Positions 1 through 64,000 of a stretch of 64,000 nucleotides of DNA are shown piece after piece. Positions within the stretch are counted from its first letter, which is position 1. The number at the start of each line of letters is the position of its first letter. The stretch comes from Candidatus Saccharimonadia bacterium. Its GTDB lineage: Bacteria; Patescibacteriota; Saccharimonadia; Saccharimonadales; UBA4665. The translations under genes and the position numbers were made by a program. The stretch is from assembly GCA_035479335.1 (NCBI GenBank), contig DATIIU010000002.1, positions 37,716 to 101,715 of the forward strand, in the 5' to 3' direction. The notes beneath the pieces are model-generated. The model saw nothing but the letters and a program-made list of their open reading frames with translations, made no database searches and was not told the DNA's origin.

Positions 1-103
1 CTTCCGTATTGCGGTCGCAAATAGTAATAACTGCACCCAGCTTATGCCAATAATCAAAAGCCGACTTACCTTCAACGCCAAAACCAACTATTGCAACATT
101 CAT
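1..103 (-). CDS. 5' end of a Mur-ligase-family gene (MurD-like N-terminus), cut by the window edge
   Basis: ATG at 103 with AGGAG about 9 nt upstream. Translation MNVAIVGFGVEGKSAFDYWHKLGAVITICDRNTE is a GxGxxG Rossmann-type N-terminus as in UDP-MurNAc-L-Ala:D-Glu ligases. Only 34 codons are visible. Confidence 0.4.
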   Translation of the reverse strand, partial: MNVAIVGFGVEGKSAFDYWHKLGAVITICDRNTE

Positions 104-223
104 TCAAGTAAGCTCCTGTTTATATACTCTCGTAATGGTACGCTCATCGCCCCTGTTTGCAAGAGATATTTTTGCTAAAAATTGTTACAGAAAAACACCG
201 GCTACATGTTAAGCAGGGTGCTG

Positions 224-598
224 CTAAGAGGCTAGCTCGGCTTTAACCATTTCTGCAACCTGCCGTGGTGTCATCTCGGCTTTAACGATAAAGCGGCGGA
301 CACCTAGTTTTTCCAAGATGTCAGGCGCTTCTTGTTCGCCGACATTGGTAAGTATGATAACTTTTGTGTGTTTGCCCCATGCCGTTGCGCGTAATTTCTT
401 TAGCATCTCATCGCCATTCATTTCCGGCATCATGAGATCTAAAAGAATAATATCGGGCCGCATCTTGCTAGCCAGTTCCAACCCGAGCTTGCCATTGTTT
501 GCTGTTTCAACCTCGTAACCCTCGGTCTCAAACTTAATCCGGTACATCTGTGAGATGGCCTGATCATCTTCGATAATTGCGATCTTTGCCATAACCAT
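224..598 (-). CDS. single-domain response regulator (CheY-like receiver)
   Basis: 124 aa. Acidic pocket IIEDD, phospho-acceptor Asp in IILLDLMMP, ILTN and VKAE motifs. No output domain. Confidence 0.85.
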   Translation of the reverse strand: MVMAKIAIIEDDQAISQMYRIKFETEGYEVETANNGKLGLELASKMRPDIILLDLMMPEMNGDEMLKKLRATAWGKHTKVIILTNVGEQEAPDILEKLGVRRFIVKAEMTPRQVAEMVKAELAS

Positions 599-618
599 AT
601 ACTACGAGGCCTTTCTAT

Positions 619-1026
619 TTAATTCAAATGAGCTGACTTAATATGCAGCACTTCATAAATTATTTCCACAATTTGACTGGGCGTGTGGTGCGCCTTTATC
701 GCATAGCGATCCACGCTTAAAAAGCGAAGCGTCATTGGCGCTTCGCTGCGGCTGATGTTGGTAAGGATAATTACGCGGACATCTGCTCCCCATTCTTCTG
801 CCCGCAGTTGCCGTAGCATCTCATCACCATTCATGCCGGGCATGAGCAGGTCGAGCAGGATCAGGTCGGGCGCAAAAGACCGCACAAGACTAAGGCCTTC
901 AGGGCCATTAGATGCGGTCTGTACGGCGAAGCCGCAGAGTTCGAGCTTTGTTTGGTATAAATTCCGGATGGCAAGCTCGTCCTCGACAACCGCAATTCGT
1001 AGTTGCCGGCTTTTGTTTTGTGCCAT
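619..1026 (-). CDS. single-domain response regulator (CheY-like receiver)
   Basis: 135 aa. VVEDE, LILLDLLMPGMNG, ILTN and IKAH motifs. Tandem with the previous receiver gene. Confidence 0.85.
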   Translation of the reverse strand: MAQNKSRQLRIAVVEDELAIRNLYQTKLELCGFAVQTASNGPEGLSLVRSFAPDLILLDLLMPGMNGDEMLRQLRAEEWGADVRVIILTNISRSEAPMTLRFLSVDRYAIKAHHTPSQIVEIIYEVLHIKSAHLN

Positions 1027-1189
1027 CCATTGGTTTTTATCACACTTATGCCGGATTTCAAATAGCTGGTATGCTTTCTGGTGATACCGGGGCGCGTACT
1101 GTGATATTTGTCACCTAATATGGCATAGTATTGTTTTATACTCATAAATGTACTACAATCCAACCAGATTGCACATTAGTAGCCAAGCA

Positions 1190-1232
1190 CGTAGCTGCCC
1201 TCAAAAAGGGAGTAGCTGCGTGTTTTTTATTT
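1190..1232 (+). terminator. orphan intrinsic terminator-like hairpin plus T6
   Basis: CACGTAGCTGCCCT / AGGGAGTAGCTGCGTG imperfect stem followed by TTTTTTATTT. No plus-strand ORF lies upstream of it. Confidence 0.4.
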
Positions 1233-1343
1233 ACCTTACAGCTTTATCGATGAGTTGATAATTTATATAAAACATGATATAATAAGTAAACTATGCACTA
1301 AGTATAGTCTTGTAAGAATTCTGAACTCCGGATAGAGGTTATC

Positions 1344-2504
1344 ATGTCGACAGTACAACCAGTACTAGAACAACCTAAGCGGTTAAATCGGAACCGCCTT
1401 GACAGCATTTTAAACGTGCCTAATCGGCAAACGCCCTTCATAGTCACCAACCTAAGCGTTGTAGAGGCTAAGGCTACTACGTTCCAAAAATTGCTCCCTA
1501 AAGTGGGCATATACTATGCGATTAAAGCTAATAACGACCCTGGGATTATTAAAACACTAGATAGATACGTAGAAGGGTATGATGTGGCCTCTCTTGGAGA
1601 AGTTAAGCATCTAATTAGCCTAGGGGTTCCGGCGAGTAAAATTGTTTATAGCAATCCTGTTAAAATTCCAGAGCATATAGTTGGAGCTTACGGAGTGGGT
1701 GTGCGGTATTTTGCATTCGATAGCCTAGCGGAGATCGAAAAGCTCGCCAAATACGCACCTGGTTCAAAAGTGTACCTACGGCTTAAGGTATCGGATTATG
1801 GTAGTAAGTTTCCGTTATCGCGCAAGTTTGGCGTTGATGCAACGTATGCTTTGGACTACTGCTCAATAGCCTCTGATTATGGATTACAAGTTGTAGGGGT
1901 AACATTCCATGTTGGGTCACAGTCTGAAAATTCACAAGTATGGAGCGAGGCTATAAAAACGGCCGGTGATGTGATCCAACAACTACGTGAAAAGGGTATT
2001 AATATAGAATTGTTGAATCTAGGTGGTGGTTTTCCGGCAGATTATGGGGATCCAGTGCCTGGCTTAGGCCAGGCTGCACGAGTCATTAAGGCGGCCCTAA
2101 GGGCGCATATTCCCAAAGACATTTGTGTTATAGCAGAGCCAGGACGATACATGGTGGCAAATGCAGGGAGTGTTGTGACGACTGTGATTGGCCGTGAGAA
2201 TCGCAGTGGTGTCGATTGGCTATACCTTGATATGGGTACATTCCAGGGGTTAATTGAACCACTTGAAATGCCAAACCTACGCTACCCAATAGTAACTGAT
2301 AAAAATCCTCGCTGTCGAAAAAGCACCTTTGTGCTTTCCGGTCCAAGCTGTGACGCGTACGACACACTAGGTGCAGATTACATTTTACCCGCTGACTTAA
2401 AGGTTGGTGACAGACTGTACATATGTGCTACCGGTGCGTATTCGCAAGTGTACGCCAGTAGTTTTAATGGATTTGAACCACCCAAGGTGTATCACGTAAA
2501 ATGA
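1344..2504 (+). CDS. type III PLP-dependent decarboxylase (ornithine/lysine/arginine decarboxylase family, ODC-like)
   Basis: 386 aa. PLP-lysine motif YYAIKANN, plus GGGFP, EPGRY and GPSCDAYD motifs typical of the Orn/DAP/Arg decarboxylase fold. Confidence 0.85.
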   Translation: MSTVQPVLEQPKRLNRNRLDSILNVPNRQTPFIVTNLSVVEAKATTFQKLLPKVGIYYAIKANNDPGIIKTLDRYVEGYDVASLGEVKHLISLGVPASKIVYSNPVKIPEHIVGAYGVGVRYFAFDSLAEIEKLAKYAPGSKVYLRLKVSDYGSKFPLSRKFGVDATYALDYCSIASDYGLQVVGVTFHVGSQSENSQVWSEAIKTAGDVIQQLREKGINIELLNLGGGFPADYGDPVPGLGQAARVIKAALRAHIPKDICVIAEPGRYMVANAGSVVTTVIGRENRSGVDWLYLDMGTFQGLIEPLEMPNLRYPIVTDKNPRCRKSTFVLSGPSCDAYDTLGADYILPADLKVGDRLYICATGAYSQVYASSFNGFEPPKVYHVK

Positions 2505-3829
2505 CACAAGAATATTACACACCTCCACAAGAAGAGGTAGTTAAATCTTCAATGGACTTTTATGCTGAAACGGCTACTGGTGCCCGACGCATAGGCATGT
2601 TAAGCTCAGATGCCCTTACCGAGGCATTACATGACTCTCGCACCATTACGGCGATGATTGATGATGGCCGAGAAGTTGTAGTTGCGGTCCCTATTGACTA
2701 TGCTGTGGACGCTGGATATGACGTTGAACGGTGTACGGAGCAGATCTTGCCTTCTGGGCATAGACATGAGACGTTCTTATATTTACCAAATGGTGGACTT
2801 TTTGACCATATGGATAGTCAATCATACGAAGCTCTTGTTGGACGTTTCACAGAACTCCGAGATGGCTACGTTTTTGCTAGTCATGATGAGCGTGATGTTG
2901 TGTCTGCACAGCAAGATCTCGATAGACTACTCCGTGACTCGGGTAAGGTACTTGCTGATGTGCCGCTGCGCGATTCTGGGGCGAAGCCAGAAAACGAACT
3001 TGCAAGCCTGAGTGTATATGCCGCGGATATGCCAAAACCGGAAGAATCCAAGGATTGCCCACTAATATCTTGGGATGATGTCTACATCACGTATATGAGC
3101 CATGTTAAAGATGGAACGTATCCGTACGACACCGAGAACGGTACTGTGCTTATGCGTGGAAGCGAGCTTAGTGACGGGCTAGCCGATGACATGTGGAAGG
3201 TCTATGAAGATCGCTTTCAAGAGCTTGGCGAAAACCACCCTATTAACATGGAAGATGCCAAGGAAGGCTTTATACACTTACTCCGTGGGGCTAATACGCT
3301 ATGCTCTATTCGCTTCCAAGATGGTAAGCCGTTGTGTTTTGCAGATCTTGTGAATGGCACAGAGGAACTCTACTGGCTGAATCAAGAGTTTCTGAAGGAC
3401 CCGGATTTAATTCAGCGTGCGCCAAATCAGCTCGCTGTCTTCTTCCCCGGCATTGTTGCCGGTAAAAAGGGCACTGCTAGCTCAGTCGAAGTCATCAGTT
3501 TGTTAACAAATGCCGCTCTTGATACGGGTGGTGCGATAAAAATACTTTTCGAAAATACCAATAGATCTGAGGGGTATATACCAGATATCGTTCAAGCAGT
3601 GATTAATCATACCGGACGTGTCTCTATAGACAGACCCAAACTGATTGATAAGACATATTATACATGCACGCAATTTTTGCAGAGGACGTACACCCAGGAG
3701 AGGGCTACAGAAGAGCCTACGCCAGTACTTACCGAGACTGGAATGCAGGTAGTAGCTGAGCGACCGCCAAAACGACTGCGTATACGCAGGCTCGCCACAG
3801 TACTAATAGCCGCGTTGCTGACTTCCTAG
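2501..3829 (+). CDS. hypothetical protein, translationally coupled to the decarboxylase, C-terminal TM anchor
   Basis: 442-aa ORF. Its ATG overlaps the upstream stop (ATGA). Backbone-type codon usage. I recognise no motif. Confidence 0.6.
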   Translation: MTQEYYTPPQEEVVKSSMDFYAETATGARRIGMLSSDALTEALHDSRTITAMIDDGREVVVAVPIDYAVDAGYDVERCTEQILPSGHRHETFLYLPNGGLFDHMDSQSYEALVGRFTELRDGYVFASHDERDVVSAQQDLDRLLRDSGKVLADVPLRDSGAKPENELASLSVYAADMPKPEESKDCPLISWDDVYITYMSHVKDGTYPYDTENGTVLMRGSELSDGLADDMWKVYEDRFQELGENHPINMEDAKEGFIHLLRGANTLCSIRFQDGKPLCFADLVNGTEELYWLNQEFLKDPDLIQRAPNQLAVFFPGIVAGKKGTASSVEVISLLTNAALDTGGAIKILFENTNRSEGYIPDIVQAVINHTGRVSIDRPKLIDKTYYTCTQFLQRTYTQERATEEPTPVLTETGMQVVAERPPKRLRIRRLATVLIAALLTS

Positions 3830-4761
3830 TTTTGCAAAGTTAACGCTGGTGTGACATTGTATTTCTTGAGCATGTGGTGTGGGCGCAATTTTAGCTTGAA
3901 GGTGCGTAGTCCAGGTATGCCAAGGTCTTGTTCGAAGTTCATGTACTTAATACCAGCTCTTGCAAGGCTACGGGCCAGCTCATGTGTTAAGTAGAGGGAG
4001 GTGTCACCATATAGATGGTTTGTTTTCAAATGATTTATTGCCACAACATTGTGATGGGGTAATCGTTGGTACAGAATGAAGCCTGCCATCTTACCCTTTA
4101 TGTTAATGCACATGCCTCCATAGTGAAGTTCTTTTGCGAGTTTGAAGGTTCTTTCAATAACCGGGATTTCTTGTGAAGCTGTCTCGTTACCTGAGAAAGC
4201 CTTATCCCAGTGTCGTAACTCGTTCTGTAAAGAGGTAGCGACATCTCTGTTGCTTAGATTGAGTTCATGTATTTCTATAGGTTCAGGTGTGTGACGTTCG
4301 TAGCTGTTGATGTCACGTCTTAAGTTTCGAGCTAATGAGCCGTCAAGCTGAGCTAAAAAGCTTGCGCTCATCACATACTCATCATTCTCGGGGTCTTCGG
4401 TAATTCGTAGCTTATTTGGCTCAACGATCTCTTTAATGGTAAAGTCTGGAACTCCTAGCAACTCTTGTTCCATATTATTTTGGTGCTGAAAATCAAAGAT
4501 ACTTTGTATGGTTTTGTCAACGAAGCTATTACCTAATATATTGAACATGACTCTGTCATCCATATACACGTTAGTGCAGCGTAAAATGATATTGTTATGC
4601 AGCTGTGACAACGATAAGTCATCGCGCTGATTAAGCCAGATCATGAGATTGCCAAAGCTAAAGTCGGCGTAAGGCTTGAAGCGAGCATAGATCTCGCTAT
4701 ACCAGGTATAATCCGCGAGTGAGATTGGTCGAAAGGCTGGGAATGAGGGGAGAGTGTCCAT
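3826..4761 (-). CDS. DUF2156 / lysyl-phosphatidylglycerol-synthase-C-like (GNAT-fold) protein
   Basis: 311 aa. The N-terminal pattern ISLADYTWYSEIY...YADFSFGNLMIWL resembles DUF2156 family members. The assignment is from memory of the family, not a search. Confidence 0.5.
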   Translation of the reverse strand: MDTLPSFPAFRPISLADYTWYSEIYARFKPYADFSFGNLMIWLNQRDDLSLSQLHNNIILRCTNVYMDDRVMFNILGNSFVDKTIQSIFDFQHQNNMEQELLGVPDFTIKEIVEPNKLRITEDPENDEYVMSASFLAQLDGSLARNLRRDINSYERHTPEPIEIHELNLSNRDVATSLQNELRHWDKAFSGNETASQEIPVIERTFKLAKELHYGGMCINIKGKMAGFILYQRLPHHNVVAINHLKTNHLYGDTSLYLTHELARSLARAGIKYMNFEQDLGIPGLRTFKLKLRPHHMLKKYNVTPALTLQN

Positions 4762-4808
4762 TAGTAGTGAATAACTTTAAGCGATAGTATAATTAAGCAT
4801 AACTGGCA

Positions 4809-7037
4809 TTGCCAACTATTAATATGCACATCCTTACTTCGCTTACATATATACCAGTAATTGTTGCAATCGTTATTGTAGCTGCCGCTACCTTTATTTA
4901 TCGAAGTCAAAAATACTTGGCATACTTTTCAGCGCTAGTCTTTATTACTGCACTTTGGTTACTTTGCCAATATATCGCACAGATGTCAATATTAAATGAT
5001 AGGGCGCTATGGACTATTCGTATCAGTAGTGCCTTATCCGGCCTGATCGCATATTTTTTTCTTCTGTTTGCAACGAGCTACACTGGATATCGCCGATGGC
5101 GCACGGTTCGAAACTTCTGTATATTGCCAATATTGGCGTTTGCGCCATTAAACTTTACGAATTTAATGATCCAGCGGGTTGTTACATCGTCCAGCGGTAT
5201 TAGTGTGAAAAGTGCCGGTACCTTATACCTTGTGCAAATTTTAGTGATTTCACTCTATTTTGTGGGTGGAATAGTTGAGTTAGTGCGTTCAACTCTAAAA
5301 GCGCCTCGATACGCGCGAGGCAAAGACTATCTACTAATCTTTGGTGTGGCACAGGCTGTAGTCCTTATTATCATTGCTGCTACCGTTTTTGCCTCGTCTG
5401 ATAAGGCACAGATTATTCTCCCTATCGCTATTTTACTGATGGTTCTCATTGTTGCGTTTGCCGTTATCCGTCATCGACTTTTCGACATTCGTACTGTTGT
5501 TGCGAAGACGCTCATTTATCTGACATCAATACTGTTTCTGGGAATAGTTTATGGTGCGATTTTTCTTGTTGTTGCGGGTGTAATTTTCCATGTCTCAATG
5601 AAATTAGATGTGCAGTTACTGCTAGGTACGGCATCGGCTATTGTTAGTATTTCATTTGCAAGTTTTAAGGATCGGTTCGATCGCCTTACAAGTCGAATAT
5701 TCTTTCAAGACTCATATGATGCTCAAGATCTTTTTGATCAGCTGAATCGTCAGCTTATTGCCACACTAAATCTGGATTTACTACTTCGTGAAGTGTCAAA
5801 AACACTCATCACACATATAAAGGCTCAATTTTGTGTTTTTGAAGTAGATGGTATGAAATACGCAGCGCGTAGAGTAGTGGGGGCGGAAAGTAAATTATCG
5901 GACGAAGATATGGCAGAACTCAAGGCTGCTATTGTGAAGATGGGTAGGCGAGCTGTTTTGGTTAGTGACGTTTTACCGAACAGCCCCATTAAAAGATTAA
6001 TGGATCGTAATGATGTATCAATGGTTTTGCTGCTTAACTCTGCATCAAATAAGCCAAAAGGTGCACTCGGTATGATCATGTTAGGTCCTAAAAAGAGCGG
6101 GAATCCCTATGCCCCTCAAGACATAGCAGTTTTAAGTTCTGTTGCTAATGAGCTAACTATTGCTATTCAGAACTCTCGGAGGTTTGAGGAAATTCAGAGC
6201 TTTAACAAGACTTTGCAGCAAAAGGTTGAACAGGCAACTAATGAGTTGCGCAGGACTAATGATCGGCTTAAGCTCCTAGATGAGACCAAAGACGAATTCA
6301 TCACCATGGCGAGCCACCAGCTGCGGACGCCGCTCACAAGTGTTAAAGGCTACTTAAGCATGGTGCTAGAAGGTGACGCCGGTAAGCTGAACGCTAATCA
6401 GGAAAAGCTGCTGGAACAGTCATATCTAAGCTCGCAGCGCATGGTGTATTTGATATCCGACCTTCTGAATCTGTCACGGCTTAATACTGGTAAATTTGTG
6501 ATCGAGCCGAGTGAAGTAGACTTAAGCGAAGTGGCGCAAGTAGAGGTGGATCAACTGGATGAGACGGCAAAAGCACGTAATCTAAATTTGATCTATGAGC
6601 GCCCAGATTCCTTCCCAAAGCTTATGCTGGATGAGACTAAGATCCATCAGGTGGTTATGAACTTTATAGACAATGCAATCTACTACACACCCAGTGGCGG
6701 CACTGTTACAGTAGCGCTGCGTGAGACACCGGCGGCAGTTGAGTACACAGTGAGAGACACAGGCATTGGTGTGCCAAAGGCAGTGCAACACAAGCTATTC
6801 ACTAAATTCTACCGAGCGGGCAATGCCCAGCAAGCACGTCCAGATGGCACTGGCTTGGGCCTGTTTATGGCTAAGAAAGTGGTAGCAGCGCAGGGCGGAG
6901 CGATCATATTTGAAAGCGAGGAAGGCAAGGGGAGTACCTTTGGTTTCCGGTTTAATAAAGCTGACCATGCTATCTCTGGTGCAGTAGGCAAAACAAACCA
7001 GCCTAAGGACGCGCACAAGCAGCCCTCGCATCATTAA
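4809..7037 (+). CDS. membrane sensor histidine kinase (multi-TM sensor, GAF-like region, HisKA, HATPase_c)
   Basis: 742 aa. About 7 N-terminal TM helices, H-box ASHQLRTPLTSVKGY, N-box NFIDNAIYYT, G-boxes RDTGIGV and GTGLGL. TTG at 4809; an in-frame ATG at 4824 is an alternative start. Confidence 0.9.
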   Translation: MPTINMHILTSLTYIPVIVAIVIVAAATFIYRSQKYLAYFSALVFITALWLLCQYIAQMSILNDRALWTIRISSALSGLIAYFFLLFATSYTGYRRWRTVRNFCILPILAFAPLNFTNLMIQRVVTSSSGISVKSAGTLYLVQILVISLYFVGGIVELVRSTLKAPRYARGKDYLLIFGVAQAVVLIIIAATVFASSDKAQIILPIAILLMVLIVAFAVIRHRLFDIRTVVAKTLIYLTSILFLGIVYGAIFLVVAGVIFHVSMKLDVQLLLGTASAIVSISFASFKDRFDRLTSRIFFQDSYDAQDLFDQLNRQLIATLNLDLLLREVSKTLITHIKAQFCVFEVDGMKYAARRVVGAESKLSDEDMAELKAAIVKMGRRAVLVSDVLPNSPIKRLMDRNDVSMVLLLNSASNKPKGALGMIMLGPKKSGNPYAPQDIAVLSSVANELTIAIQNSRRFEEIQSFNKTLQQKVEQATNELRRTNDRLKLLDETKDEFITMASHQLRTPLTSVKGYLSMVLEGDAGKLNANQEKLLEQSYLSSQRMVYLISDLLNLSRLNTGKFVIEPSEVDLSEVAQVEVDQLDETAKARNLNLIYERPDSFPKLMLDETKIHQVVMNFIDNAIYYTPSGGTVTVALRETPAAVEYTVRDTGIGVPKAVQHKLFTKFYRAGNAQQARPDGTGLGLFMAKKVVAAQGGAIIFESEEGKGSTFGFRFNKADHAISGAVGKTNQPKDAHKQPSHH

Positions 7038-7166
7038 ACTGCTTATGGTATAGCATTGACTTTTTAGCCTCCTTATGGTATATTTATAACATCCTTGTGA
7101 CGGAGCGTAAGAGATAACTCTGTGACTGGTGCGGCAGAAATGCTTTACAGATAGGAATAACAAAAA

Positions 7167-7193
7167 CAACAGATGGAAACGTCTGTTGCTTTT
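7167..7193 (+). terminator. intrinsic terminator of the kinase gene
   Basis: CAACAGA-tggaaacg-TCTGTTG hairpin followed by CTTTT. Confidence 0.6.
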
Positions 7194-7822
7194 ATGTTAA
7201 GACTACTGGGCCCACAGTTCCGCCTTCAGGGGTACTTTGACAAATCAGATCATTACAGTACATAACGCCTATATCTACCAAGATGTAGGTTGTTACGTGT
7301 ATATCAGGGCAGAACAGAGGTAGGGAAGGCTGGCTAGCATTATCCGGCTAGCGCTTGGCGCTAGTATTCCTTGTTTCTGGTCTGCTCTGGTTGAGCGTTT
7401 TTGTGAGGGCTATAACTAGCCATCCAATAGTAGCTCCCGTAGCAGAAAACTGTAACGCTTACTTTTAAATCTATGTGCTAATTAGGTAACTAACTAGAAC
7501 AATTGGTTTTGCAATTTTAGTGTATGGCAAAGCAACTATGTACAAAGATAGGAGTTTTCCTGAATGACTTTAGGAGAGGCAATTGTGCTCAGCTACAAAA
7601 ACAGTAGCCGGGTGCGGTTGCCTTTCCTATCGGCACAATAGGAATTACCTCGCTTTGTGCATTGCAGCCGCATGTACAAACTGAAGGACAAGCAGACAGA
7701 TTCACCAGCACCATCGTGCCGCAACTGTGCAAAAGACATCCGCGTCCTAGCGCAGACTCCCATCCGCCTGCTTCGGGAATCTCCCGAACAGACCGTCCGC
7801 AAGGACAGAGAAGGGTTACGCC

Positions 7823-8728
7823 ATGACCACCATGGACATCCGCGAGGAAGAGCTCCGCGAAGCTCTCGACTACCGCTCAACTGGCGGTGACGCCGGGTTC
7901 ATCGACGCGCTCTACCGTCGCGGCCACAGCGTCGAGACCATCCGGCGCGTGCTCGGCACGGTCAACAGCTACGACTCCGACTACTCGGACGAGGAGCTCA
8001 TCGCCGACCTGTTCGACTCGCACCGCGCCCTGAAGGACCGCGTCGACCGGCATGACATCATGTTCGCCGAAATCTTCCGTCGCCTCGACGACAAGGTCTC
8101 CAAGCGGACGTGGGCCGTCTCCATCATGGGATGGGCCGTGATGACCGTGCTGCTGTTCCTCCTCGACTGGCCCGGCACCAACGCGGCCGCGCACATCATC
8201 CAGGTGGTCTTCGGCTTCGGCGTGTTCTGCTTCGTGATCTACGCGGGTTCGCGCAACACGGAGCGCTCGTCCGACAACCGGAACCGCTGGACCCGTTCCA
8301 GGAACCGCTCCCGCGGCTCTCGCTCCGCTCACCCGGCACCCCGTCCCGCCGCTGTCCGCCCGCCGTCCCGCCCGGGTTCCGACACCGATCGTCCCGACCG
8401 CTCCCGCGGCTCGGCACGCTCGGGCGTCCTCCCTCGCGTCGGCGGCGAGCCCCGTACCTCCCTCGACGATCTCCTGGAAGGGTCTCACGTCGATGAGTAC
8501 CCCGTGGACGACGTCCATGAGGAGATCGAAGCTCGTCGCACCGACCCCAACGTGGGGAACGCCTTCGCCCACCTCGGCCCCGAGTCCGGCGTCGTCGGTT
8601 CCACCCCTGTCGGCTCCGGCCGTCCCGCCGCTGTCCGCCCGCCGTCCCGCCCGGGTTCCGACACCGGTGGCTCCCGTCCCACCCGCAGTCCCGCCGACGA
8701 CGTCTTCTTCAACCAGGACGAGGACTAG
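7823..8728 (+). CDS. high-GC hypothetical membrane protein with Arg/Pro/Ser-rich disordered tail (island A)
   Basis: 301 aa. GC3-rich codons, two central TM helices (WAVSIMGWAVMTVLLFLL, IIQVVFGFGVFCFVIYAG), repeated RPAAVRPPSRPGSDT. GAAGGG lies upstream of the ATG. Confidence 0.6.
   Translation: MTTMDIREEELREALDYRSTGGDAGFIDALYRRGHSVETIRRVLGTVNSYDSDYSDEELIADLFDSHRALKDRVDRHDIMFAEIFRRLDDKVSKRTWAVSIMGWAVMTVLLFLLDWPGTNAAAHIIQVVFGFGVFCFVIYAGSRNTERSSDNRNRWTRSRNRSRGSRSAHPAPRPAAVRPPSRPGSDTDRPDRSRGSARSGVLPRVGGEPRTSLDDLLEGSHVDEYPVDDVHEEIEARRTDPNVGNAFAHLGPESGVVGSTPVGSGRPAAVRPPSRPGSDTGGSRPTRSPADDVFFNQDED
8341..8676 (+). repeat. 47-bp perfect direct repeat (8341-8387 and 8630-8676) inside the island A ORF
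   Basis: CCGTCCCGCCGCTGTCCGCCCGCCGTCCCGCCCGGGTTCCGACACCG occurs twice, 289 bp apart, in the same frame. Confidence 0.9.
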
Positions 8729-8797
8729 TTGGTAGTTCGTACCACCTGACACTTGCGACCAGCGCCGCTGAGTTCGCCCGAACTAAGGAAGACAGTA

Positions 8798-10078
8798 ATG
8801 AGCAAAAGGACTTCGCGTTCCGGCGCCCTCATCGGCCTCGGATTCACGGCGGTGGCCGTGACTGCGCTCTGGCCGGCTATCAACAGCTCGGCTTCGGCCA
8901 ACGGCCCCGGCAAGCCCGGATCATCCGCCTCGGCCACGGCTTCCGCCACCGCCACCGGTTCGACCACCAGCCCGACGACCACCGTCACGACGTCCGCTCC
9001 GGCTCCCGCCGTGGCCAAGTCGTGCGACATCACCGGGATCGTGTTCTACCACAAGGATGCCACCGGCGACGACTTCGGCCCCAAGCCGACCGTCACCGAC
9101 TCGGCTTCAGCTGGGAAGCACTTCGAGGACAAGTTCTGTCCGTCCAAGGGCGCCAGTGACCCGTCGTTCGCCGCCGTGATCATCACTGCGCACGCACGAG
9201 CGGTCGCGACGCACACGAGCGGAGTCGACTCCACCACCGTCACCCAGGCGCAGGCTATGGCCACCGCGTGGGTCACCGGCAAGGACACCACCGACTGGAC
9301 CTCCAAGGTCACGGTCTTCGTGAAGACGATCGCCTCCTACGAGGTCAAGCAGGACAACAACCCGGTCTACTCCACCTTCAACATGCAGGGCGGCAAGGAC
9401 GGCCAGCCCACGCTGACCTTCACTGACAACGTGAACCACCCGGCCGGCCTGGTCGTGGTGATCCACTTCAACGACGGAACTCCGGACATGACGCTCCGGC
9501 TCGACTGCGACCTGCAGCCGACAACGGACGTCGCTGTGACGCCGAGCCCCACCACGGGTCCGACGACGCCGCAGCCGACGGGTTCCCAGGCGCCGCCCTG
9601 CACCACCTGCGGTGGCACCACGCCGTGCACGACCTGCAAGACCAGTACCACCCCGCCCCCGTGCGGAAGTGCGTGCAACCACACGACGCCGCCGACCACC
9701 CGGCCGACGACGCCGTCTTCACCGCCCCACAGCACCACCCCGCCCCCGCCGGCTCCCAAGCCCGCGCCGCTCATCGTCGACTACACTCGACTGAACGACG
9801 TGGACGCCGGACAGAGTTCACCCAACTACCGGGTGATCGTCCAGTTGGCCAGCGGCGACAGTGGCACACTGTGCATCAGCTCGGCCTACGGGTCGATCAG
9901 CACTCCGTGCTTCTCGGTCGGCGGCGGTGTCACCACCAAGTACGTGACCTACACGGCCCCGTACGACGCCGGCACCGGATCCGACACCATCACGATCAAC
10001 CTGACCGACAACACTCTCGGCAAGACGGTCTCGGCCTCGGACACCTTCAAGGTGAACCCGCCCCCGGTCCGGCCGTAG
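8798..10078 (+). CDS. high-GC secreted protein with Thr/Pro-rich and Cys-containing linker (island A)
   Basis: ATG at 8798 preceded by AAGGAAG. Signal peptide MSKRTSRSGALIGLGFTAVAVTALWPAINSSASA. The linker TPQPTGSQAPPCTTCGGTTPCTTCKTSTTPPPCGSAC separates two beta-rich halves. The ORF-track start at 8753 lacks an RBS. Confidence 0.65.
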   Translation: MSKRTSRSGALIGLGFTAVAVTALWPAINSSASANGPGKPGSSASATASATATGSTTSPTTTVTTSAPAPAVAKSCDITGIVFYHKDATGDDFGPKPTVTDSASAGKHFEDKFCPSKGASDPSFAAVIITAHARAVATHTSGVDSTTVTQAQAMATAWVTGKDTTDWTSKVTVFVKTIASYEVKQDNNPVYSTFNMQGGKDGQPTLTFTDNVNHPAGLVVVIHFNDGTPDMTLRLDCDLQPTTDVAVTPSPTTGPTTPQPTGSQAPPCTTCGGTTPCTTCKTSTTPPPCGSACNHTTPPTTRPTTPSSPPHSTTPPPPAPKPAPLIVDYTRLNDVDAGQSSPNYRVIVQLASGDSGTLCISSAYGSISTPCFSVGGGVTTKYVTYTAPYDAGTGSDTITINLTDNTLGKTVSASDTFKVNPPPVRP

Positions 10079-10091
10079 TACCCGGCGTGCC

Positions 10092-10183
10092 CCTCGGTGA
10101 GCTCACTGCTTCGGCAGCGGACGTTCGCTCAACGCTTCGGCGATGAGAAGACGGCCGTGGGATTCCCCATGAGCTCACCGGGG
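10092..10183 (+). terminator. GC-rich nested inverted repeat 3' of island A ORFs
   Basis: Outer 14-bp stem CCTCGGTGAGCTCA (10092-10105) / TGAGCTCACCGGGG (10170-10183, one G-T pair). Inner hairpin CTGC-TTCG-GCAG (10106-10117). No T-tail. Confidence 0.4.
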
Positions 10184-10417
10184 CCACCCGATGACAGTTA
10201 GTGATATTTAGTCACGCAATTCTCCCAATAGGGATCCGAGTTGCGTGTGAGCATATAGTACAAGAGTACAACAAGCGTTACAGGCGTGTGTTAGAGAGGG
10301 TAAGCGACAGCTTACATTTTGCCTTACGGCATCAAAAACTCTCTGCACTAACCCTTAATGTTTTGTAATGATCTGATTTGCAGAGAAGGTTTCAAGCTAG
10401 GTTACTAGCTCGCAATT

Positions 10418-10446
10418 TTGACAGATTATAATTATTATGCTACAAT
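10418..10446 (+). promoter_or_regulatory. sigma70-type promoter for the LPXTG gene
   Basis: TTGACA (10418-10423), 17-nt spacer, TACAAT (10441-10446). Confidence 0.45.
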
Positions 10447-10574
10447 CAACTCAACCATTAGCGTGGTTGGTGGGGATCTTTCAAGCAAGTGGCATTTGCA
10501 AGTTAACAATTTATCCTGTGTACCAACCCCTAATAACTTCTATCAATTGATATTTTAAGGAAGGAGACATAGCT

Positions 10575-11570
10575 ATGTCTAAATTTTCCAAGCTTGCTGC
10601 TTTAGTTGCAGCAGTTCCTATGCTTGCCTTTGCGGCACCAGTTTTGGCTGATAGCCCTGGTCAACTGCAAACTGGCCCAAACACGTACCTAGTAAAGAAC
10701 CTAACCCAAAAGGGTGGCTACGCTGCTACTGCCAGCGCAACTACTTGTAATGATGAAGTAGAGTACAGCATTGAGCTACACAACACTGAATACAGCAAGC
10801 TTTCTAGCATTGTAGTAAGTACTACGCTGCCAACAGGCACTACTAGCAAGTCAGACATGACTGCCACTCCAGCAAGTGGTGGTACAACTGGCACAAACGG
10901 CAGCGTTACCGTAACGGTTGGCACTAACCAGACTCTTACTTACGAAGCAGGTTCTACTCGTCTATACGATGGTAGCGCTAAGCTCATCAAGACTTTGCCT
11001 GATGGTATTACCACTAAGAACGGCGTAAATGCTGGCGACCTAGCCGGTTCTACGACTGAGTTCTTGAACTTTACTGCTAAGGTAACATGCCAAACCACTC
11101 CGCCCGTAACTCCAGCTTACAGTTGTGACCTACTACACGTAGTAGCTGACAACACTACTCGTAAAGTAACTGTTGACCAGTTTAAGACCACCGCAACAGG
11201 TGGCGCTACATTCCAGAACGCAGTGATCGACTGGGGTGACAAGGCTACAACTGGCTCTTTGACCGCACTTGTTGGTCAGGGCCACCAGTACACCGCAGAC
11301 GGTACCTACAAGATTGTTGCTACTGCTAACTTTAGTGTCGGTGGTGCAACCAAGACCGGTGCATGTACACAGACAGTAACGTTCACTAGCACTCCTACGC
11401 CTCCTGTAACACCTCCGGTGACTCCACCAGTTACCCCTCCTGTTACTCCTCCAACAACACAGTTGCCAAACACAGGTGCAGGTGATGTCATTGGCATCTT
11501 TGCTGGTGTTGTAGCTGTCGGTACTATTGGATATCGGCTGTTCTTGAGCCGCAAGCTTGCTCGTCGCTAG
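10575..11570 (+). CDS. sortase-anchored (LPXTG) surface protein with PKD-like domain
   Basis: Signal peptide. PKD-like VIDWGDKATTG...GHQYTADGTYKIVATAN. A (PPVT)4 linker. C-terminal LPNTG plus hydrophobic stretch plus RKLARR. Confidence 0.85.
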   Translation: MSKFSKLAALVAAVPMLAFAAPVLADSPGQLQTGPNTYLVKNLTQKGGYAATASATTCNDEVEYSIELHNTEYSKLSSIVVSTTLPTGTTSKSDMTATPASGGTTGTNGSVTVTVGTNQTLTYEAGSTRLYDGSAKLIKTLPDGITTKNGVNAGDLAGSTTEFLNFTAKVTCQTTPPVTPAYSCDLLHVVADNTTRKVTVDQFKTTATGGATFQNAVIDWGDKATTGSLTALVGQGHQYTADGTYKIVATANFSVGGATKTGACTQTVTFTSTPTPPVTPPVTPPVTPPVTPPTTQLPNTGAGDVIGIFAGVVAVGTIGYRLFLSRKLARR

Positions 11571-11631
11571 TCCTCTTCTAGATAGGTAGCGCAGCATACA
11601 GAGCAAGACTGACCGCTCAAAAAACTGCGAA

Positions 11632-11664
11632 AGCCCCGTGATCATAACGATGACGGGGCTTTTA
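11632..11664 (+). terminator. intrinsic terminator
   Basis: AGCCCCGT ... ACGGGGCT hairpin followed by TTTT. Confidence 0.65.
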
Positions 11665-11992
11665 CTATCTATAGGGCAATTATTGCCAAGTTGGCAAAGA
11701 CTGTGGACAAGTACTAGCGTAATACGTAAAACTATGCTAGTCTGTCACACAGAAGTAAAAAGAGAGTACTCGTGACTGACCGCTCTTAAATTCCCCTATG
11801 CTAGCGCAAGGGGATTTTATTTTTGTATCTGTTGTGATATAATTTTCGAGTCGTTTTTGTTATATAGAAACTGGCAGAATCTGGCTCATGCGCTTATGAC
11901 CCAGAAACCTTGGCCTCATATGCAAAGCATATGAACCCGTTCGCTCGGAAGATAATTTTATGTGAGCATAAAATGTGTCTTCCTTCGCTTAC

Positions 11993-12067
11993 GGCCTCAT
12001 CGTCTAGCGGCTAGGACACCGGGTTTTCATCCCGGCAACCGGAGTTCGATTCTCCGTGAGGTCACCA
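11993..12067 (+). tRNA. tRNA-Glu(UUC): tRNA-Glu (anticodon UUC), CCA encoded
   Basis: Cloverleaf folded by hand. Acceptor GGCCTCA/TGAGGTC, anticodon stem CCGGG/CCCGG with loop TTTTCAT, T-arm GGAGTTCGATTCTCC, 3' CCA. Close to the E. coli tRNA-Glu pattern. Confidence 0.93.
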
Positions 12068-12082
12068 ATTGAAATAATAGAT

Positions 12083-12167
12083 CAAAAAGAGTTCGACAAT
12101 TTATTTTGTCGAACTCTTCATTTTTCGCCATCTCTGTAAAATGAGTTTCGATTCACTTTGGGTGGCT
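12083..12167 (+). repeat. copy 1 of an ~85-bp imperfect direct repeat (terminator hairpin plus tRNA-3'-end-like remnant)
   Basis: CAAAAAGAGTTCGACAATTTATTTTGTCGAACTCTT...CTCTGTAAAATGAGTTTCGATTCACTTTGGGTGGC. The hairpin 12089-12116 plus T-run also acts as the tRNA terminator. Confidence 0.75.
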
Positions 12168-12294
12168 TCGCTCGTATTTTTAAGCCTAGCAATAGATGTT
12201 CGATTGGATAAATTAAGTCTGCAAAAGTACTTTATAGACACTAGACACTTGAGTGGTAGTACTTTATAATTCCAAGCAAGGACTATAAAGTACT

Positions 12295-13401
12295 ATGAAG
12301 CCAGATCCAACAAAACCCTACAACGCCTTACCTCACCTACCGCCTGAAGTGGACCTGAAAGATCAGCGATTATTGCTAGCTGCTTTAGAAGCAAGTGAGG
12401 CGATAGCCGAGCTTAAAACAATGCTGACATTAAGTAGTCGCAGCGTCAGTAATACTGTCGATTTGCTCTCACCTCTATTTGTCCCAGAAGCGGTTTCGAG
12501 TTCGGGTGTGGAGAATATTATTACGACGAATAATAGCGTTTACATAGCCAAAATCCTAGAAGAGCGTGAGTTGAGCCCTGCAGAGAAGGAGGCACTTAAC
12601 TATACGAGCGCGCTTGGAAGTGGTATCCAAATTCTAATAACTAAGGGTTTCTTGGCGACAAATGATTACATAAAAATGCAAGCAATATTGGAGCCCAACA
12701 AAAAAGGTGTTCGTAAATTGCCTGGTACGCAACTTGCGAATCCCGCAACCGGTGTCGTTTATTACACTCCTCCTGAAGGTGAAGAACGTATTCGTGGTTT
12801 ACTCAAAAATTTTGAGGATTACTTTAACGACGAGGCTCCCATTCACGAAGTATTTGCGCGAATGGCGATGCTGCACTATCAATTTGAGGCTATCCACCCC
12901 TTTAGTGATGGCAATGGGCGTACGGGTCGCATGCTCATGCCACTCTACCTTATGAAGCAAAAACGGCTTCCCCTACCAGTGTTATTCATTAGCCACTATA
13001 TCTTAGAACATCGTGATGAATATTATAAAAAGTTACGTGCCGTAACTTCAGACGGTAACTGGATGGAGTGGATTCTCTATATTACTATCGCAACTACCGA
13101 ACAAGCAAGGTATACATGTCAGATCCTAGAGAAGATAAGACGTGCTATTGAGTCGGTAAAAAAAACTCTGAAAGAAAAACTTCCTGCGGTCTATAGTTCA
13201 GAACTTATCGATTTCCTATTTTCAAACGCCTACTTCACACAGAAGGGTTTTGAAGAAGAAATAGGTGTTAGCCCCATGACGGCCCGCCGCTACCTCCAAG
13301 AGCTTGAGCGAGAGAAGGTGATAGTCAAGCAAAAACAGAATGGCAAGAATCGATATTTATACATCACGCCACGTTACATCGGCATTCTTAAGCAAGCTTA
13401 G
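12295..13401 (+). CDS. Fic family protein (AMPylator class with N-terminal inhibitory helix and C-terminal wHTH)
   Basis: 368 aa. Fic motif HPFSDGNGRTGR. N-terminal (S/T)xxxE(G/N) inhibitory motif SSGVEN. Confidence 0.92.
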   Translation: MKPDPTKPYNALPHLPPEVDLKDQRLLLAALEASEAIAELKTMLTLSSRSVSNTVDLLSPLFVPEAVSSSGVENIITTNNSVYIAKILEERELSPAEKEALNYTSALGSGIQILITKGFLATNDYIKMQAILEPNKKGVRKLPGTQLANPATGVVYYTPPEGEERIRGLLKNFEDYFNDEAPIHEVFARMAMLHYQFEAIHPFSDGNGRTGRMLMPLYLMKQKRLPLPVLFISHYILEHRDEYYKKLRAVTSDGNWMEWILYITIATTEQARYTCQILEKIRRAIESVKKTLKEKLPAVYSSELIDFLFSNAYFTQKGFEEEIGVSPMTARRYLQELEREKVIVKQKQNGKNRYLYITPRYIGILKQA

Positions 13402-13557
13402 TGAGCTGTAGGCTCATTCATTGGCGACCTAGGGTATATCGTTGCTCCTGGCTCAATCACGCCAAGCATCTTCAATCGTAACTCAATATATTTTACCTCA
13501 CTGAAGAGGGCTTCGACCCTAGCCACCCCTAGGTTCACCATATGAGATTTACAGAGA

Positions 13558-13638
13558 CAAAAGAGTTCGAAGATTTATTTTCTCGAACTCTTTTTGTTAT
13601 GTAACTCTGTTAGTCGGGTTCGATTCTGCTTGGGTCAC
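13558..13638 (+). repeat. copy 2 of the ~85-bp repeat
   Basis: CAAAAGAGTTCGAAGATTTATTTTCTCGAACTCTTTTT...CTCTGTTAGTCGGGTTCGATTCTGCTTGGGTCAC. The last 25 nt resemble the tRNA-Glu T-arm/acceptor GGAGTTCGATTCTCCGTGAGGTCAC. Confidence 0.75.
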
Positions 13639-13678
13639 ACGGCGATTAAATATATCAGCTAGATGGTATTATTAAAAA

Positions 13679-14209
13679 ATGAAAAAAGCCGTATTCGTCA
13701 CAGCCGTTTCGGGCTCTGGAAAAACGACAGTCTGCAAGGCTTTGGCTGAACTTGGTTACGAAGCGTACGATATCGAGAGTATCCCTGGCTTATTCTCGTT
13801 AGTCGATGAAGACACGGGTCAGATCATATCAAAAGAAATCGGTGACCTTAAAGAAGGTCTTAATGCCGATTGGGTGTGCGATATCCAAAAGCTAAAAACC
13901 ATAATCATCAATCAAAAAGCTGAGATAGCATTTTATTGCGGCGGTACAAGCCGTACCGAAGAGCTCATGGTGGCATTTGATTGCACAATCGTATTGCAAG
14001 TCTCGGACGAAACGACACGAGCAAGACTCGCTACCCGCGGAGCAGGTGAATTCGGGAGCACGGAAACGGTCAGGGACTGGGTCATAAGCTGGAAGCATAG
14101 AGTGGAGTCGGATTGGCTATCTGCGGGTGGAATTAGTGTTAACGCCGAACCAGAGCCTAGCGCAGTCGCTCAAAATATTATTGATCGATTCGCAAACGGC
14201 TCACAATAA
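13679..14209 (+). CDS. P-loop NTPase / small-molecule kinase-like protein
   Basis: 176 aa. Walker A VSGSGKTT near the N-terminus. Size and layout match adenylate/shikimate-kinase-like AAA proteins. Confidence 0.7.
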   Translation: MKKAVFVTAVSGSGKTTVCKALAELGYEAYDIESIPGLFSLVDEDTGQIISKEIGDLKEGLNADWVCDIQKLKTIIINQKAEIAFYCGGTSRTEELMVAFDCTIVLQVSDETTRARLATRGAGEFGSTETVRDWVISWKHRVESDWLSAGGISVNAEPEPSAVAQNIIDRFANGSQ

Positions 14210-14355
14210 TCGCTCAGCCTAGGAAGATAGCACTAACCTTGCCTCATACCAGCACATGATTTCTGCCGCAGCAACCTTATAAATCGGGTGGGCTAGGGCC
14301 ACTACGTAAGCGCATGCTTATTGACGAGAATAGTTTACAGTAGTACATATAAGTC

Positions 14356-14934
14356 ATGATGAAAATAAAAAACAAACAAGACGGCTTTACTCATATTCTA
14401 CTGCTAGCTGTAATAGGTGTGCTAGTAGTCGGTATCTTCAGCGTTGTTTATGTAAAAGTTAATAATGCCTCAGATAAAAAGAGCGTAAATAGTGATGCTA
14501 CTAAAAATACAAGTACGTCAAAAAAGACTACTGTTACCCCAGTTGCGCTTGCTCCGGCGGATAAAGCAACCACGGTGACTCCCAAAACGACGACAACAAC
14601 TCCTACCACTAACTCAACTCCCACGGTAACTCCTAAAAACGCTGCGCCGATTAAGACAAGCCCGGCATCAAACATCGTTCACCCCACAATCGCCAACTGT
14701 AATCGACAGAACTTCACTGTTTATGCTAGCGTACCTTCTGGGACACCGGCATACAGCGAAGGTAATTTTTCTCAAGTGCTTTACACGTGGCCGTATGGCT
14801 CAGCAATTACTGATGTGTACTGTGACTCCGGCGATAGCAAACAGATGGTCTTTCGCGTAGATAATCCGGGTTCCCCTGATACCACCCAGTACAGTGCCTA
14901 TCATTGGGCTGATGTGAGCTTAACCAAACCCTAA
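14356..14934 (+). CDS. membrane-anchored hypothetical protein with Thr-rich linker (prepilin-like N-terminus without Glu+5)
   Basis: 192 aa. KQDGFTHILLLAVIGVLVVGIF resembles a class III signal (G|FT) but lacks the conserved Glu. T/P-rich spacer and a Cys-containing globular C-terminus. Confidence 0.6.
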   Translation: MMKIKNKQDGFTHILLLAVIGVLVVGIFSVVYVKVNNASDKKSVNSDATKNTSTSKKTTVTPVALAPADKATTVTPKTTTTTPTTNSTPTVTPKNAAPIKTSPASNIVHPTIANCNRQNFTVYASVPSGTPAYSEGNFSQVLYTWPYGSAITDVYCDSGDSKQMVFRVDNPGSPDTTQYSAYHWADVSLTKP

Positions 14935-14973
14935 TTAGGAAGTAGTTTGACTCTGTGTGGGGCACACTATATA

Positions 14974-15516
14974 TTAGATGGCCTTTTGATGATAGCGGTA
15001 GGTTGGTGACTCTATAACTGTCATCGGAGATTTGAAGCCTACGGGGTTACGGGCATACAGCTGCCGATGAAGGCCATTCGTTGCAATAGGCGCATACTGA
15101 ATAGGCGCAACCTCTACTTTCGTGCCATTCTTACCCGGTGCATGCACGTACGACTCTGCGTCACGAACGATACCAATATGAGTAGGGAAAGTTCCATGAC
15201 GCGAAAAGAATATGAGGTCTCCAGATTCTTGTAGCCCGTCGTGAACAGTCGCACCATAATGGTCCCAGAAATCATTGGCATGACGTAAGGTTCGGCGAGC
15301 GTTATCCTGCCCGATAAAGTCTGGAATATGTAGTCCTGCTTCAGATAGAACAAATCGTACAAAGCCGGAACAATCAAAACCCGATGAAGGTGACTGTCCG
15401 CATTCAGGATGCTCGGGTACATATTTTATTGAAGGACGATCAATTAAACCATTAGCTACGCTAATGATTGCTTCGCGGTAATTTTCTGCAACACACTCCT
15501 CAGTAATTAGACGTTT
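14974..15516 (-). CDS. NlpC/P60 family cell-wall cysteine peptidase; open frame lacks ATG/GTG/TTG at its 5' end
   Basis: My own translation of the minus strand gives ...RPSIKYVPEHPECGQSPSSGFDCSGFVRFVLSEAG...GDLIFFSRHGTFPTHIGIVRDAESYVHAPGKNG... with the Cys-His-His signature. The frame is open from the stop at 15517-15519 to the TAA at 14974-14976. It is not in the supplied ORF track. The track's ORF 15114..15422 is the wrong frame of the same DNA. Confidence 0.7.
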   Translation of the reverse strand, partial: KRLITEECVAENYREAIISVANGLIDRPSIKYVPEHPECGQSPSSGFDCSGFVRFVLSEAGLHIPDFIGQDNARRTLRHANDFWDHYGATVHDGLQESGDLIFFSRHGTFPTHIGIVRDAESYVHAPGKNGTKVEVAPIQYAPIATNGLHRQLYARNPVGFKSPMTVIESPTYRYHQKAI

Positions 15517-15742
15517 TTAGAGAGAATGCAGCCTGACTACTGAAAACTTGACCAGGTCGTAGTGTGTTTATTGACTAACATAAGAAAGCACCAGCTTATA
15601 ATTTTCTTTAGTATACACGAAGGGCCACATCTACTAGCGCCTAACAGCGCATGCTAGCAAATGATTGCAACGATAATTGAGTATAAAACGGATGGCCTAG
15701 GGTCGCCATACAAGATCAGCAAACACCATAGCAGTGGCGATG

Positions 15743-15776
15743 AAACCTTCACATTTTGTGGAGGTTTTTATTATTT
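15743..15776 (+). terminator. orphan intrinsic terminator-like hairpin
   Basis: AAACCTTCACA-ttt-TGTGGAGGTTT followed by TTATTATTT. No annotated plus-strand gene lies upstream. Confidence 0.4.
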
Positions 15777-15860
15777 AAAGTGTAGTTGACCTTAGGCTCT
15801 TGAACTTGATAGTCTGAAGCACAGGCGATTTATATAAACATATGCAAAGTGAGGGGCTGT

Positions 15861-16502
15861 ATGGTAGAGGCTGTTTGTTTAGATGTTGGTGAAACGCTCA
15901 TAAATGAAAAACGAGTATGGGCTATGTGGGCCGATTGGCTCAAAGTACCCAAGCATACCTTTTCTGCTGCGCTGGGTGCGGCCATAGTTCGGAATGATTT
16001 TTTGAGTGTTTTCAAATCGTTTAGGTCTGATTTTGATCTTGAAGATGAGTTTGCAGCAAGGCGACGCGCGGGCAAGCTGTGGAAACCTGAAATAGCTGAT
16101 CTGTATGCTGATGCTCAGCCCGCAGTGCATCAACTTGGGGCGCTTGGGATACGTGTTTGTATCGCTGGCAATCAAGAAAGCAGTATGGGTTCATTCCTGG
16201 AAAGGGCATTCCCAACCGCTGACGTTATTGCAACATCTGAAGCATGGGGTGTTAGCAAACCATCGCCTGATTTTTTTGCAAAGGTATGCTATGTATTGGA
16301 TTTACCGCCCGAAAAGATTGTTCATGTTGGTGACCGGCCGGATAATGATGTATATCCGGCTCAGGAAGTCGGGATGCCGACCGTACAGGTGATGCGCGGA
16401 CCCTGGGCGTATATTCTCGATAAGCCTACAGGGCTTGCCTTGCCGCATGCGACTATCCAGTCTCTGGGCGAATTACCAGGTGTGCTTGCGGATCTTGGAT
16501 AG
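15861..16502 (+). CDS. HAD-superfamily hydrolase-like protein
   Basis: Motif I region CLDVGETL (second Asp replaced by Gly). Motif IV HVGDRPDNDV. ATG at 15861 follows GAGGGG. The track start at 15849 is a GTG without an RBS. Confidence 0.7.
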   Translation: MVEAVCLDVGETLINEKRVWAMWADWLKVPKHTFSAALGAAIVRNDFLSVFKSFRSDFDLEDEFAARRRAGKLWKPEIADLYADAQPAVHQLGALGIRVCIAGNQESSMGSFLERAFPTADVIATSEAWGVSKPSPDFFAKVCYVLDLPPEKIVHVGDRPDNDVYPAQEVGMPTVQVMRGPWAYILDKPTGLALPHATIQSLGELPGVLADLG

Positions 16503-16622
16503 TGTATTGCAGCTTGATGGTTCTTTGACTTGTTAGCAATTCACTAGAATTATTCCAAGTTAGAGAAGTTTGACGGATTGCTTTGTTGTATACTAGTATT
16601 CTTAAATACTTGAGGATACTGT

Positions 16623-17120
16623 ATGTCAATTGAAACAGATACGCAGGGTGAGTTTGGTGGCTATCTTTCAACAACTCTTGACGATCCTGGTAGATGGATG
16701 AGGTCGCGGATGGGAATATTGGTTTTATCTAGATCAACTGCGCCAAGTGGTAATCAGGTTGCTGTACGTTTTGGATTTCCAGATGTGGAATCCAGTATAA
16801 AAGGATTTAGAGATAGGCGAGGCTGGCTTGTAGCGTCAGAGATTGCAGGAAAACGGCGCCTTGATATCGTGCCGGACCAGTCTTACTTAGCAGACTATCG
16901 TGGTGGGATTCATCGACTTCCTGATGATACTACGGCGTTACGGAATATTGGACGTGGGATATTGCTCCTGACAACCAATCCCGATGAGGATGGTGTAGTT
17001 GTTGAGATGACAGTACCTTGCAACCACAGAATCAACGCACTAGATGTTGCTACATTAAATGGCGAATCTCTGATCCCATATGAATCGTTGCAGTTCGCAG
17101 AAGACCCCGTTGCTGATTGA
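16623..17120 (+). CDS. hypothetical protein
   Basis: 165-aa ORF with backbone composition. No motif recognised. Confidence 0.5.
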   Translation: MSIETDTQGEFGGYLSTTLDDPGRWMRSRMGILVLSRSTAPSGNQVAVRFGFPDVESSIKGFRDRRGWLVASEIAGKRRLDIVPDQSYLADYRGGIHRLPDDTTALRNIGRGILLLTTNPDEDGVVVEMTVPCNHRINALDVATLNGESLIPYESLQFAEDPVAD

Positions 17121-17289
17121 TTTCTCCCCAAAGAGTAGCAGAAATGCGCAATCTAGTATTTCCGAAGTCTCCGTTTTAGCTCAAAGGCTTCTTAGCGTGT
17201 TAATGTAACCTTTTCATGACAAGTTCACAATTCTTTGTAGCCGGTTCCAACGCTTATGGTAAAATATCAGAAAGAATAAGGGATATCAT

Positions 17290-20200
17290 ATGCCAGCGGC
17301 TCGCCTACCTGTTCCGGGTTCTGATGACAATGTATGGGGCGATTTACTCAACCAGTTCCTGCAGACCGAACACAACACTGATGGTACGCTCAAGATACGT
17401 ACTGATGGTACCTTCTACACTAAACCAAGTAGTGGGGTGCCTGCGACTGACCTTTCTGCCGCTGTCCAGGGCTCACTTAATAATGCCAATGCCGCTGCCC
17501 AAATAAGTGGTGATTTAGGTGGTACGAGTGCGACACCTCGCGTTGCTAAGTTGCAGAACGTAACGCTGAACGCAAGTACGCCAACCAATGGCCAGGTGTT
17601 AAACTTTAATGCTAGCGCTAATGCTTGGGTGCCCGGTACGGTCAGCTCGATGACTGTTAGCGATGCGACAACTACCACTAAGGGTATTGTTCAGCTTGCC
17701 GGAGATCTTGCGGGAGGTGGTGCTGGTGGGTCTTCGCTTGCTTCTAGTCCAGTCGTAGCCGCAGGTGTGATAACTGGCGGAGCTGGCGGCAAGATTGCAG
17801 CCGGAACGATTACTGATGCTAACATCGCAAGCTCAGCAGCTATTGCTAAGAGCAAGCTTGCTAATCTCGGTATTGTTGACAGTGATGTTGCGGCTATCTC
17901 TGAAAGTAAGATTACTAATCTGTCTACCGATCTGGCGGCGACCGAGAAGACTGCCAACAAAGGCGTGGCTAATGGCTATGCAGGTTTGGATGGTAGTAGT
18001 CTATTGCCAACCGCTAACCTTCCTGTTGTTCCTATCACAAAAATTCCAACGGGAACAACTGGTTCTACGGTTGTCATTGGGAATGACACTAGAGTAGTAG
18101 GGGCTGTGCAATCCTCAGTTGCAACAACCAAAGGAGATCTACTTGCTGCTACTGCGGCTAGTACTGTTGCAAGGCAAGGCATCGGGGCAGATGGACAAGT
18201 TTTAACCGCGGATTCTTCTCAGGGGACGGGGATGAAGTGGGGGAATCTGCCGAGTAACTTGCCACCAAGCGGTGCCGCAAGTGGTGATCTCACAGGAACA
18301 TACCCCGGCCCGGTGCTTGCAGCATCGGGTGTAGCCGCCAGTAGCTATGGGGATGCATCCCATGTCTCTCAAGTGACCTTTGATGTCAAAGGGCGCGCAA
18401 CAAGTGCAAGCAGTACTGCGATCCAGATTGCTGAATCACAAGTTACTAATCTTTCTACTGATCTTGCTAGCAAAGCACAGGCACTGACAACGGTAGCGGT
18501 TCAAACAGCTAGCCCATATAATGCATCGGTCGGACAGTTTATTCCATTAGACACAACCAATGGCAATATAACTGTTAACCTACCAAGTACACCTGCCGAC
18601 AAGTCGGTAGTAAGTATTAAGCTTATCGCGCAAGCATCCTCGAATACGGCAACGATTACTGCAGGCGGTTCTGATGTGTTCAATAAGGCCGGTGGTTCTA
18701 CGAGTCTGTCGCTTGGCTTAGTAAACCAAGCAGTAACTGCACAATACGCAAGTGCGTCGGGAATTTGGTATGTGCATGGTGATGATTTGCCGCTCTCAGA
18801 TCTTGATAGCCGGTATGTGCGACAGAATACCTTAGTGTATAACGTCAAAGACTACGGTGCGGTTGGTAATGGCACTACAGATGACACAACTGCGATTCAG
18901 AGTGCTCTAAACGCGGCACCAATTGGCGGAGTTGTGTACGTACCTACGGGAACATATGCCATCTCAGCGCCACTGGTCATCCCACCAATGATCACGCTAC
19001 AGGGTACTCACGGTAACCGTATCCAATATGCTACGGCAGTACAGAATACGACACTCATTAAGCCGCTCGCGAGTTTTTCGGGTATTGCTGCCCTGAGGCT
19101 ACTCGACAAGGAAGAAGGTGGCTATAGTGCTGACAATGGTGGCCAGCGTATTAACGATATTTCACTTGATGGTTCTGCGCTTGCAGGCGGCTCAAACATT
19201 AGTGGTCTGCGGGCAACAGGTATTGTCCGTGATGTAATGTTGCAGAGAGTGTGTATACAAAATTTTCCGAAAAATGGATTCTCGACCGCGTCGTATACTC
19301 GACTGGATTCATCTTCGGGTAATCCGTATTCATGGTATTGGTTTAGCTGTATTGCCAACGCCAATGCTAACATTGGATACTCCATTGCTGCCCTCACGGA
19401 CACAGCAGTTATTAACTGCGAAGCAATCGGCAACTTAGTATATGGTTTCTTTGTCTCAAGTATGGCTAACTGCGAAGTCACTAACTGTCGTGCCGAATGG
19501 AACGGCAACTATGGTTTCTATGTCACAGGTGGTACCGGGAATGGTGGTTGTACCTTTAACGGTATTAGCACTGACCGTAATGAAAAATCGGGTGTTTATA
19601 TTGATGCCACCGGTACAGCTCCGCTGCTCTTCAATGGTGTGCAGAATCGTCGCGATGGACGAAATGCTTCGCTCGGGGGCGGATCCTATGCAGGTTTTGA
19701 AGCTAACGGGGCGACTTGTCCAATTATTATTAATGGCATTACTTGCTACCCAGGTGTTAACGATGATGGGTCAGGAGTTAGCTCGCCTCAGTACGGTGCG
19801 AAGTTTACCAGCTGTACATTTGCACAGATTGATAACGCCTATCTACATGCGGCCACACAGGGCTTACGTAACAGCGGCAACAACACACAGCTTATCTTGG
19901 GTTCAACGATGACCTATGCAACAGGAGCTGCGAGTACACCAACACGGACATTTGGCGGCTATCAACTACTCAGGAAGTCAGCTGATACTGCTCGGACCTC
20001 AACGGCTAGCCCTACAGATGATCCTCACTTGACAACAACAGTTGAACCGAACGCTACGTATGAGGTTGAGATCTTCGCTCGTTACGATGGTGCAACCACC
20101 GGTGATTGGCAATTTGCTTTCGACGTTCCGGCAAGTGCAACCTTCCACTGGCAGGGCACGGGCCTTCAGTCTACCGCAACTGGCACGGTCGCCAGTGTCA

Positions 20201-20403
20201 AGATGAGCGCTGCTTCTGAAACAGGTGGTGATACATACGGTGCAGCGGGCGTTGGTACTAAGACTGGCGCAAATATTGCAGGGATTCTCATAACTAGTGC
20301 AACTGGTGGTACATTTGCGCTGAAATGGGCACAAGGTACCTCCGACCCAAGTGCAACTACGCTCTTTACGGATTCATATATGCGTCTCAGGCAAGTAGGT
20401 TAA
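17290..20403 (+). CDS. large tail-fibre/tailspike-like protein with right-handed beta-helix (pectate-lyase-superfamily) domain
   Basis: 1037 aa. The N-terminal third has phage tail-fibre-type motifs (GYAGLDGSSLLPTANLP; duplicated ES(K/Q)(I/V)TNLSTDLA). The motif YNVKDYGAVGNGTTDDTTAIQSALNAAP...VYVPTGTY starts at about nt 18838 and is typical of the Pectate_lyase_3/tailspike fold. Confidence 0.8.
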   Translation: MPAARLPVPGSDDNVWGDLLNQFLQTEHNTDGTLKIRTDGTFYTKPSSGVPATDLSAAVQGSLNNANAAAQISGDLGGTSATPRVAKLQNVTLNASTPTNGQVLNFNASANAWVPGTVSSMTVSDATTTTKGIVQLAGDLAGGGAGGSSLASSPVVAAGVITGGAGGKIAAGTITDANIASSAAIAKSKLANLGIVDSDVAAISESKITNLSTDLAATEKTANKGVANGYAGLDGSSLLPTANLPVVPITKIPTGTTGSTVVIGNDTRVVGAVQSSVATTKGDLLAATAASTVARQGIGADGQVLTADSSQGTGMKWGNLPSNLPPSGAASGDLTGTYPGPVLAASGVAASSYGDASHVSQVTFDVKGRATSASSTAIQIAESQVTNLSTDLASKAQALTTVAVQTASPYNASVGQFIPLDTTNGNITVNLPSTPADKSVVSIKLIAQASSNTATITAGGSDVFNKAGGSTSLSLGLVNQAVTAQYASASGIWYVHGDDLPLSDLDSRYVRQNTLVYNVKDYGAVGNGTTDDTTAIQSALNAAPIGGVVYVPTGTYAISAPLVIPPMITLQGTHGNRIQYATAVQNTTLIKPLASFSGIAALRLLDKEEGGYSADNGGQRINDISLDGSALAGGSNISGLRATGIVRDVMLQRVCIQNFPKNGFSTASYTRLDSSSGNPYSWYWFSCIANANANIGYSIAALTDTAVINCEAIGNLVYGFFVSSMANCEVTNCRAEWNGNYGFYVTGGTGNGGCTFNGISTDRNEKSGVYIDATGTAPLLFNGVQNRRDGRNASLGGGSYAGFEANGATCPIIINGITCYPGVNDDGSGVSSPQYGAKFTSCTFAQIDNAYLHAATQGLRNSGNNTQLILGSTMTYATGAASTPTRTFGGYQLLRKSADTARTSTASPTDDPHLTTTVEPNATYEVEIFARYDGATTGDWQFAFDVPASATFHWQGTGLQSTATGTVASVKMSAASETGGDTYGAAGVGTKTGANIAGILITSATGGTFALKWAQGTSDPSATTLFTDSYMRLRQVG

Positions 20404-20553
20404 TACCACTGACAACTAGAAAGTAGCGCACAGTACATCTGTTGTCGGGCTTTACTGGCTATTGTATAGTTATTGTTTTAATGGTACGGTAGCAACGTTA
20501 TTCACCTATACAGTGATAACAGGTCATTTGCAGTCGAGACAGGAAGGGATCCC

Positions 20554-22260
20554 GTGTCACCCCGCTTCAGGTACTTCCGCGATCCACCGGCGCAAGGTAA
20601 GAGATTGCCCACGCCGCCGACCAACTACGAGAGAAAGGTGTATGTACAACGGCGTCTATGGTGGCTGACGCCTCTGTCGATGGTGTCCTTTACGGGTATC
20701 ACCATCTCGCAGGTTCTGTTCGGGCTGCGTCATCCGGCGCTGTTCGTCTTCTTGCCCCTGACCGCCTTCACGGTCTTCTACTACATCATCAGCCTGATGG
20801 TGACAGTCGGGTCGAAGGACTTCGACTACGATCGTCATGTCGAGCTGGTGAGCGACTGGTGGGAGCGGGTGAAACTTGGTCATGGGATGACGGCGCCCAG
20901 CGTCGACATCCTTTTGCCGATCTGCGGCGAGCCGATCCAAGTGATCCTCAACACCTGGCGCTACGTCAAGGAGCTCACCTATCCCGGTGTCGTGAAGGTC
21001 TATGTCCTCAACGACGGCCCCGATGGCCAGGACGAGGCGTTCCTCAAGCAGGAGGCGGCAGATCTGGGCTTCGTCTACCTCCGTCGCCCGGCTCGGACCG
21101 AAGCGAACACCCTGAACTTCAGGGGTGCCGAGAAGAAGGCGGGCAACCTGCACCACGGTCTGACTTACAGCGATGAACACGACCCTGGTGAGCTCGTCGT
21201 CATCTTTGACGCGGACTTCGTGCCAGCGAACATGATGCTGATGCACATGGTGCCCTACTTCTGGCGCTACAAGGGCCGGGGACACGACAAGGGCCTGGGT
21301 CTCTTGCAAACACCGCAGTACTTCCGCACCTGGAGCTCGCACATGGGCTGGCTGGAGCGCGGTGCGGGTGCTGTGCAAGAGTGGTTCTACCGCATCTCGC
21401 AGACCAGTCGCGAGCGGTGGGACGCCTCGATCTGCGTGGGCACTTGTGCCATGTACAGTCGGAAGGCCTTGAAGGAAAACGGCTGGACGACACTGATCGA
21501 GCACTCCGAGGACGTGCACACCGGGTACGACCTGCGTCGACTCGAGTGGCAGCTGATGTACATCCCCGTCGCTCTGTCGACTGGGATCTGCCCGTCGGTG
21601 CGCTCCTCCTTCCTCGCACAGCAGTACCGTTGGTGCATGGGCTCAATGAGCCTGCTCACCAGCCGCAAGTTCTGGAGCCTCAAGATGCCAATCCGCGCTC
21701 GCGCGGGGTACCTGTCGGGCTTCAGCTACTACATCCACACCGCCATGTTGACGTTTGTGGCTCCGGCTATCCCGCTGGTGCTGCTCGTGTTCTACCCGGA
21801 GATGGTGTACGCCAAGAACTATCGGCTCATCACGCCGAGCTTGGTGTACACGCTCGTGGCGGTACCGCTCTGGCACCGTAGCAAGTTCGGCTTGTCTGCG
21901 TTCGCCGTAAAGATGGTGTACGGCTGGGCGCACGTGTTCGCACTGCTCGACAAGGTTCGCGGCCGCCAGAAGGGCTGGCAAGCGACCGGCAACGCTGGTT
22001 CTACCCGAGGGATGCTGGACAAGCATTTCCTCGTAGGTACGATCGGCTGGGGCTGTACAACGGCCCTGGCTTGGATCGGGCTCGCAGTGTGGCGTGCTAC
22101 TATCGCCCCTGGAGTCGGCTGGGTGAACTTCATGCCTATGCTGGCATCGGGCTTGGTCTACGCGGCGGTCGTCGGTAAGACGCTCACCAAGACTGAGAGG
22201 TCCGAAGATCCAGAGTCGGACGACCAACTGGTCATGGAGTTGAGTGACAGTGACCGCTAG
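20554..22260 (+). CDS. high-GC processive family-2 glycosyltransferase (cellulose-synthase-like BcsA/CesA type) (island B)
   Basis: 568 aa. GTG preceded by AGGAAGGG. Motifs VLNDG, VIFDADF (DxD), QTPQYF, HSEDVHTG (TED), QQYRWCMG (QxxRW). TM helices on both sides of the catalytic domain. Hand count for 21001-21060 is 39/60 GC. Confidence 0.88.
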   Translation: MSPRFRYFRDPPAQGKRLPTPPTNYERKVYVQRRLWWLTPLSMVSFTGITISQVLFGLRHPALFVFLPLTAFTVFYYIISLMVTVGSKDFDYDRHVELVSDWWERVKLGHGMTAPSVDILLPICGEPIQVILNTWRYVKELTYPGVVKVYVLNDGPDGQDEAFLKQEAADLGFVYLRRPARTEANTLNFRGAEKKAGNLHHGLTYSDEHDPGELVVIFDADFVPANMMLMHMVPYFWRYKGRGHDKGLGLLQTPQYFRTWSSHMGWLERGAGAVQEWFYRISQTSRERWDASICVGTCAMYSRKALKENGWTTLIEHSEDVHTGYDLRRLEWQLMYIPVALSTGICPSVRSSFLAQQYRWCMGSMSLLTSRKFWSLKMPIRARAGYLSGFSYYIHTAMLTFVAPAIPLVLLVFYPEMVYAKNYRLITPSLVYTLVAVPLWHRSKFGLSAFAVKMVYGWAHVFALLDKVRGRQKGWQATGNAGSTRGMLDKHFLVGTIGWGCTTALAWIGLAVWRATIAPGVGWVNFMPMLASGLVYAAVVGKTLTKTERSEDPESDDQLVMELSDSDR

Positions 22261-22287
22261 TTCCTGTCGCTAGTCGACAACGGAACT

Positions 22288-22323
22288 GAGGCGGGGGCGC
22301 AAACACCCACGCGCCCCTGCCTC
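22288..22323 (+). terminator. GC-rich hairpin 3' of the GT2 gene
   Basis: GAGGCGGGGGCGC-aaacacccac-GCGCCCCTGCCTC (13-bp stem, one G-T pair), no T-tail. Confidence 0.5.
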
Positions 22324-22420
22324 ACCCTAAGCGTTTATACGAGCTACGTGCTCATTCAAATGCTTAGGTTTTGCTTCCATGAATGTGTATTCATGCTGAT
22401 GAGTTCAAAAGAACGAAAAG

Positions 22421-22465
22421 CATCTCTAGGGTGTTCGATTGCCCACAACTCTATATGCTACTAAG
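22421..22465. repeat. degenerate copy of the 23051-23120 promoter/leader repeat
   Basis: CATCTCTAGGGTGTTCGATTGCCCACAACTCTATATGCTACTAAG aligns with CATCCTAGGGTGTGTTCGGGTCTCCGAAGAGATCTATATAGTATTAAA. Confidence 0.5.
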
Positions 22466-22473
22466 TTGTTGCC

Positions 22474-22515
22474 TCAACTAAATACTGCAGGATCGTTCCT
22501 GGAGTACTTAGTTGA
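22474..22515. terminator. 18-bp-stem hairpin beginning GCCTCAACTAAA (family-1 slot terminator)
   Basis: TCAACTAAATACTGCAGG-atcgtt-CCTGGAGTACTTAGTTGA, 16 of 18 positions paired. Its first 12 nt with the preceding GC are identical to the hairpin at 34559. Confidence 0.55.
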
Positions 22516-22543
22516 AGACAGATTGGATAGCAGTGACGCGCAT

Positions 22544-22603
22544 GGCGGTGGGTAGTGTCCGAAGACAACTGTAGACTGGGCTAATCCCAGGTTACCCACC
22601 GCC
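22544..22603 (-). terminator. GC-rich nested inverted repeat 3' of the cassette C ORF
   Basis: Outer perfect 11-bp stem GGCGGTGGGTA (22544-22554) / TACCCACCGCC (22593-22603). Inner hairpin CTGGG-ctaat-CCCAG. Confidence 0.45.
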
Positions 22604-22640
22604 CGCGCGACTACTGGTATCACGCTGCCCTCAGCTCGTA

Positions 22641-23045
22641 CTAGACGCTTGCTGACACGCCGTTCATCAGTTGCCGGAGGTTGTGCATGAGCGCGGCCAG
22701 GTCGACAGTGATGTCGCACGAGCTCTCTCCGGGCTGACGGAAGCGAGTCACCTCGATGTACATCTTGGCATCAGCGAGGGCATCCCCCGTGAAGCAGTCG
22801 ATGAGTGCGTCGATGGAGATCGGGGCATCGGTCTGGTCCGATGCCGTGATTGTGTACTGCCGGCTGCCTGGGGCCTGGTTCTCGCCAGTAGTGGTTGCTG
22901 AGGGGTGCTTCCCTTCCGTGAGTGTTGGGAGCATGCCCCAGACCGTGAGCGTCACCTCGTAGCCGGTGTCAGCCCATGAAGCCTGGAGATGCGCCTTACC
23001 CGTAGCCCGGCTGGACCTGCTGCGGTGTTGTTGAGAACGGAGCAT
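22641..23045 (-). CDS. high-GC hypothetical protein (cassette C cargo)
   Basis: 134-aa ORF with GC3-rich codons. The ATG is 7 nt downstream of the right inverted-repeat arm. No motif recognised. Confidence 0.5.
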   Translation of the reverse strand: MLRSQQHRSRSSRATGKAHLQASWADTGYEVTLTVWGMLPTLTEGKHPSATTTGENQAPGSRQYTITASDQTDAPISIDALIDCFTGDALADAKMYIEVTRFRQPGESSCDITVDLAALMHNLRQLMNGVSASV

Positions 23046-23050
23046 CGTGG

Positions 23051-23120
23051 TTCCAATCTGTTGTTAACACATCCTAGGGTGTGTTCGGGTCTCCGAAGAG
23101 ATCTATATAGTATTAAAACA
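23051..23120. repeat. promoter/leader repeat, full copy (upstream of cassette C cargo)
   Basis: The 40-nt core GTGTTCGGGTCTCCGAAGAGATCTATATAGTATTAAAACA (23081-23120) is 37/40 identical to 25094-25133. On the minus strand it reads TTAAGA-18-TATATA followed by a hairpin leader. Confidence 0.8.
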
Positions 23121-23201
23121 CTTTTTGTCTTAAATGACCACTGGCATGAGCCAGCATAATTTATTTACACAATAAAATAAAAGTGATACTTTAAAGTTAT
23201 C

Positions 23202-24503
23202 ATGGTGACCGAAGCGGCGCTCACACCTCAAAATATCCCTGAGTATGTCCGCGGTCAAATTCCACTCGTAGCTGAACTTGCTCGTCACTCATCCAACGGT
23301 GAAGCACTTGGAGTTTTGGCGTGTACAATTATTGCGATTGATGGAAATGTTGCTTCGGGTCGTGCCTTTGCAGAAGAGCAGATTGCATTAGGGCATACTG
23401 TTGCCAAACCTTTATGGCCAGTCGATGCAGAAGGCGTTGTAGCTGAAGGACGGGCAGAGATTATTAGTCGTGAGGATTTTCCAGCTTATGAACAGGCCGA
23501 TATTTGGAAGTGGCTTGGTTGGAAAGGTGATGAGGAAGCACGAGATAAAGCCTGGGAGCTACTTGATGATGCTGTTCTAGCCGTTAGGCGAAGCTATTCA
23601 GAGAAAGGTCTTTTTGATCAGATCACACAGGATGAAGCCGCACAGACTGCCGCAGTTGCATATTCGCTTGTTCGCGGGTATGACAACCGGCCAGAAAGCC
23701 TCCAGAGAGCTCGTGATATAGCTGCGCTTGCTGCAGAAGCTGGAAGTCCGCAGCATTTGGCGCTTTTATACGACCAAGGTGATGACGAAAGCTTTAACAG
23801 AGAGATTGAAATCTTTGATACCCAAATCCAGCAAGCTACTTCTGAAGCAGGAGAAGAGAAAATCCGCTTTGAACACAGCTACACACTATACGATTTAGCG
23901 CTTAAGGCTGTCGCCCGTGATAATTTTGATCAAGCTACACAAGCCATGGATCGCCTTACGGATGATAGCTTGAAGGTGAGCATTCACGCTGCGCTATTTG
24001 GCAAAGATCCAACTGGGCCACTGCCACCATTCATTGAGAATTTCTTAAGCCGTACAGATCTAAGAGGGGGATGGACACCGTCAGTAACGCGTGCACTAGC
24101 AATAGCCCAATATTCACCGGCAATTGAGCGCTTGAGAGTATCGACGGAAGGTAGGCGAGAAATGCAGCTGCATGCATTATTAGATGCCGGTGTTGAAGGT
24201 GCGCGCGAGCAATTGCTGGCATGTGTTGCTGATCCAGAAAAAGGGGCGGTCGGCCTATGTAGTGAGCTTGACGATCTTACGAAGCACGGCCTTAAGGAAG
24301 AGGCGCTGCAAATTGCTAAAGAGCGATACGCAGAGAAAGACGAAGCGAGCATTGCGTATTGGATTTGGATGCACGAGGCTACGCCCGACATTACTCTGTG
24401 GCCCCGTGCTTATGCGGGTGCGCACGAGCATCGAGGGATTAGGGCGGCATATGCACTGCATAAACTTGCGCGACTAGCAACTCAGGCAACAGCTGAAGCG
24501 TAG
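23202..24503 (+). CDS. hypothetical protein (helical, no recognised motif)
   Basis: 433-aa ORF with backbone composition. Confidence 0.6.
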   Translation: MVTEAALTPQNIPEYVRGQIPLVAELARHSSNGEALGVLACTIIAIDGNVASGRAFAEEQIALGHTVAKPLWPVDAEGVVAEGRAEIISREDFPAYEQADIWKWLGWKGDEEARDKAWELLDDAVLAVRRSYSEKGLFDQITQDEAAQTAAVAYSLVRGYDNRPESLQRARDIAALAAEAGSPQHLALLYDQGDDESFNREIEIFDTQIQQATSEAGEEKIRFEHSYTLYDLALKAVARDNFDQATQAMDRLTDDSLKVSIHAALFGKDPTGPLPPFIENFLSRTDLRGGWTPSVTRALAIAQYSPAIERLRVSTEGRREMQLHALLDAGVEGAREQLLACVADPEKGAVGLCSELDDLTKHGLKEEALQIAKERYAEKDEASIAYWIWMHEATPDITLWPRAYAGAHEHRGIRAAYALHKLARLATQATAEA

Positions 24504-24591
24504 AGGATTCTAGGACATACCATTAAACAATGATGGGTACGTGTAGTTACCTTATTTCTGGTATTCTGGAGTAAAGGGAGACTACGAACGA

Positions 24592-25050
24592 ATGATTAAA
24601 GTTGCAGTGCTGTGGATTTTAAATGAGCAAAATGAGACCTTGTTAGCTCAGCGAGCACTTAATAAATCGCAGGACCCAGGTGTATGGGGACCAGCCGTCA
24701 CTGGTAAGCTAGAATTGGGCGAGAGTTTTGATGAGGCGCTAGTACGTGAGGTAGAGGAAGAGCTTTCTTTGAAGCCTACGGACTATACACCCCGATTTTT
24801 GTTTGAAAGAGATTATAACCACCCAGATGGTGAGGTTCGTAAGTTTGGGACTTATGTAGCTAGGATACCCAAGGCCAAAACAGTTGATATCCAGATAGAC
24901 CCAAATGAAGTGGCGGGGATACAATGGTTTGGCGTTGACGAGCTTTTAGAAAAGATGGCATCAGTGCCAAATGAACTGGTGCCGTCGGCGAATTCGGTGT
25001 GGCCTGAGACCTTTAAGGCTATCTGGCCGAATATGATGGGTGGAGGCTGA
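24592..25050 (+). CDS. Nudix hydrolase
   Basis: Nudix box GKLELGESFDEALVREVEEELSL. Confidence 0.85.
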   Translation: MIKVAVLWILNEQNETLLAQRALNKSQDPGVWGPAVTGKLELGESFDEALVREVEEELSLKPTDYTPRFLFERDYNHPDGEVRKFGTYVARIPKAKTVDIQIDPNEVAGIQWFGVDELLEKMASVPNELVPSANSVWPETFKAIWPNMMGGG

Positions 25051-25081
25051 CCTATCTTATTTATGGATGCTAGCTAGTCTA

Positions 25082-25133
25082 TTCCAATACTTTGTGTTCG
25101 GGTCTCCAAGGAGATCTATATAGTCTTAAAACA
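25082..25133. repeat. solo copy of the promoter/leader repeat with no cargo ORF
   Basis: TTCCAATACTTTGTGTTCGGGTCTCCAAGGAGATCTATATAGTCTTAAAACA. It lacks the CTGT of the inverted-repeat arm and a 17-nt segment present in the 23051 copy. Confidence 0.8.
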
Positions 25134-25265
25134 TATTCTATTAAAGATTGGAAGATTGATCAATCTAACGAGATGCATAAGCTTCGGTATGACCCTCCTC
25201 TTTGCTCTCTTCGGTGCAGAAGCGCTTGCAAGAAGTAAACATAAGCGAGTACACTTAAGGGGAAA

Positions 25266-26705
25266 ATGAGTGAACAAAAACACACGCGGGTTGTGCCTCT
25301 ACAAGAGTATAAGCGTACAAAAATAATTGCCACAGTTGGGCCGGCAACGCATAGCTACGAAGCTATTAAACGGTTAATTATGAGTGGTGCGAATGGTCTG
25401 CGACTTAATTTTAGTCACGGAACGCACGAACAAAAGGCTGAAGAAATTGCATGGATTCGCAAGGCCAGCAAGGAGCTAAAGAAGCCAGTGGCGATCATCC
25501 AGGATTTGCAAGGACCCAAGATTCGCCTGGGTGACTTTGATGACATTATCCAGGTGCAAAAAGGGCAGACGCTGCGATTTGGCTACAGGCGTGACTGGGT
25601 GACGGATGGTATTATTCCAACCCAGTACGATTTAAGCACTAAGATAAAGCGTGGTGAGCGACTGTATTTATATGATGGCAAAGTACGTACCACCGTTACT
25701 AGTGTGAAAGATGGGGTGGTATACGCCGAGGCTAACAACAACGGCATTTTAATAGCCCGTAAGGGTATGAATCTGCCAGACACTGATTTTTCGGGTGATG
25801 TGATTACCAAGAAAGATAAAACCGACATCGCCTTTGGCAGTCAATATGATATTGATTATGTGGCAATGAGCTTTGTACAGACAGCAAGTGATATCGAGCA
25901 TATGCAGCGACTGATTAAAAACCTGGGAAGCCCACGTAAGCTGATCGCCAAAATTGAAACGCCCATGGCGGTGGAAAATATCGAAACCATTATGCAAGTG
26001 GCTGATGCGGCTATGGTAGCTCGTGGTGATCTGGCTGTCGAAACGCTGCCTGAAAGTGTACCGATTGTGCAGCGCAAAATTATTGGGCTAGGGCTCAAGT
26101 ATGGCAAACCGACCATTGTGGCAACGCAGATGCTGGCTAGTATGACTGAAATGCCCGAGCCAACCCGGGCTGAAGTAAGCGATGTGGCAACGGCAGTGCT
26201 GGTCGGCGCAGACTGTGTGATGCTGAGCGAGGAGACGGCTAACGGGCAGTATCCTATTGAAGCGGTAGAGATTATGAAGCGGGTTATTTTATACACGCAG
26301 GCACATGCATCGGTACAAGCAACGCTTTCAGACCGGGACGAGCGGACAATGTCCCGCCAGCTGGCGATTAGCCAAGGTGTAATTAGCCTGGCTACTGGTG
26401 TCCAGGCGGCAGCAATTGTGGCTGAGACTAAGTCTGGCGCAACGGCAGTACAGATTGCTTCCGAGAGGCCAACTATCCCATTAATTGCGGTAACGGATGA
26501 CCCAAGAACGGCTCAGCAACTAGCAATTGTCTATAATGTGAAGAGCTATGTGCGTCCAGTTAGCCGTGAAGCGGCCGTAAAGCTCACTGATCTTCTACGT
26601 GAGAGCCGAGTACTTAAGAAAGGTGACATCGTGGTGACGGCTAGTGGCCAGTACCCAGGTGTCGTAGGTACTACTGATACGATAAAAATCCGCCAACTTG
26701 ACTAG
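25266..26705 (+). CDS. pyk: pyruvate kinase
   Basis: 479 aa. KIIATVGPAT, LRLNFSHG, IAKIETP and MVARGDLAVE motifs. Confidence 0.95.
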   Translation: MSEQKHTRVVPLQEYKRTKIIATVGPATHSYEAIKRLIMSGANGLRLNFSHGTHEQKAEEIAWIRKASKELKKPVAIIQDLQGPKIRLGDFDDIIQVQKGQTLRFGYRRDWVTDGIIPTQYDLSTKIKRGERLYLYDGKVRTTVTSVKDGVVYAEANNNGILIARKGMNLPDTDFSGDVITKKDKTDIAFGSQYDIDYVAMSFVQTASDIEHMQRLIKNLGSPRKLIAKIETPMAVENIETIMQVADAAMVARGDLAVETLPESVPIVQRKIIGLGLKYGKPTIVATQMLASMTEMPEPTRAEVSDVATAVLVGADCVMLSEETANGQYPIEAVEIMKRVILYTQAHASVQATLSDRDERTMSRQLAISQGVISLATGVQAAAIVAETKSGATAVQIASERPTIPLIAVTDDPRTAQQLAIVYNVKSYVRPVSREAAVKLTDLLRESRVLKKGDIVVTASGQYPGVVGTTDTIKIRQLD

Positions 26706-26801
26706 GGTATTTCTGGATCACGATTTCTAGGGTATAGTAAAAACATAAGCAAAACATAAGTCTTTAGTCGGCTCCGAGTAAGCCGTTATCCAGGGGGTGG
26801 C

Positions 26802-28091
26802 ATGAGTTTCTATAAAAAGACAATCCGCGATATCGACCTAAATGGTAAACGGGTATTATTGCGCGCGGATTATAATGTGCCGCTGAATGACCGGGGTGAT
26901 ATAACCGACGACTACCGCGTGCAGCAAAGCCTGCCAACCCTCCGTTTTTTATTGGGCCAGGGTGCGTCAGTAATTGTATGCTCGCATCTGGGTCGGCCGG
27001 ACGGCAAACCGGACCCAAAATATAGTTTGTTACCAGTGGCGAAACGCCTCAAAGAACTACTAGGAATGAACGTAGAGTTTGCCCTTGACTGTGTGGGCGA
27101 ACGTGCACAGAAGGCGGCTGAAAATCTGCAACCGGGGCAGGTATTGCTGCTTGAAAACTTGCGCTTTCACGAGGAAGAGGAAACCAATGATTCTGAGTTT
27201 GCACGGCAGTTAGCTAGTCTGGCGCAAATTTTTGTGCAAGACGGCTTTGGTGTGGTACACCGAGCACATGCTAGTACCGAGGGAGTGACACGCTTTTTGC
27301 CCAGTGTAGCTGGACTACTACTGGAGCGCGAAGTTGATACGATAACCAGTGTTATGGAAAATCCAACCAAGCCACTGATTGCGGTTGTGGGCGGCGCTAA
27401 GATTGCTGATAAAATTGATGTTCTGAAGCGTTTTATCGATATCGCGGATGTAGTCGCGGTGGGTGGCGCCATGGCCAACACCTTTTTACAAGCTACCGGG
27501 CTCAAGATTGGTAAGAGCAAAACTGAGCCAGACGATATTCCGCTAGCCAAACAGATACTAGAGCTAGCTAAAGAAAAGTCACGGAACGGTAAATTTGTAT
27601 TTTATATGCCCCAAGACGGTGTGGTGGCTAGTAAGGTGGACAAGACGGCACCAACGCGCATTGTGGATTGGAGCGCACACGTGATCGCTAGTATCGAAAA
27701 CTACCCCAAGCGACCAGAGCGCGACACCAGCCAAGTGGGGCATGACGAAATGATTCTAGATGTTGGACCATTTAGCGGTGCTTTTATTGCGGGCGCCTTG
27801 CAGCTGGCAGGTACGGTGGTATGGAATGGTGCGCTGGGTGTAACCGAAACAACTGGTTTGCAGGGGCCAATCGGACCATTCGCTCATGGTACTGAACTGC
27901 TGGTTGAGGCTATGACAGGACAGTTTGGTAATCGTCCGTTCAGCTTGGTAGGCGGCGGCGATACAGTTGGCTATATTGAAAGCAGAGGAATGCTACAGGC
28001 CTTTAATCATGTGTCAACCGGTGGTGGTGCCAGCTTAGAGTTAATGAGTGGACGTAAGCTGCCCGGCGTAGAAGCGCTAGAAAATAAATAA
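26802..28091 (+). CDS. pgk: phosphoglycerate kinase
   Basis: 429 aa. RVLLRADYNVPL, CSHLGRP, GGAKIADKI and GGGDT motifs. Confidence 0.95.
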   Translation: MSFYKKTIRDIDLNGKRVLLRADYNVPLNDRGDITDDYRVQQSLPTLRFLLGQGASVIVCSHLGRPDGKPDPKYSLLPVAKRLKELLGMNVEFALDCVGERAQKAAENLQPGQVLLLENLRFHEEEETNDSEFARQLASLAQIFVQDGFGVVHRAHASTEGVTRFLPSVAGLLLEREVDTITSVMENPTKPLIAVVGGAKIADKIDVLKRFIDIADVVAVGGAMANTFLQATGLKIGKSKTEPDDIPLAKQILELAKEKSRNGKFVFYMPQDGVVASKVDKTAPTRIVDWSAHVIASIENYPKRPERDTSQVGHDEMILDVGPFSGAFIAGALQLAGTVVWNGALGVTETTGLQGPIGPFAHGTELLVEAMTGQFGNRPFSLVGGGDTVGYIESRGMLQAFNHVSTGGGASLELMSGRKLPGVEALENK

Positions 28092-28117
28092 GTGGTATAG
28101 TTTAAAGCAGAAGCAGT

Positions 28118-28903
28118 ATGAATTCACATAAGAAAACCATTATTGTAGGTAATTGGAAGATGCACTTGAATGTGCACCAGTCGAGCTTGCTAGTGCATCG
28201 GCTTAATGAGCGACTTAAAATTCACCGTGATATTGAGGTGGTTTTAGCGCCAAGTATGCTTTCCTTGCAGCCCTTATCGCAACAAATTAATCGTCGTAAA
28301 TTTCACTTAAGCGCTCAAGATGCCTACCCGGCTGACGACGGTGCGTTTACGGGCGAAGTTAGTTTTGCCATGATGGCAGGTCTGGCAGAATATTGTATTG
28401 TAGGACATTCTGCCCGGCGTATTTATTTTGGGGAAACCCTTGAGACAGTGCGTGATAAAGTACAAGCGGCAGTACGCAATGACATTATTCCGATTATTTG
28501 TATAGGTGAGACGAAACAGGACCGCGATGCTGGCGAAGGTCGCCAGGTTATTCATGACCAGCTAACCACTGCCCTTATGAACGTTACGAGCCGTGAGCTG
28601 GACAAAGTTGTGTTGGTGTACGAGCCGGTATGGGCAATTAGCACGTTTGATGGCATTATGGCTAAACCAAGTGATGTTGCCGAGTCCGTTGCCTATATGC
28701 GAATGCAAGTTCGTGAGCTATATGGTGAGCGGGCGGCAAATAATGTCTACATACTATACGGTGGTAGTGTTGATGAGCACGATGTACGTGGCTACCTAGA
28801 TGTGCCTGGTGTTGACGGGGCGCTTGTAGGGGCGGCTAGTCTAAACTACCATAAATTTGCAGCTATAGTTGACGCCGCCTATCGTATGCGTATTGAGGCA
28901 TAG
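28118..28903 (+). CDS. tpiA: triosephosphate isomerase
   Basis: 261 aa. VGNWKMH, VGHSARR, YEPVWAI and LYGGSV motifs. Confidence 0.93.
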   Translation: MNSHKKTIIVGNWKMHLNVHQSSLLVHRLNERLKIHRDIEVVLAPSMLSLQPLSQQINRRKFHLSAQDAYPADDGAFTGEVSFAMMAGLAEYCIVGHSARRIYFGETLETVRDKVQAAVRNDIIPIICIGETKQDRDAGEGRQVIHDQLTTALMNVTSRELDKVVLVYEPVWAISTFDGIMAKPSDVAESVAYMRMQVRELYGERAANNVYILYGGSVDEHDVRGYLDVPGVDGALVGAASLNYHKFAAIVDAAYRMRIEA

Positions 28904-28907
28904 CCAT

Positions 28908-29660
28908 ATGGCAGAAAAACCCACCAAAATAGATGATGTAAAACGGCCAGGCAAGTCGGCACCGTTGCCAACCAGTCGACCGATAGTAGTTACTAATCGT
29001 CCGATGCTTGCTAATGATCCAATGGTAGTTTCGACAGTGCAAGAGTCTGATGATGCAAAGTCGGCAGCAGTAGCAACTCGAATGGCCAAAGTCATTAAGC
29101 CGCTCGATAGCACTCTAGCTGCCGATTCGTCTGCTTCTGAAACGGCATCAGATCCAAAAGAGCCAGATACACCTACACCTAGTACAGTCCCAGAGCTGGC
29201 AGTAGATATTGATGCTTTGCATGAGCAAAAAGAACCGAGCGCTGACGCTAAACCTGTCGCTCAGGCAGTGCCAGCAGAAGTAGCGTCTAAGGTAGACAAT
29301 GTGGTGGCGAAATCCGAGGCAGCGGCCGGGATTACTACCAGCGAAAAGATAGCCACTTCATCCAATGTGAAACTCGAGCGTGATCCCGAAGCAGAGCTAA
29401 CTGCTGAAGAAATTGCAGCAGCCGAGGCAAAGGCTAAACGTGACCTGGAACTAGAGCAGGTCATTACCAGCGGCAAATACCATGTGCCTATCAATGCGGT
29501 GCAGCGACGACGGTCGCGTATGCACATTTTGCTGCTCTGTGTTATCGGCGCAATTCTTGTAGTCGTACTTGTTGACGTAGTCATCGACGCGGGCTTTGTA
29601 AAACTGCCCGTTAGCCTTCCACATACGCATTTCTTTTCTACTACAGCTGCAAGTGCTTAA
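28908..29660 (+). CDS. hypothetical acidic protein with C-terminal TM anchor
   Basis: ATG at 28908 directly after the tpiA stop. Low-complexity Ala/Glu/Lys-rich region, then ILLLCVIGAILVVVLVDVVI. The track start at 28869 overlaps tpiA. Confidence 0.55.
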   Translation: MAEKPTKIDDVKRPGKSAPLPTSRPIVVTNRPMLANDPMVVSTVQESDDAKSAAVATRMAKVIKPLDSTLAADSSASETASDPKEPDTPTPSTVPELAVDIDALHEQKEPSADAKPVAQAVPAEVASKVDNVVAKSEAAAGITTSEKIATSSNVKLERDPEAELTAEEIAAAEAKAKRDLELEQVITSGKYHVPINAVQRRRSRMHILLLCVIGAILVVVLVDVVIDAGFVKLPVSLPHTHFFSTTAASA

Positions 29661-29686
29661 GATTGCTTGCAGTTTGCTAAAATAAG

Positions 29687-31879
29687 GTGATGCAAGATCT
29701 TTTGGAGGGGCTTAACCCAGAGCAACAACGTGCCGTTGAGACTACTGAAGGGCCGCTGCTGATTCAGGCTGGGGCCGGTAGCGGCAAGACCAAAACCTTA
29801 ACACATCGCATCGCACATCTGATTGCAACGCACAAAGCAACGCCCTACAACATCTTGGCGGTTACATTTACCAACAAAGCCGCTCGAGAAATGCGTGAGC
29901 GAGTGGCACAATTGCTCGGTCAGGACGCTGAGAATCGTGGCTTCATGCCCTACATGGGCACATTCCACTCCATTTGCGTGCGTATCTTGCGTATGGATGG
30001 CGAGCACATTGGCATTCCGCGCTCCTATGTTATTTTTGATGAAGCCGATCGGCTCAGTGCCGTTAAGCAGGCCAGTAAGCGGCTAGGGTTGGACGAGAAG
30101 ACCTTTCCACCTCGGGTAATTGCGGGACTCATCAGCAGCGCTAAGAATGAGCTGGTAACACCAGATGAGTATGACCGAGCGGGCGGTAGTCCGGCCACTC
30201 GAGCGGCTAGCGAAGTATATCCGCTGTATCAAAGTATTCTAAAAGATAGTGGTGCGCTTGATTTTGACGACCTTATCGGTCGTACGGTGCAGCTGCTGCA
30301 AACAGTTCCAGAAATTCGCGCCAAATGGCAGCAGCAATTTGCCTACATCATGATTGACGAGTATCAGGATACAAATGCTGCGCAGTATAAACTTGTGAAG
30401 CTATTGACAAACGAAGCGAATAATATTGCGGTCGTGGGCGACGATTGGCAGTCGATATACAGTTGGAGAGGCGCTGATTTCCGCAATATCTTAAAGTTTG
30501 AAAGCGATTACCCTAATTGTGCTGTCATCAAGCTGGAACAAAATTACCGCAGTACCGGCCATATTTTAAATGCTGCACATGGTGTGGTGACCCGCAATCA
30601 ACAGCGTAGCGATAAGAGGTTGTGGACAGCGGCCGGTGAAGGCAAACCCGTACAGATTCTGCAGGTTGGCAATGAACGAGCCGAAGCCGAAGCAATAGTG
30701 CGTCGGGTAAAGTTAGGTGTAGATAGCGGCCGGCATTTCAGCGATTTTGCAGTGCTGTATCGTACTAATGCTCAAAGTCGCAGCGTAGAAGAGACATTCA
30801 TCCAATATGGTATTCCATATCGTATCGTGGGTGGGGTGCGCTTTTATGACCGCAAAGAGATTAAAGATCTAGTAGCGTATTTACGACTACTGTACCAGCC
30901 TGAAGACCGCATCAGTTTTGAACGAATTGTGAATATACCCACCCGCGGTATTGGTGCGAAGAGTCTGCAAAATTTCTATAGCTGGTATGAAGGTTTGGGT
31001 CTTGCTTTAAGCGAAGCGCTCCTGCAAGCGGCCAATTGTGGTGCTGTAACCGGAAAGGCTAAAAAAGGCCTAGTAGAACTAGGTGATATCTTGAAGAGTC
31101 TCCGTGAATTGATTGATGAGGTGCCGCCTGCAGCGCTGATTGATTCACTAGTGCGTCGCCTTAATTACCTAGGCTATCTAGATGATGGCACTGTACAGGC
31201 TGAAAGTCGCCAGGAAAACGTACGAGAGTTTATGGGTGTAGCGCAAGGCTATCAAGAGCTGGGCCTTGCTAATTTCCTAGAAGAAATCGCTCTGATTTCT
31301 GACTTAGATACTGCAGACATGAATGGCAATGCGGTAACGCTCATGACGCTACATGCCGCTAAGGGTCTGGAGTTTCCGGTGGTCTTTATGACCGGCATGG
31401 AAGAAACCATCTTTCCGCATACTCGCGCACTCTACGACCAGACCGAGATGGAAGAAGAGCGTCGGCTTTGCTATGTAGGCATGACTCGTGCTCGCGAAGA
31501 ACTCTATATGATCTACGCTACTTCGCGAATGCTGTACGGCGGAGTACAGCACAATGTGCCCAGCCGGTTCTTAAGTGAAATAGATGCCGCATATAGTGAA
31601 GAAACCGCTATGGGTGTCAGCTTTGGTTCGAGTCTAGCCGGTAGCCGACCGTACCAGCCGGAACGGTATGATGACAGTCAATATGTTGCACCAGCACCGC
31701 CAAAAACAGACGGTGAACCTCATTATGTACCAGATTTTGAGATTGGTGATGGTGTACGGCATCAGCTATTTGGCAATGGCACAATTGTAGAGCTTGAGGG
31801 AGAAACGGCTACTATCTATTTCCAAGGTAAGGGCCCTAAGAAGTTGAATATTGCATTTGCTCCGTTGGAGAAATTGTAA
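29687..31879 (+). CDS. pcrA: ATP-dependent DNA helicase, UvrD/PcrA family
   Basis: 730 aa. AGAGSGKT (Walker A), DEYQDTN, NYRS, VLYRTN, TLHAAKGLEF and the C-terminal Tudor-like tail. Confidence 0.92.
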   Translation: MMQDLLEGLNPEQQRAVETTEGPLLIQAGAGSGKTKTLTHRIAHLIATHKATPYNILAVTFTNKAAREMRERVAQLLGQDAENRGFMPYMGTFHSICVRILRMDGEHIGIPRSYVIFDEADRLSAVKQASKRLGLDEKTFPPRVIAGLISSAKNELVTPDEYDRAGGSPATRAASEVYPLYQSILKDSGALDFDDLIGRTVQLLQTVPEIRAKWQQQFAYIMIDEYQDTNAAQYKLVKLLTNEANNIAVVGDDWQSIYSWRGADFRNILKFESDYPNCAVIKLEQNYRSTGHILNAAHGVVTRNQQRSDKRLWTAAGEGKPVQILQVGNERAEAEAIVRRVKLGVDSGRHFSDFAVLYRTNAQSRSVEETFIQYGIPYRIVGGVRFYDRKEIKDLVAYLRLLYQPEDRISFERIVNIPTRGIGAKSLQNFYSWYEGLGLALSEALLQAANCGAVTGKAKKGLVELGDILKSLRELIDEVPPAALIDSLVRRLNYLGYLDDGTVQAESRQENVREFMGVAQGYQELGLANFLEEIALISDLDTADMNGNAVTLMTLHAAKGLEFPVVFMTGMEETIFPHTRALYDQTEMEEERRLCYVGMTRAREELYMIYATSRMLYGGVQHNVPSRFLSEIDAAYSEETAMGVSFGSSLAGSRPYQPERYDDSQYVAPAPPKTDGEPHYVPDFEIGDGVRHQLFGNGTIVELEGETATIYFQGKGPKKLNIAFAPLEKL

Positions 31880-32335
31880 ATGCTGAAACGTGTGCTCTTC
31901 TGGTTGCTGTGGCCAGGGTTGTTTATGTATTTTCGCGCAAGTCGACGGGCTCGCGTAGTATTGATTGACGGAGACTATAATATATTGCTAGTCAAAGACC
32001 GTTTTTTACTATGGTTTAATAAGGACCAATGGGCGCTACCGGGCGGTGGTCTACGCCGGTTTGAAACGCCAGAGGCTGGTGCGATTCGTGAACTACAGGA
32101 AGAGCTTGGCGTGCGTTTACATGCACCTAAACTAACGCTCCTTGGGCGTAGCCGGATCAGCACATACGGTTTACGCTACCAAGCTTATTTTTTACTAGCT
32201 CACGTTTCTCGCACCATTTCTTTGCGGCTCAAGACATCTGAAGTTGCAGTTGCCGAGTGGCATAAAATCAGCACGTTGGAAGCCAAGACGCTAAAACCTG
32301 AGGTGCTTGAAGCGGTTCGTCTTTTAAGGGCCTAA
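31880..32335 (+). CDS. Nudix hydrolase
   Basis: Nudix box GGGLRRFETPEAGAIRELQEELGV. The ATG abuts the pcrA stop. Confidence 0.8.
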   Translation: MLKRVLFWLLWPGLFMYFRASRRARVVLIDGDYNILLVKDRFLLWFNKDQWALPGGGLRRFETPEAGAIRELQEELGVRLHAPKLTLLGRSRISTYGLRYQAYFLLAHVSRTISLRLKTSEVAVAEWHKISTLEAKTLKPEVLEAVRLLRA

Positions 32336-32436
32336 AAATGCTACATCCGGCAACTTTACCGACCCGTTTGCTATACTTACTATAACGCTTTGGTCCGCAT
32401 GGACGTTATTTTGAAACCGGACTTAAGGCTGTAGTT

Positions 32437-33720
32437 ATGCAGAAAATTTGGAGAGTACTAACAAGCTCAAAGCAAATGCACATTCAGCGTTTTCATCGCT
32501 GGCGCAAGCATCCGCTAGGCTTACCTATTGCAGTATTTTTGGGACTCCTTGTGATAAGTGGTGGTATTTTGTCACTACTTGCACAAACGCACCATTCTGT
32601 AGCCTTTCATCCTGACACCAGCTATATTGCGATTATTTCGTATGACCACCAACAACAGACAGTTCCTACGAATGAGCCCACCGTTGGGGCGCTGCTAGAC
32701 AAGCTTGCCATACCGCTTGGCTCACGTGATCGGGTGGAGCCAAGCTTGACCACGGCTATTGATCAGGATAATTTTCGTATTAATATCTACCGTGCCGTGC
32801 CAGTTACGATTACTGATGGCACGATGACGGCAACTACATATAGTGCTGCTGCAACGCCGCGAAGTATCGTAGCCGATGCGGGACTGCCGTTATACGCCGA
32901 GGATACTGTAATTTCACAGCCAGTTGAGAATTTAGTGTCACAGCAAGCTATTGGTGAGCGAATCGTTATCAATCGCTCAGTACCTATAACGCTTAACGAT
33001 TATGGAACACTAGTGACTTTGCGAACTCATGCCAAAACGGTCAGCGAGTTGCTGGCGGACAAGGGCATACGGCTTAAGTCCGCGGATACAGTTATACCGA
33101 CAGTTGTTACACCGATTGTGCCGAATCTGCAGATTTTTGTTGCGCGTAAGGGCACTAAAATTGTGACGGTAACCCAGCCTATCGCAGCGCCGCTACAGAC
33201 GGTAACTGATAATTCGCTGTCATTCGGTACTAGCGCTACGCGCCAGCAAGGGAGTGCTGGTACCCAAGTGCTAACCTACCAGATAAACACGGTAAATGGC
33301 GTTGAAGTTGGTCGCACGCTACTGCAAACGGTGGTAACCGTGCAGCCAGTGCCGCAGATTATCGCTCGTGGGCAAGCAGTCAGTATTCCGGCCGATAAAC
33401 AGGCGGTGATGGCGCAAGCAGGCATCGCGGAATCAGACTATAAGTATGTTGATTACATTGCTAGCCATGAAGGTGGATGGTGTCCCACCAAGATCCAGGG
33501 CACGCATAACTGCCCAGGCTATATGAACCCAAGTGATGTGCCCGCGCACGGTGGCTATGGCATATTCCAGGCTACGCCAGGGAGCAAGATGGCTTCTGCG
33601 GGTAGTGACTGGGCAACTAGCGCCGTAACGCAAATTCGCTGGGCAACTGGCTATGCCGTAGGCCGCTATGGTAGCTGGGGGGGCGCTTATAATCACTGGA
33701 CGGTTAGCCACAACTGGTAA
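32437..33720 (+). CDS. RpfB-like cell-wall protein (DUF348 repeats, G5 domain, C-terminal lytic-transglycosylase-like domain)
   Basis: 427 aa. N-terminal TM. The G5-type segment is ...QQGSAGTQVLTYQINTVNGVEVGRTLLQTVVTVQPVPQIIARG. The C-terminus GGYGIFQATPGSKMASAGSDW...RYGSWGGAYNHW resembles Gram-positive muralytic domains. Confidence 0.7.
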   Translation: MQKIWRVLTSSKQMHIQRFHRWRKHPLGLPIAVFLGLLVISGGILSLLAQTHHSVAFHPDTSYIAIISYDHQQQTVPTNEPTVGALLDKLAIPLGSRDRVEPSLTTAIDQDNFRINIYRAVPVTITDGTMTATTYSAAATPRSIVADAGLPLYAEDTVISQPVENLVSQQAIGERIVINRSVPITLNDYGTLVTLRTHAKTVSELLADKGIRLKSADTVIPTVVTPIVPNLQIFVARKGTKIVTVTQPIAAPLQTVTDNSLSFGTSATRQQGSAGTQVLTYQINTVNGVEVGRTLLQTVVTVQPVPQIIARGQAVSIPADKQAVMAQAGIAESDYKYVDYIASHEGGWCPTKIQGTHNCPGYMNPSDVPAHGGYGIFQATPGSKMASAGSDWATSAVTQIRWATGYAVGRYGSWGGAYNHWTVSHNW

Positions 33721-33752
33721 AACAGGGGTGAAAGTGCTACGATTTAGCAAAT

Positions 33753-34559
33753 ATGTCATTTAATCCTACACCAAAGAAATCACTTGGGCAGCACTGGCTG
33801 TATGACGAGCGAACGCTTGAATCTATCTGCGATGCCGCAAATGTGCAGACTGGTGATACGGTGTTGGAGGTCGGACCGGGGCTAGGGACACTCACTAAGC
33901 GTTTATTGGCACGTGGTGCTAAAGTAACTGCTGTTGAATTTGATGATACCTTAGCAGCGAATCTAGTTAAAAATGTCCAGGACGCTGGAGTTTCTACTAA
34001 AGACCTCACGGTCGTCCACGAAGATATTTTGCGTTTTGATCTTACTAAGCTGCCTGCAAACTATAAAGTAGTAGCGAATATCCCGTATTACCTAACGAGC
34101 AATCTCATTCGTGTTTTGTGTGAAAGTACTAATCCATTTGACACCGCTGCAATACTAATCCAAAAAGAGGTTGCCGAACGAGTGGCCGCAAAACCTGGAA
34201 ATATGTCGCTGCTCAGCATCAGCGCGCAGTTTTATTGTGAGGCATTTTTGGACGTATCAGTTCCGGCAATGTTATTTACGCCTCCGCCTAAAGTGGACAG
34301 TCAAGTATTGGTGCTAAAATATCGCACGGAAGCACTCTATGAAGATGTAGATACAAAACAATTTTTTCGTATAGTGCGCGCTGGTTTCAGTCAAAAGCGT
34401 AAGACGCTCGCGAATTCTCTCAGTGGGGGGCTAGCAATTGATAAAGATGAAGCTCGTACTATGCTCCAAGCAGCAGATATTCCCGATAATGCACGAGCAC
34501 AGACCCTTTCACTTGACGATTGGTATGCACTCTACGAAGTAGTTACGCAAGCTCGATAG
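33753..34559 (+). CDS. rsmA: 16S rRNA (adenine1518/1519-N6)-dimethyltransferase
   Basis: 268 aa. KKSLGQHWL, VLEVGPGLGTLT and VANIPYYLTS motifs. Confidence 0.93.
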   Translation: MSFNPTPKKSLGQHWLYDERTLESICDAANVQTGDTVLEVGPGLGTLTKRLLARGAKVTAVEFDDTLAANLVKNVQDAGVSTKDLTVVHEDILRFDLTKLPANYKVVANIPYYLTSNLIRVLCESTNPFDTAAILIQKEVAERVAAKPGNMSLLSISAQFYCEAFLDVSVPAMLFTPPPKVDSQVLVLKYRTEALYEDVDTKQFFRIVRAGFSQKRKTLANSLSGGLAIDKDEARTMLQAADIPDNARAQTLSLDDWYALYEVVTQAR

Positions 34560-34562
34560 CCT

Positions 34563-34602
34563 CAACTAAACAGTACAAGATTTGTGTTGTACTGCTTGGT
34601 TG
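34563..34602. terminator. 16-bp-stem hairpin beginning GCCTCAACTAAA (family-1 slot terminator)
   Basis: CAACTAAACAGTACAA-gatttgtg-TTGTACTGCTTGGTTG, 14 Watson-Crick pairs plus one G-T out of 16. It starts at the rsmA stop codon. Confidence 0.55.
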
Positions 34603-34632
34603 GGGACAGATCAGGAGGGGCTATGGCGCGCA

Positions 34633-34692
34633 GTGCGGCGGGCGGTGTCAGAAGACACCATATCCGGACGTATGTCCAGACTCCCGCCGCAC
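34633..34692 (-). terminator. GC-rich nested inverted repeat 3' of the cassette D ORF
   Basis: Outer 10-bp stem GTGCGGCGGG / CCCGCCGCAC. Inner hairpin GGTGTC-agaa-GACACC. Confidence 0.45.
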
Positions 34693-34713
34693 GCACGACT
34701 AGCTGCTCTGTCC

Positions 34714-35235
34714 TCAGATGATCGCCGTCGCGGTGGCCTCGTCGGGAGTGGTCCCGGCCGTGCGCATCATGTCTGCTGCCATGAGGCTTCCCAGGGCGCG
34801 GACCGTCTTGAGGTTCACCCGGAGCGTTGTGGACTGGTCGGGGTCCTGGGCGGTGGCTTGCAGGGCACGGCGACGGTTCTTGTTGCCGGCGATGCGGCTC
34901 AGCACAGCCTCCATGGCGGCCCCGTTGACAGTCTCGGCGACGCTCAGCACGGCGTCGCAGTTTTGAACGGTCAGACGGTAGGGGCTGACCTCGGGGTTGT
35001 GCCTCTCGTTGTAGGCGTAGGCCTCGACCTCCGTGGGCTCGCCGAGCTGGTAGTTCACATGGGGGTGGTCCGTCGGCAGCTCACGCTCGGCGAGCAGTTC
35101 GTGGTTGACGAACGCGAAGTCTGTGGTCATCGTGCCATCGTCAGACGGTCGCTGGACGATCGTCATCTCCACCCTGGTGGGCAGCATGCACGTCACGGCG
35201 GAACGGCCGAATTGGATGATGTCCGCGAAAGCCAT
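34714..35235 (-). CDS. high-GC hypothetical protein (cassette D cargo)
   Basis: 173-aa ORF with GC3-rich codons. AGGAGG lies 7 nt upstream of the ATG. No motif recognised. Confidence 0.5.
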   Translation of the reverse strand: MAFADIIQFGRSAVTCMLPTRVEMTIVQRPSDDGTMTTDFAFVNHELLAERELPTDHPHVNYQLGEPTEVEAYAYNERHNPEVSPYRLTVQNCDAVLSVAETVNGAAMEAVLSRIAGNKNRRRALQATAQDPDQSTTLRVNLKTVRALGSLMAADMMRTAGTTPDEATATAII

Positions 35236-35302
35236 GAGGCTTCCTCCTGATCTGTTGGTCTGCTTGAAGCAGATGCTGTATACCCAGAGGGTACTATATG
35301 GT

Positions 35303-35331
35303 ATTATAAAATATTCTTATTATATTCACAA
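35303..35331 (-). promoter_or_regulatory. sigma70-type promoter reading into cassette D
   Basis: Minus strand TTGTGA (35331-35326), 17-nt spacer, TATAAT (35308-35303). It lies back-to-back with the tmRNA promoter. Confidence 0.45.
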
Positions 35332-35396
35332 TGTCTTTGCTTATTTTTGTGGTATAATACCTCACTGAGAGCAATGCGCTCTTACTTATATAACTT

Positions 35397-35784
35397 GGGG
35401 CTGAATTTTAAGCTCGACGTTGGTACGTTACGGTTAGATCAGCAGGTCGCTTGCTAAGCGTTATATGGCACAATTTTTAAATGCAAAAACTGCATTCTTG
35501 GACAAGTTCAAGAGCTTGAAGAACTTCAACGCTCAGTTGGCTTTCCAAACAGCCTAATTATTTATTAGGCAACGCCTTTCGCGACGTCAGATAGCGAAAT
35601 ACGCGTTCTATATTTCTGAACGCTCGGATGGGCCTATCTAACCCAACCGCTAAGATTAGGATTGCTCGCATGCAATGTTTGTCGATTTCGATACGCATGC
35701 GCTAAGACGGCAAAACCGACTAAGCCTGTAGACGACTAACTTATACGCCGACGGACCCGGGGGCAGTACCCGGCAGCTCCACCA
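35397..35784 (+). ncRNA. ssrA: tmRNA (ssrA)
   Basis: The 5' GGGGCTGAATTTTAAGCTCGACG and 3' GGACCCGGGGGCAGTACCCGGCAGCTCCACCA form the tRNA-like domain. The tag frame runs from GCA 35483 to TAA 35555-35557 and encodes AKTAFLDKFKSLKNFNAQLAFQTA. The stop lies in the GCCTAAT/ATTAGGC helix. An extended -10 TGGTATAAT sits at 35350-35358. Confidence 0.9.
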
Positions 35785-35796
35785 AGCATAAGGATT

Positions 35797-35827
35797 ATGA
35801 CCTCCATAAAATGAGGTCATTTTTGTT
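35797..35827 (+). terminator. intrinsic terminator of ssrA
   Basis: ATGACCTC-cataaaat-GAGGTCAT followed by TTTTGTTT. Confidence 0.7.
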
Positions 35828-35864
35828 TGCAAAAACGTACAGACAACGTATGCTGTTGTTAATT

Positions 35865-36683
35865 ATGGATAACCGACAAGCTCAAGCCGTCGAACGATTG
35901 AGAAATGCAAAATCCCAAGGGCTTAGCTACTACGATGCAACTCAAAGCCTAGCCAAGCAAGGTTTTACACAAGAGGAGATTAAGCAAGCATCCTACCGAT
36001 TCCCATATAATGAAGCCGCTCAAACGGCAGATAGCACCAGCTCCTCGGCTACTGCTGATCAAGTTTTTGCTGAAGCTGTCGTCCATGAGGAAGCGATTGA
36101 TAATGCTAGACAAGAACTTCATAAGGATGTTGCTAAGGGGTTGCTCGGTGGCAGGAGTATATTTGGCGGGTATTACCAGAATAAGGCTATTGGCGATTAC
36201 ACTGCATTGAAAGATTTAGAGCAAGGCAAATCGCTAGATAGTCCTAATGACGTTACACAGAATGCGAACAGCGGTAACCGTGTCTTCCAACGAAACCGTG
36301 CGATTAGAATATATGCTTTTCTATCGTTGATACCATTACTGTTCTTGACGCCTTACTTCATACTCATGTTCCCAAATCTATCACGCGTCGTTGATTATCT
36401 ATTTCACCACCATACCGCTACTGCATTTGCTAGTGTTGGCATGTATTTGTGGTCGGCCGGTGGCTACATTGCATACATAAGTATTGCGTTAGTTCTGTTC
36501 TTTGCACATAAAGAGTCAACTATCATACGAACAATCTACGCGGTTATCGGAGCCGACCTTGCCTTATTCGTTTTATTCGCAATCCTCTTTAAGTCGCCAG
36601 TGTTCCTTGGTTTTGGCGTGATCAGCGTGTTACCAGCCCTTTGGATTAGTAGGCGAGTTGGCCTATTGATGCAGCTAAGCTAG
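35865..36683 (+). CDS. hypothetical membrane protein
   Basis: The soluble N-terminal half is followed by about 4 TM helices. The track start at 35811 lies inside the ssrA terminator, so ATG 35865 (or 35850) is preferred. Confidence 0.55.
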   Translation: MDNRQAQAVERLRNAKSQGLSYYDATQSLAKQGFTQEEIKQASYRFPYNEAAQTADSTSSSATADQVFAEAVVHEEAIDNARQELHKDVAKGLLGGRSIFGGYYQNKAIGDYTALKDLEQGKSLDSPNDVTQNANSGNRVFQRNRAIRIYAFLSLIPLLFLTPYFILMFPNLSRVVDYLFHHHTATAFASVGMYLWSAGGYIAYISIALVLFFAHKESTIIRTIYAVIGADLALFVLFAILFKSPVFLGFGVISVLPALWISRRVGLLMQLS

Positions 36684-36834
36684 AGCGCCCCTAGGCCTTA
36701 TATGCCAGTCTGTTACGCTCATTCTCTTGCTTGTACTCTTATGTAATAAGACTATATAACTTTTAATTGTATTGTGAGACGCAATGAGATAAAGGATATT
36801 GCTTGATGGAATTGGTATAAATCTTTGAATCGTC

Positions 36835-36913
36835 GGGTGGTGTGTTGCGCTAGCTGGGGGCTGTGGGTGTCCTTGTGGACAACCATAACCCTCGCTCGCG
36901 CGACACACCACCC
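36835..36913 (-). terminator. GC-rich nested inverted repeat 3' of the island E ORF
   Basis: 16-bp stem GGGTGGTGTGTTGCGC (36835-36850) / GCGCGACACACCACCC (36898-36913), one G-T pair. Inner hairpin GTCC-ttgt-GGAC. It lies 8 nt after the stop codon. Confidence 0.45.
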
Positions 36914-36920
36914 TGACGGC

Positions 36921-37655
36921 TCAGACCTGCAGGTCGTTCTTCCCACCGATGTTCATGGACGTCACCTTCAGGTCGGGCAGCTGGTCAGTCACCATGCTGA
37001 GGAGGTTCTGGACCGTCGGGTCCGACAGCCAGACGCCGGAGGACACCTCGATCAGGTACGACGTGTCACCGGTGGTGTACACGAAGAGCAGGTCGAAGGC
37101 GGTCGGCTTGTTGTTGCGGTCGTTCCAGATGGTCTCGACCTGCTGGTCGAAGATCTTGCCGCTGGCGGCGTGGAACTTCCACGTGCTCGCGATGCCGTCC
37201 GGCCAGAGGCTGGCGACGACGGGGCCGCGGAGGTGGAACGTGAAGCCGTCCGAGATGGTCTGGCGCGAGCCGTAGCCCATGATGGTGAAGCTCGCCAGAG
37301 CGTCCGTGGAGATCCCTCCCGACGGGGTCGTGGTCACCATGGCGTACTGGCAGTTGTCCTCGTAGTCGCCGGTCTTGGTCGGGTCGTTGCCGGACGGGAG
37401 CAGATCGGCCATGTTGACGGCGAGGTCAGGCGCGATGTTGTTCACCGCTTTCACCGGCAGCAGCGCGCAGGTGTCGATCCTGTGGTCGTTGTTGTAGACG
37501 GACCTCTGGGTCGGCGCGGCGCTGGTGCTGGTCGCGGTCGGCGGGATGGAGGCCTGGCGCTGCTGCGGCTGGCTGGTCTGAACGGCGCCGAAGGCGGCCA
37601 GGCCACCAATGGCGAGCAGTGCGATGATGCTGAGGCGACGGCGGATGTTGCGCAT
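36921..37655 (-). CDS. high-GC secreted protein, possibly DUF3558-like (island E)
   Basis: 244 aa. Signal peptide MRNIRRRLSIIALLAIGGLAAFGA. IDTCALLPVKAVNNIA and a second conserved Cys resemble actinobacterial DUF3558 proteins (from memory). Hand count for 37381-37440 is 40/60 GC. Confidence 0.6.
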   Translation of the reverse strand: MRNIRRRLSIIALLAIGGLAAFGAVQTSQPQQRQASIPPTATSTSAAPTQRSVYNNDHRIDTCALLPVKAVNNIAPDLAVNMADLLPSGNDPTKTGDYEDNCQYAMVTTTPSGGISTDALASFTIMGYGSRQTISDGFTFHLRGPVVASLWPDGIASTWKFHAASGKIFDQQVETIWNDRNNKPTAFDLLFVYTTGDTSYLIEVSSGVWLSDPTVQNLLSMVTDQLPDLKVTSMNIGGKNDLQV

Positions 37656-37844
37656 CTTGCGGGGCTCCCTGGGTAGGTGTGGTGGAATGTGCAGGACTGA
37701 ACTGTCTCGTGTAGCCAGTAGGCTAACTTAATTACTATAACACAATTTTATTAAAAGTAAATACCTCCCCCAAAAAACACTTGTAATGGCTAGAAGAAAA
37801 GAATTGTTTTTCATGTAGCCGTTAAGAGCGCCCTTTCATGCTTC

Positions 37845-38798
37845 TTGTCATATAGCATAAGCGATATACTAAAGAAGATGGAATGGTGGCGAGCGAACTG
37901 GTCCGCCAAGTGGAGGCGGCTTAATCTGCAAACAATGGCTACTGCTGCGGCAGTAGCCCTCATAGCTGCAGCATTAGCCTTTGGCTACTACATCAATAAT
38001 GTTGCAACTTTAGCGGCACCCCCTAAGAGTGTGGCAACTGTCGCACCAGATAAGCAACTACCGCAACCTACGCCTGATCCCGTGGTAGACCCCTTAACTT
38101 CGCTACCTGCTGATGTAAATGCAATTATTACCGCTCAAACAACACTTTCGGCTTCGGCTACAGTTATCAATTTGGACACCGGCAGAGAATATGACGCTGG
38201 CAATTATACCCAGACGTATGAAGCGGCTAGTACCAGCAAGTTAGTGGCGGTTTTTGACTATATACACCAGGTTGAGCTCGGTAAGGCGTCGCTGAGCCAG
38301 ACGATAGAAGGTGACCAGGCGCAGGATATTATTATGCGTATGATTGTGAATAGCGATAATGATGCCTGGGATAAACTGAATCACTATCTGAGGCTAAGCG
38401 GTGAGCAAAAGTATCTAAATAGTATTGGGGTGAATGGCCTCATGACATCCGCCAACATTCAGTTTTCAACTCCGGCTATGGCAAAGCTGCTACAGTTGTT
38501 TTATCAAGGCAAGCTTATGAATGCTGCCCACCAGAGTTTGATTTACGGCTACATGGCACACACTACTATGAATAAACTGATTCCGGCGGCAGTGCCAACG
38601 GGTAGTATGGTGTATCACAAATATGGCGAAATTGATGGTGTGTTGCACGATGCAGCGATTATTCAGTATCAGGGACATAATTTTGTGTTGGTGGTATATA
38701 CCAATAATCCGGCCAACAATATGGGTCAGTATGGCGTGCAGGTAAAGCTGATACATGCAATTACGACTACGGTATGTGCCGATATGGCGAAAGCGTAG
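37845..38798 (+). CDS. class A beta-lactamase-like serine hydrolase
   Basis: SxxK (STSK), SDN (NSDND) and a KTG-like HKYGE motif. N-terminal TM/signal. TTG at 37845; ATG 37878 is an alternative start. Confidence 0.72.
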   Translation: MSYSISDILKKMEWWRANWSAKWRRLNLQTMATAAAVALIAAALAFGYYINNVATLAAPPKSVATVAPDKQLPQPTPDPVVDPLTSLPADVNAIITAQTTLSASATVINLDTGREYDAGNYTQTYEAASTSKLVAVFDYIHQVELGKASLSQTIEGDQAQDIIMRMIVNSDNDAWDKLNHYLRLSGEQKYLNSIGVNGLMTSANIQFSTPAMAKLLQLFYQGKLMNAAHQSLIYGYMAHTTMNKLIPAAVPTGSMVYHKYGEIDGVLHDAAIIQYQGHNFVLVVYTNNPANNMGQYGVQVKLIHAITTTVCADMAKA

Positions 38799-38816
38799 CT
38801 TGCTATACTACACTAT

Positions 38817-39389
38817 ATGCAAAATAGGCCGCTAGTTTTTGTTGATGTTGAAACCACTGGTGGTATGGCTTGGAGCAGCCGCATTTTAGAAATTGGTGCG
38901 CTGCGTGTAGAAAGGGGCAAAGTGGTAGCGCATATGAACCAAGTACTGGACCCCGAAGAGTCGGTGCCAAGTTGGATCACTAATCTAACTGGTATTGAGC
39001 CGCACGAAACGCTTGGTCAGCCGGTCTTTGCAGCCGTACTACCGGAGCTAACCCGGTTATTTGATGGTGCTTTGTTTGTGGCGCATAACGTAAATTTTGA
39101 TTATAGTTTTTTCCGCGAAGAATATCGTCGCACTGGGCAGATATTTGCAATGGATAAATTATGCACGGTGCGGCTCAGTCGCAAGTTGTATCCAAGTGAG
39201 CGAAGTCATCGGTTGGACGAAGTGATACGGCGTGGTGGCTACCAAGTCGCCAATCGTCATCGTGCATATGACGACGCTGAAGTGCTTTATAAATTTTGGC
39301 ATGATGCCTTAGAGCGACTTGGGAGTGGGCTGTTTTATCCAATTGCAAACAAGCTGCTAGAGACCAGCCAACAAAAAAAGGTAATTTAG
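38817..39389 (+). CDS. DEDDh 3'-5' exonuclease (DNA polymerase III epsilon-like)
   Basis: Exo I VFVDVETTG, Exo II FVAHNVNFDYSF, Exo III HRAYDDAEV. Confidence 0.85.
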   Translation: MQNRPLVFVDVETTGGMAWSSRILEIGALRVERGKVVAHMNQVLDPEESVPSWITNLTGIEPHETLGQPVFAAVLPELTRLFDGALFVAHNVNFDYSFFREEYRRTGQIFAMDKLCTVRLSRKLYPSERSHRLDEVIRRGGYQVANRHRAYDDAEVLYKFWHDALERLGSGLFYPIANKLLETSQQKKVI

Positions 39390-39455
39390 TAAAAACGCTT
39401 ATAGCGAAACTGCAGGTTTTGGTGGCATAGTACATTTTGTAAGGAGGACCTTGCA

Positions 39456-39818
39456 ATGATTTACCGTGATCTTATCCGACGTATAAAAGACGCTGCCGGT
39501 GCTAGTTACGATTCGGCCCAGGATGCCTTGGAGCTAGTGGTTGAAAAAGTGGCAGTACACCTTAGCGATCAGACCCGCCGCGAATTTGCTGCAGGACTAC
39601 CAAAAGAACTGCAGAGTGCTGCTCGTATGGTGCCAACAGTGCATCATTTGGACGAAGATATCGTGGAGCAACTAATGGATTTGGAAGATATTGACGAAAC
39701 GGGCGCCCGGGCCCGTATAAAAGCGGCTTGGCAGGCCGTGTGCGATATGTTTGACCACCGTGAAGTAGACGAAATAACTGCCGAGTTACCGCACCAAATT
39801 GTTGCAGCATTGGAGTAA
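39456..39818 (+). CDS. DUF2267-like protein
   Basis: 120 aa. AGGAGG upstream. The helical pattern ...AQDALELVVEKVAVHLSDQTRREFAAGLPKEL resembles DUF2267 (from memory). Confidence 0.55.
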   Translation: MIYRDLIRRIKDAAGASYDSAQDALELVVEKVAVHLSDQTRREFAAGLPKELQSAARMVPTVHHLDEDIVEQLMDLEDIDETGARARIKAAWQAVCDMFDHREVDEITAELPHQIVAALE

Positions 39819-39851
39819 AATAAAAGTACCAGATAAGGAGGGTCAGCAACA

Positions 39852-40025
39852 ATGTCCATGGCAGAACGCAACCGTCACTTAACACACAAAGGGGGAAGTA
39901 AGGCGCATAGTGCGGCGCACAAATACGATACCCATAAAATGACTACCGTAGTCAACCATGTCCACTTTGAGCGGCACCACGGGTTCGAGAGCACAAAGCA
40001 CCCAGAGAAGAAGACGACAGTATAA
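39852..40025 (+). CDS. small basic His-rich protein (57 aa), below the ORF-track cutoff
   Basis: AAGGAGG lies 9 nt upstream of ATG 39852. Translation is MSMAERNRHLTHKGGSKAHSAAHKYDTHKMTTVVNHVHFERHHGFESTKHPEKKTTV. Confidence 0.5.
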   Translation: MSMAERNRHLTHKGGSKAHSAAHKYDTHKMTTVVNHVHFERHHGFESTKHPEKKTTV

Positions 40026-40200
40026 TTTCCCCGTCAAGGTAGGTTCTTATAAAATGGCTTTTAGAGAAGATCTAGAAGGATAAGAAAACCCACAAACAGC
40101 AACATACAACAAACAAAACACAAAAGTGCACCCGGTGGGCATCACTCGTCATTGACCGACGAGATACTTCCGGCCTGGCTCATCACATGAGTTATGAGCG

Positions 40201-40659
40201 TCAGCTCTCGTCGTCAGTGGTGACGGCAGGGAGCGTGATCTCCGCACTGCTCGTGATCTCGATCCACTCGGTGGTCTTCGCGAGCTGAGCGTGAGCCACC
40301 GGGAACCGGGCCGCGAAGACCTCGGCGTTCAGGTAGGTCAGGAGCTCACCCGTGCCGAGTCCGCCGCGCCCGGAGATGGTGCGGTTGTAGACGAAGACGT
40401 GCCCGTCGGCCTCGCCTATGGTGTCGAAGAGCTCGTGGATGTGCTGGAGCTCCTCGTAGCAAGGGAGGCAGATGGCCGAGGTGGTGCCGTCGTTCATCGG
40501 GAGGACCGCCCTGCCGTCGATCTCGTGCTCCATGAGCTCGCCCCAGGCGTTGGCAGCCCTCTGGCTGTTGAAGACCAAGGCCAGGTCGCCGGTCTCGATG
40601 AAGCCCGGGCCCTTGTGGGTGAGTGCGACGTGGCAGTGGAACGGGTGCCCGGTAGACAT
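40201..40659 (-). CDS. high-GC hypothetical protein (island F)
   Basis: ATG 40659 is preceded by AAAGGAA (translation starts MSTGHPFHCHV...). GC3-rich codons. A terminator-like GCCCACCGGGTGC plus T-rich run lies at 40126-40145 on the minus strand. Confidence 0.5.
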   Translation of the reverse strand: MSTGHPFHCHVALTHKGPGFIETGDLALVFNSQRAANAWGELMEHEIDGRAVLPMNDGTTSAICLPCYEELQHIHELFDTIGEADGHVFVYNRTISGRGGLGTGELLTYLNAEVFAARFPVAHAQLAKTTEWIEITSSAEITLPAVTTDDES

Positions 40660-41130
40660 GGTGTGGTTCCTTTCGGTTTGCACGGAGTCTCTTCTGTCAC
40701 TCAACTCTCACAAGGGAGGTGTCGGGCTGTGTCTTGAAATTGCATGGTAAGACACCAACAAGAAGAGTAAGAGGCTACTACGTTGTCCGTAATTTTCTCA
40801 TACCCTTCTTGGTAGCTAGTAGTGTAGGCGGTATTGTATCAGTCTACGCTATACCATATGTTGCTGTTTGTGAAGGTACGGTTGGAGTGTTGGAGCATGG
40901 AGCCCCTTCCTCGACAACGCTAAATGAAAGCAGGTGCTCTCACCGTGATTATTATATAATAATTTATAATCTAGAGCAAGAATCATGAATGTGGCTAGTA
41001 TGCAAAAAATGGATATGGCGCGTCTGCTAGATGAGCTTAAACATGTAATCTTGACACGACTTTTAGACTGCATCAAGATGGATGGATGGGTTGAGCGACT
41101 GCTCCCCATGTAAGTCTCAGTGCACGACTA

Positions 41131-41182
41131 ATTAGGCCTGGGAATCTGTTCACCACTTGGCTAATAGATTCCCAGGCCTAAT
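41131..41182. repeat. 17-bp perfect inverted repeat with 18-nt loop at the left edge of island G
   Basis: ATTAGGCCTGGGAATCT (41131-41147) ... AGATTCCCAGGCCTAAT (41166-41182). Confidence 0.85.
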
Positions 41183-41249
41183 ATGGTTTTGAGAAACTGC
41201 CACCAAATGGAGGCGGTACCTAGTAGCTCCTGGGAGAAAAGGTCTGTCC

Positions 41250-41651
41250 ATGAGAAAGCTCATGGCGGTTCTGGCGGTGAGCGCAGTTATGGCTGTGCTT
41301 GGCGGCTGCGCAAAGTCGGGCTCGAGTGCTCCTCCGCCCTCGATTCCGTACTCCATCGAGAGTAGCGCTCCGTCATCCACTGCGGCGCAGTCAAGCTCCG
41401 CACCCGTACCCGCGTCCACGCCGACAACCTTCGATGCTGCCACGATCGCGCAGCTAGGAGATGAGGCCGCATTCGTCAAGCAGCTCAATGACCAGGCGTT
41501 TGCGAACCGGCAGCCGCTGAGTGGGAAGGACGCCACAAGGTGCGAGGCACAAGCGTATAAGTACAACGACACTGTGAAGCGCCTTCACCTGACAGCCGAC
41601 CAGCTCGGGGGGCAACTGTTGCCGCCCAGTCTCGCTTGCGAGACGAAGTGA
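41250..41651 (+). CDS. high-GC lipoprotein (island G)
   Basis: Lipobox AVLGGC after MRKLMAVLAVSAVM. Ser/Pro/Ala-rich linker. Hand count for 41281-41340 is 40/60 GC. Confidence 0.65.
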   Translation: MRKLMAVLAVSAVMAVLGGCAKSGSSAPPPSIPYSIESSAPSSTAAQSSSAPVPASTPTTFDAATIAQLGDEAAFVKQLNDQAFANRQPLSGKDATRCEAQAYKYNDTVKRLHLTADQLGGQLLPPSLACETK

Positions 41652-41749
41652 GCTAGTCTGCTCTAGCCCAGATAAGCTGTAGGTAAGCGAGGTCATGCGC
41701 GATAAGGCTACATCGCGCCCACTAGTGACGCGTACATGTGACCTGGCGT

Positions 41750-41810
41750 GGGGACGAGAAGACAAAGAACTCCGGGCAAGCCAGCCTGTTGAGATCCTCT
41801 TCTCGTCCTC
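41750..41810 (+). terminator. GC-rich long-range inverted repeat 3' of the island G ORF
   Basis: GGGGACGAGAAGA (41750-41762) / TCTTCTCGTCCTC (41798-41810), 13 bp with one G-T pair. Confidence 0.4.
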
Positions 41811-42022
41811 ACGTTTGCACTACCTTTATCCAATGTTCAGAACTAAGGAACGCAAGCTCTTGCAGCTACTTTGATGTATTACTGCCTACGCCCCACTATT
41901 TGATAGTAATGTTTCGTGAAGACAAAACATCGTCGGTATAAATGACGATGTCGTTTGGATTGCTACCTTCGTCGGACTACTTGACTCTTCCTGTGTCGGT
42001 CAGAGTACGAATAGCGCGGCGA

Positions 42023-42099
42023 TGGTGGAGCTACAGGGACTCAAACCCTGGACCTCTTCCATGCCATGGAAGCGCTCTAATCAACTGAGCTACAGCCCC
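42023..42099 (-). tRNA. tRNA-Ala(GGC): tRNA-Ala (anticodon GGC), CCA encoded
   Basis: The reverse complement GGGGCTGTAGCTCAGTTGATTAGAGCGCTTCCATGGCATGGAAGAGGTCCAGGGTTTGAGTCCCTGTAGCTCCACCA folds as a cloverleaf. The G3-U70 identity pair is present. Confidence 0.92.
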
Positions 42100-42142
42100 A
42101 TATTTTTAACAGAGAGATTGTAGCGTACTTTGCGGAAAAATT

Positions 42143-42589
42143 CTAGTGGTCGTTGCCGTGATGTCCGTGGCCAATCCCGAAGCGGACCATCAAAAATCTA
42201 TTGACGGGCACGGTAATAATAAAGGCAACGGCCAAAGATAACGCCATGCTCCACCAAAATAACCAGCTAATAACTACGGCGTTCATCGCACCAGGGATGA
42301 GCCACTCCAGCGTATTATCAATGATTTCCATAGAGATGATCGATACAGTGTCAGTGCGTAGTGCGGTGTCCCGTGCGCCAGTGGCGCTAAGGCCCATACG
42401 TCGGGCGCCGCGAAAAGTTAAGCCGTAGCCAAACAAAAATGCTAGAAATACGGCAAGTATAGTTTGGAGTACATTGGGCCAGTTAAAGGCAGTACCGATA
42501 GCCGAGCCGAGTATTTCGCCAGTTCCACAGCCTATCAGGCAGTGAAGTGTGTGTTGGATAGCCTGTTTCGTAACTGTGTCAATGGACAT
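42143..42589 (-). CDS. DUF4396-like small membrane protein
   Basis: 148 aa. HTLHCLIGCGTGEILG motif plus 3-4 TM helices. The family assignment is from memory. Confidence 0.6.
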   Translation of the reverse strand: MSIDTVTKQAIQHTLHCLIGCGTGEILGSAIGTAFNWPNVLQTILAVFLAFLFGYGLTFRGARRMGLSATGARDTALRTDTVSIISMEIIDNTLEWLIPGAMNAVVISWLFWWSMALSLAVAFIITVPVNRFLMVRFGIGHGHHGNDH

Positions 42590-42680
42590 GGTACCAAGTA
42601 TAAACCAATTGATGGATAGTAAAACGCTTGTGGATTGCTGAAGTGTCGCTTATAGTGAACCTATCTAACCACAAACATAA

Positions 42681-44213
42681 ATGGAGCTTAAGACTATGGA
42701 GCCACAGGGTACACCTACGCCTTCCGAAAAACCTAACGAAATGCCCGAGGCTGCTAGTCAACCGGCAGATAGCTCGCTAGTAAACTCTAGTCCAAATGTC
42801 GAGGAGCCAAGCCAACCGGTAGTCGTACCCTCTTCTGCGCAATCAACAACCGAACCAGCGGTTGAGACTCCACAAGCTACCCCACAGGAGCCAGCTAGCC
42901 CAGTACAGTCTGCTAGCCAGCCAGTAGCCGATATGCCACAGCCAACGGTGCAGCCAGTTGTTGGTGGTATGCCGGTTTCTCCAGTATCTAGCCCTAAATC
43001 AAGAAAGCGGTGGTTCTTGCCACTCGTAGCCGTAGTGGCGATTGCGCTTTTAGCAGGTGGTGGGTATGTATTTGCATTTTATTTACCCAATCAGCCTGGC
43101 GCCATATATTCCTCGAGCCTAAAACGTACTGGTGAAGCAGTGGATACACTAGTGAATTACTCTAATACCCAGACCGAGAAACACTATAAGAGTTATGGCC
43201 TAGACGGCAAATTGACCGTCACGGCTGACGGTACTAATTTTGACGCTACACTAAATGGCAGTGCTGACGTCCAGGGAAACGCCACGGGTACATTGAAAGC
43301 GGATGTGATGGGTAGCCACGTTACAGTAGACCTAAGAAGTATTCATGTGGCAGATAGCGCCAGTCCGGACCTATATTTTCGCGCAAGTGGTGTAAAGACG
43401 GCACTTGATGCGGCAGGTGCGAGCAGCTTAGATGGGCTGGATGGACAGTGGCTAAGCGTTGACCATACGCTCCTTAACTCGTATGCAACAAACTACGGCG
43501 GCAAGGCCTCAGTTATCACGGGTAGCATGCCTACGGCCGCGGAATCCCACGACGCGTTTGCTAAGGCACAGACCGTCAATAAGCAGTACTTGTTTACCAC
43601 CGATAAGACCCATGCAGTTCTACAAAATAAAAAATATGTAGGTAAAGAAACTAAAGATGGCCGCAGTGTGTACCACTATACGGTTGGGTACGATAAAGCT
43701 CATCTAAAGGCCTACATTGACGCACTCGGTAGTGCGCTAGATAAAAGTAGCCTTAACGATTGGTCTAAGAAAGTTAATGATAGCAAGAGTTTAAGTGAGA
43801 CGTTAGACATTAGCTCCTTAAAGTCATCCATTGATAGCGCCAAATCCAATTATACTTTTGACGCGTGGGTCGACGCCAAGACCAAGCTTATTCAGTCAAT
43901 ACAATTCAGCGATACAGCCAATCCTGGCTCAACATTTACATTGGCGCAAAACTATGTAAGCGGTACTAACTATCCATTTACCTTTAGCTACCAAGGAAAA
44001 AAGGACGGCACTACAGAATCTACTAGCTTAAAGCTGGCGGTCGACACGGCAACCGATAAAGAAACAGGTGCAATAACGGTGAATTCAGGTAGTGTAAAGC
44101 TAGGTCTTACCTTTACGGTTACTCCGTCAACTAATGGTGTGCAAGTGGCCGCACCAAGTGGCGCCCAGTCAGTGCTAGACTTGCTGTCTGGCCTGGGTTT
44201 GGGTAGTTTTTAG
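42681..44213 (+). CDS. hypothetical membrane-anchored extracellular protein
   Basis: 510 aa. Pro/Gln/Ser-rich N-terminus, a single TM (WFLPLVAVVAIALLAGGGYVFAF), and a large beta-rich ectodomain. Confidence 0.6.
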   Translation: MELKTMEPQGTPTPSEKPNEMPEAASQPADSSLVNSSPNVEEPSQPVVVPSSAQSTTEPAVETPQATPQEPASPVQSASQPVADMPQPTVQPVVGGMPVSPVSSPKSRKRWFLPLVAVVAIALLAGGGYVFAFYLPNQPGAIYSSSLKRTGEAVDTLVNYSNTQTEKHYKSYGLDGKLTVTADGTNFDATLNGSADVQGNATGTLKADVMGSHVTVDLRSIHVADSASPDLYFRASGVKTALDAAGASSLDGLDGQWLSVDHTLLNSYATNYGGKASVITGSMPTAAESHDAFAKAQTVNKQYLFTTDKTHAVLQNKKYVGKETKDGRSVYHYTVGYDKAHLKAYIDALGSALDKSSLNDWSKKVNDSKSLSETLDISSLKSSIDSAKSNYTFDAWVDAKTKLIQSIQFSDTANPGSTFTLAQNYVSGTNYPFTFSYQGKKDGTTESTSLKLAVDTATDKETGAITVNSGSVKLGLTFTVTPSTNGVQVAAPSGAQSVLDLLSGLGLGSF

Positions 44214-44230
44214 ATCGTTGTTCTGGGTGA

Positions 44231-45895
44231 TTGCAGCTGCGGGTCAAAAATGAAACAATAGTTGAGAAACGTATGAACATTCGTGCCATTTTCGCCTTGT
44301 ACAAGCCGACGTTTGCCATAAACGTGCTCGCCGAGCTTAAGGGTCGACACTATTCTGGGTGGCGGCTTCTAAGCTGGCTATGGCACACCGGAACATTTGA
44401 GAGTGAGGTGCCGCTTTCGGAGGTTGAGCGGTCCGCGGCTGTTTTCTTGGGGCTTGTGATGCTGGGGCAACTAGCACTTGGTATAGGATTTTTGGTGGAA
44501 TGGGCGCGCTATGGCACTGTTGGAGCCTGGGAACTTGGCGTGGCGTTGATTCTTTCCTATTCACTCCTCTGGGCACATGTAGTGGTAGTGCTGGCCTGGA
44601 TTTGGAACCTGACCTGGGCTATAGCACACCCCAAAAAAGCTGCACGTAGTTTGGTGTGTAATGTATTGGAATGGCAAGTGCGCCAACTGCGCGCGCGGCA
44701 CCATTTTAAGGTGGTGGCAGTAGCTGGTTCGGTTGGCAAAACTACTACAAAGCTAGCCATTGCTGATTTGCTGGCGGGCAGTGGCTTGCGGGTTCGGTCA
44801 CAGTCAGGCAACTATAATGATCGTGTCACAGTGCCACTGGTATTTTTTGGGCTTAAAGAGCCAAGCCTCTACAACGTATTTGCGTGGTTGAAGGTTCTTG
44901 GAACGACTCAATCGGAAATTGCTATGCCGTACCCATACGATGTTGTTGTGGTGGAGCTTGGCACTGACGGTCCTGGACAGCTAGAGCAATTTGCCTATCT
45001 TAAGCCGAACGTAGCAGTTGTAACAGCAGTTGCGCCGGAGCATATGGAGTATTTTGGCACTCTTGATGCTGTCGCCGCCGAAGAGCTACAGGTGTTCGCT
45101 TTTAGTAAACAAGTGCTAGTAAGTGCAGACGACATTGCTGGCGAGTACTTAGCTGGCCGGGAGTTTGCCGACTATAGCTTAACGAGTACACAGTCCCGGT
45201 ATGGTGCTAAAATTGCCCACAAGAACTTAGAGGGGCAGATGTTAGACATTCGCTTGCCAAAGGGCGTGTTCTCGGCACAGATCCAGCATATAGGTGAGCC
45301 TGGTGCTAAGGCGGCTTTGGCAGCAATTGGGGTGGCTGAGATGCTTGAAATCCCAGCGGCAGCTATCCAAAAAGGTCTTGGGGCGCTAAAGCCGTTTGCT
45401 GGTCGGATGCAGCTATTGAAGGGCATAAAGGATAGTAAGCTAATAGATGACACCTATAATGCTAGCCCCATTTCTACGTGCGCTGCGCTCGATGTGTTAT
45501 ACGCTGCTCGTACAAAACAACGGATTGCAATTTTAGGGAGCATGAACGAGCTGGGTGAGTACGCAAAAGCTGCCCACGAAGAAGTTGGCGCCTATTGTGA
45601 ACCCAAGAAATTAGCTGTTGTGGTTACCATTGGGCAAGATGCTAAGAAATGGTTGGCGCCGGTTGCACGGGCGCGTGGGTGCACGGTGCATTCCTTTATG
45701 AGCCCTTATGATGCGGGCGCATATGTGTCTCGCAAATTGGAAAAAGGTGCTGTGATTCTTGCTAAGGGCTCACAAAATGGTGTTTTTGCCGAGGAGGCGT
45801 TGAAACTACTACTGGCAGACCCTGAGGATGGCGCAAAGCTGGTGCGACAGAGCGATTACTGGGTAAAGATTAAAAACCAGCAATTTCCTCAGTAA
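44231..45895 (+). CDS. murF: Mur ligase, MurF-like (UDP-MurNAc-tripeptide:D-Ala-D-Ala ligase) with hydrophobic N-terminal extension
   Basis: VAVAGSVGKTTTK P-loop and IDDTYNASP motif. The first ~125 aa are TM-like helices instead of the usual MurF domain 1. TTG at 44231; ATG 44273 is an alternative start. Confidence 0.75.
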   Translation: MQLRVKNETIVEKRMNIRAIFALYKPTFAINVLAELKGRHYSGWRLLSWLWHTGTFESEVPLSEVERSAAVFLGLVMLGQLALGIGFLVEWARYGTVGAWELGVALILSYSLLWAHVVVVLAWIWNLTWAIAHPKKAARSLVCNVLEWQVRQLRARHHFKVVAVAGSVGKTTTKLAIADLLAGSGLRVRSQSGNYNDRVTVPLVFFGLKEPSLYNVFAWLKVLGTTQSEIAMPYPYDVVVVELGTDGPGQLEQFAYLKPNVAVVTAVAPEHMEYFGTLDAVAAEELQVFAFSKQVLVSADDIAGEYLAGREFADYSLTSTQSRYGAKIAHKNLEGQMLDIRLPKGVFSAQIQHIGEPGAKAALAAIGVAEMLEIPAAAIQKGLGALKPFAGRMQLLKGIKDSKLIDDTYNASPISTCAALDVLYAARTKQRIAILGSMNELGEYAKAAHEEVGAYCEPKKLAVVVTIGQDAKKWLAPVARARGCTVHSFMSPYDAGAYVSRKLEKGAVILAKGSQNGVFAEEALKLLLADPEDGAKLVRQSDYWVKIKNQQFPQ

Positions 45896-46030
45896 CGGTT
45901 CCTATGGTATAGTAACCATACGTATGAGTAAGAAGCTTCTTCCTAGTCTTAATCTCCTCGCCCAGTAGGGCAGTATTTATTTTTATCCAGTATAATTTTT
46001 GAAGAAGATCCACTAAGGAGTTTTACACCT

Positions 46031-48523
46031 ATGCAACGCTACAATCCAAAAGATATCGAGCCCAAGTGGCAAGCCATTTGGGATGAAACTGGTATGTATA
46101 CTGTCGACCTAAATAGCTCAAAGCCAAAATACCTAGCTATGAGCATGTTTAACTACCCAAGTGGTGCCGGTATTCACATTGGTCATGCTATGAACTACAC
46201 CATTAGTGATGTAAAAGCCCGCTTTAAGCGTCAGCAGGGCTATGAAAGTTACCATCCAATTGGCTGGGATGCCTTTGGCTTGCCTGCTGAAAACTACGCC
46301 ATTAAGTCCGGCGTAAGCCCACAGGAAAGTATGGCCACCATTATTCCCGGCTATCACAAGCAGTACAAAGCTATGGGGTGGAGCAATGACTGGGAAAAGG
46401 AAATTGCTACTCATTTGCCCGAGTATTACAAATGGACGCAGTGGATCTTTAGCGAAATGTACCGGAATGGCCTGGCATATCAAGATAGCCGTATGCAGTG
46501 GTGGTGCGCTAAGGACAATACTGTGCTTGCTAACGAGCAGGTGATCGATGGCAAGTGCTGGCGCCATGATAGCCCCGAGGACCCTCTAGTTGAGAAAAAG
46601 GAAATCAAGCAGTGGTTTTTCAAGATCACTGATTATGCAGATGAGCTGCTAGAGGCTACTGATGGCCTAGACTGGACCGACACTGTTAAATTGGCGCAAA
46701 AGAATTGGATTGGCCGTTCTGAGGGTATAAACATTGATTACAAAGTAGTTGGTAGTGACAAAAAGCTCACGTGCTTTACCACTACGCCGGTCAATTACGG
46801 GATGACATTTATCGTCATTGCGCCTGAGCATGACATGATCGCCGAGTTGACCACGCCTGAACAAAAAGAAGCTGTTGAAACGTATGTTGCCGCATGTCTT
46901 AAAAAGACCGAACTCGAACGCCAGCAGGAAGGCAAAGAAAAAACAGGCGTATTTACCGGTAGTTATGTCAAGAACCACTTAACCGGCGAGCAGGTCCCTG
47001 TCTGGGTAGCTGACTTTGTGTTAGCGGGCTTTGGTACCGGTGCAGTACAAGGCTGTCCGGCTCATGACGAGCGTGATTTTGAATTTGCGGCTAAGTTCGG
47101 CTTGCCTATTGTTAGGGTAGTTGAAGGTCCAAATGGCGAGACTGCTCGTGAAGTTGACCCAAAGACAGAATCGGTTGACCAGGTAAAGATCAAGCATGGT
47201 ATCACTCGGCCAATGGTTAATTCTGGCCAGTTTGATGGTCTGCCATTTGACGAGGGTATGCAGAAGACCATGGACCACCTTGAGCAGCAGGGCTGGGGCA
47301 AGCGCAAGGTTAACTATCGTATGCGTGACTGGAGTGTCAGTAGGCAGCGTTACTGGGGTGCCCCAATTCCAATTATTCACTGCTCCAAGTGTGGACCGGT
47401 ATTAGTATCAGACGAACAGCTGCCAGTAGTGTTACCGGAACTTGATGATTTCGCACCGAGCGGTGATGGCCGTAGCGCATTAGCTCGAGCCAAGGATTGG
47501 CTGACGGTGGAGTGTCCTGATTGTGGTGGTCCAGCCGAGCGCGAAACTGACACGCTCGATACCTACATTTGTAGTAGCTGGTACATGTATCGCTACATGG
47601 ATCCACACAATCAGCAGCAAATTTTCGACCCTAAGTTAGTACAAAAATGGGAACCCGTAGATTTCTATAACGGTGCCGACCATGCGACAGCGCACTTGCT
47701 GTATGCACGTTTCATCGGCCACTTCTTTAAGAAGCTAGGCCTTGTAAACAATCCAGAGCCTTTCAAGCAGTTTGTGTTTAATGGCAAGGTTACTGCTAGT
47801 GATGGCCAGATGTTCAGCAAGAGCAAGGGTAATGGTGTTGATCCACTCGAGATTATTAATCAAGGGTATGGTGCTGATGCGTTGCGTACCTATCTGATGT
47901 TTGCCGCACCGCTCGAGGTGTGGGCTCGCTGGGATCCGCAAGGTGTGCCTGGTACGCATCGGTTCCTAAATCGCATATGGAATTTGGTTGGTGAATACAA
48001 TGAAGCCGCGCCAGTAACTCTGACTGAAAACCAGCAAAAAGCCATCCGTCTATCAGTGCACACGATGATCCGTAAAATGACTGAAGATATCGAGGCTAAT
48101 CGCTACAACACGGCGATTGCTGCCAGTATGACCTGTGTAAACGACTTGTATAAGTTAAAAGTAGAGGCATTTGGCCAGAATGATGTCTGGCACGAAGCGC
48201 TTATGGCTGTAGTGGCTTGCGTTGCACCGTTTGCGCCACATACCAGCGAGGATCTATGGCATCAGCTAGGGCATTCTACCTCTGTACACCATGACACGTG
48301 GCCGAAATATAACGATCAGTACTTGACGCAGGACACTATAACACTGGCTGTCCAGGTAAATGGTAAACTTCGTGGCACTATACAAGTACCAGCAGATAGC
48401 AATGAAGCTACAGCTGTACAACAAGCCAAGGCGGACGCCAAAATCGCGAACCATTTAGATGGTAAGCAAATTGTAAAAACTATCTACGTAGCAAATAAGC
48501 TGCTTAATTTTGTCGTACGATAA
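46031..48523 (+). CDS. leuS: leucyl-tRNA synthetase
   Basis: 830 aa. HIGH motif (HIGHAMNY), KMSKS variant (MFSKSKGNG), CP1 editing domain, zinc knuckles. Confidence 0.97.
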   Translation: MQRYNPKDIEPKWQAIWDETGMYTVDLNSSKPKYLAMSMFNYPSGAGIHIGHAMNYTISDVKARFKRQQGYESYHPIGWDAFGLPAENYAIKSGVSPQESMATIIPGYHKQYKAMGWSNDWEKEIATHLPEYYKWTQWIFSEMYRNGLAYQDSRMQWWCAKDNTVLANEQVIDGKCWRHDSPEDPLVEKKEIKQWFFKITDYADELLEATDGLDWTDTVKLAQKNWIGRSEGINIDYKVVGSDKKLTCFTTTPVNYGMTFIVIAPEHDMIAELTTPEQKEAVETYVAACLKKTELERQQEGKEKTGVFTGSYVKNHLTGEQVPVWVADFVLAGFGTGAVQGCPAHDERDFEFAAKFGLPIVRVVEGPNGETAREVDPKTESVDQVKIKHGITRPMVNSGQFDGLPFDEGMQKTMDHLEQQGWGKRKVNYRMRDWSVSRQRYWGAPIPIIHCSKCGPVLVSDEQLPVVLPELDDFAPSGDGRSALARAKDWLTVECPDCGGPAERETDTLDTYICSSWYMYRYMDPHNQQQIFDPKLVQKWEPVDFYNGADHATAHLLYARFIGHFFKKLGLVNNPEPFKQFVFNGKVTASDGQMFSKSKGNGVDPLEIINQGYGADALRTYLMFAAPLEVWARWDPQGVPGTHRFLNRIWNLVGEYNEAAPVTLTENQQKAIRLSVHTMIRKMTEDIEANRYNTAIAASMTCVNDLYKLKVEAFGQNDVWHEALMAVVACVAPFAPHTSEDLWHQLGHSTSVHHDTWPKYNDQYLTQDTITLAVQVNGKLRGTIQVPADSNEATAVQQAKADAKIANHLDGKQIVKTIYVANKLLNFVVR

Positions 48524-48600
48524 AGCTAGGGCGCTGATTCCCAAACACTGTCTATCCGAGAGGGGATACAAGAAAGATAGTAGACAATACTATTGAATGT

Positions 48601-49794
48601 CTATGATGCTGGCTGTATTGAACTAAGTAGAGGAATACGCAAGCTACCTAGTGACAACGCCCCAGCCGCAAGGGAACTGCGCGTCATTCGTTGAGCTTCT
48701 TGTATGTATGTCTTCATTGGCGTTGGATCAACCTCAACCACGAGAGTCTCAGTATCTCCTCGGTTTACAAGGATCTCGATTAGTTCAAGTTCTTTGTGTC
48801 TAGGGTCTCTTGTTTCTATGTTGCCACAAGTGTAGGATACTCTTCGTATATTATAGAGCTCGGCTGCTTTACCAAGCATATCTGGCGTAACAAGGGGTTG
48901 AGGGTCAAGGTGGGGCATGCTGCACTCACCTGTTATGGGATCAACAGTGATCCATCCCCAGCCTATAGAATAGTAGTACCCTACGCCGTTGACTGCTTCT
49001 GTAAAGCCGTGGTTGATACAGATGGCGTTATATTGGTCGAGCCATATGAGGGGACCGCCGGTGCCTGCCTTATCCTCATTCCACTTTACTTTTGGTATAG
49101 ACATTCTTTGATCTATTCTAAGCCCCTGAGACGTTTCGCTCAGTAGAAGCCATGTGTGGCTGTTTTCCTTACCTTCCAAGCGGTGAAAATATTTGACCTC
49201 AGAGTTCCGTCCCCGTGGGTCTAGTGGAAATTTATTGGGATTAAAGTTTTTTCCATCAAGAGATATTCTTCTCCTACTATGATCAACTTCTGCACTACGG
49301 AATGGTGTTATTGTGACTCGACCTTTCATAAGCGCATCAAGAGATGGAGACTGCCATTTTGCAGGTGAGGGTATAAATTTTGTTAGCCCGCTTACGATGT
49401 CGTGTTCCTCTCTAACGTCGCAGGCACCGGCTACAAGGCCTTCAGGTGTCCATATGGCACGCCAATCTTCGGTTCGTCTTTTCTGACGAGGGTCGTCTGG
49501 TTCGGGTGCCCTCAAGATAGTCGTGATAGCATCAGGCCCTAGTTTGCCGCCGTACCCTCGCACGAGCCGCATGGCATCAAGGTCGCTTGTGTCTGGTGTA
49601 CCCCATTCGACGCTATGTAGTCTTTGACGTCCGATGCCAATGGTCTGGCCGTCAGCTTGAGTGACACCCATATTAAAATGGTTGTCTGATAAAAGATAAA
49701 TACGCTCAACGGCAGGATGGGGTTGTTGGGCAAAGTCGGGTGTTTCAGGATGAGGAATATTTGATTGCAGAGGAGCTTGTAACGCCTCAGACAT
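48601..49794 (-). CDS. hypothetical protein
   Basis: 397-aa ORF with backbone composition. No motif recognised. Confidence 0.6.
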   Translation of the reverse strand: MSEALQAPLQSNIPHPETPDFAQQPHPAVERIYLLSDNHFNMGVTQADGQTIGIGRQRLHSVEWGTPDTSDLDAMRLVRGYGGKLGPDAITTILRAPEPDDPRQKRRTEDWRAIWTPEGLVAGACDVREEHDIVSGLTKFIPSPAKWQSPSLDALMKGRVTITPFRSAEVDHSRRRISLDGKNFNPNKFPLDPRGRNSEVKYFHRLEGKENSHTWLLLSETSQGLRIDQRMSIPKVKWNEDKAGTGGPLIWLDQYNAICINHGFTEAVNGVGYYYSIGWGWITVDPITGECSMPHLDPQPLVTPDMLGKAAELYNIRRVSYTCGNIETRDPRHKELELIEILVNRGDTETLVVEVDPTPMKTYIQEAQRMTRSSLAAGALSLGSLRIPLLSSIQPAS

Positions 49795-49988
49795 ATGGAA
49801 TACCTGCCCCTGTACGGTGAATAATTTGGGTGAATGCGGCTTTCATAATACATTTATAACACAGTCGTAGCACTAGACAACTGTGTGTAGGATTTATCAC
49901 AACCTTCAGTATTCTCCCGCTACAACTGGCCTCTCTGTAAATGAAAGTAGCTAAGTTTTAAGCAATCCCTTAGGGTAAGGCACGTGAG

Positions 49989-50429
49989 CTATAAACTTTC
50001 CTCTGGGACATTGCCAGCAAGTTCACCTGGTACCTCAGCATCGACAAGAATCTCAACCAAGGCATCCATTGGCAAGAATGACGCTCCGATTGCCGCTCGA
50101 GGTGGACGTTCTTCCGGGGCAACGCCTGCATTATTTAAATAGTCGACATATGCTTCGGTAATCGCCCCAGAGTCTTCTCTCTGGGTGTGGAATATAAGCA
50201 CGCGTCCTAACGTTCTTCGCCGCAACTCACCACCTGCTGCCAGTACTGCGGCCTCAGCGTAGCCCATTGCATATGTCATTTGCTCTCCAGCGGTTTCAGC
50301 GAGCCTTGGTGGGTCGCTGTCTGGGATGATTCCAACAAAACCGGCAGTTTTGATCCCGCCTCTCGTATCTCTGGATGCATGTGTTAAGAAGCTAAAGTTT
50401 GGGAATTCCTTTGTGTTGAAGTACTGCAT
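49989..50429 (-). CDS. possible RidA/YjgF-family protein
   Basis: 146 aa. The C-terminal pattern PRAAIGASFLPMDALVEILVDAEV resembles the RidA PAR..V.V..LP...vEI signature. Weak call. Confidence 0.4.
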   Translation of the reverse strand: MQYFNTKEFPNFSFLTHASRDTRGGIKTAGFVGIIPDSDPPRLAETAGEQMTYAMGYAEAAVLAAGGELRRRTLGRVLIFHTQREDSGAITEAYVDYLNNAGVAPEERPPRAAIGASFLPMDALVEILVDAEVPGELAGNVPEESL

Positions 50430-50539
50430 AGTAGGTAATCCCTCCTTCTAGATAAAAATTAATGAGATTAGTTAATTGTTAGCACTTTATAGTAAGTGGT
50501 TCAAGTCGTCATCCTCAATTTAGTAAGGGGCTTAACTAG

Positions 50540-50568
50540 TTGAGACTTACAGCAGAACAGGGTATAAT
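50540..50568 (+). promoter_or_regulatory. sigma70-type promoter of rpmF-nusB
   Basis: TTGAGA (50540-50545), 17-nt spacer, TATAAT (50563-50568). Confidence 0.5.
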
Positions 50569-50614
50569 ACGGCATAATTACAAACCAAAAGACTCTAAAA
50601 GGAGTTAGTACATC

Positions 50615-50782
50615 ATGGGTAAACCAAAGAAACGAACCAGCCCTCGTGCCACCGGCGCGCGTCGTAGTCATCTAATTGTTAAACTGGCTCGTGCTGTTAA
50701 CAAAAAGTCTCCCGTAAAGGCCGTTACAACTCGTCGCGAGACCGGTAAAAAGCTTGCAGCAGCTACTAAGAAGAGTAAATAG
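50615..50782 (+). CDS. rpmF: 50S ribosomal protein bL32 (55 aa), below the ORF-track cutoff
   Basis: AAGGAG lies 9 nt upstream. MGKPKKRTSPRATGARRSHLIV... matches the L32 N-terminal KKRTS...RRSH signature. Confidence 0.8.
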   Translation: MGKPKKRTSPRATGARRSHLIVKLARAVNKKSPVKAVTTRRETGKKLAAATKKSK

Positions 50783-50807
50783 AGCCTTAAGGAAGGTCGC
50801 TTAAGTA

Positions 50808-51269
50808 ATGGCAAGCAACCGTCATCTTGGTCGTATCGTCGCTCTGCAGACACTGTATGAGCAGGATTTTCGCCGCGAAGCCGGTGATGAGTCGTTCGAT
50901 CTTGGTGTTGTGCTTAAGCGCAACATTGCCCGCTATGAGTCTACGGTAGACGACGTCTTCTTTATAGAAGAGCTTGTCAAAGGCGTCGCTAAGCATGAGG
51001 CTGAGCTTGACGATGTGTTACGCCCATTGGCTCCCGAATGGCCAATTGAGCAAATCGCCCGCATGGACCGTGTAGTACTTCGCATGGGCCTTTACGAGCT
51101 TACCTACGCCAAAGATGTACCACCCAAAGTGGTTATTAACGAAGCGGTCGAGCTTGCTAAGGCTTTCGGTGGCGACAACTCTAGTAAGTTTGTGAATGGT
51201 GTGCTTGGCACGGCACTCAAAAAGCTAAACGGCGAGCCAACTGAAACAGAAAGCGAGAAGGCGGCTTAG
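50808..51269 (+). CDS. nusB: transcription antitermination factor NusB
   Basis: 153 aa. [13 protein letters not shown] and [25 protein letters not shown] motifs. Confidence 0.92.
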
Positions 51270-51400
51270 ATGATTACCATAAGCCCTGTGCCCCGGCTCC
51301 AATCCCAGCCAGCGGCATCGGGTAGTTTTTTTGTGTGGTTAAAGAATATAGCCGTTGCAGTGCGTAGCCATGGCTCACGCTTACCCAAAGGAGTGATGAT

Positions 51401-51997
51401 ATGAGTGCTATGAAACGTCGCCCACGCCCCAACCATGATGCTAAGAAAGCGGAAGAACCAGCAGCTGCACCCTCGCCTGTTGCTTCGCGCAATCCCATCA
51501 GCAACATTCGTAAACCTATTGAGGGCATTCGTAAGTTTGTAACTCGTAGGCCGGCGATTGAGGAGGTGGTACACGAGACTACTTCGGGCGGTATAGTATT
51601 TCGTCGTAACCAAAAAAATAACAACCTTGAGATTTTGCTGATAAAAGATGCTAAAAACCGCTGGACCATCCCAAAAGGTCACGTAGAGGAAGGCGAAGAG
51701 CCAAAAGACACCGCTGAGCGCGAAATCCGCGAAGAGACGGGTCTGCAGGAAATGTTAATGCATGATTGGCTTGGCAAGGTTAATTTTCGGTATCGCCGCA
51801 ATCATACGCTAGTACTCATGACTATGCATATTTACTTAGTGCAAGGTCAAGGTAATACTGATCGTTTGCACCCCGAGGATTGGCTGAGTGATATTCAGTG
51901 GTTGCCAGCCACTACGGCAGTGGACAGTATTGCCTATGAGGACATTGGTAAATTAATGCTGCTGGGAATGAAAAAGATTAGGGATCAGAAGTTATAA
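51401..51997 (+). CDS. Nudix hydrolase with basic N-terminal extension
   Basis: Nudix box GHVEEGEEPKDTAEREIREETGL. Confidence 0.8.
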   Translation: MSAMKRRPRPNHDAKKAEEPAAAPSPVASRNPISNIRKPIEGIRKFVTRRPAIEEVVHETTSGGIVFRRNQKNNNLEILLIKDAKNRWTIPKGHVEEGEEPKDTAEREIREETGLQEMLMHDWLGKVNFRYRRNHTLVLMTMHIYLVQGQGNTDRLHPEDWLSDIQWLPATTAVDSIAYEDIGKLMLLGMKKIRDQKL

Positions 51998-52109
51998 GAA
52001 AGGATATTTTAGAGTAAATTATAGTTTCTCGTTCAGCGTTTATCGGCCACTATGGCCGTTTGCGGTAAGCGCAAAACGATACACAATAGATTACAAGCTA
52101 TCAGCTATT

Positions 52110-52817
52110 ATGGATACGACCGCATACCAACAACTAGCAAAAGAAAAACTAGGTGGTGAATTTAAGAATCTTGATCTCCTGATCACGGCTTTGACGCACC
52201 GCAGCTACTTAAATGAGCACCGTAACACGGTAAAAGAACATAATGAACGTTTGGAATTTTTAGGCGATGCGGTGCTTGAACTAGTCGTGACTGAATTTTT
52301 GTATGGTAACTACACCGAGCCGGAAGGAATTCTAACCAACTGGCGAAGCAGCTTGGTACGGACCGAATCAATCGGAGCGGCTGCGGATCGGCTTGGTTTT
52401 GAGTCGCTGCTGCGTTTAAGTCGCGGCGAAAAGCGTGGGACCGAGCGCGCTCGAGCTCAAATATTAGCTAATAGCTTTGAGGCGGTCACCGGTGCTCTGT
52501 ACCTAGATAAGGGCTACGAGGCTGCCAAGACCTTCATTACCGATAATATTTTAAGTACCTTTAGCGAGATTTTAAAAAGTGGCTCCTGGATGGATCCCAA
52601 GAGTCACCTACAGGAGGTAGTGCAGGCACAAGGTGGCTCAACGCCGCAGTATAAGGTTATGGCGGAAGAGGGACCTGATCACGATAAGACCTTTACCGTC
52701 GGTGCCTATGTTGATGGTGTGATACAAGGGCAAGGTGTTGGACCTAGTAAGCAAGCAGCACAAGTCGCTGCCGCCACTGCTGCGCTTAAAAAATATGCCA
52801 ATAAGCAGGATAATTGA
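52110..52817 (+). CDS. rnc: ribonuclease III
   Basis: Signature ERLEFLGDAVLELVV plus a C-terminal dsRBD. Confidence 0.95.
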   Translation: MDTTAYQQLAKEKLGGEFKNLDLLITALTHRSYLNEHRNTVKEHNERLEFLGDAVLELVVTEFLYGNYTEPEGILTNWRSSLVRTESIGAAADRLGFESLLRLSRGEKRGTERARAQILANSFEAVTGALYLDKGYEAAKTFITDNILSTFSEILKSGSWMDPKSHLQEVVQAQGGSTPQYKVMAEEGPDHDKTFTVGAYVDGVIQGQGVGPSKQAAQVAAATAALKKYANKQDN

Positions 52818-52922
52818 CAATAGGGGTCGTTATCTGTAAAATAGGTTCCAGTCTAGTAATAATAAGAAATCTGCCTAGGTCCTCCACTGGCAGAAGAATA
52901 AGAAGAGAGATTTGAGAGAAAT

Positions 52923-53300
52923 ATGTTAGCTATTCGTCTGCAACGTACTGGTCGCAAGGGCCACGCGATGTTCCGTGTGGTGGTTCAAGACAGCCGTCGT
53001 ACTCCAACCAGCGGTAAAATTGTCGCTCAGCTTGGTACATACGACCCGCACAGCAAGGCGGTAGTACTGAACGGCGAAAAGGCTAGCTTCTATCTCTCAA
53101 ATGGCGCTCAGCCTAGTCCACGTGCTGTTCGCCTGCTTCAGGGCGAAGGCGTAAAGCTGCCAGACTGGGTAGCTGTATCTGACAAAAAGTCAGGTGCAAT
53201 CCGTAACCCTGAAAAGCTGCGTCGCAATCAGCCTAAGGAAGAGGCTGTCAGCGAGCCTGCAGGTGTCGAGGGAGAGTCGGCAGCTGTTTCAGCTGAATAA
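52923..53300 (+). CDS. rpsP: 30S ribosomal protein bS16
   Basis: MLAIRLQRTGRKGHAMFRVVVQDSRR...GTYDP. Confidence 0.95.
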   Translation: MLAIRLQRTGRKGHAMFRVVVQDSRRTPTSGKIVAQLGTYDPHSKAVVLNGEKASFYLSNGAQPSPRAVRLLQGEGVKLPDWVAVSDKKSGAIRNPEKLRRNQPKEEAVSEPAGVEGESAAVSAE

Positions 53301-53427
53301 TCAGTGGGCAGAGTAAAGAAGCTTTGGACGTGCTTCATTTATAAAATGTAATAATTCAGGCTATACTGCGCTGCGCTGTTTGCTATAATGCGCAGTGGAC
53401 AACCTGAATAAGGAGGTACTTACTGAC

Positions 53428-53835
53428 ATGACGACTAGTATCGATCAGCAATTTGTCGAATTTATAGTAAAGTCACTCGTAAATAATCCAGACGCCGTTA
53501 AAATTGATCGTCGGATTGACGAAAAGGGCGTTCTACTGGAGCTTACGGTGGACGCCGAAGATCTGGGCCGTGTTATCGGCAAGCGAGGCGCAACTGCCCA
53601 AAGCTTGCGTACGCTACTGCGAGCGCTTGGAACAAAAAACGAAGCTCGTTATAATCTAAAAATCGTTGACGTTGATCGCCCCGAGGGTGATCGTGGTACG
53701 AGCTATAGCACTACCACAAGTACAAGCGATGACGATGATGATACCACTGATGCACAGAGCGTAAGCGGATCTGAAAATGATGCCGTAGCGCGTACCCGCA
53801 AAGAACTCGCGGATCTCGATGACCTCGACATTTAA
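53428..53835 (+). CDS. KH-domain RNA-binding protein (YlqC-like) with acidic tail
   Basis: ATG 53428 is preceded by AAGGAGG. It carries the GRVIGKRGATAQSLRTLL KH motif. The track start at 53395 is a GTG inside the leader. Confidence 0.85.
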   Translation: MTTSIDQQFVEFIVKSLVNNPDAVKIDRRIDEKGVLLELTVDAEDLGRVIGKRGATAQSLRTLLRALGTKNEARYNLKIVDVDRPEGDRGTSYSTTTSTSDDDDDTTDAQSVSGSENDAVARTRKELADLDDLDI

Positions 53836-53982
53836 ATAATTAATTTTTATACTTGCCAAAAGCAGTATCGTAAGCGTATAGTTTAACATAAGCTTCTTCA
53901 ACTAGAAGTGGTTCCTAGAAAAACAAAAATAGGTACAAAAAAGCTCATTGCGAGCCAACTCCGGTTGGGAGCTTTATGTGGC

Positions 53983-54013
53983 AAAAACACCCTGACTTAG
54001 TCAGGGTGTTTTT
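53983..54013. terminator. bidirectional intrinsic terminator
   Basis: AAAAACACCCTGAC-tta-GTCAGGGTGTTTTT, a perfect 14-bp stem that includes the A and T runs. Confidence 0.75.
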
Positions 54014-54375
54014 GTATAGAGTAAACGCTTTCTAGGATTTATGTGCCTGTGCTTTGCCTTGCGAGAGCACAGAGTGCTAATGCTGCATTAATAGGACACG
54101 ACATACTACATGTACCCTCGAGAGTACTTGCGGGAGTCTCCTCCGAGAAGGCTCCTTGGTAAACATAGGGCTGCTTACTATTCGTTGATCGTTCTGCATT
54201 CTGATCATCTAGCCGCTCTGTTGCTCGGAGGTCGGCTACTAGCACGGCAGCTACCTGGCGACACATGGCATCCATTTCATGCCTGAATCCGTCACATGAT
54301 GAAGTGTTAATTTCTTTGATTTACATACATTATCATAATTGTAATGTGTTAGCAAATATTCTATAATACGTAACA

Positions 54376-55032
54376 GTGAAAAAGATACAAATAATAACAT
54401 TGTTCCCAGAAATGTTTACTGGCGTACTGGGCAATAGCATGCTTTGGAAGGCCAGTGACCGCGCAATAGTAGAATATTCTTGCATTAATTTGCGTGATTT
54501 TGGATTGGGTCCACGCAAACAGGTTGATGATACACCGTACGGTGGTGGCGATGGTATGCTGCTTAAACCCGAGCCGTTAATAGTGGCTATAGAATATGCA
54601 AAGCAACAGGATCCAACCGCACTAGTTTTACTGCCAACACCACGCGGTGCTGTTTATAAACAGTCAGATGCTAAGGAGCTGGCAGCAAGTGAACACGGGC
54701 TAATCATCGTTTGCCCCCGTTACGAGGGCTATGATGAGCGCATTGTTGCGTATGTTGACCGGCTATATTGCATAGGCAATTACATCCTAACCGGTGGTGA
54801 ACTGCCGGCTATGGTTCTAATTGACAGCGTTGTGCGCTTGTTGCCCGGAGTGCTTGGCGGTGAAACAAGTACCGAGATTGAATCGTTCCAGCAAGATGAC
54901 GAAAACATTGAATTTCCACAATATACTCGTCCCGAAGATTTTCGCGGCGTCAAAGTCCCTGGAGTACTGCTTAACGGTCATCATGCTGAGATAGCTCAGT
55001 GGCGCGCTCAAAATGCACAACGACCCAAATGA
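54376..55032 (+). CDS. trmD: tRNA (guanine37-N1)-methyltransferase
   Basis: MKKIQIITLFPEMF..., DDTPYGGGDGML, GRYEGYDER-type motifs. The GTG start lies 8 nt after a TATAAT box (54362-54367) and has no SD. Confidence 0.93.
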   Translation: MKKIQIITLFPEMFTGVLGNSMLWKASDRAIVEYSCINLRDFGLGPRKQVDDTPYGGGDGMLLKPEPLIVAIEYAKQQDPTALVLLPTPRGAVYKQSDAKELAASEHGLIIVCPRYEGYDERIVAYVDRLYCIGNYILTGGELPAMVLIDSVVRLLPGVLGGETSTEIESFQQDDENIEFPQYTRPEDFRGVKVPGVLLNGHHAEIAQWRAQNAQRPK

Positions 55033-55033
55033 T

Positions 55034-55855
55034 TTATGCTTTTGCAACTGTTAGGACTGTACGAAACTCGTCGAAACTATCCGCTATCAGGTCTGGGGCA
55101 ACCTCCGAGCTAGAAAAAGCTTCCCGCGAGAAGACATTAGTAATCGCACAGGCATAGAGTCCGGCAGCCTTGGCGGATGCGATCCCACGGGGATTATCTT
55201 CAAAAGCCAATACTTGTCCACGTGCATCATTGGGTAGGCCTAAGCTCTTGAAGGCCTTATAGAACGCCTCTGGATGAGGTTTGGTATGCGTTACAGCATC
55301 TTTAGCAATAATACGTTCGGTCGGAAAGTACTGTTTGAGATCTGTCATCTCCAAAAAGATGTTTATGTCTCTGCGAATGGCAGTGCTGGCTATGGCCATG
55401 TGGTGTGCCAAGCCCTGGTCACCTAACCACTGTACGAACTCAATTGCGCCGGGTAGGGCTTTACCTTCAGTACGCAGTAGTGTCTCATATAGTTCATCCT
55501 TACGGACTACAATTTCCTGAAGTAGCTGGTTGTCAGGGTCAATTATGTCGGTAGCGACTACCCCTACAGTAAATAAAAGATGCCAGACAGCACCTTCTAG
55601 CGAATGAACGGGAGCTTCTAGAAAACCTGCCAGATTTTGTTCGGGCGTGATCGCAAGCAGCTCAGGTAAGTTGTGTCGCGTACCTGCCTCATGGATTGCC
55701 TGCAAACGGGCACGCTCGTGGAGTGGCTGGTCAAGCTTACTAAAACGGCCGTTGCCATTATCTAGTAAGGTTTCATCAACATCAAAAATAACACCTTTGA
55801 CATTAGTAATTGAAAGCATGGAGCTCATTGTAACAGGGTGCTCTAGGATGTACAC
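55034..55855 (-). CDS. HAD-superfamily hydrolase (beta-phosphoglucomutase-like subfamily IA)
   Basis: Motif I VIFDVDETLLDN and motif IV FEDNPRGIASAKAAG. Confidence 0.85.
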   Translation of the reverse strand: MYILEHPVTMSSMLSITNVKGVIFDVDETLLDNGNGRFSKLDQPLHERARLQAIHEAGTRHNLPELLAITPEQNLAGFLEAPVHSLEGAVWHLLFTVGVVATDIIDPDNQLLQEIVVRKDELYETLLRTEGKALPGAIEFVQWLGDQGLAHHMAIASTAIRRDINIFLEMTDLKQYFPTERIIAKDAVTHTKPHPEAFYKAFKSLGLPNDARGQVLAFEDNPRGIASAKAAGLYACAITNVFSREAFSSSEVAPDLIADSFDEFRTVLTVAKA

Positions 55856-55882
55856 TGGATGCAGCTAAAGGAGGGAAATCTT

Positions 55883-56266
55883 ATGAAGGTACCATTTGTA
55901 AAGTCGGTGTATGCACACTGTGATCTGCCGTGTGGCGTGTATGATCCTGCTCAGGCACGTATTGAAGCGCAGAGTGTGAAAGCTATTATGGACAAAATGG
56001 CTAATTATGAAGGCGATGATCGCATGCGCGCATTGTTTATTAAAGAAGAACGAGCTGAACTAGTAAAGCATCACCTCTGGGTGCTGTGGACCGATTATTT
56101 CAAGCCAGAACACCTCGAGAAATACCCAGACTTGCATGACAAATTCTGGAAAGCAACCAAGCAGGCAGGCGAGTGTAAACATCACGGCGAACCGGCTGAA
56201 GGTCAAAAACTGCTGGACATGATTGATGAGATCGCGGAAATCTTCTGGGCTACGAAAAAGGCCTAG
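55883..56266 (+). CDS. sodN: nickel-containing superoxide dismutase precursor
   Basis: Ni-hook HCDLPCGVYDPAQARIEAQSV directly after an 11-aa propeptide MKVPFVKSVYA. The C-terminus ...IFWATKKA is as in Streptomyces NiSOD. AAGGAGGG lies upstream of ATG 55883. Confidence 0.9.
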   Translation: MKVPFVKSVYAHCDLPCGVYDPAQARIEAQSVKAIMDKMANYEGDDRMRALFIKEERAELVKHHLWVLWTDYFKPEHLEKYPDLHDKFWKATKQAGECKHHGEPAEGQKLLDMIDEIAEIFWATKKA

Positions 56267-56543
56267 CAAACAGTTTATTGTCCGGCAAGTTGAAGGCGAT
56301 AGCATGTCGCCTTCGCTTAAAGCCGGACAACTGGTAATTGGTCGGCAAACCCGAGAGCTAAAGCCCGGCGATGTAGTGATAGTAAGTCATGACGGGCTTG
56401 AAAAGATAAAGCGTATCGAAAGGCAGCAGGGCGACTTGATCTATCTACTGGGCGACAACGCTAGTGCCAGTACCGATAGCCGAAGCTTTGGCTGGGTACA
56501 GGCAAAAACGATTATTGCAAAAGTAGTCTGGCCGAAACTGTAG
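56223..56543 (+). CDS. sodX: S26-family signal-peptidase-like NiSOD maturation protease
   Basis: GDSMSPSL catalytic-Ser motif and GDNASASTDSRSFG box. The ORF overlaps the sodN 3' end by 44 nt, and no canonical start exists after the sodN stop. Confidence 0.78.
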   Translation: MMRSRKSSGLRKRPSKQFIVRQVEGDSMSPSLKAGQLVIGRQTRELKPGDVVIVSHDGLEKIKRIERQQGDLIYLLGDNASASTDSRSFGWVQAKTIIAKVVWPKL

Positions 56544-56588
56544 AAAGAGCGCGTCGATATGACGCTCTCTTTCTTTAAGGAAGCAACT

Positions 56589-57335
56589 TTATGCTTCAAT
56601 GTGGCGGAAGCGATAGGCGCCGAAGATTACTAAAACTACCACTGAAGTACACAGCACTAGCAAATCTTTGACAAGGCCAAAATGCGACTGATTAATTAAT
56701 ACGCTGCGCATAGCATCAACGGCGTAACTCATTGGGTTGCATTCCGAAACGATACGGAGCCATGTTGGCACATGCTGCAAGGGATACAAGGCACCACTCA
56801 AGAAATATAGCGGAAATACCAAGAATTGGTTGATGGCCTGAAAGCCTTGCATGTCTTGCACAAATGAACCAATACCGGAGCTAAAACTGGCGATTGCAAT
56901 GGCCAGCAGGCTCAGGATAAGTACTGCAACTGGCACTAGTGCCCAGTTGTGCGGTCGAAAGCCCAAGAACAATGAAATGAACAGTACGAGTAGACCTTGT
57001 AGTGTTGCAGTAGTGGCACCACCAAGTGCTCCACCAAACATGATTTTGAAACGTGACACTGGTGCTACTAAGGTTTCTTTTAAGAAACCGAATTGCTTAT
57101 CAAACATGATCATAGCGCCAAAAAACATAGCTGCAAACAAAACGGTTTGCGCCATAATGCCTGGTACTAGGAATTCGATATAGCTACCTTGGCCGGCTGT
57201 TGAATATACCGAGCCAATACCAAAACCAAGCGCTACTAAAAACAATAATGGCTGCCCTATAGCACCGAGGATGCGTGACTTAGCGCGGAAAAAACGCTTG
57301 GTTTGTCGCAGCCACAATATGTAGAGAACTCTCAT
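56589..57335 (-). CDS. ABC-2 type transporter permease
   Basis: 248 aa with 6 TM helices. The 4-nt overlap (ATGA) with the ATPase gene indicates coupling. Confidence 0.85.
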   Translation of the reverse strand: MRVLYILWLRQTKRFFRAKSRILGAIGQPLLFLVALGFGIGSVYSTAGQGSYIEFLVPGIMAQTVLFAAMFFGAMIMFDKQFGFLKETLVAPVSRFKIMFGGALGGATTATLQGLLVLFISLFLGFRPHNWALVPVAVLILSLLAIAIASFSSGIGSFVQDMQGFQAINQFLVFPLYFLSGALYPLQHVPTWLRIVSECNPMSYAVDAMRSVLINQSHFGLVKDLLVLCTSVVVLVIFGAYRFRHIEA

Positions 57336-58153
57336 CGCATGCTCCTTGCTCGGTGCATTGCGCGCCAGGTTTCGCGGGAGTCGGCTTTTTCGTCGCGTAC
57401 TGTTTTGCCGGTTAACTCCAGATAGGCTTGCTCCAGTGTTTTAGTGCCGGTTTGCTTAGTAAGCTCTGCGGTGGTGCCGAGCGCAATTAATTTACCATGG
57501 TCGATGATAGCAATGCGATTAGCTACTGCTTCAGCTTCTTCCAAATAATGCGTGGTAAAGAATACGGTCATGCCTTCATCATGATTGAGCTTACGAACGT
57601 AGTCCCAGAGTAAATTGCGGGTCTGAGTGTCGAGTCCAAGCGTAGGCTCGTCTAGAAACAAAATGTGGGGGTGATGTAGCAGGCCTCGAGCAATTTCTAA
57701 GCGGCGCTTCATGCCACCTGAAAAATTCTTAACTAGCGTATCTTTGCGGTCCCAAAGCTCTACAAGTGTCATAAGGTCTTGAATACGTGCTTTAGCATCG
57801 GTTGTTTTTATACCATACAGCGCAGCGTGTAGTTCCATATTTTCGTAAGCGCTCATTTCGGTGTCAAGGCTCGGGTCTTGGAACACAATACCAAAGCTTT
57901 TGCGCGCATCATCTTTTGCCTTTGTAACATCGTGACCAGCTAGCGTAAGTTCGCCACCGGTTGGCTTGAGCAGGGTAGTAAGCATTTTAATGGTAGTACT
58001 TTTGCCAGCGCCATTGGGGCCAAGCAGTGCAAAAAGCTCGCCTTGCCGTACACTAAAGCTTACGTCGTCGACAGCTGTGAAGTCGCCAAACTTTTTGGTG
58101 AGACTAGTGACGCTAATTGCAATCTTGGACGTAGTGTCTATTTTAGATGTCAT
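57332..58153 (-). CDS. ABC transporter ATP-binding protein (DrrA-like)
   Basis: Walker A GPNGAGKSTT, signature FSGGMKRRLE, Walker B LFLDEPTLGLD. ATG 58153 lies 1 nt after the MFS stop. The track start at 58174 overlaps that gene. Confidence 0.9.
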   Translation of the reverse strand: MTSKIDTTSKIAISVTSLTKKFGDFTAVDDVSFSVRQGELFALLGPNGAGKSTTIKMLTTLLKPTGGELTLAGHDVTKAKDDARKSFGIVFQDPSLDTEMSAYENMELHAALYGIKTTDAKARIQDLMTLVELWDRKDTLVKNFSGGMKRRLEIARGLLHHPHILFLDEPTLGLDTQTRNLLWDYVRKLNHDEGMTVFFTTHYLEEAEAVANRIAIIDHGKLIALGTTAELTKQTGTKTLEQAYLELTGKTVRDEKADSRETWRAMHRARSMR

Positions 58154-58154
58154 G

Positions 58155-59774
58155 TTAAACTTCCAATCCTTCACCTTCAGCCTCAGCTTTGGCAGAAGAC
58201 CGTAGTGGTGATTCTTTTAAGAAAAGGGCAACTAGGAATGCTAGCGCTGCGAACGGTATGCCTACTAGGAATACGTCATGGAATGAATGGGCAAAAGCGG
58301 TTAGGACTTTCTCAACGACGCTTGGTGATAGTTTGTGCAATGCGCTGGCACTACTGCTCAGTCCTTTGGCGGCGCTTGCAGCCGCAGCGTGTGGCAAGGT
58401 CTGGCTTAGATGGAAAGTGAGACGGTTTACGATGATAGCACCAAAGATCGCAGCACCAAGCGAGCTGCCAATACTGCGGAAAAAGGTGACCGACGATGTA
58501 GCTGTGCCTAAGTTCTTACGGTCTACGGCGTTTTGTACGGCCAGGGTTAGCACCGGCATGACCATGCCAATACCCATGCCGAGTACCACCATCCACACGC
58601 CAAGTATAGCCCGGTTGGTATGCACGGCAATATGGCTAAAAAGCCAGAAGGCAAAGGTGATCATAGCGGTACCGATAATTGGGAAACGGCGGTAGTGTCC
58701 TAGCTTGGAAATAAGGCGTCCAGAAGTTACCGAGGCAGTCATAAGGCCGGCTATCATTGGCAGGAGCATCAAGCCTGACTTAGTAGCCGAATCACCGCGT
58801 ACGATCTGTTGATATTCAGGTAAGAATATCAGGGCGCCAAACATTACAATGCCAATAATGAAGCTGAGTAGACTAGCGACGCTAAAAACCTCATTGCGGA
58901 ACAGGCTTAGTGGAATGATCGGCTCCTTGGCTAGCTTCTCGCGCCAAATAAACAGCAGAGAGCCAACAATGGTTGTAGCGAACAGGCTGATAATTTGGAT
59001 TGAGGTCCATGCATAGTCAACGCCACCCCACACGGTGGCAAGGAGTAAGCTCACGACACTAATAGCTAGAAGCAGCGCACCCGGAAAGTCAATCTTATGG
59101 GGTGATTTTCGTACAGGCAAATGTAATCGAGCACCAATTGCAGAAAGCGCTAGCAGGCCGATAGGTAGGTTAATATAGAATACCCAGCGCCAGCTTAGGT
59201 GGTCCGTAAACAGGCCACCAAGTAGTGGTCCAATAACGCTTGAAATAGCAAATACAGCACCAAAATATCCTTGGTAGCGGCCGCGCTGACGCGGTGATAC
59301 GATGTCGCCAATGATGGCAAAAACAAGCGTCATGAGTCCACCGGCACCAATACCTTGCAGGCCGCGGAAGAGGATTAGCTGGTTCATACTTTGAGCAGCA
59401 CCACAAAGTGCCGAGCCAACTAAGAAGATGATAATAGCTGTTTGGAAGATCTTTTTTCGGCCAAACATGTCGCTGATCTTGCCGTATAGTGGCGTCGCAA
59501 CAGCACTAGTTAGTAGGTATGCCGTAGCCACCCAAGAGTATTTGCTGAGTCCGTGTAAATCGCTAGCAATTTTAGGTAAGGCGGTTGAGACAATGGTTTG
59601 ATCTAGAGCTGCTAACAGCATGGCTAGCATTAATGCACTTACTACCACCATGATTTCGCCGTGACTGCGTTCTTCGAAATGGTCTGGCGCCGGCTCGCTA
59701 ATAGCTGCATCTGGTGCGACATCGGCAGACATGCTGCGGGCTGTTTTTAGGCGTTGCTGTTTTCTAAATATCAT
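58155..59774 (-). CDS. MFS transporter, 14-TM drug:H+ antiporter (DHA2/EmrB-QacA-like)
   Basis: 539 aa with about 14 TM helices. Motif A-like GKISDMFGRKK. Confidence 0.88.
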   Translation of the reverse strand: MIFRKQQRLKTARSMSADVAPDAAISEPAPDHFEERSHGEIMVVVSALMLAMLLAALDQTIVSTALPKIASDLHGLSKYSWVATAYLLTSAVATPLYGKISDMFGRKKIFQTAIIIFLVGSALCGAAQSMNQLILFRGLQGIGAGGLMTLVFAIIGDIVSPRQRGRYQGYFGAVFAISSVIGPLLGGLFTDHLSWRWVFYINLPIGLLALSAIGARLHLPVRKSPHKIDFPGALLLAISVVSLLLATVWGGVDYAWTSIQIISLFATTIVGSLLFIWREKLAKEPIIPLSLFRNEVFSVASLLSFIIGIVMFGALIFLPEYQQIVRGDSATKSGLMLLPMIAGLMTASVTSGRLISKLGHYRRFPIIGTAMITFAFWLFSHIAVHTNRAILGVWMVVLGMGIGMVMPVLTLAVQNAVDRKNLGTATSSVTFFRSIGSSLGAAIFGAIIVNRLTFHLSQTLPHAAAASAAKGLSSSASALHKLSPSVVEKVLTAFAHSFHDVFLVGIPFAALAFLVALFLKESPLRSSAKAEAEGEGLEV

Positions 59775-60247
59775 AGGGTCTCCTTTTTGTGCTGGTCTGT
59801 CTGGCGCTTCTCAAACTGCTCTAAGAATTTCTTGTGTATTCGTAGCCAGAGCTCAAGCTCTTCATCAGTAAGGCTGGTCATGACATCTTCCATGATGCTT
59901 CGTCGGTAGTTTTCAATTTGCTTGATGAGCTTTATGCCTTCAGCTGAAACCTCAAGACACTGAATACGTCGGTCTTTTGGGTCGGCTTGTCTGGTTATGA
60001 GCTTGTGCTGCTCAAGTCCCTCAACAAGCTGCGAAACAGCGCCTGGTGTGAGATATAGCTGACGAGCAAGTTGTTTAAAATTTACCGGCTGTCCGTGGTA
60101 GATAGTGAAAAGCAGCTCAAGTTGGCCATGTGAAACAGGGCAGTCTTTGTTGCTGGGCTGCCAGCGTCCAGCAATACCACGTTTCATGGTACTCATACTT
60201 TCAAAGATGCTTTGGATTAATTGGGCTCGGTGATCACTGTTTTTCAT
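59771..60247 (-). CDS. MarR-family transcriptional regulator
   Basis: 158 aa. wHTH LARQLYLTPGAVSQLVEGLEQHKLITR...DRR. The ATGA overlap links it to the MFS gene. Confidence 0.88.
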   Translation of the reverse strand: MKNSDHRAQLIQSIFESMSTMKRGIAGRWQPSNKDCPVSHGQLELLFTIYHGQPVNFKQLARQLYLTPGAVSQLVEGLEQHKLITRQADPKDRRIQCLEVSAEGIKLIKQIENYRRSIMEDVMTSLTDEELELWLRIHKKFLEQFEKRQTDQHKKETL

Positions 60248-60251
60248 AATA

Positions 60252-60266
60252 GTTTAGTTACTAAAC
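60252..60266. promoter_or_regulatory. palindrome, candidate MarR operator
   Basis: GTTTAGT-t-ACTAAAC lies 5-19 nt upstream of the marR ATG. Confidence 0.35.
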
Positions 60267-60383
60267 AGTATAGGAATTGACTCGGGCTATGTCAAGTGTC
60301 GTCCCTGGGCATACAGTGAGATATCTCATAGATGCTTCGCTTCGACGAGCATACACTAAAAACATATAAGGAGGGCGCGCGAC

Positions 60384-60620
60384 ATGGCAGAGGCGAACGG
60401 TAAGGGTTGGCACGGAGATCCAGAAGGGCATGCCCGTGCAGGCCGCAAGGGCGGTATGATAAGCTCCGGTAATTTCAAACATGACCCCGCGCGTGCAGCT
60501 GCAGCCGGCAAACAGGGTGGCAGTGTTAGCCCTGGAAACTTCAAATATAATTTGGAACGCGCTAAAGCAGCCGGTCGCAAGGGCGGTAGCAAAAAGCCGC
60601 CCGAAACTGAGGGCGGATAG
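60384..60620 (+). CDS. KGG-repeat general stress protein (YciG/GsiB-like)
   Basis: Three repeats of the ...A(G)RKGG...SPGNFK... type. AAGGAGGG lies upstream. Confidence 0.8.
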   Translation: MAEANGKGWHGDPEGHARAGRKGGMISSGNFKHDPARAAAAGKQGGSVSPGNFKYNLERAKAAGRKGGSKKPPETEGG

Positions 60621-60681
60621 GCACGTTAGCCACAACAGTTAGTGGTTTGCAGCAGTAACATATAAGCAGGAGCTCAACACT

Positions 60682-60891
60682 ATGCCACCAAGCGATCAGC
60701 ATTACACCTACAACACGCTCAGCAACGAAGATAAAGAGCTACTAATGCGCTACGGCTATCGACCTGGTGAGCTGCAACCTGAAGAAGAGCGCGATTTGCT
60801 TGGTGATTTGCGGGCTCAGATTGCTAACGATGAAGACGGTGATCGTTTGAGCGGCGATATTCCGGCGGATGAACGCGACGGCACCGAGTAA
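60682..60891 (+). CDS. small acidic hypothetical protein
   Basis: 69 aa. AGGAG lies 9 nt upstream. The bidirectional terminator follows it. Confidence 0.5.
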   Translation: MPPSDQHYTYNTLSNEDKELLMRYGYRPGELQPEEERDLLGDLRAQIANDEDGDRLSGDIPADERDGTE

Positions 60892-60903
60892 GTAGTTGTT
60901 TTT

Positions 60904-60933
60904 AAAAAGAGCCCAGTACTCTGGGCTCTTTTT
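60904..60933. terminator. bidirectional intrinsic terminator
   Basis: AAAAAGAGCCCAG-tact-CTGGGCTCTTTTT. Confidence 0.8.
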
Positions 60934-61087
60934 ATATCATTCCTTGTTCTTTATTCTCTTTGTGCTGCTTTTCGGCCTTAGTGGCAGCTTGCTGCATTTC
61001 TTTTGCTTTGTCCTCAATTACAGCCTTTTGCTGGCGCTTATCTTCCGCTTTTTTGCCTAGTTCGTCCATGTAGTTATAAAGTCCCAT
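60932..61087 (-). CDS. small Lys/Glu-rich helical protein (51 aa), below the ORF-track cutoff
   Basis: GAAGGAG lies 8 nt upstream of the ATG (61087). Translation is MGLYNYMDELGKKAEDKRQQKAVIEDKAKEMQQAATKAEKQHKENKEQGMI. Confidence 0.5.
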   Translation of the reverse strand: MGLYNYMDELGKKAEDKRQQKAVIEDKAKEMQQAATKAEKQHKENKEQGMI

Positions 61088-61126
61088 GTATAAATCTCCT
61101 TCAATATATTCCTTGCGTTGCTAGTG

Positions 61127-61633
61127 CTAAGCAGGTACTCCTTGATGATTATCGGCTCCGAGGCGCTCCAACATGGTGGCCAGTTCACGAGTTTCTAGTT
61201 TACTGCAATCAATCTGCCGTTGCAGTGCAATCACGTAGCCTTGCAGAACGCGCTTAAGCCGCTTGGCTTCGGCTCGCCAAAACCGTCCAATAGTGTATGA
61301 TTGGTCATCGTTGAGCACGCGGCTTACGATGGTTACGGTCCCAAAGATAGGTCCAACCGTGCATGTGGCATTAAGTATGTCCTCAATCTGCATACTCATT
61401 ACCTCAGCCATACGGTAGAAGCTACGTTTGGTAATAGTAACCTTGGCCCGATCTATTGTCATAGTATCGGGGAAGAGCGCTAATAACGTTGTTCCCTGGG
61501 CTAGAATCTCATTTGATCCTTGAATGGCTTGCTGCAATTCCTTACGTGTTTCGGTAGCGGTTACCTGCCTTTTGGGTGTTCGCTCAGTTGGCGGTGAGAT
61601 TTGTGTTTGGCTCGCTGACGTTTGATTAGCCAT
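61127..61633 (-). CDS. hypothetical protein
   Basis: 168-aa ORF. AGGAG lies upstream. No secure motif. Confidence 0.6.
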   Translation of the reverse strand: MANQTSASQTQISPPTERTPKRQVTATETRKELQQAIQGSNEILAQGTTLLALFPDTMTIDRAKVTITKRSFYRMAEVMSMQIEDILNATCTVGPIFGTVTIVSRVLNDDQSYTIGRFWRAEAKRLKRVLQGYVIALQRQIDCSKLETRELATMLERLGADNHQGVPA

Positions 61634-61735
61634 AGCAATACTCCTCGACTATCCATAGTTACAAGTATAAAGAAAGAGGTAAATGAGTGATGTAAAAGAA
61701 TTTACAGGCTGTAGAATTTAGTAGTCTTAAGGGTG

Positions 61736-62239
61736 TTAATGTATAAGGCTCTCGGCAGTAATAATATGACGAACCCCAATGGCATGTGATAAAGATCGTA
61801 TGGCGGCCTGGTGTACATTTTCGCCGTGTAGAGTGGCAACGCAGTCTCCTATTACGCTGACTGGTATGCCTAGGTCAAAGATTTCCATGGCGGTTACTGC
61901 AACACTGATGTCAGTAAAAACACCCGCAATATAAATATGATCATGTTTTTTGATAAGTGGCAGTATCTCGGGCGTTAGGCAAGAGTACGTTTCACGCCAA
62001 TATATAGGAAGATTGAGCTTAGCAATCTCTGGTATCTGATCAACATCAGGCGATTTCATAAAACCATCCCAACGAAGCTGTTTGTAAAATAGGCTGGCAG
62101 CGTTATTGCGAAAGCAACAGTGGATCACGTCACCCTTAAATTGTTTGCACAATGTAACCGTATCAAGCATAACTTGCTCGGTGGCTGTTTTGTGTCGCCA
62201 CCCCTTTTGCAGGTCGATAACTAGTAGTAATGCAGACAT
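61736..62239 (-). CDS. isochorismatase-family (cysteine-hydrolase fold) protein
   Basis: LLVIDLQKGW (catalytic Asp region) and IYIAGVFTDISVAVTA. The position normally held by the nucleophilic Cys is Ser. Confidence 0.78.
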   Translation of the reverse strand: MSALLLVIDLQKGWRHKTATEQVMLDTVTLCKQFKGDVIHCCFRNNAASLFYKQLRWDGFMKSPDVDQIPEIAKLNLPIYWRETYSCLTPEILPLIKKHDHIYIAGVFTDISVAVTAMEIFDLGIPVSVIGDCVATLHGENVHQAAIRSLSHAIGVRHIITAESLIH

Positions 62240-62465
62240 ACCTTTTTAGTGTAGCGCATATGTACCATGAATTGGGCGGTTATAGTTTGTAAGGATCAAA
62301 TACAGCGGGCTCTCCGCGTAAATATAACAACTGAGTTTACCTAGTAAAATTACATTTGAGAGGTCTGTCCTCCCAACTGTAATTAAGCAATGTCTAAAGA
62401 GGATAGGGCATTGGTAATTGGTGGCGGCACAGCGTACACTGAAGCTATTAAACGAGGATAGCTTC

Positions 62466-63038
62466 ATGGGTAGGTTAGTTGTTTCTGAGTTTATAACACT
62501 TGACGGAGTATTCGAGGACCCGGGTGGTACTGAGGGGAAGGCGTATGGTGGCTGGCAGACTTCGCTGACTGGCGAGGAAGAGATTGCTTTTAAACTGGAT
62601 GAGCTTAAGCAAGCGGATGCGCTACTTGTAGGCCGTGTCACTTATGAAGGGTTTGCATCGGCTCGTTTAGGGGCGGGGGACAAAGACAAAATTGGTATAC
62701 TTATGGATACAATGCCAAAGTACGTTGCTACGCTCACCGTTTCTGAATTTAACTGGCAGAATTCGCAGGCGCTGGCACCGAACGTGTATGCTGCAGTAAG
62801 TCAGTTAAAACAGCAATATGCGCGTGATATTTTAGTGGTTGGCAGTGGCCAATTAGTGGCCTCGCTGCTCGAAAACGATTTAGTTGATGAGCTACGTCTA
62901 ATGACGTATCCGATTTTACTTGGTCAGGGGCGTCGTCTATTTGATGGGGCGCCGCATAAAAAACTGCAGTATGTGTCCACTCAGGCGTTTGGTGGAGGCG
63001 CAGTGCTTTTGACATATAGCCAACGAGCAAATCACTAG
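62466..63038 (+). CDS. dihydrofolate-reductase-like (RibD C-terminal domain) family protein
   Basis: MGRLVVSEFITLDGVFEDPGG..., VGRVTYEGF, VVGSGQLV and DELRLMTYPILLGQGRRLF motifs. ATG 62466 follows GAGGA. Confidence 0.8.
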   Translation: MGRLVVSEFITLDGVFEDPGGTEGKAYGGWQTSLTGEEEIAFKLDELKQADALLVGRVTYEGFASARLGAGDKDKIGILMDTMPKYVATLTVSEFNWQNSQALAPNVYAAVSQLKQQYARDILVVGSGQLVASLLENDLVDELRLMTYPILLGQGRRLFDGAPHKKLQYVSTQAFGGGAVLLTYSQRANH

Positions 63039-63051
63039 CCTAATTCAAAAC

Positions 63052-63156
63052 ATGAAAAAAGCCGCGTCGAGTTTCTAAGATAATGTTGTGTATGGGGTAA
63101 AGCATTCTTTGTGCTTTATAACAAACAACTCTACTCAAGTAACTTTCGTGCGGCTT
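63052..63156 (-). repeat. family-2 terminator module, copy A (105 nt)
   Basis: The minus strand reads AAGCCGC-N-AATGCTTTACC-N-ACGCGGCTTTTTTCATG, a 7-bp outer stem plus T6. It abuts the GC-rich hairpin of cassette H. Confidence 0.7.
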
Positions 63157-63216
63157 AAGCCCAACTGCTCTGCGTACGCGCGTGTTCGCGTGCAGCTCCT
63201 TTGTGGAGTTGGGCTT
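63157..63216 (-). terminator. GC-rich nested inverted repeat 3' of the cassette H ORF
   Basis: Perfect 10-bp stem AAGCCCAACT / AGTTGGGCTT with a GC-rich structured 40-nt loop. Confidence 0.45.
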
Positions 63217-63229
63217 GTTCGTCGGCGGA

Positions 63230-63535
63230 TCAGTCGTCGTGGTTGGTGTCCTGCGCGTTGACCTGGGCGGCCAGCTGCCTACGGAGCACGTCCATGGACA
63301 GGTGGATCGGCAGGCCGATCGCGACCGCGAACATGGCGACTGCGAAGGCGAGGATGGGCATGCCGGACCAGGAGAGGCGCACCACGTAGTCCTGGAAGCC
63401 GGAGCTGGAGTTGGCGATCGAGCTGAGCCAACCAGCGGCCATGACACCATAGGTCAGGGCTACGAAGGTGACAACCAGCGCGAGTTTGGGACGGCGCACC
63501 AGGAAGGTGGCGGTGAATCTGACGAACGACAGCAT
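63230..63535 (-). CDS. high-GC small membrane protein (cassette H cargo)
   Basis: 101 aa with about 3 TM helices. GAGAGGAAA lies upstream of the ATG. GC3-rich codons. Confidence 0.55.
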   Translation of the reverse strand: MLSFVRFTATFLVRRPKLALVVTFVALTYGVMAAGWLSSIANSSSGFQDYVVRLSWSGMPILAFAVAMFAVAIGLPIHLSMDVLRRQLAAQVNAQDTNHDD

Positions 63536-63575
63536 TGCTGTTTCCTCTCGGGTTGTGAGGCGGTGCCTCGCTAAC

Positions 63576-63604
63576 GAACTTATATATTATAGTATAATGT
63601 ATAA
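63576..63604 (-). promoter_or_regulatory. consensus sigma70 promoter reading into cassette H
   Basis: Minus strand TTGACA (63604-63599), exactly 17 nt, TATAAT (63581-63576). It sits in AT-rich DNA directly abutting the GC-rich leader. Confidence 0.55.
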
Positions 63605-63668
63605 ACTCTGTCAACTTTCCCTCAGAGATAAGAGTTGAGGATATTGTCGGCTGCGAAGGTGTATTTGG

Positions 63669-63769
63669 GCATGAAAAAAGCCGCGTGGAATTGTTGATGG
63701 TGGTACAGGTAAAGCATCTAATAGGACGCTAATAACAATTGTACGTTCCAATCCGCATTTTGGCGGCTT
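63669..63769 (-). repeat. family-2 terminator module, copy B (101 nt)
   Basis: The minus strand reads AAGCCGC-N-GATGCTTTACC-N-ACGCGGCTTTTTTCATG. The ends and the central ATGCTTTACC block match copy A. Confidence 0.7.
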
Positions 63770-63770
63770 G

Positions 63771-63812
63771 CCCCAGGGGTCCAACAGTGACTTGGAGTCT
63801 TTCACCCTGGGG
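63771..63812 (-). terminator. GC-rich inverted repeat 3' of the cassette I ORF
   Basis: CCCCAGGG / CCCTGGGG with inner TCCAA/TTGGA hairpin. Confidence 0.4.
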
Positions 63813-63838
63813 ACTTCGTTTGTAGAGTGGCCGTAGTG

Positions 63839-64000
63839 CTACTCCCAGCGCCACATCAGCGCCTTCATGGCTGCCCTCTGGACCGCTTTGTACGCTTGGT
63901 AGAACATCAGCTTGGTCCGGAGCAGGCACGCGAATGCACCCACCCACAGAGCTGCGCCTACTATCAGGTAGATAGTTGCGAACAGCCAGTTCGTGAGCGT
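63839..64000 (-). CDS. 3' end of a GC-rich membrane-protein gene (cassette I cargo), 5' part outside the window
   Basis: My own translation from position 64000 in frame gives TLTNWLFATIYLIVGAALWVGAFACLLRTKLMFYQAYKAVQRAAMKALMWRWE, then a stop (TAG at 63841-63839). The track's 63729..63947 ORF is a different frame. Confidence 0.5.
   Translation of the reverse strand, partial: TLTNWLFATIYLIVGAALWVGAFACLLRTKLMFYQAYKAVQRAAMKALMWRWE

Follow-up and report, generated by a model that had tools for sequence, protein, structure and literature searches.

Downstream of two adjacent minus-strand ORFs in a Candidatus Saccharimonadia (TM7) MAG, we have found two copies of a module of about 100 nt that appears to be a new structured 3' untranslated region (3'UTR) or terminator element, set in an expression scaffold of an unusual kind. 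The explanation that we prefer, at a probability of roughly 60%, is that the module serves as the terminal domain of an mRNA scaffold that is lineage-specific and sits at a single variable locus, between RibD_C and alaS; it occurs twice in the window (the whole 64,000-nt stretch of DNA that was analysed, from a genome of 47% GC) because this locus has a two-unit layout. Comparison with related genomes supports the view that the module is a conserved element and not a chance repeat. The features of the two units, H and I, are given in Table 1.

Table 1. Features of units H and I and of their conserved flank (coordinates are positions in the window)
Feature	Position	Strand	Description
RibD_C family gene	62466..63038	+	Pfam PF01872, E = 7e-24
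Module H (H-type)	63055..63156	-	Rod-shaped hairpin of ~100 nt (pattern match, fold); closing stem AAGCCGC 63156..63150 / GCGGCUU 63065..63059, running into U6 63060..63055; MFE -27.1 kcal/mol, z = -3.4
GC-rich hairpin H	63157..63216	-	10-bp closing stem and two inner stems; arms 63157-63166/63207-63216, perfect; fold -27.3 kcal/mol; part of conserved 3'UTR
3' arm of predicted long-range helix	63217..63226	-	GCCGACGAAC; pairs with transcript 5' end; cognate duplex -14.9 kcal/mol
ORF H	63230..63535	-	101 aa, two-TM protein, GC3 0.88
Leader H	63536..63580	-	5' arm GUUCGUUAGC 63579..63570; hairpin GAGGCaccGCCUC 63569..63557; Shine-Dalgarno (SD) site GAGAGGAAAC 63549..63540
Promoter of unit H	63586..63614	-	TTGACA-17-TATAAT, consensus scan 12/12
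Module I (I-type)	63674..63769	-	Rod-shaped hairpin (pattern match, fold, covariance model); closing stem AAGCCGC 63769..63763 / GCGGCUU 63684..63678, then U6; MFE -26.2 kcal/mol, z = -2.5
GC-rich hairpin I	63771..63812	-	CCCCAGGG...CCCUGGGG; 8-bp arms 63771-63778/63805-63812 (fold)
ORF I	63839..64144 (in window: 3' part, 63839..64000)	-	101 aa, two TM, GC3 0.83
Promoter of unit I	64231-64203	-	Outside window

The module and its locus

The pattern AAGCCGC-N(60-90)-GCGGCTT has exactly two matches in the 64-kb window (63059-63156 and 63678-63769), where 0.02 were expected, and two matches were reached in none of 100 shuffled sequences. Read on the ORF strand, both copies (AAGCCGC...GCGGCTTTTTT) contain AAGCCGC, ATGCTTTACC and ACGCGGCTTTTTTCATG; the shared ends and central block that an earlier note on this DNA had described are thus borne out by the pattern match, the shuffles and the blocks themselves. 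Each copy adjoins the GC-rich hairpin that lies behind its GC-rich ORF on the minus strand, with a gap of 0 nt in unit H and 1 nt in unit I, and both inverted repeats are as real as the earlier note had taken them to be.

The locus belongs to a Saccharimonadia clade from soil and rhizosphere. Syntenic loci (RibD_C to alaS) from six related lineages were fetched via RibD_C homologues (BLASTP, 63 to 87% identical); the RibD_C gene, which is convergent with unit H, provides the conserved anchor beside the locus in every relative. Read-through from RibD_C would run antisense to H. Between the conserved flanks, gene content differs from one related genome to the next, without mobility genes, as at a hypervariable locus. 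No recombinase, transposase or integrase domain was detected in the tested ORFs or in the 10 kb to each side, and the locus shows no target duplications. The suggestion that the array may continue beyond the window was not upheld by inspection of the sequence past position 64000: unit I, the second of two, is followed only by its own promoter, a divergent 306-aa gene and then alaS. Neither in the window nor at the syntenic loci of the relatives does an array ever exceed two units.

Ten distinct copies of the module are now known from seven lineages, each of them at this locus and immediately 3' of a GC3-rich ORF. The earlier note had described the module as a type of slot, and had itself named a common terminator behind genes of normal GC as the finding that would speak against its proposal. 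No copy of the latter kind turned up in about 410 kb searched by covariance model or regular expression; a slot type used genome-wide is not supported either, since the module is confined to one locus in all the sequence scanned (those 410 kb and a near-complete 1.2-Mb contig of a relative). Specifically, the covariance model revealed no further copies in 183 kb plus 83 kb of the window and relatives, and an exact I-type pattern scan of the 1.2-Mb contig returned only the two copies at the locus. The matches listed for AAAAAAGCCGCG-N15-45-GGTAAAGCAT in a reference genome collection that lacks the source genome were two chance ones (Litoreibacter and Ruminococcus), and all 15 matches in a scan of viral contigs were unrelated sequences. 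Rfam 15 gave no match in the window at the gathering threshold and only a chance-level one (E = 0.72) at a relaxed threshold.

A covarying rod and its conserved frame

Folded alone, each copy yields one four-helix rod, and module I scores 51.7 bits (E = 5e-13) against the covariance model. As in an intrinsic terminator, the AAGCCGC/GCGGCUU stem, with five G-C pairs, runs straight into a U-tract, which is U6 in nine of the ten copies and U5 in that of L039. A simple terminator scan makes no call there because the closing arms lie 85 to 90 nt apart; the interior of every copy folds without a break into a rod, which makes the element as a whole a single long hairpin. The interiors of H-type and I-type copies differ considerably, and a GUUGUU motif is paired in the H-type copies. 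Orthologues of module H in two relatives (L007 and L010) are 72 to 77% identical to it, and the H-type consensus rod that they share has 25 pairs, 3 of them with compensatory changes. The rod is retained although its composition follows genome GC, from 0.39-0.43 in the window to 0.57-0.58 in L011 and L017, and beside covarying helices the internal loops keep the motifs GUUGUUGUUAG and UUUACC/CUCCACC.

The earlier note had proposed that both copies be folded and searched for compensatory changes, and this check came out in its favour: both fold into the rod, and the inner helices covary across lineages. The closing stem is invariant across lineages and, as it never varies, yields no covariation support; its invariance hints at a sequence-specific role beyond pairing. 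From a plain MAFFT alignment, RNAalifold recovered the closing stem only (nine copies) or the closing and apical stems (the five I-type copies). Because so few stems were recovered, the copies were aligned by a single-sequence covariance model, and the following counts are thereby biased towards structure: 91% of cells were paired, with double changes in 16 of 29 pairs, a result that none of 500 shuffles reached (slid controls gave 28 to 52%), and the five I-type copies alone had 92% of cells paired and compensatory change in 12 of 29 pairs.

The GC-rich hairpins, which the earlier note had regarded as foreign, are the best conserved part of the unit. Hairpin H is 84 to 88% identical to its counterparts in L007 and L010, with CCCAACU/AGUUGGG replaced by CCCGACU/AGUCGGG, whereas identity at fourfold sites of the flanking genes is only 23 to 52%; with such identity between lineages whose synonymous sites are saturated, the hairpin is not foreign. 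Hairpin I, together with the arm upstream of it, is 74 to 75% identical to copies that trail unrelated ORFs in L011 and L015, and these are 87% identical to each other.

At the other end of the transcript, each unit has its own promoter. That of unit H is the only perfect match to the consensus in the last 20 kb of the window; the earlier note had recognized it correctly but had placed it 10 nt off, at 63604-63576 instead of 63614-63586. The layout of leader H is common to nine units from six lineages. A consensus scan detected no plus-strand promoter within units H or I, and a conserved plus-strand mini-ORF starting from CATG (MKKAA...) was considered and rejected, as it varies between 8 and 22 codons in length and neither L011 copy has the ATG. 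The helix predicted between the 5' and 3' arms is present in both the whole-transcript MFE structure and the centroid, and its extensions covary, with G.U pairs used in one unit. Cognate arms form duplexes with a mean of -13.0 kcal/mol, compared with -10.5 kcal/mol for noncognate ones (25 of 20,000 permutations were as low). As a prediction only, this is a long-distance 5'-3' interaction of the hok/aapA kind; in unit I the helix is largely lost (-4.7 kcal/mol).

ORFs H and I and their relatives

Both ORFs are GC-rich, as had been claimed, with GC3 values (Table 1) well apart from the 0.40 to 0.50 of neighbouring genes. Judged from their homology, ORFs I and H are a split or fused partner pair and not two captured genes. 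In two relatives a single gene of 190 aa (L010) or 204 aa (L007) encodes a four-TM polypeptide whose N-terminal half corresponds to ORF I (BLASTP: L007 residues 2-84, 4e-18; L010, 3e-17) and whose C-terminal half corresponds to ORF H (L010 residues 119-190, 6.5e-7; L007, 0.003). Like other gene fission/fusion (Rosetta-stone) pairs, the two ORFs here run collinear with the halves of a single ORF; unlike them, the halves are separated by an insert of about 300 nt comprising terminator, promoter and leader, with the same module families. We favour fusion by deletion in the relatives as the direction of change. An origin of H and I by tandem duplication and subsequent complementary truncation was rejected: what follows ORF I is a hairpin and a module of the I-type, as in L011 and L015, and neither is a copy of its H-type counterpart. 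Local alignment of the linker of the fused L010 gene with leader H gave a suggestive in-frame ATG at a score too low to count.

The BLASTP searches that the earlier note had recommended revealed no donor. ORFs H and I have no homologue outside the clade in 5.8e9 and 1.84e9 proteins, and match only in relatives; Pfam and PHROGs assigned no family to any slot ORF, and neither did tblastn of unit E against phages. A search of the literature on GC-rich or host-derived genes in Saccharibacteria returned nothing relevant. Compared with their orthologues in relatives, H and I show 30 to 48% amino acid identity and saturated synonymous sites, and GC3 is unchanged; high GC3 kept across synonymous saturation means long residence and argues against recent import.

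Across lineages, the slot ORFs have a GC3 of 0.71 to 0.95, encode 76 to 204 aa and contain two to four predicted TM segments. Within the conserved frame of promoter and leader on one side and hairpin and module on the other, they are mostly unrelated between lineages of similar flank divergence, so that ORF replacement within a conserved promoter/UTR scaffold is real. The earlier note had pictured a unit of promoter, foreign ORF with foreign hairpin and native module, repeated in tandem. The two units and the conserved module stand; the foreign hairpin does not, and neither do independent captures, since H and I are halves of one gene in two relatives.

The proposed scaffold and its alternatives

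In the scaffold that we propose, each unit would be a self-contained transcription unit, headed by a sigma-70 promoter close to the consensus. The transcript would start with (A)GUUCGUY and continue through a small leader hairpin to an SD site. The core of the unit would be a short GC3-rich ORF, usually for a two-TM protein, and RACGAAC, directly after the stop codon, would pair back to the 5' end, an interaction that may have a role at the RNA level. At the 3' end, the GC-rich hairpin would be followed by the four-helix rod of about 100 nt, whose AAGCCGC/GCGGCUU stem leads into U6. Rod and U-tract together are most likely a Rho-independent terminator, which would keep the tandem units insulated from one another as well as from RibD_C, the convergent gene, and rod, GC hairpin and 5'-3' closure probably also stabilise or gate the mRNA. 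As in known Rho-independent terminators, including those with long or composite hairpins, the unit ends 3' in a G+C-rich stem that leads straight into a U-tract, between tandem and convergent genes. The difference is that the stem encloses not a short loop but a conserved four-helix rod of 85 to 90 nt; the stem is invariant across lineages while the interior covaries, and the element occurs at one locus and follows a GC hairpin that is even better conserved. The persistently high GC3 is not accounted for by this scaffold and terminator model.

It can be envisioned instead that module and promoter are native landing pads for foreign GC-rich ORFs, which arrive with their own hairpins from high-GC donors such as actinobacterial hosts and their phages. 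Saccharibacteria are naturally competent epibionts of Actinobacteria, and the contrast in GC3 with native genes, the unrelated ORFs in conserved UTR frames, the quite different, soluble protein encoded by one L011 unit and the empty site in a more distant relative (L023) would all be expected. We consider such an origin unlikely, because the hairpins are part of the conserved frame and not of the ORFs, the ORFs lack homologues outside the clade and Pfam or PHROGs families, their orthologues indicate long residence at the same GC3, and recombinases, transposases and target duplications are lacking at the locus as searched; the idea of a slot for foreign cassettes is thus only partly supported. 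Neisseria MMEs are hypervariable loci that are swapped by homologous recombination in naturally competent bacteria. As in these, gene content here varies between constant flanks without mobility genes; unlike in MMEs, the constant frame reaches into the promoter, 5'UTR and 3'UTR, the reading frames alone differ, and they share an anomalous GC3. An integron-like cassette array, in which the module or the GC hairpin would be an attC-like recombination site, is very improbable and largely refuted. Imperfect palindromes of 60 to 105 nt with conserved ends do lie directly 3' of variable ORFs in tandem, as in integrons, and hairpin H of the window reads GCCCAAC...GTTGGGC, which fits RYYYAAC/GTTRRRY. 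The fit is limited to the window, however: the orthologous hairpins read GCCCGAC...GTCGGGC or GCCGGGC, which means that conservation does not extend to the AAC/GTT core, and the AAGCCGC/GCGGCTT ends of the module do not fit attC cores either. Unlike integron cassettes, moreover, the units lack an integrase (within 10 kb), attI and Pc, have their own promoters, number at most two and carry elements inherited vertically with the locus.

Two further readings place the function in the RNA itself. The mRNA of hok is gated from its 3' end by the same logic as that of aapA1. For aapA1 this logic is established (PMC5416894), and the type I toxin mRNAs of hok/sok and aapA1/IsoA1 combine small membrane proteins, strong promoters, compact mRNAs and a long-distance 5'-3' interaction (PMC5416894, PMC6733600). 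By analogy, pairing and 3' domain might keep the full-length mRNA inert until 3' trimming activates a small membrane protein, the module being a removable or protective 3' domain. The units share with these systems small hydrophobic two-TM products, very strong promoters, a compact fold and a predicted, covarying 5'-3' pairing, and in two sibling units of the window, C and D, an arm of the 3'UTR shows complementarity to the ribosome-binding site (in D over 13 of 13 nt, including AGGAGG). Gating of this kind is nevertheless rather doubtful here: ORFs of 76 to 204 aa exceed classical type I toxins (about 60 aa or fewer), no antisense promoter (consensus scan) or antisense RNA gene was found in the units, the 3' arm of H- and I-type units is internal, preceding hairpin and module, and pairs with the extreme 5' end and not with the SD site, and units C to G make soluble or secreted proteins. 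Alternatively, the module may be a 3'UTR-derived small RNA or a sequence-specific protein-binding RNA, of which the terminator would merely be the 3' end. The invariant closing stem, the conserved internal-loop motifs and the retention of the rod under drifting GC would suit such a role, which we hold to be unlikely in view of the empty Rfam search, the considerable difference between H-type and I-type interiors and the pairing of the GUUGUU motif in H-type copies.

A bolder extension of the scaffold model, which we regard as improbable, is that soil Saccharimonadia carry a dedicated scaffold, running from a consensus promoter through a 5' arm, a 3' arm and a GC hairpin to the rod terminator with its invariant ends, that exchanges unrelated reading frames, that selection and not ancestry keeps their actinobacterial-like codons, and that the AAGCCGC/GCGGCUUUUUU ends are a recognition signal and not merely a terminator stem. 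If this were true, the gene or its closed, nuclease-resistant mRNA could act in or on a high-GC host, and the invariant ends would signal recombination, processing or export.

Returning to the mRNA scaffold that we prefer, these results correct a misreading, in that high GC and a hairpin alone do not identify a freshly captured foreign cassette. They also provide a concrete, searchable RNA element, for which ten copies suffice to build a covariance model, and a natural split/fused pair, from which a physical interaction between the I and H proteins is predicted. Saccharimonadia are obligate epibionts and, to our knowledge, their host-interaction genes are almost entirely unknown. The locus holds strongly promoted small membrane-protein ORFans that evolve or turn over very fast within a conserved, structured mRNA frame, and, in a genome of 47% GC, the synonymous sites of these ORFs have stayed G+C-rich throughout divergence to saturation. 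It therefore offers a test case for whether the host-like codon usage of some TM7 genes arises through selection, local mutational bias or recurrent exchange.

Anatomy of units H and I

On the evidence of modeled folds, the roughly 100-nt module AAGCCGC...GCGGCTT that follows each of the adjacent GC-rich ORFs H and I is a new lineage-specific structured 3'UTR element with a predicted terminator role. The expression scaffold around it is unusual and apparently undescribed; literature searches found no relevant description of either. By exact protein matches the window belongs to contig CAZBGX010000001.1 (367 kb) of assembly GCA_964491855.1, and NCBI assigns ORF H and the adjacent RibD_C protein to a Candidatus Saccharimonadia MAG. 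The H/I region is base-for-base identical in two Logan assemblies (SRR9179560 and SRR9179562), so its junctions are no assembly artifact. As the earlier note reported, the AAGCCGC-N-GCGGCTT pattern is repeated (two occurrences in the 64 kb, 0.02 expected), and each copy adjoins a GC-rich inverted repeat, the GC hairpin, with gaps of 0 and 1 nt; AAGCCGC, ATGCTTTACC, and ACGCGGCTTTTTTCATG are common to both copies on the ORF strand. The window has a background GC content of ~47%, with several sharply bounded islands at 60 to 73%, and the GC3 of neighboring genes is 0.40 to 0.50, versus 0.88 for H and 0.83 for I. The promoter assigned to unit H is perfect, but it lies 10 nt from the position first given. 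The array, which the earlier note suggested may continue past the window, ends with unit I: next come a divergent 306-aa gene and then alaS, so the number of units is limited to two. In the deposited annotation of GCA_964491855.1, two plus-strand ORFs run across H and I; these calls are probably on the wrong strand, since the promoter, the SD, the GC3 periodicity, and homology to relatives all point to the other one.

Positions of features, in window coordinates unless a contig is named
Feature	Position	Strand	Remarks
ORF H	63230-63535	minus	101 aa
ORF I	63839-64144	minus	101 aa; extends beyond window
Promoter, unit H	63614-63586	minus	TTGACA-17-TATAAT
Promoter, unit I	64231-64203	minus	TTGACT-17-TATTAT
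Annotated ORF across H	63203-63574 (L003 10738-11109)	plus	123 aa
Annotated ORF across I	63827-64093 (L003 11362-11628)	plus	88 aa
Further GC-rich units	7800-10200, 20550-22260, 22530-23050, 34620-35240, 36830-37690, 40200-40720, 41250-41650
Unit C inverted repeat	22511-22527 / 23052-23068		17 nt, 82%
Unit D inverted repeat	34606-34618 / 35243-35255		13/13 nt
Unit E flanking repeat	36759-36776 / 37741-37758		18 nt, 83%
Unit C leader hairpin	23080-23120
Recurring hairpin copy	25093-25133		93% identity
ORF facing the copy	24592-25050	plus
Putative promoter region, unit D	35260-35300
tmRNA gene	35397-35784
RibD_C-alaS interval	L023 6568-6633		66 nt
RibD-side unit	L011 10768-10998		76 aa
Modules	L015 889-983, 1566-1664
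Slot ORF, L007-L009			single, 190 aa
Slot ORF, L010			single, 204 aa
Slot ORFs, L011-L014			two, 81 and 76 aa
Slot ORFs, L015 and L020			two, 91 and 86 aa
Slot ORF, L017 and L018			one, 99 aa
Slot ORF, L039			partial; unit cut by contig end

Syntenic contigs, gathered via the closest homologues of the adjacent RibD_C protein, represent six further lineages with RibD identities to the window of 87, 85, 85, 83, 77, and 63% (the second and last being BLASTP local identities). In all six, one or two minus-strand GC3-rich ORFs (slot ORFs) have RibD_C or one extra gene on one side and the 306-aa gene or alaS on the other, and a module copy stands behind each. In the more distant L023 (RibD, 62%), alaS directly follows RibD_C with no unit, module, or 306-aa gene between them; this contig is the empty-site comparator for the whole locus.

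All nine complete units compared (the L039 unit was left out) share TTGACW-17-TAnnnT, 5 to 6 bases, (A)GTTCGTY, a small hairpin such as GAGGCnnnGCCTC, an SD, and ATG. The GC hairpin, formerly regarded as a foreign passenger, belongs to this conserved frame. Together with its preceding 13 nt, the H hairpin is 84 to 88% identical among the window, L007, and L010, despite saturation in the flanking genes of the same genomes, where the third base of conserved fourfold-type codons is only 23 to 52% identical; it also carries a compensatory pair between lineages (CCCAACU/AGUUGGG versus CCCGACU/AGUCGGG). Between the I-type hairpins of L011 and L015 the identity is 87%, and the I-type hairpin of the window matches these two at 74 to 75%; all three stand behind ORFs without detectable similarity.

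Fold and distribution of the module

Each copy folds alone as a single rod, in which a closing stem (AAGCCGC/GCGGCUU), two middle helices, and a 6- to 7-bp apical helix are followed by U6; the window copies have z-scores of -3.4 and -2.5. From copy to copy, the sequences of the apical and middle helices differ, and the compensatory changes that the earlier note proposed looking for are present: in a model-guided alignment of six distinct copies, which was fitted to the structure and is the source of the covariation counts, 16 of 29 pairs changed on both sides and 91% of cells were paired. None of 500 shuffles did as well, and slid alignments gave 28 to 52% pairing with 0 to 3 double-changed pairs. 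The five I-type copies alone gave 92% paired cells and 12 of 29 double-changed pairs, and the rod common to the three H-type copies has 25 pairs, 3 of them compensatory. RNAalifold on plain MAFFT alignments recovered the closing stem only, or the closing and apical stems. No copy departs from the others in its closing stem or U-tract; this invariance, uninformative on pairing, suggests that the sequence itself is constrained. The module had no match in Rfam, and its GC content tracks genome composition (0.39 to 0.43 in the window versus 0.57 to 0.58 in L011 and L017).

Ten distinct copies were found, all at this one locus and each directly 3' of a GC3-rich ORF; the module is thus, in the sequences searched, neither a common terminator behind normal-GC genes nor a genome-wide type of slot. 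No further copies were detected by a loose regular expression in the window or any fetched locus, or by a covariance model in the window and the loci of relatives (~266 kb). In a 1.2-Mb contig of the L015 lineage, the exact I-type pattern matched only the two locus copies, and scans of reference genomes and viral contigs gave chance matches only. Elsewhere in the window, GCGGCTTTTT has one other instance, within an ordinary short terminator. Read on the ORF strand, the two L015 modules, preceded by unrelated ORFs, match exactly for the first 40 nt and differ beyond that point, which suggests gene conversion between the two units.

Reading frames and their GC3

H and I had been taken for two adjacent cassettes with foreign ORFs. 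ORF I, however, matches the N-terminal part (residues 2 to 84) of the L007 ORF (E = 4e-18; 45% identity) and also has a match to the L010 ORF (E = 3e-17), and ORF H matches residues 119 to 190 of L010 (E = 6.5e-7) and the C-terminal half of L007 (E = 0.003). The L007 and L010 ORFs align over their full lengths (E = 5e-40; 39% identity), and H and I have no similarity to each other. Judged from these alignments, H and I are the two halves of a gene that is single in L007 and L010. The ~300 nt between the window halves comprises the I-type hairpin and module, a spacer, and the promoter and leader of H. Since the two-unit layout is common to the window, L011, and L015, with the upstream unit ending in an I-type hairpin and module, parsimony favors a two-unit ancestor and, as the probable direction, fusion by deletion in L007 and L010. 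In L010, an in-frame ATG lies opposite the start of H, within a weak alignment.

The slot ORFs of L011, L015, and L017 are unrelated to I, H, or one another at E < 0.01, and the flanks of these lineages are no more divergent than in L007 and L010; within the conserved frame, some ORF replacement is therefore real. The idea of a slot with exchangeable ORFs holds to that extent and is otherwise unsupported: the hairpin is frame, H and I correspond to the halves of one gene, and no donor was found. A word-indexed search of 5.8e9 proteins gave no homologues of H or I outside the clade, a full HMMER pass with H over 1.84e9 representatives gave a weak repetitive match only, and Pfam and PHROGs held no family for either. 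The RibD-side unit of L011 encodes a soluble helical protein with a W-S-G motif and no membrane protein; it has no GC hairpin and retains long leader/3'UTR complementarity (-18.8 kcal/mol).

The I/H alleles of three lineages share 30 to 48% protein identity with saturated synonymous sites, yet GC3 is still 0.78 to 0.88, in contrast to the module and its drifting composition. After a single ancient import, GC3 should have ameliorated, and, without donors, it is implausible that homologous alleles were each imported recently and independently into identical UTR frames. As neither fits, something maintains third-position G/C in these ORFs. The window has seven more GC-rich units with sharp boundaries, whose GC3 values are 0.71 to 0.94, versus ~0.45 for the genome; the ORFs tested from them belong to no Pfam family, except for one GT2 glycosyltransferase.

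Predicted pairing of transcript ends and possible roles

The predicted transcript start, the conserved GUUCGUY, is complementary to RACGAAC directly past the stop codon. Mean leader/3'UTR duplex energies were -13.0 kcal/mol for cognate, -10.5 for noncognate, and -7.3 for shuffled partners, and only 25 of 20,000 permutations matched the cognate mean. Extensions of the pairing covary (TAGTC/GACTA in unit L011_1 and CGTAG/CTACC in L011_2), and in one unit the predicted helix is kept by G.U pairs, which favors an RNA-level role on the ORF strand. The MFE and centroid folds of whole unit H and L011_2 transcripts contain the 5'-3' helix, with the GC hairpin and rod as separate 3' domains; in unit I, the helix is largely lost.

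Units C and D have a related arrangement, in which long-range inverted repeats bracket the GC-rich ORF and hairpin, their arms coinciding with compositional boundaries. In both, the 3'UTR arm, located just before another type of AT-rich rod repeat, can pair with the ribosome-binding site; in unit D the complementary stretch includes AGGAGG, 7 nt before ATG. The promoter-proximal leader hairpin of unit C recurs without a GC-rich ORF behind it, pointing into the 3' end of a plus-strand ORF; this copy may represent a scaffold without cargo or a promoter for an antisense RNA or sRNA. Unit E, promoter included, is flanked by an AT-rich inverted repeat. A tmRNA gene, reported by Rfam and missed by ARAGORN, lies ~100 nt from the AT-rich putative promoter region of unit D.

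We propose that each unit would be a self-contained, strongly transcribed, heavily structured mRNA. The rod and U-tract would terminate the transcript, keeping unit I separate from unit H and the latter from the convergent RibD_C, and the GC hairpin, rod, and 5'-3' closure probably protect or gate the message. A landing pad for foreign cassettes is partly compatible with this proposal. A gated mRNA of the type I toxin kind is a rival. The complementarity in units C and D recalls how type I toxin mRNAs such as aapA1 are controlled by folding back (PMC5416894); the ORFs are longer than expected for that family, and no antisense RNA was found. A 3'UTR-derived sRNA is a further rival, and an attC-like site was also considered, but tests for its core motifs and for an integrase were both negative.

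The interest of the locus lies in its maintained GC3 and in the conserved UTRs that frame ORFan membrane proteins unrelated to one another. Whichever its direction, the split/fused pair predicts that I and H act jointly as a 4-TM assembly, and the locus is likely to be linked to the epibiotic lifestyle.
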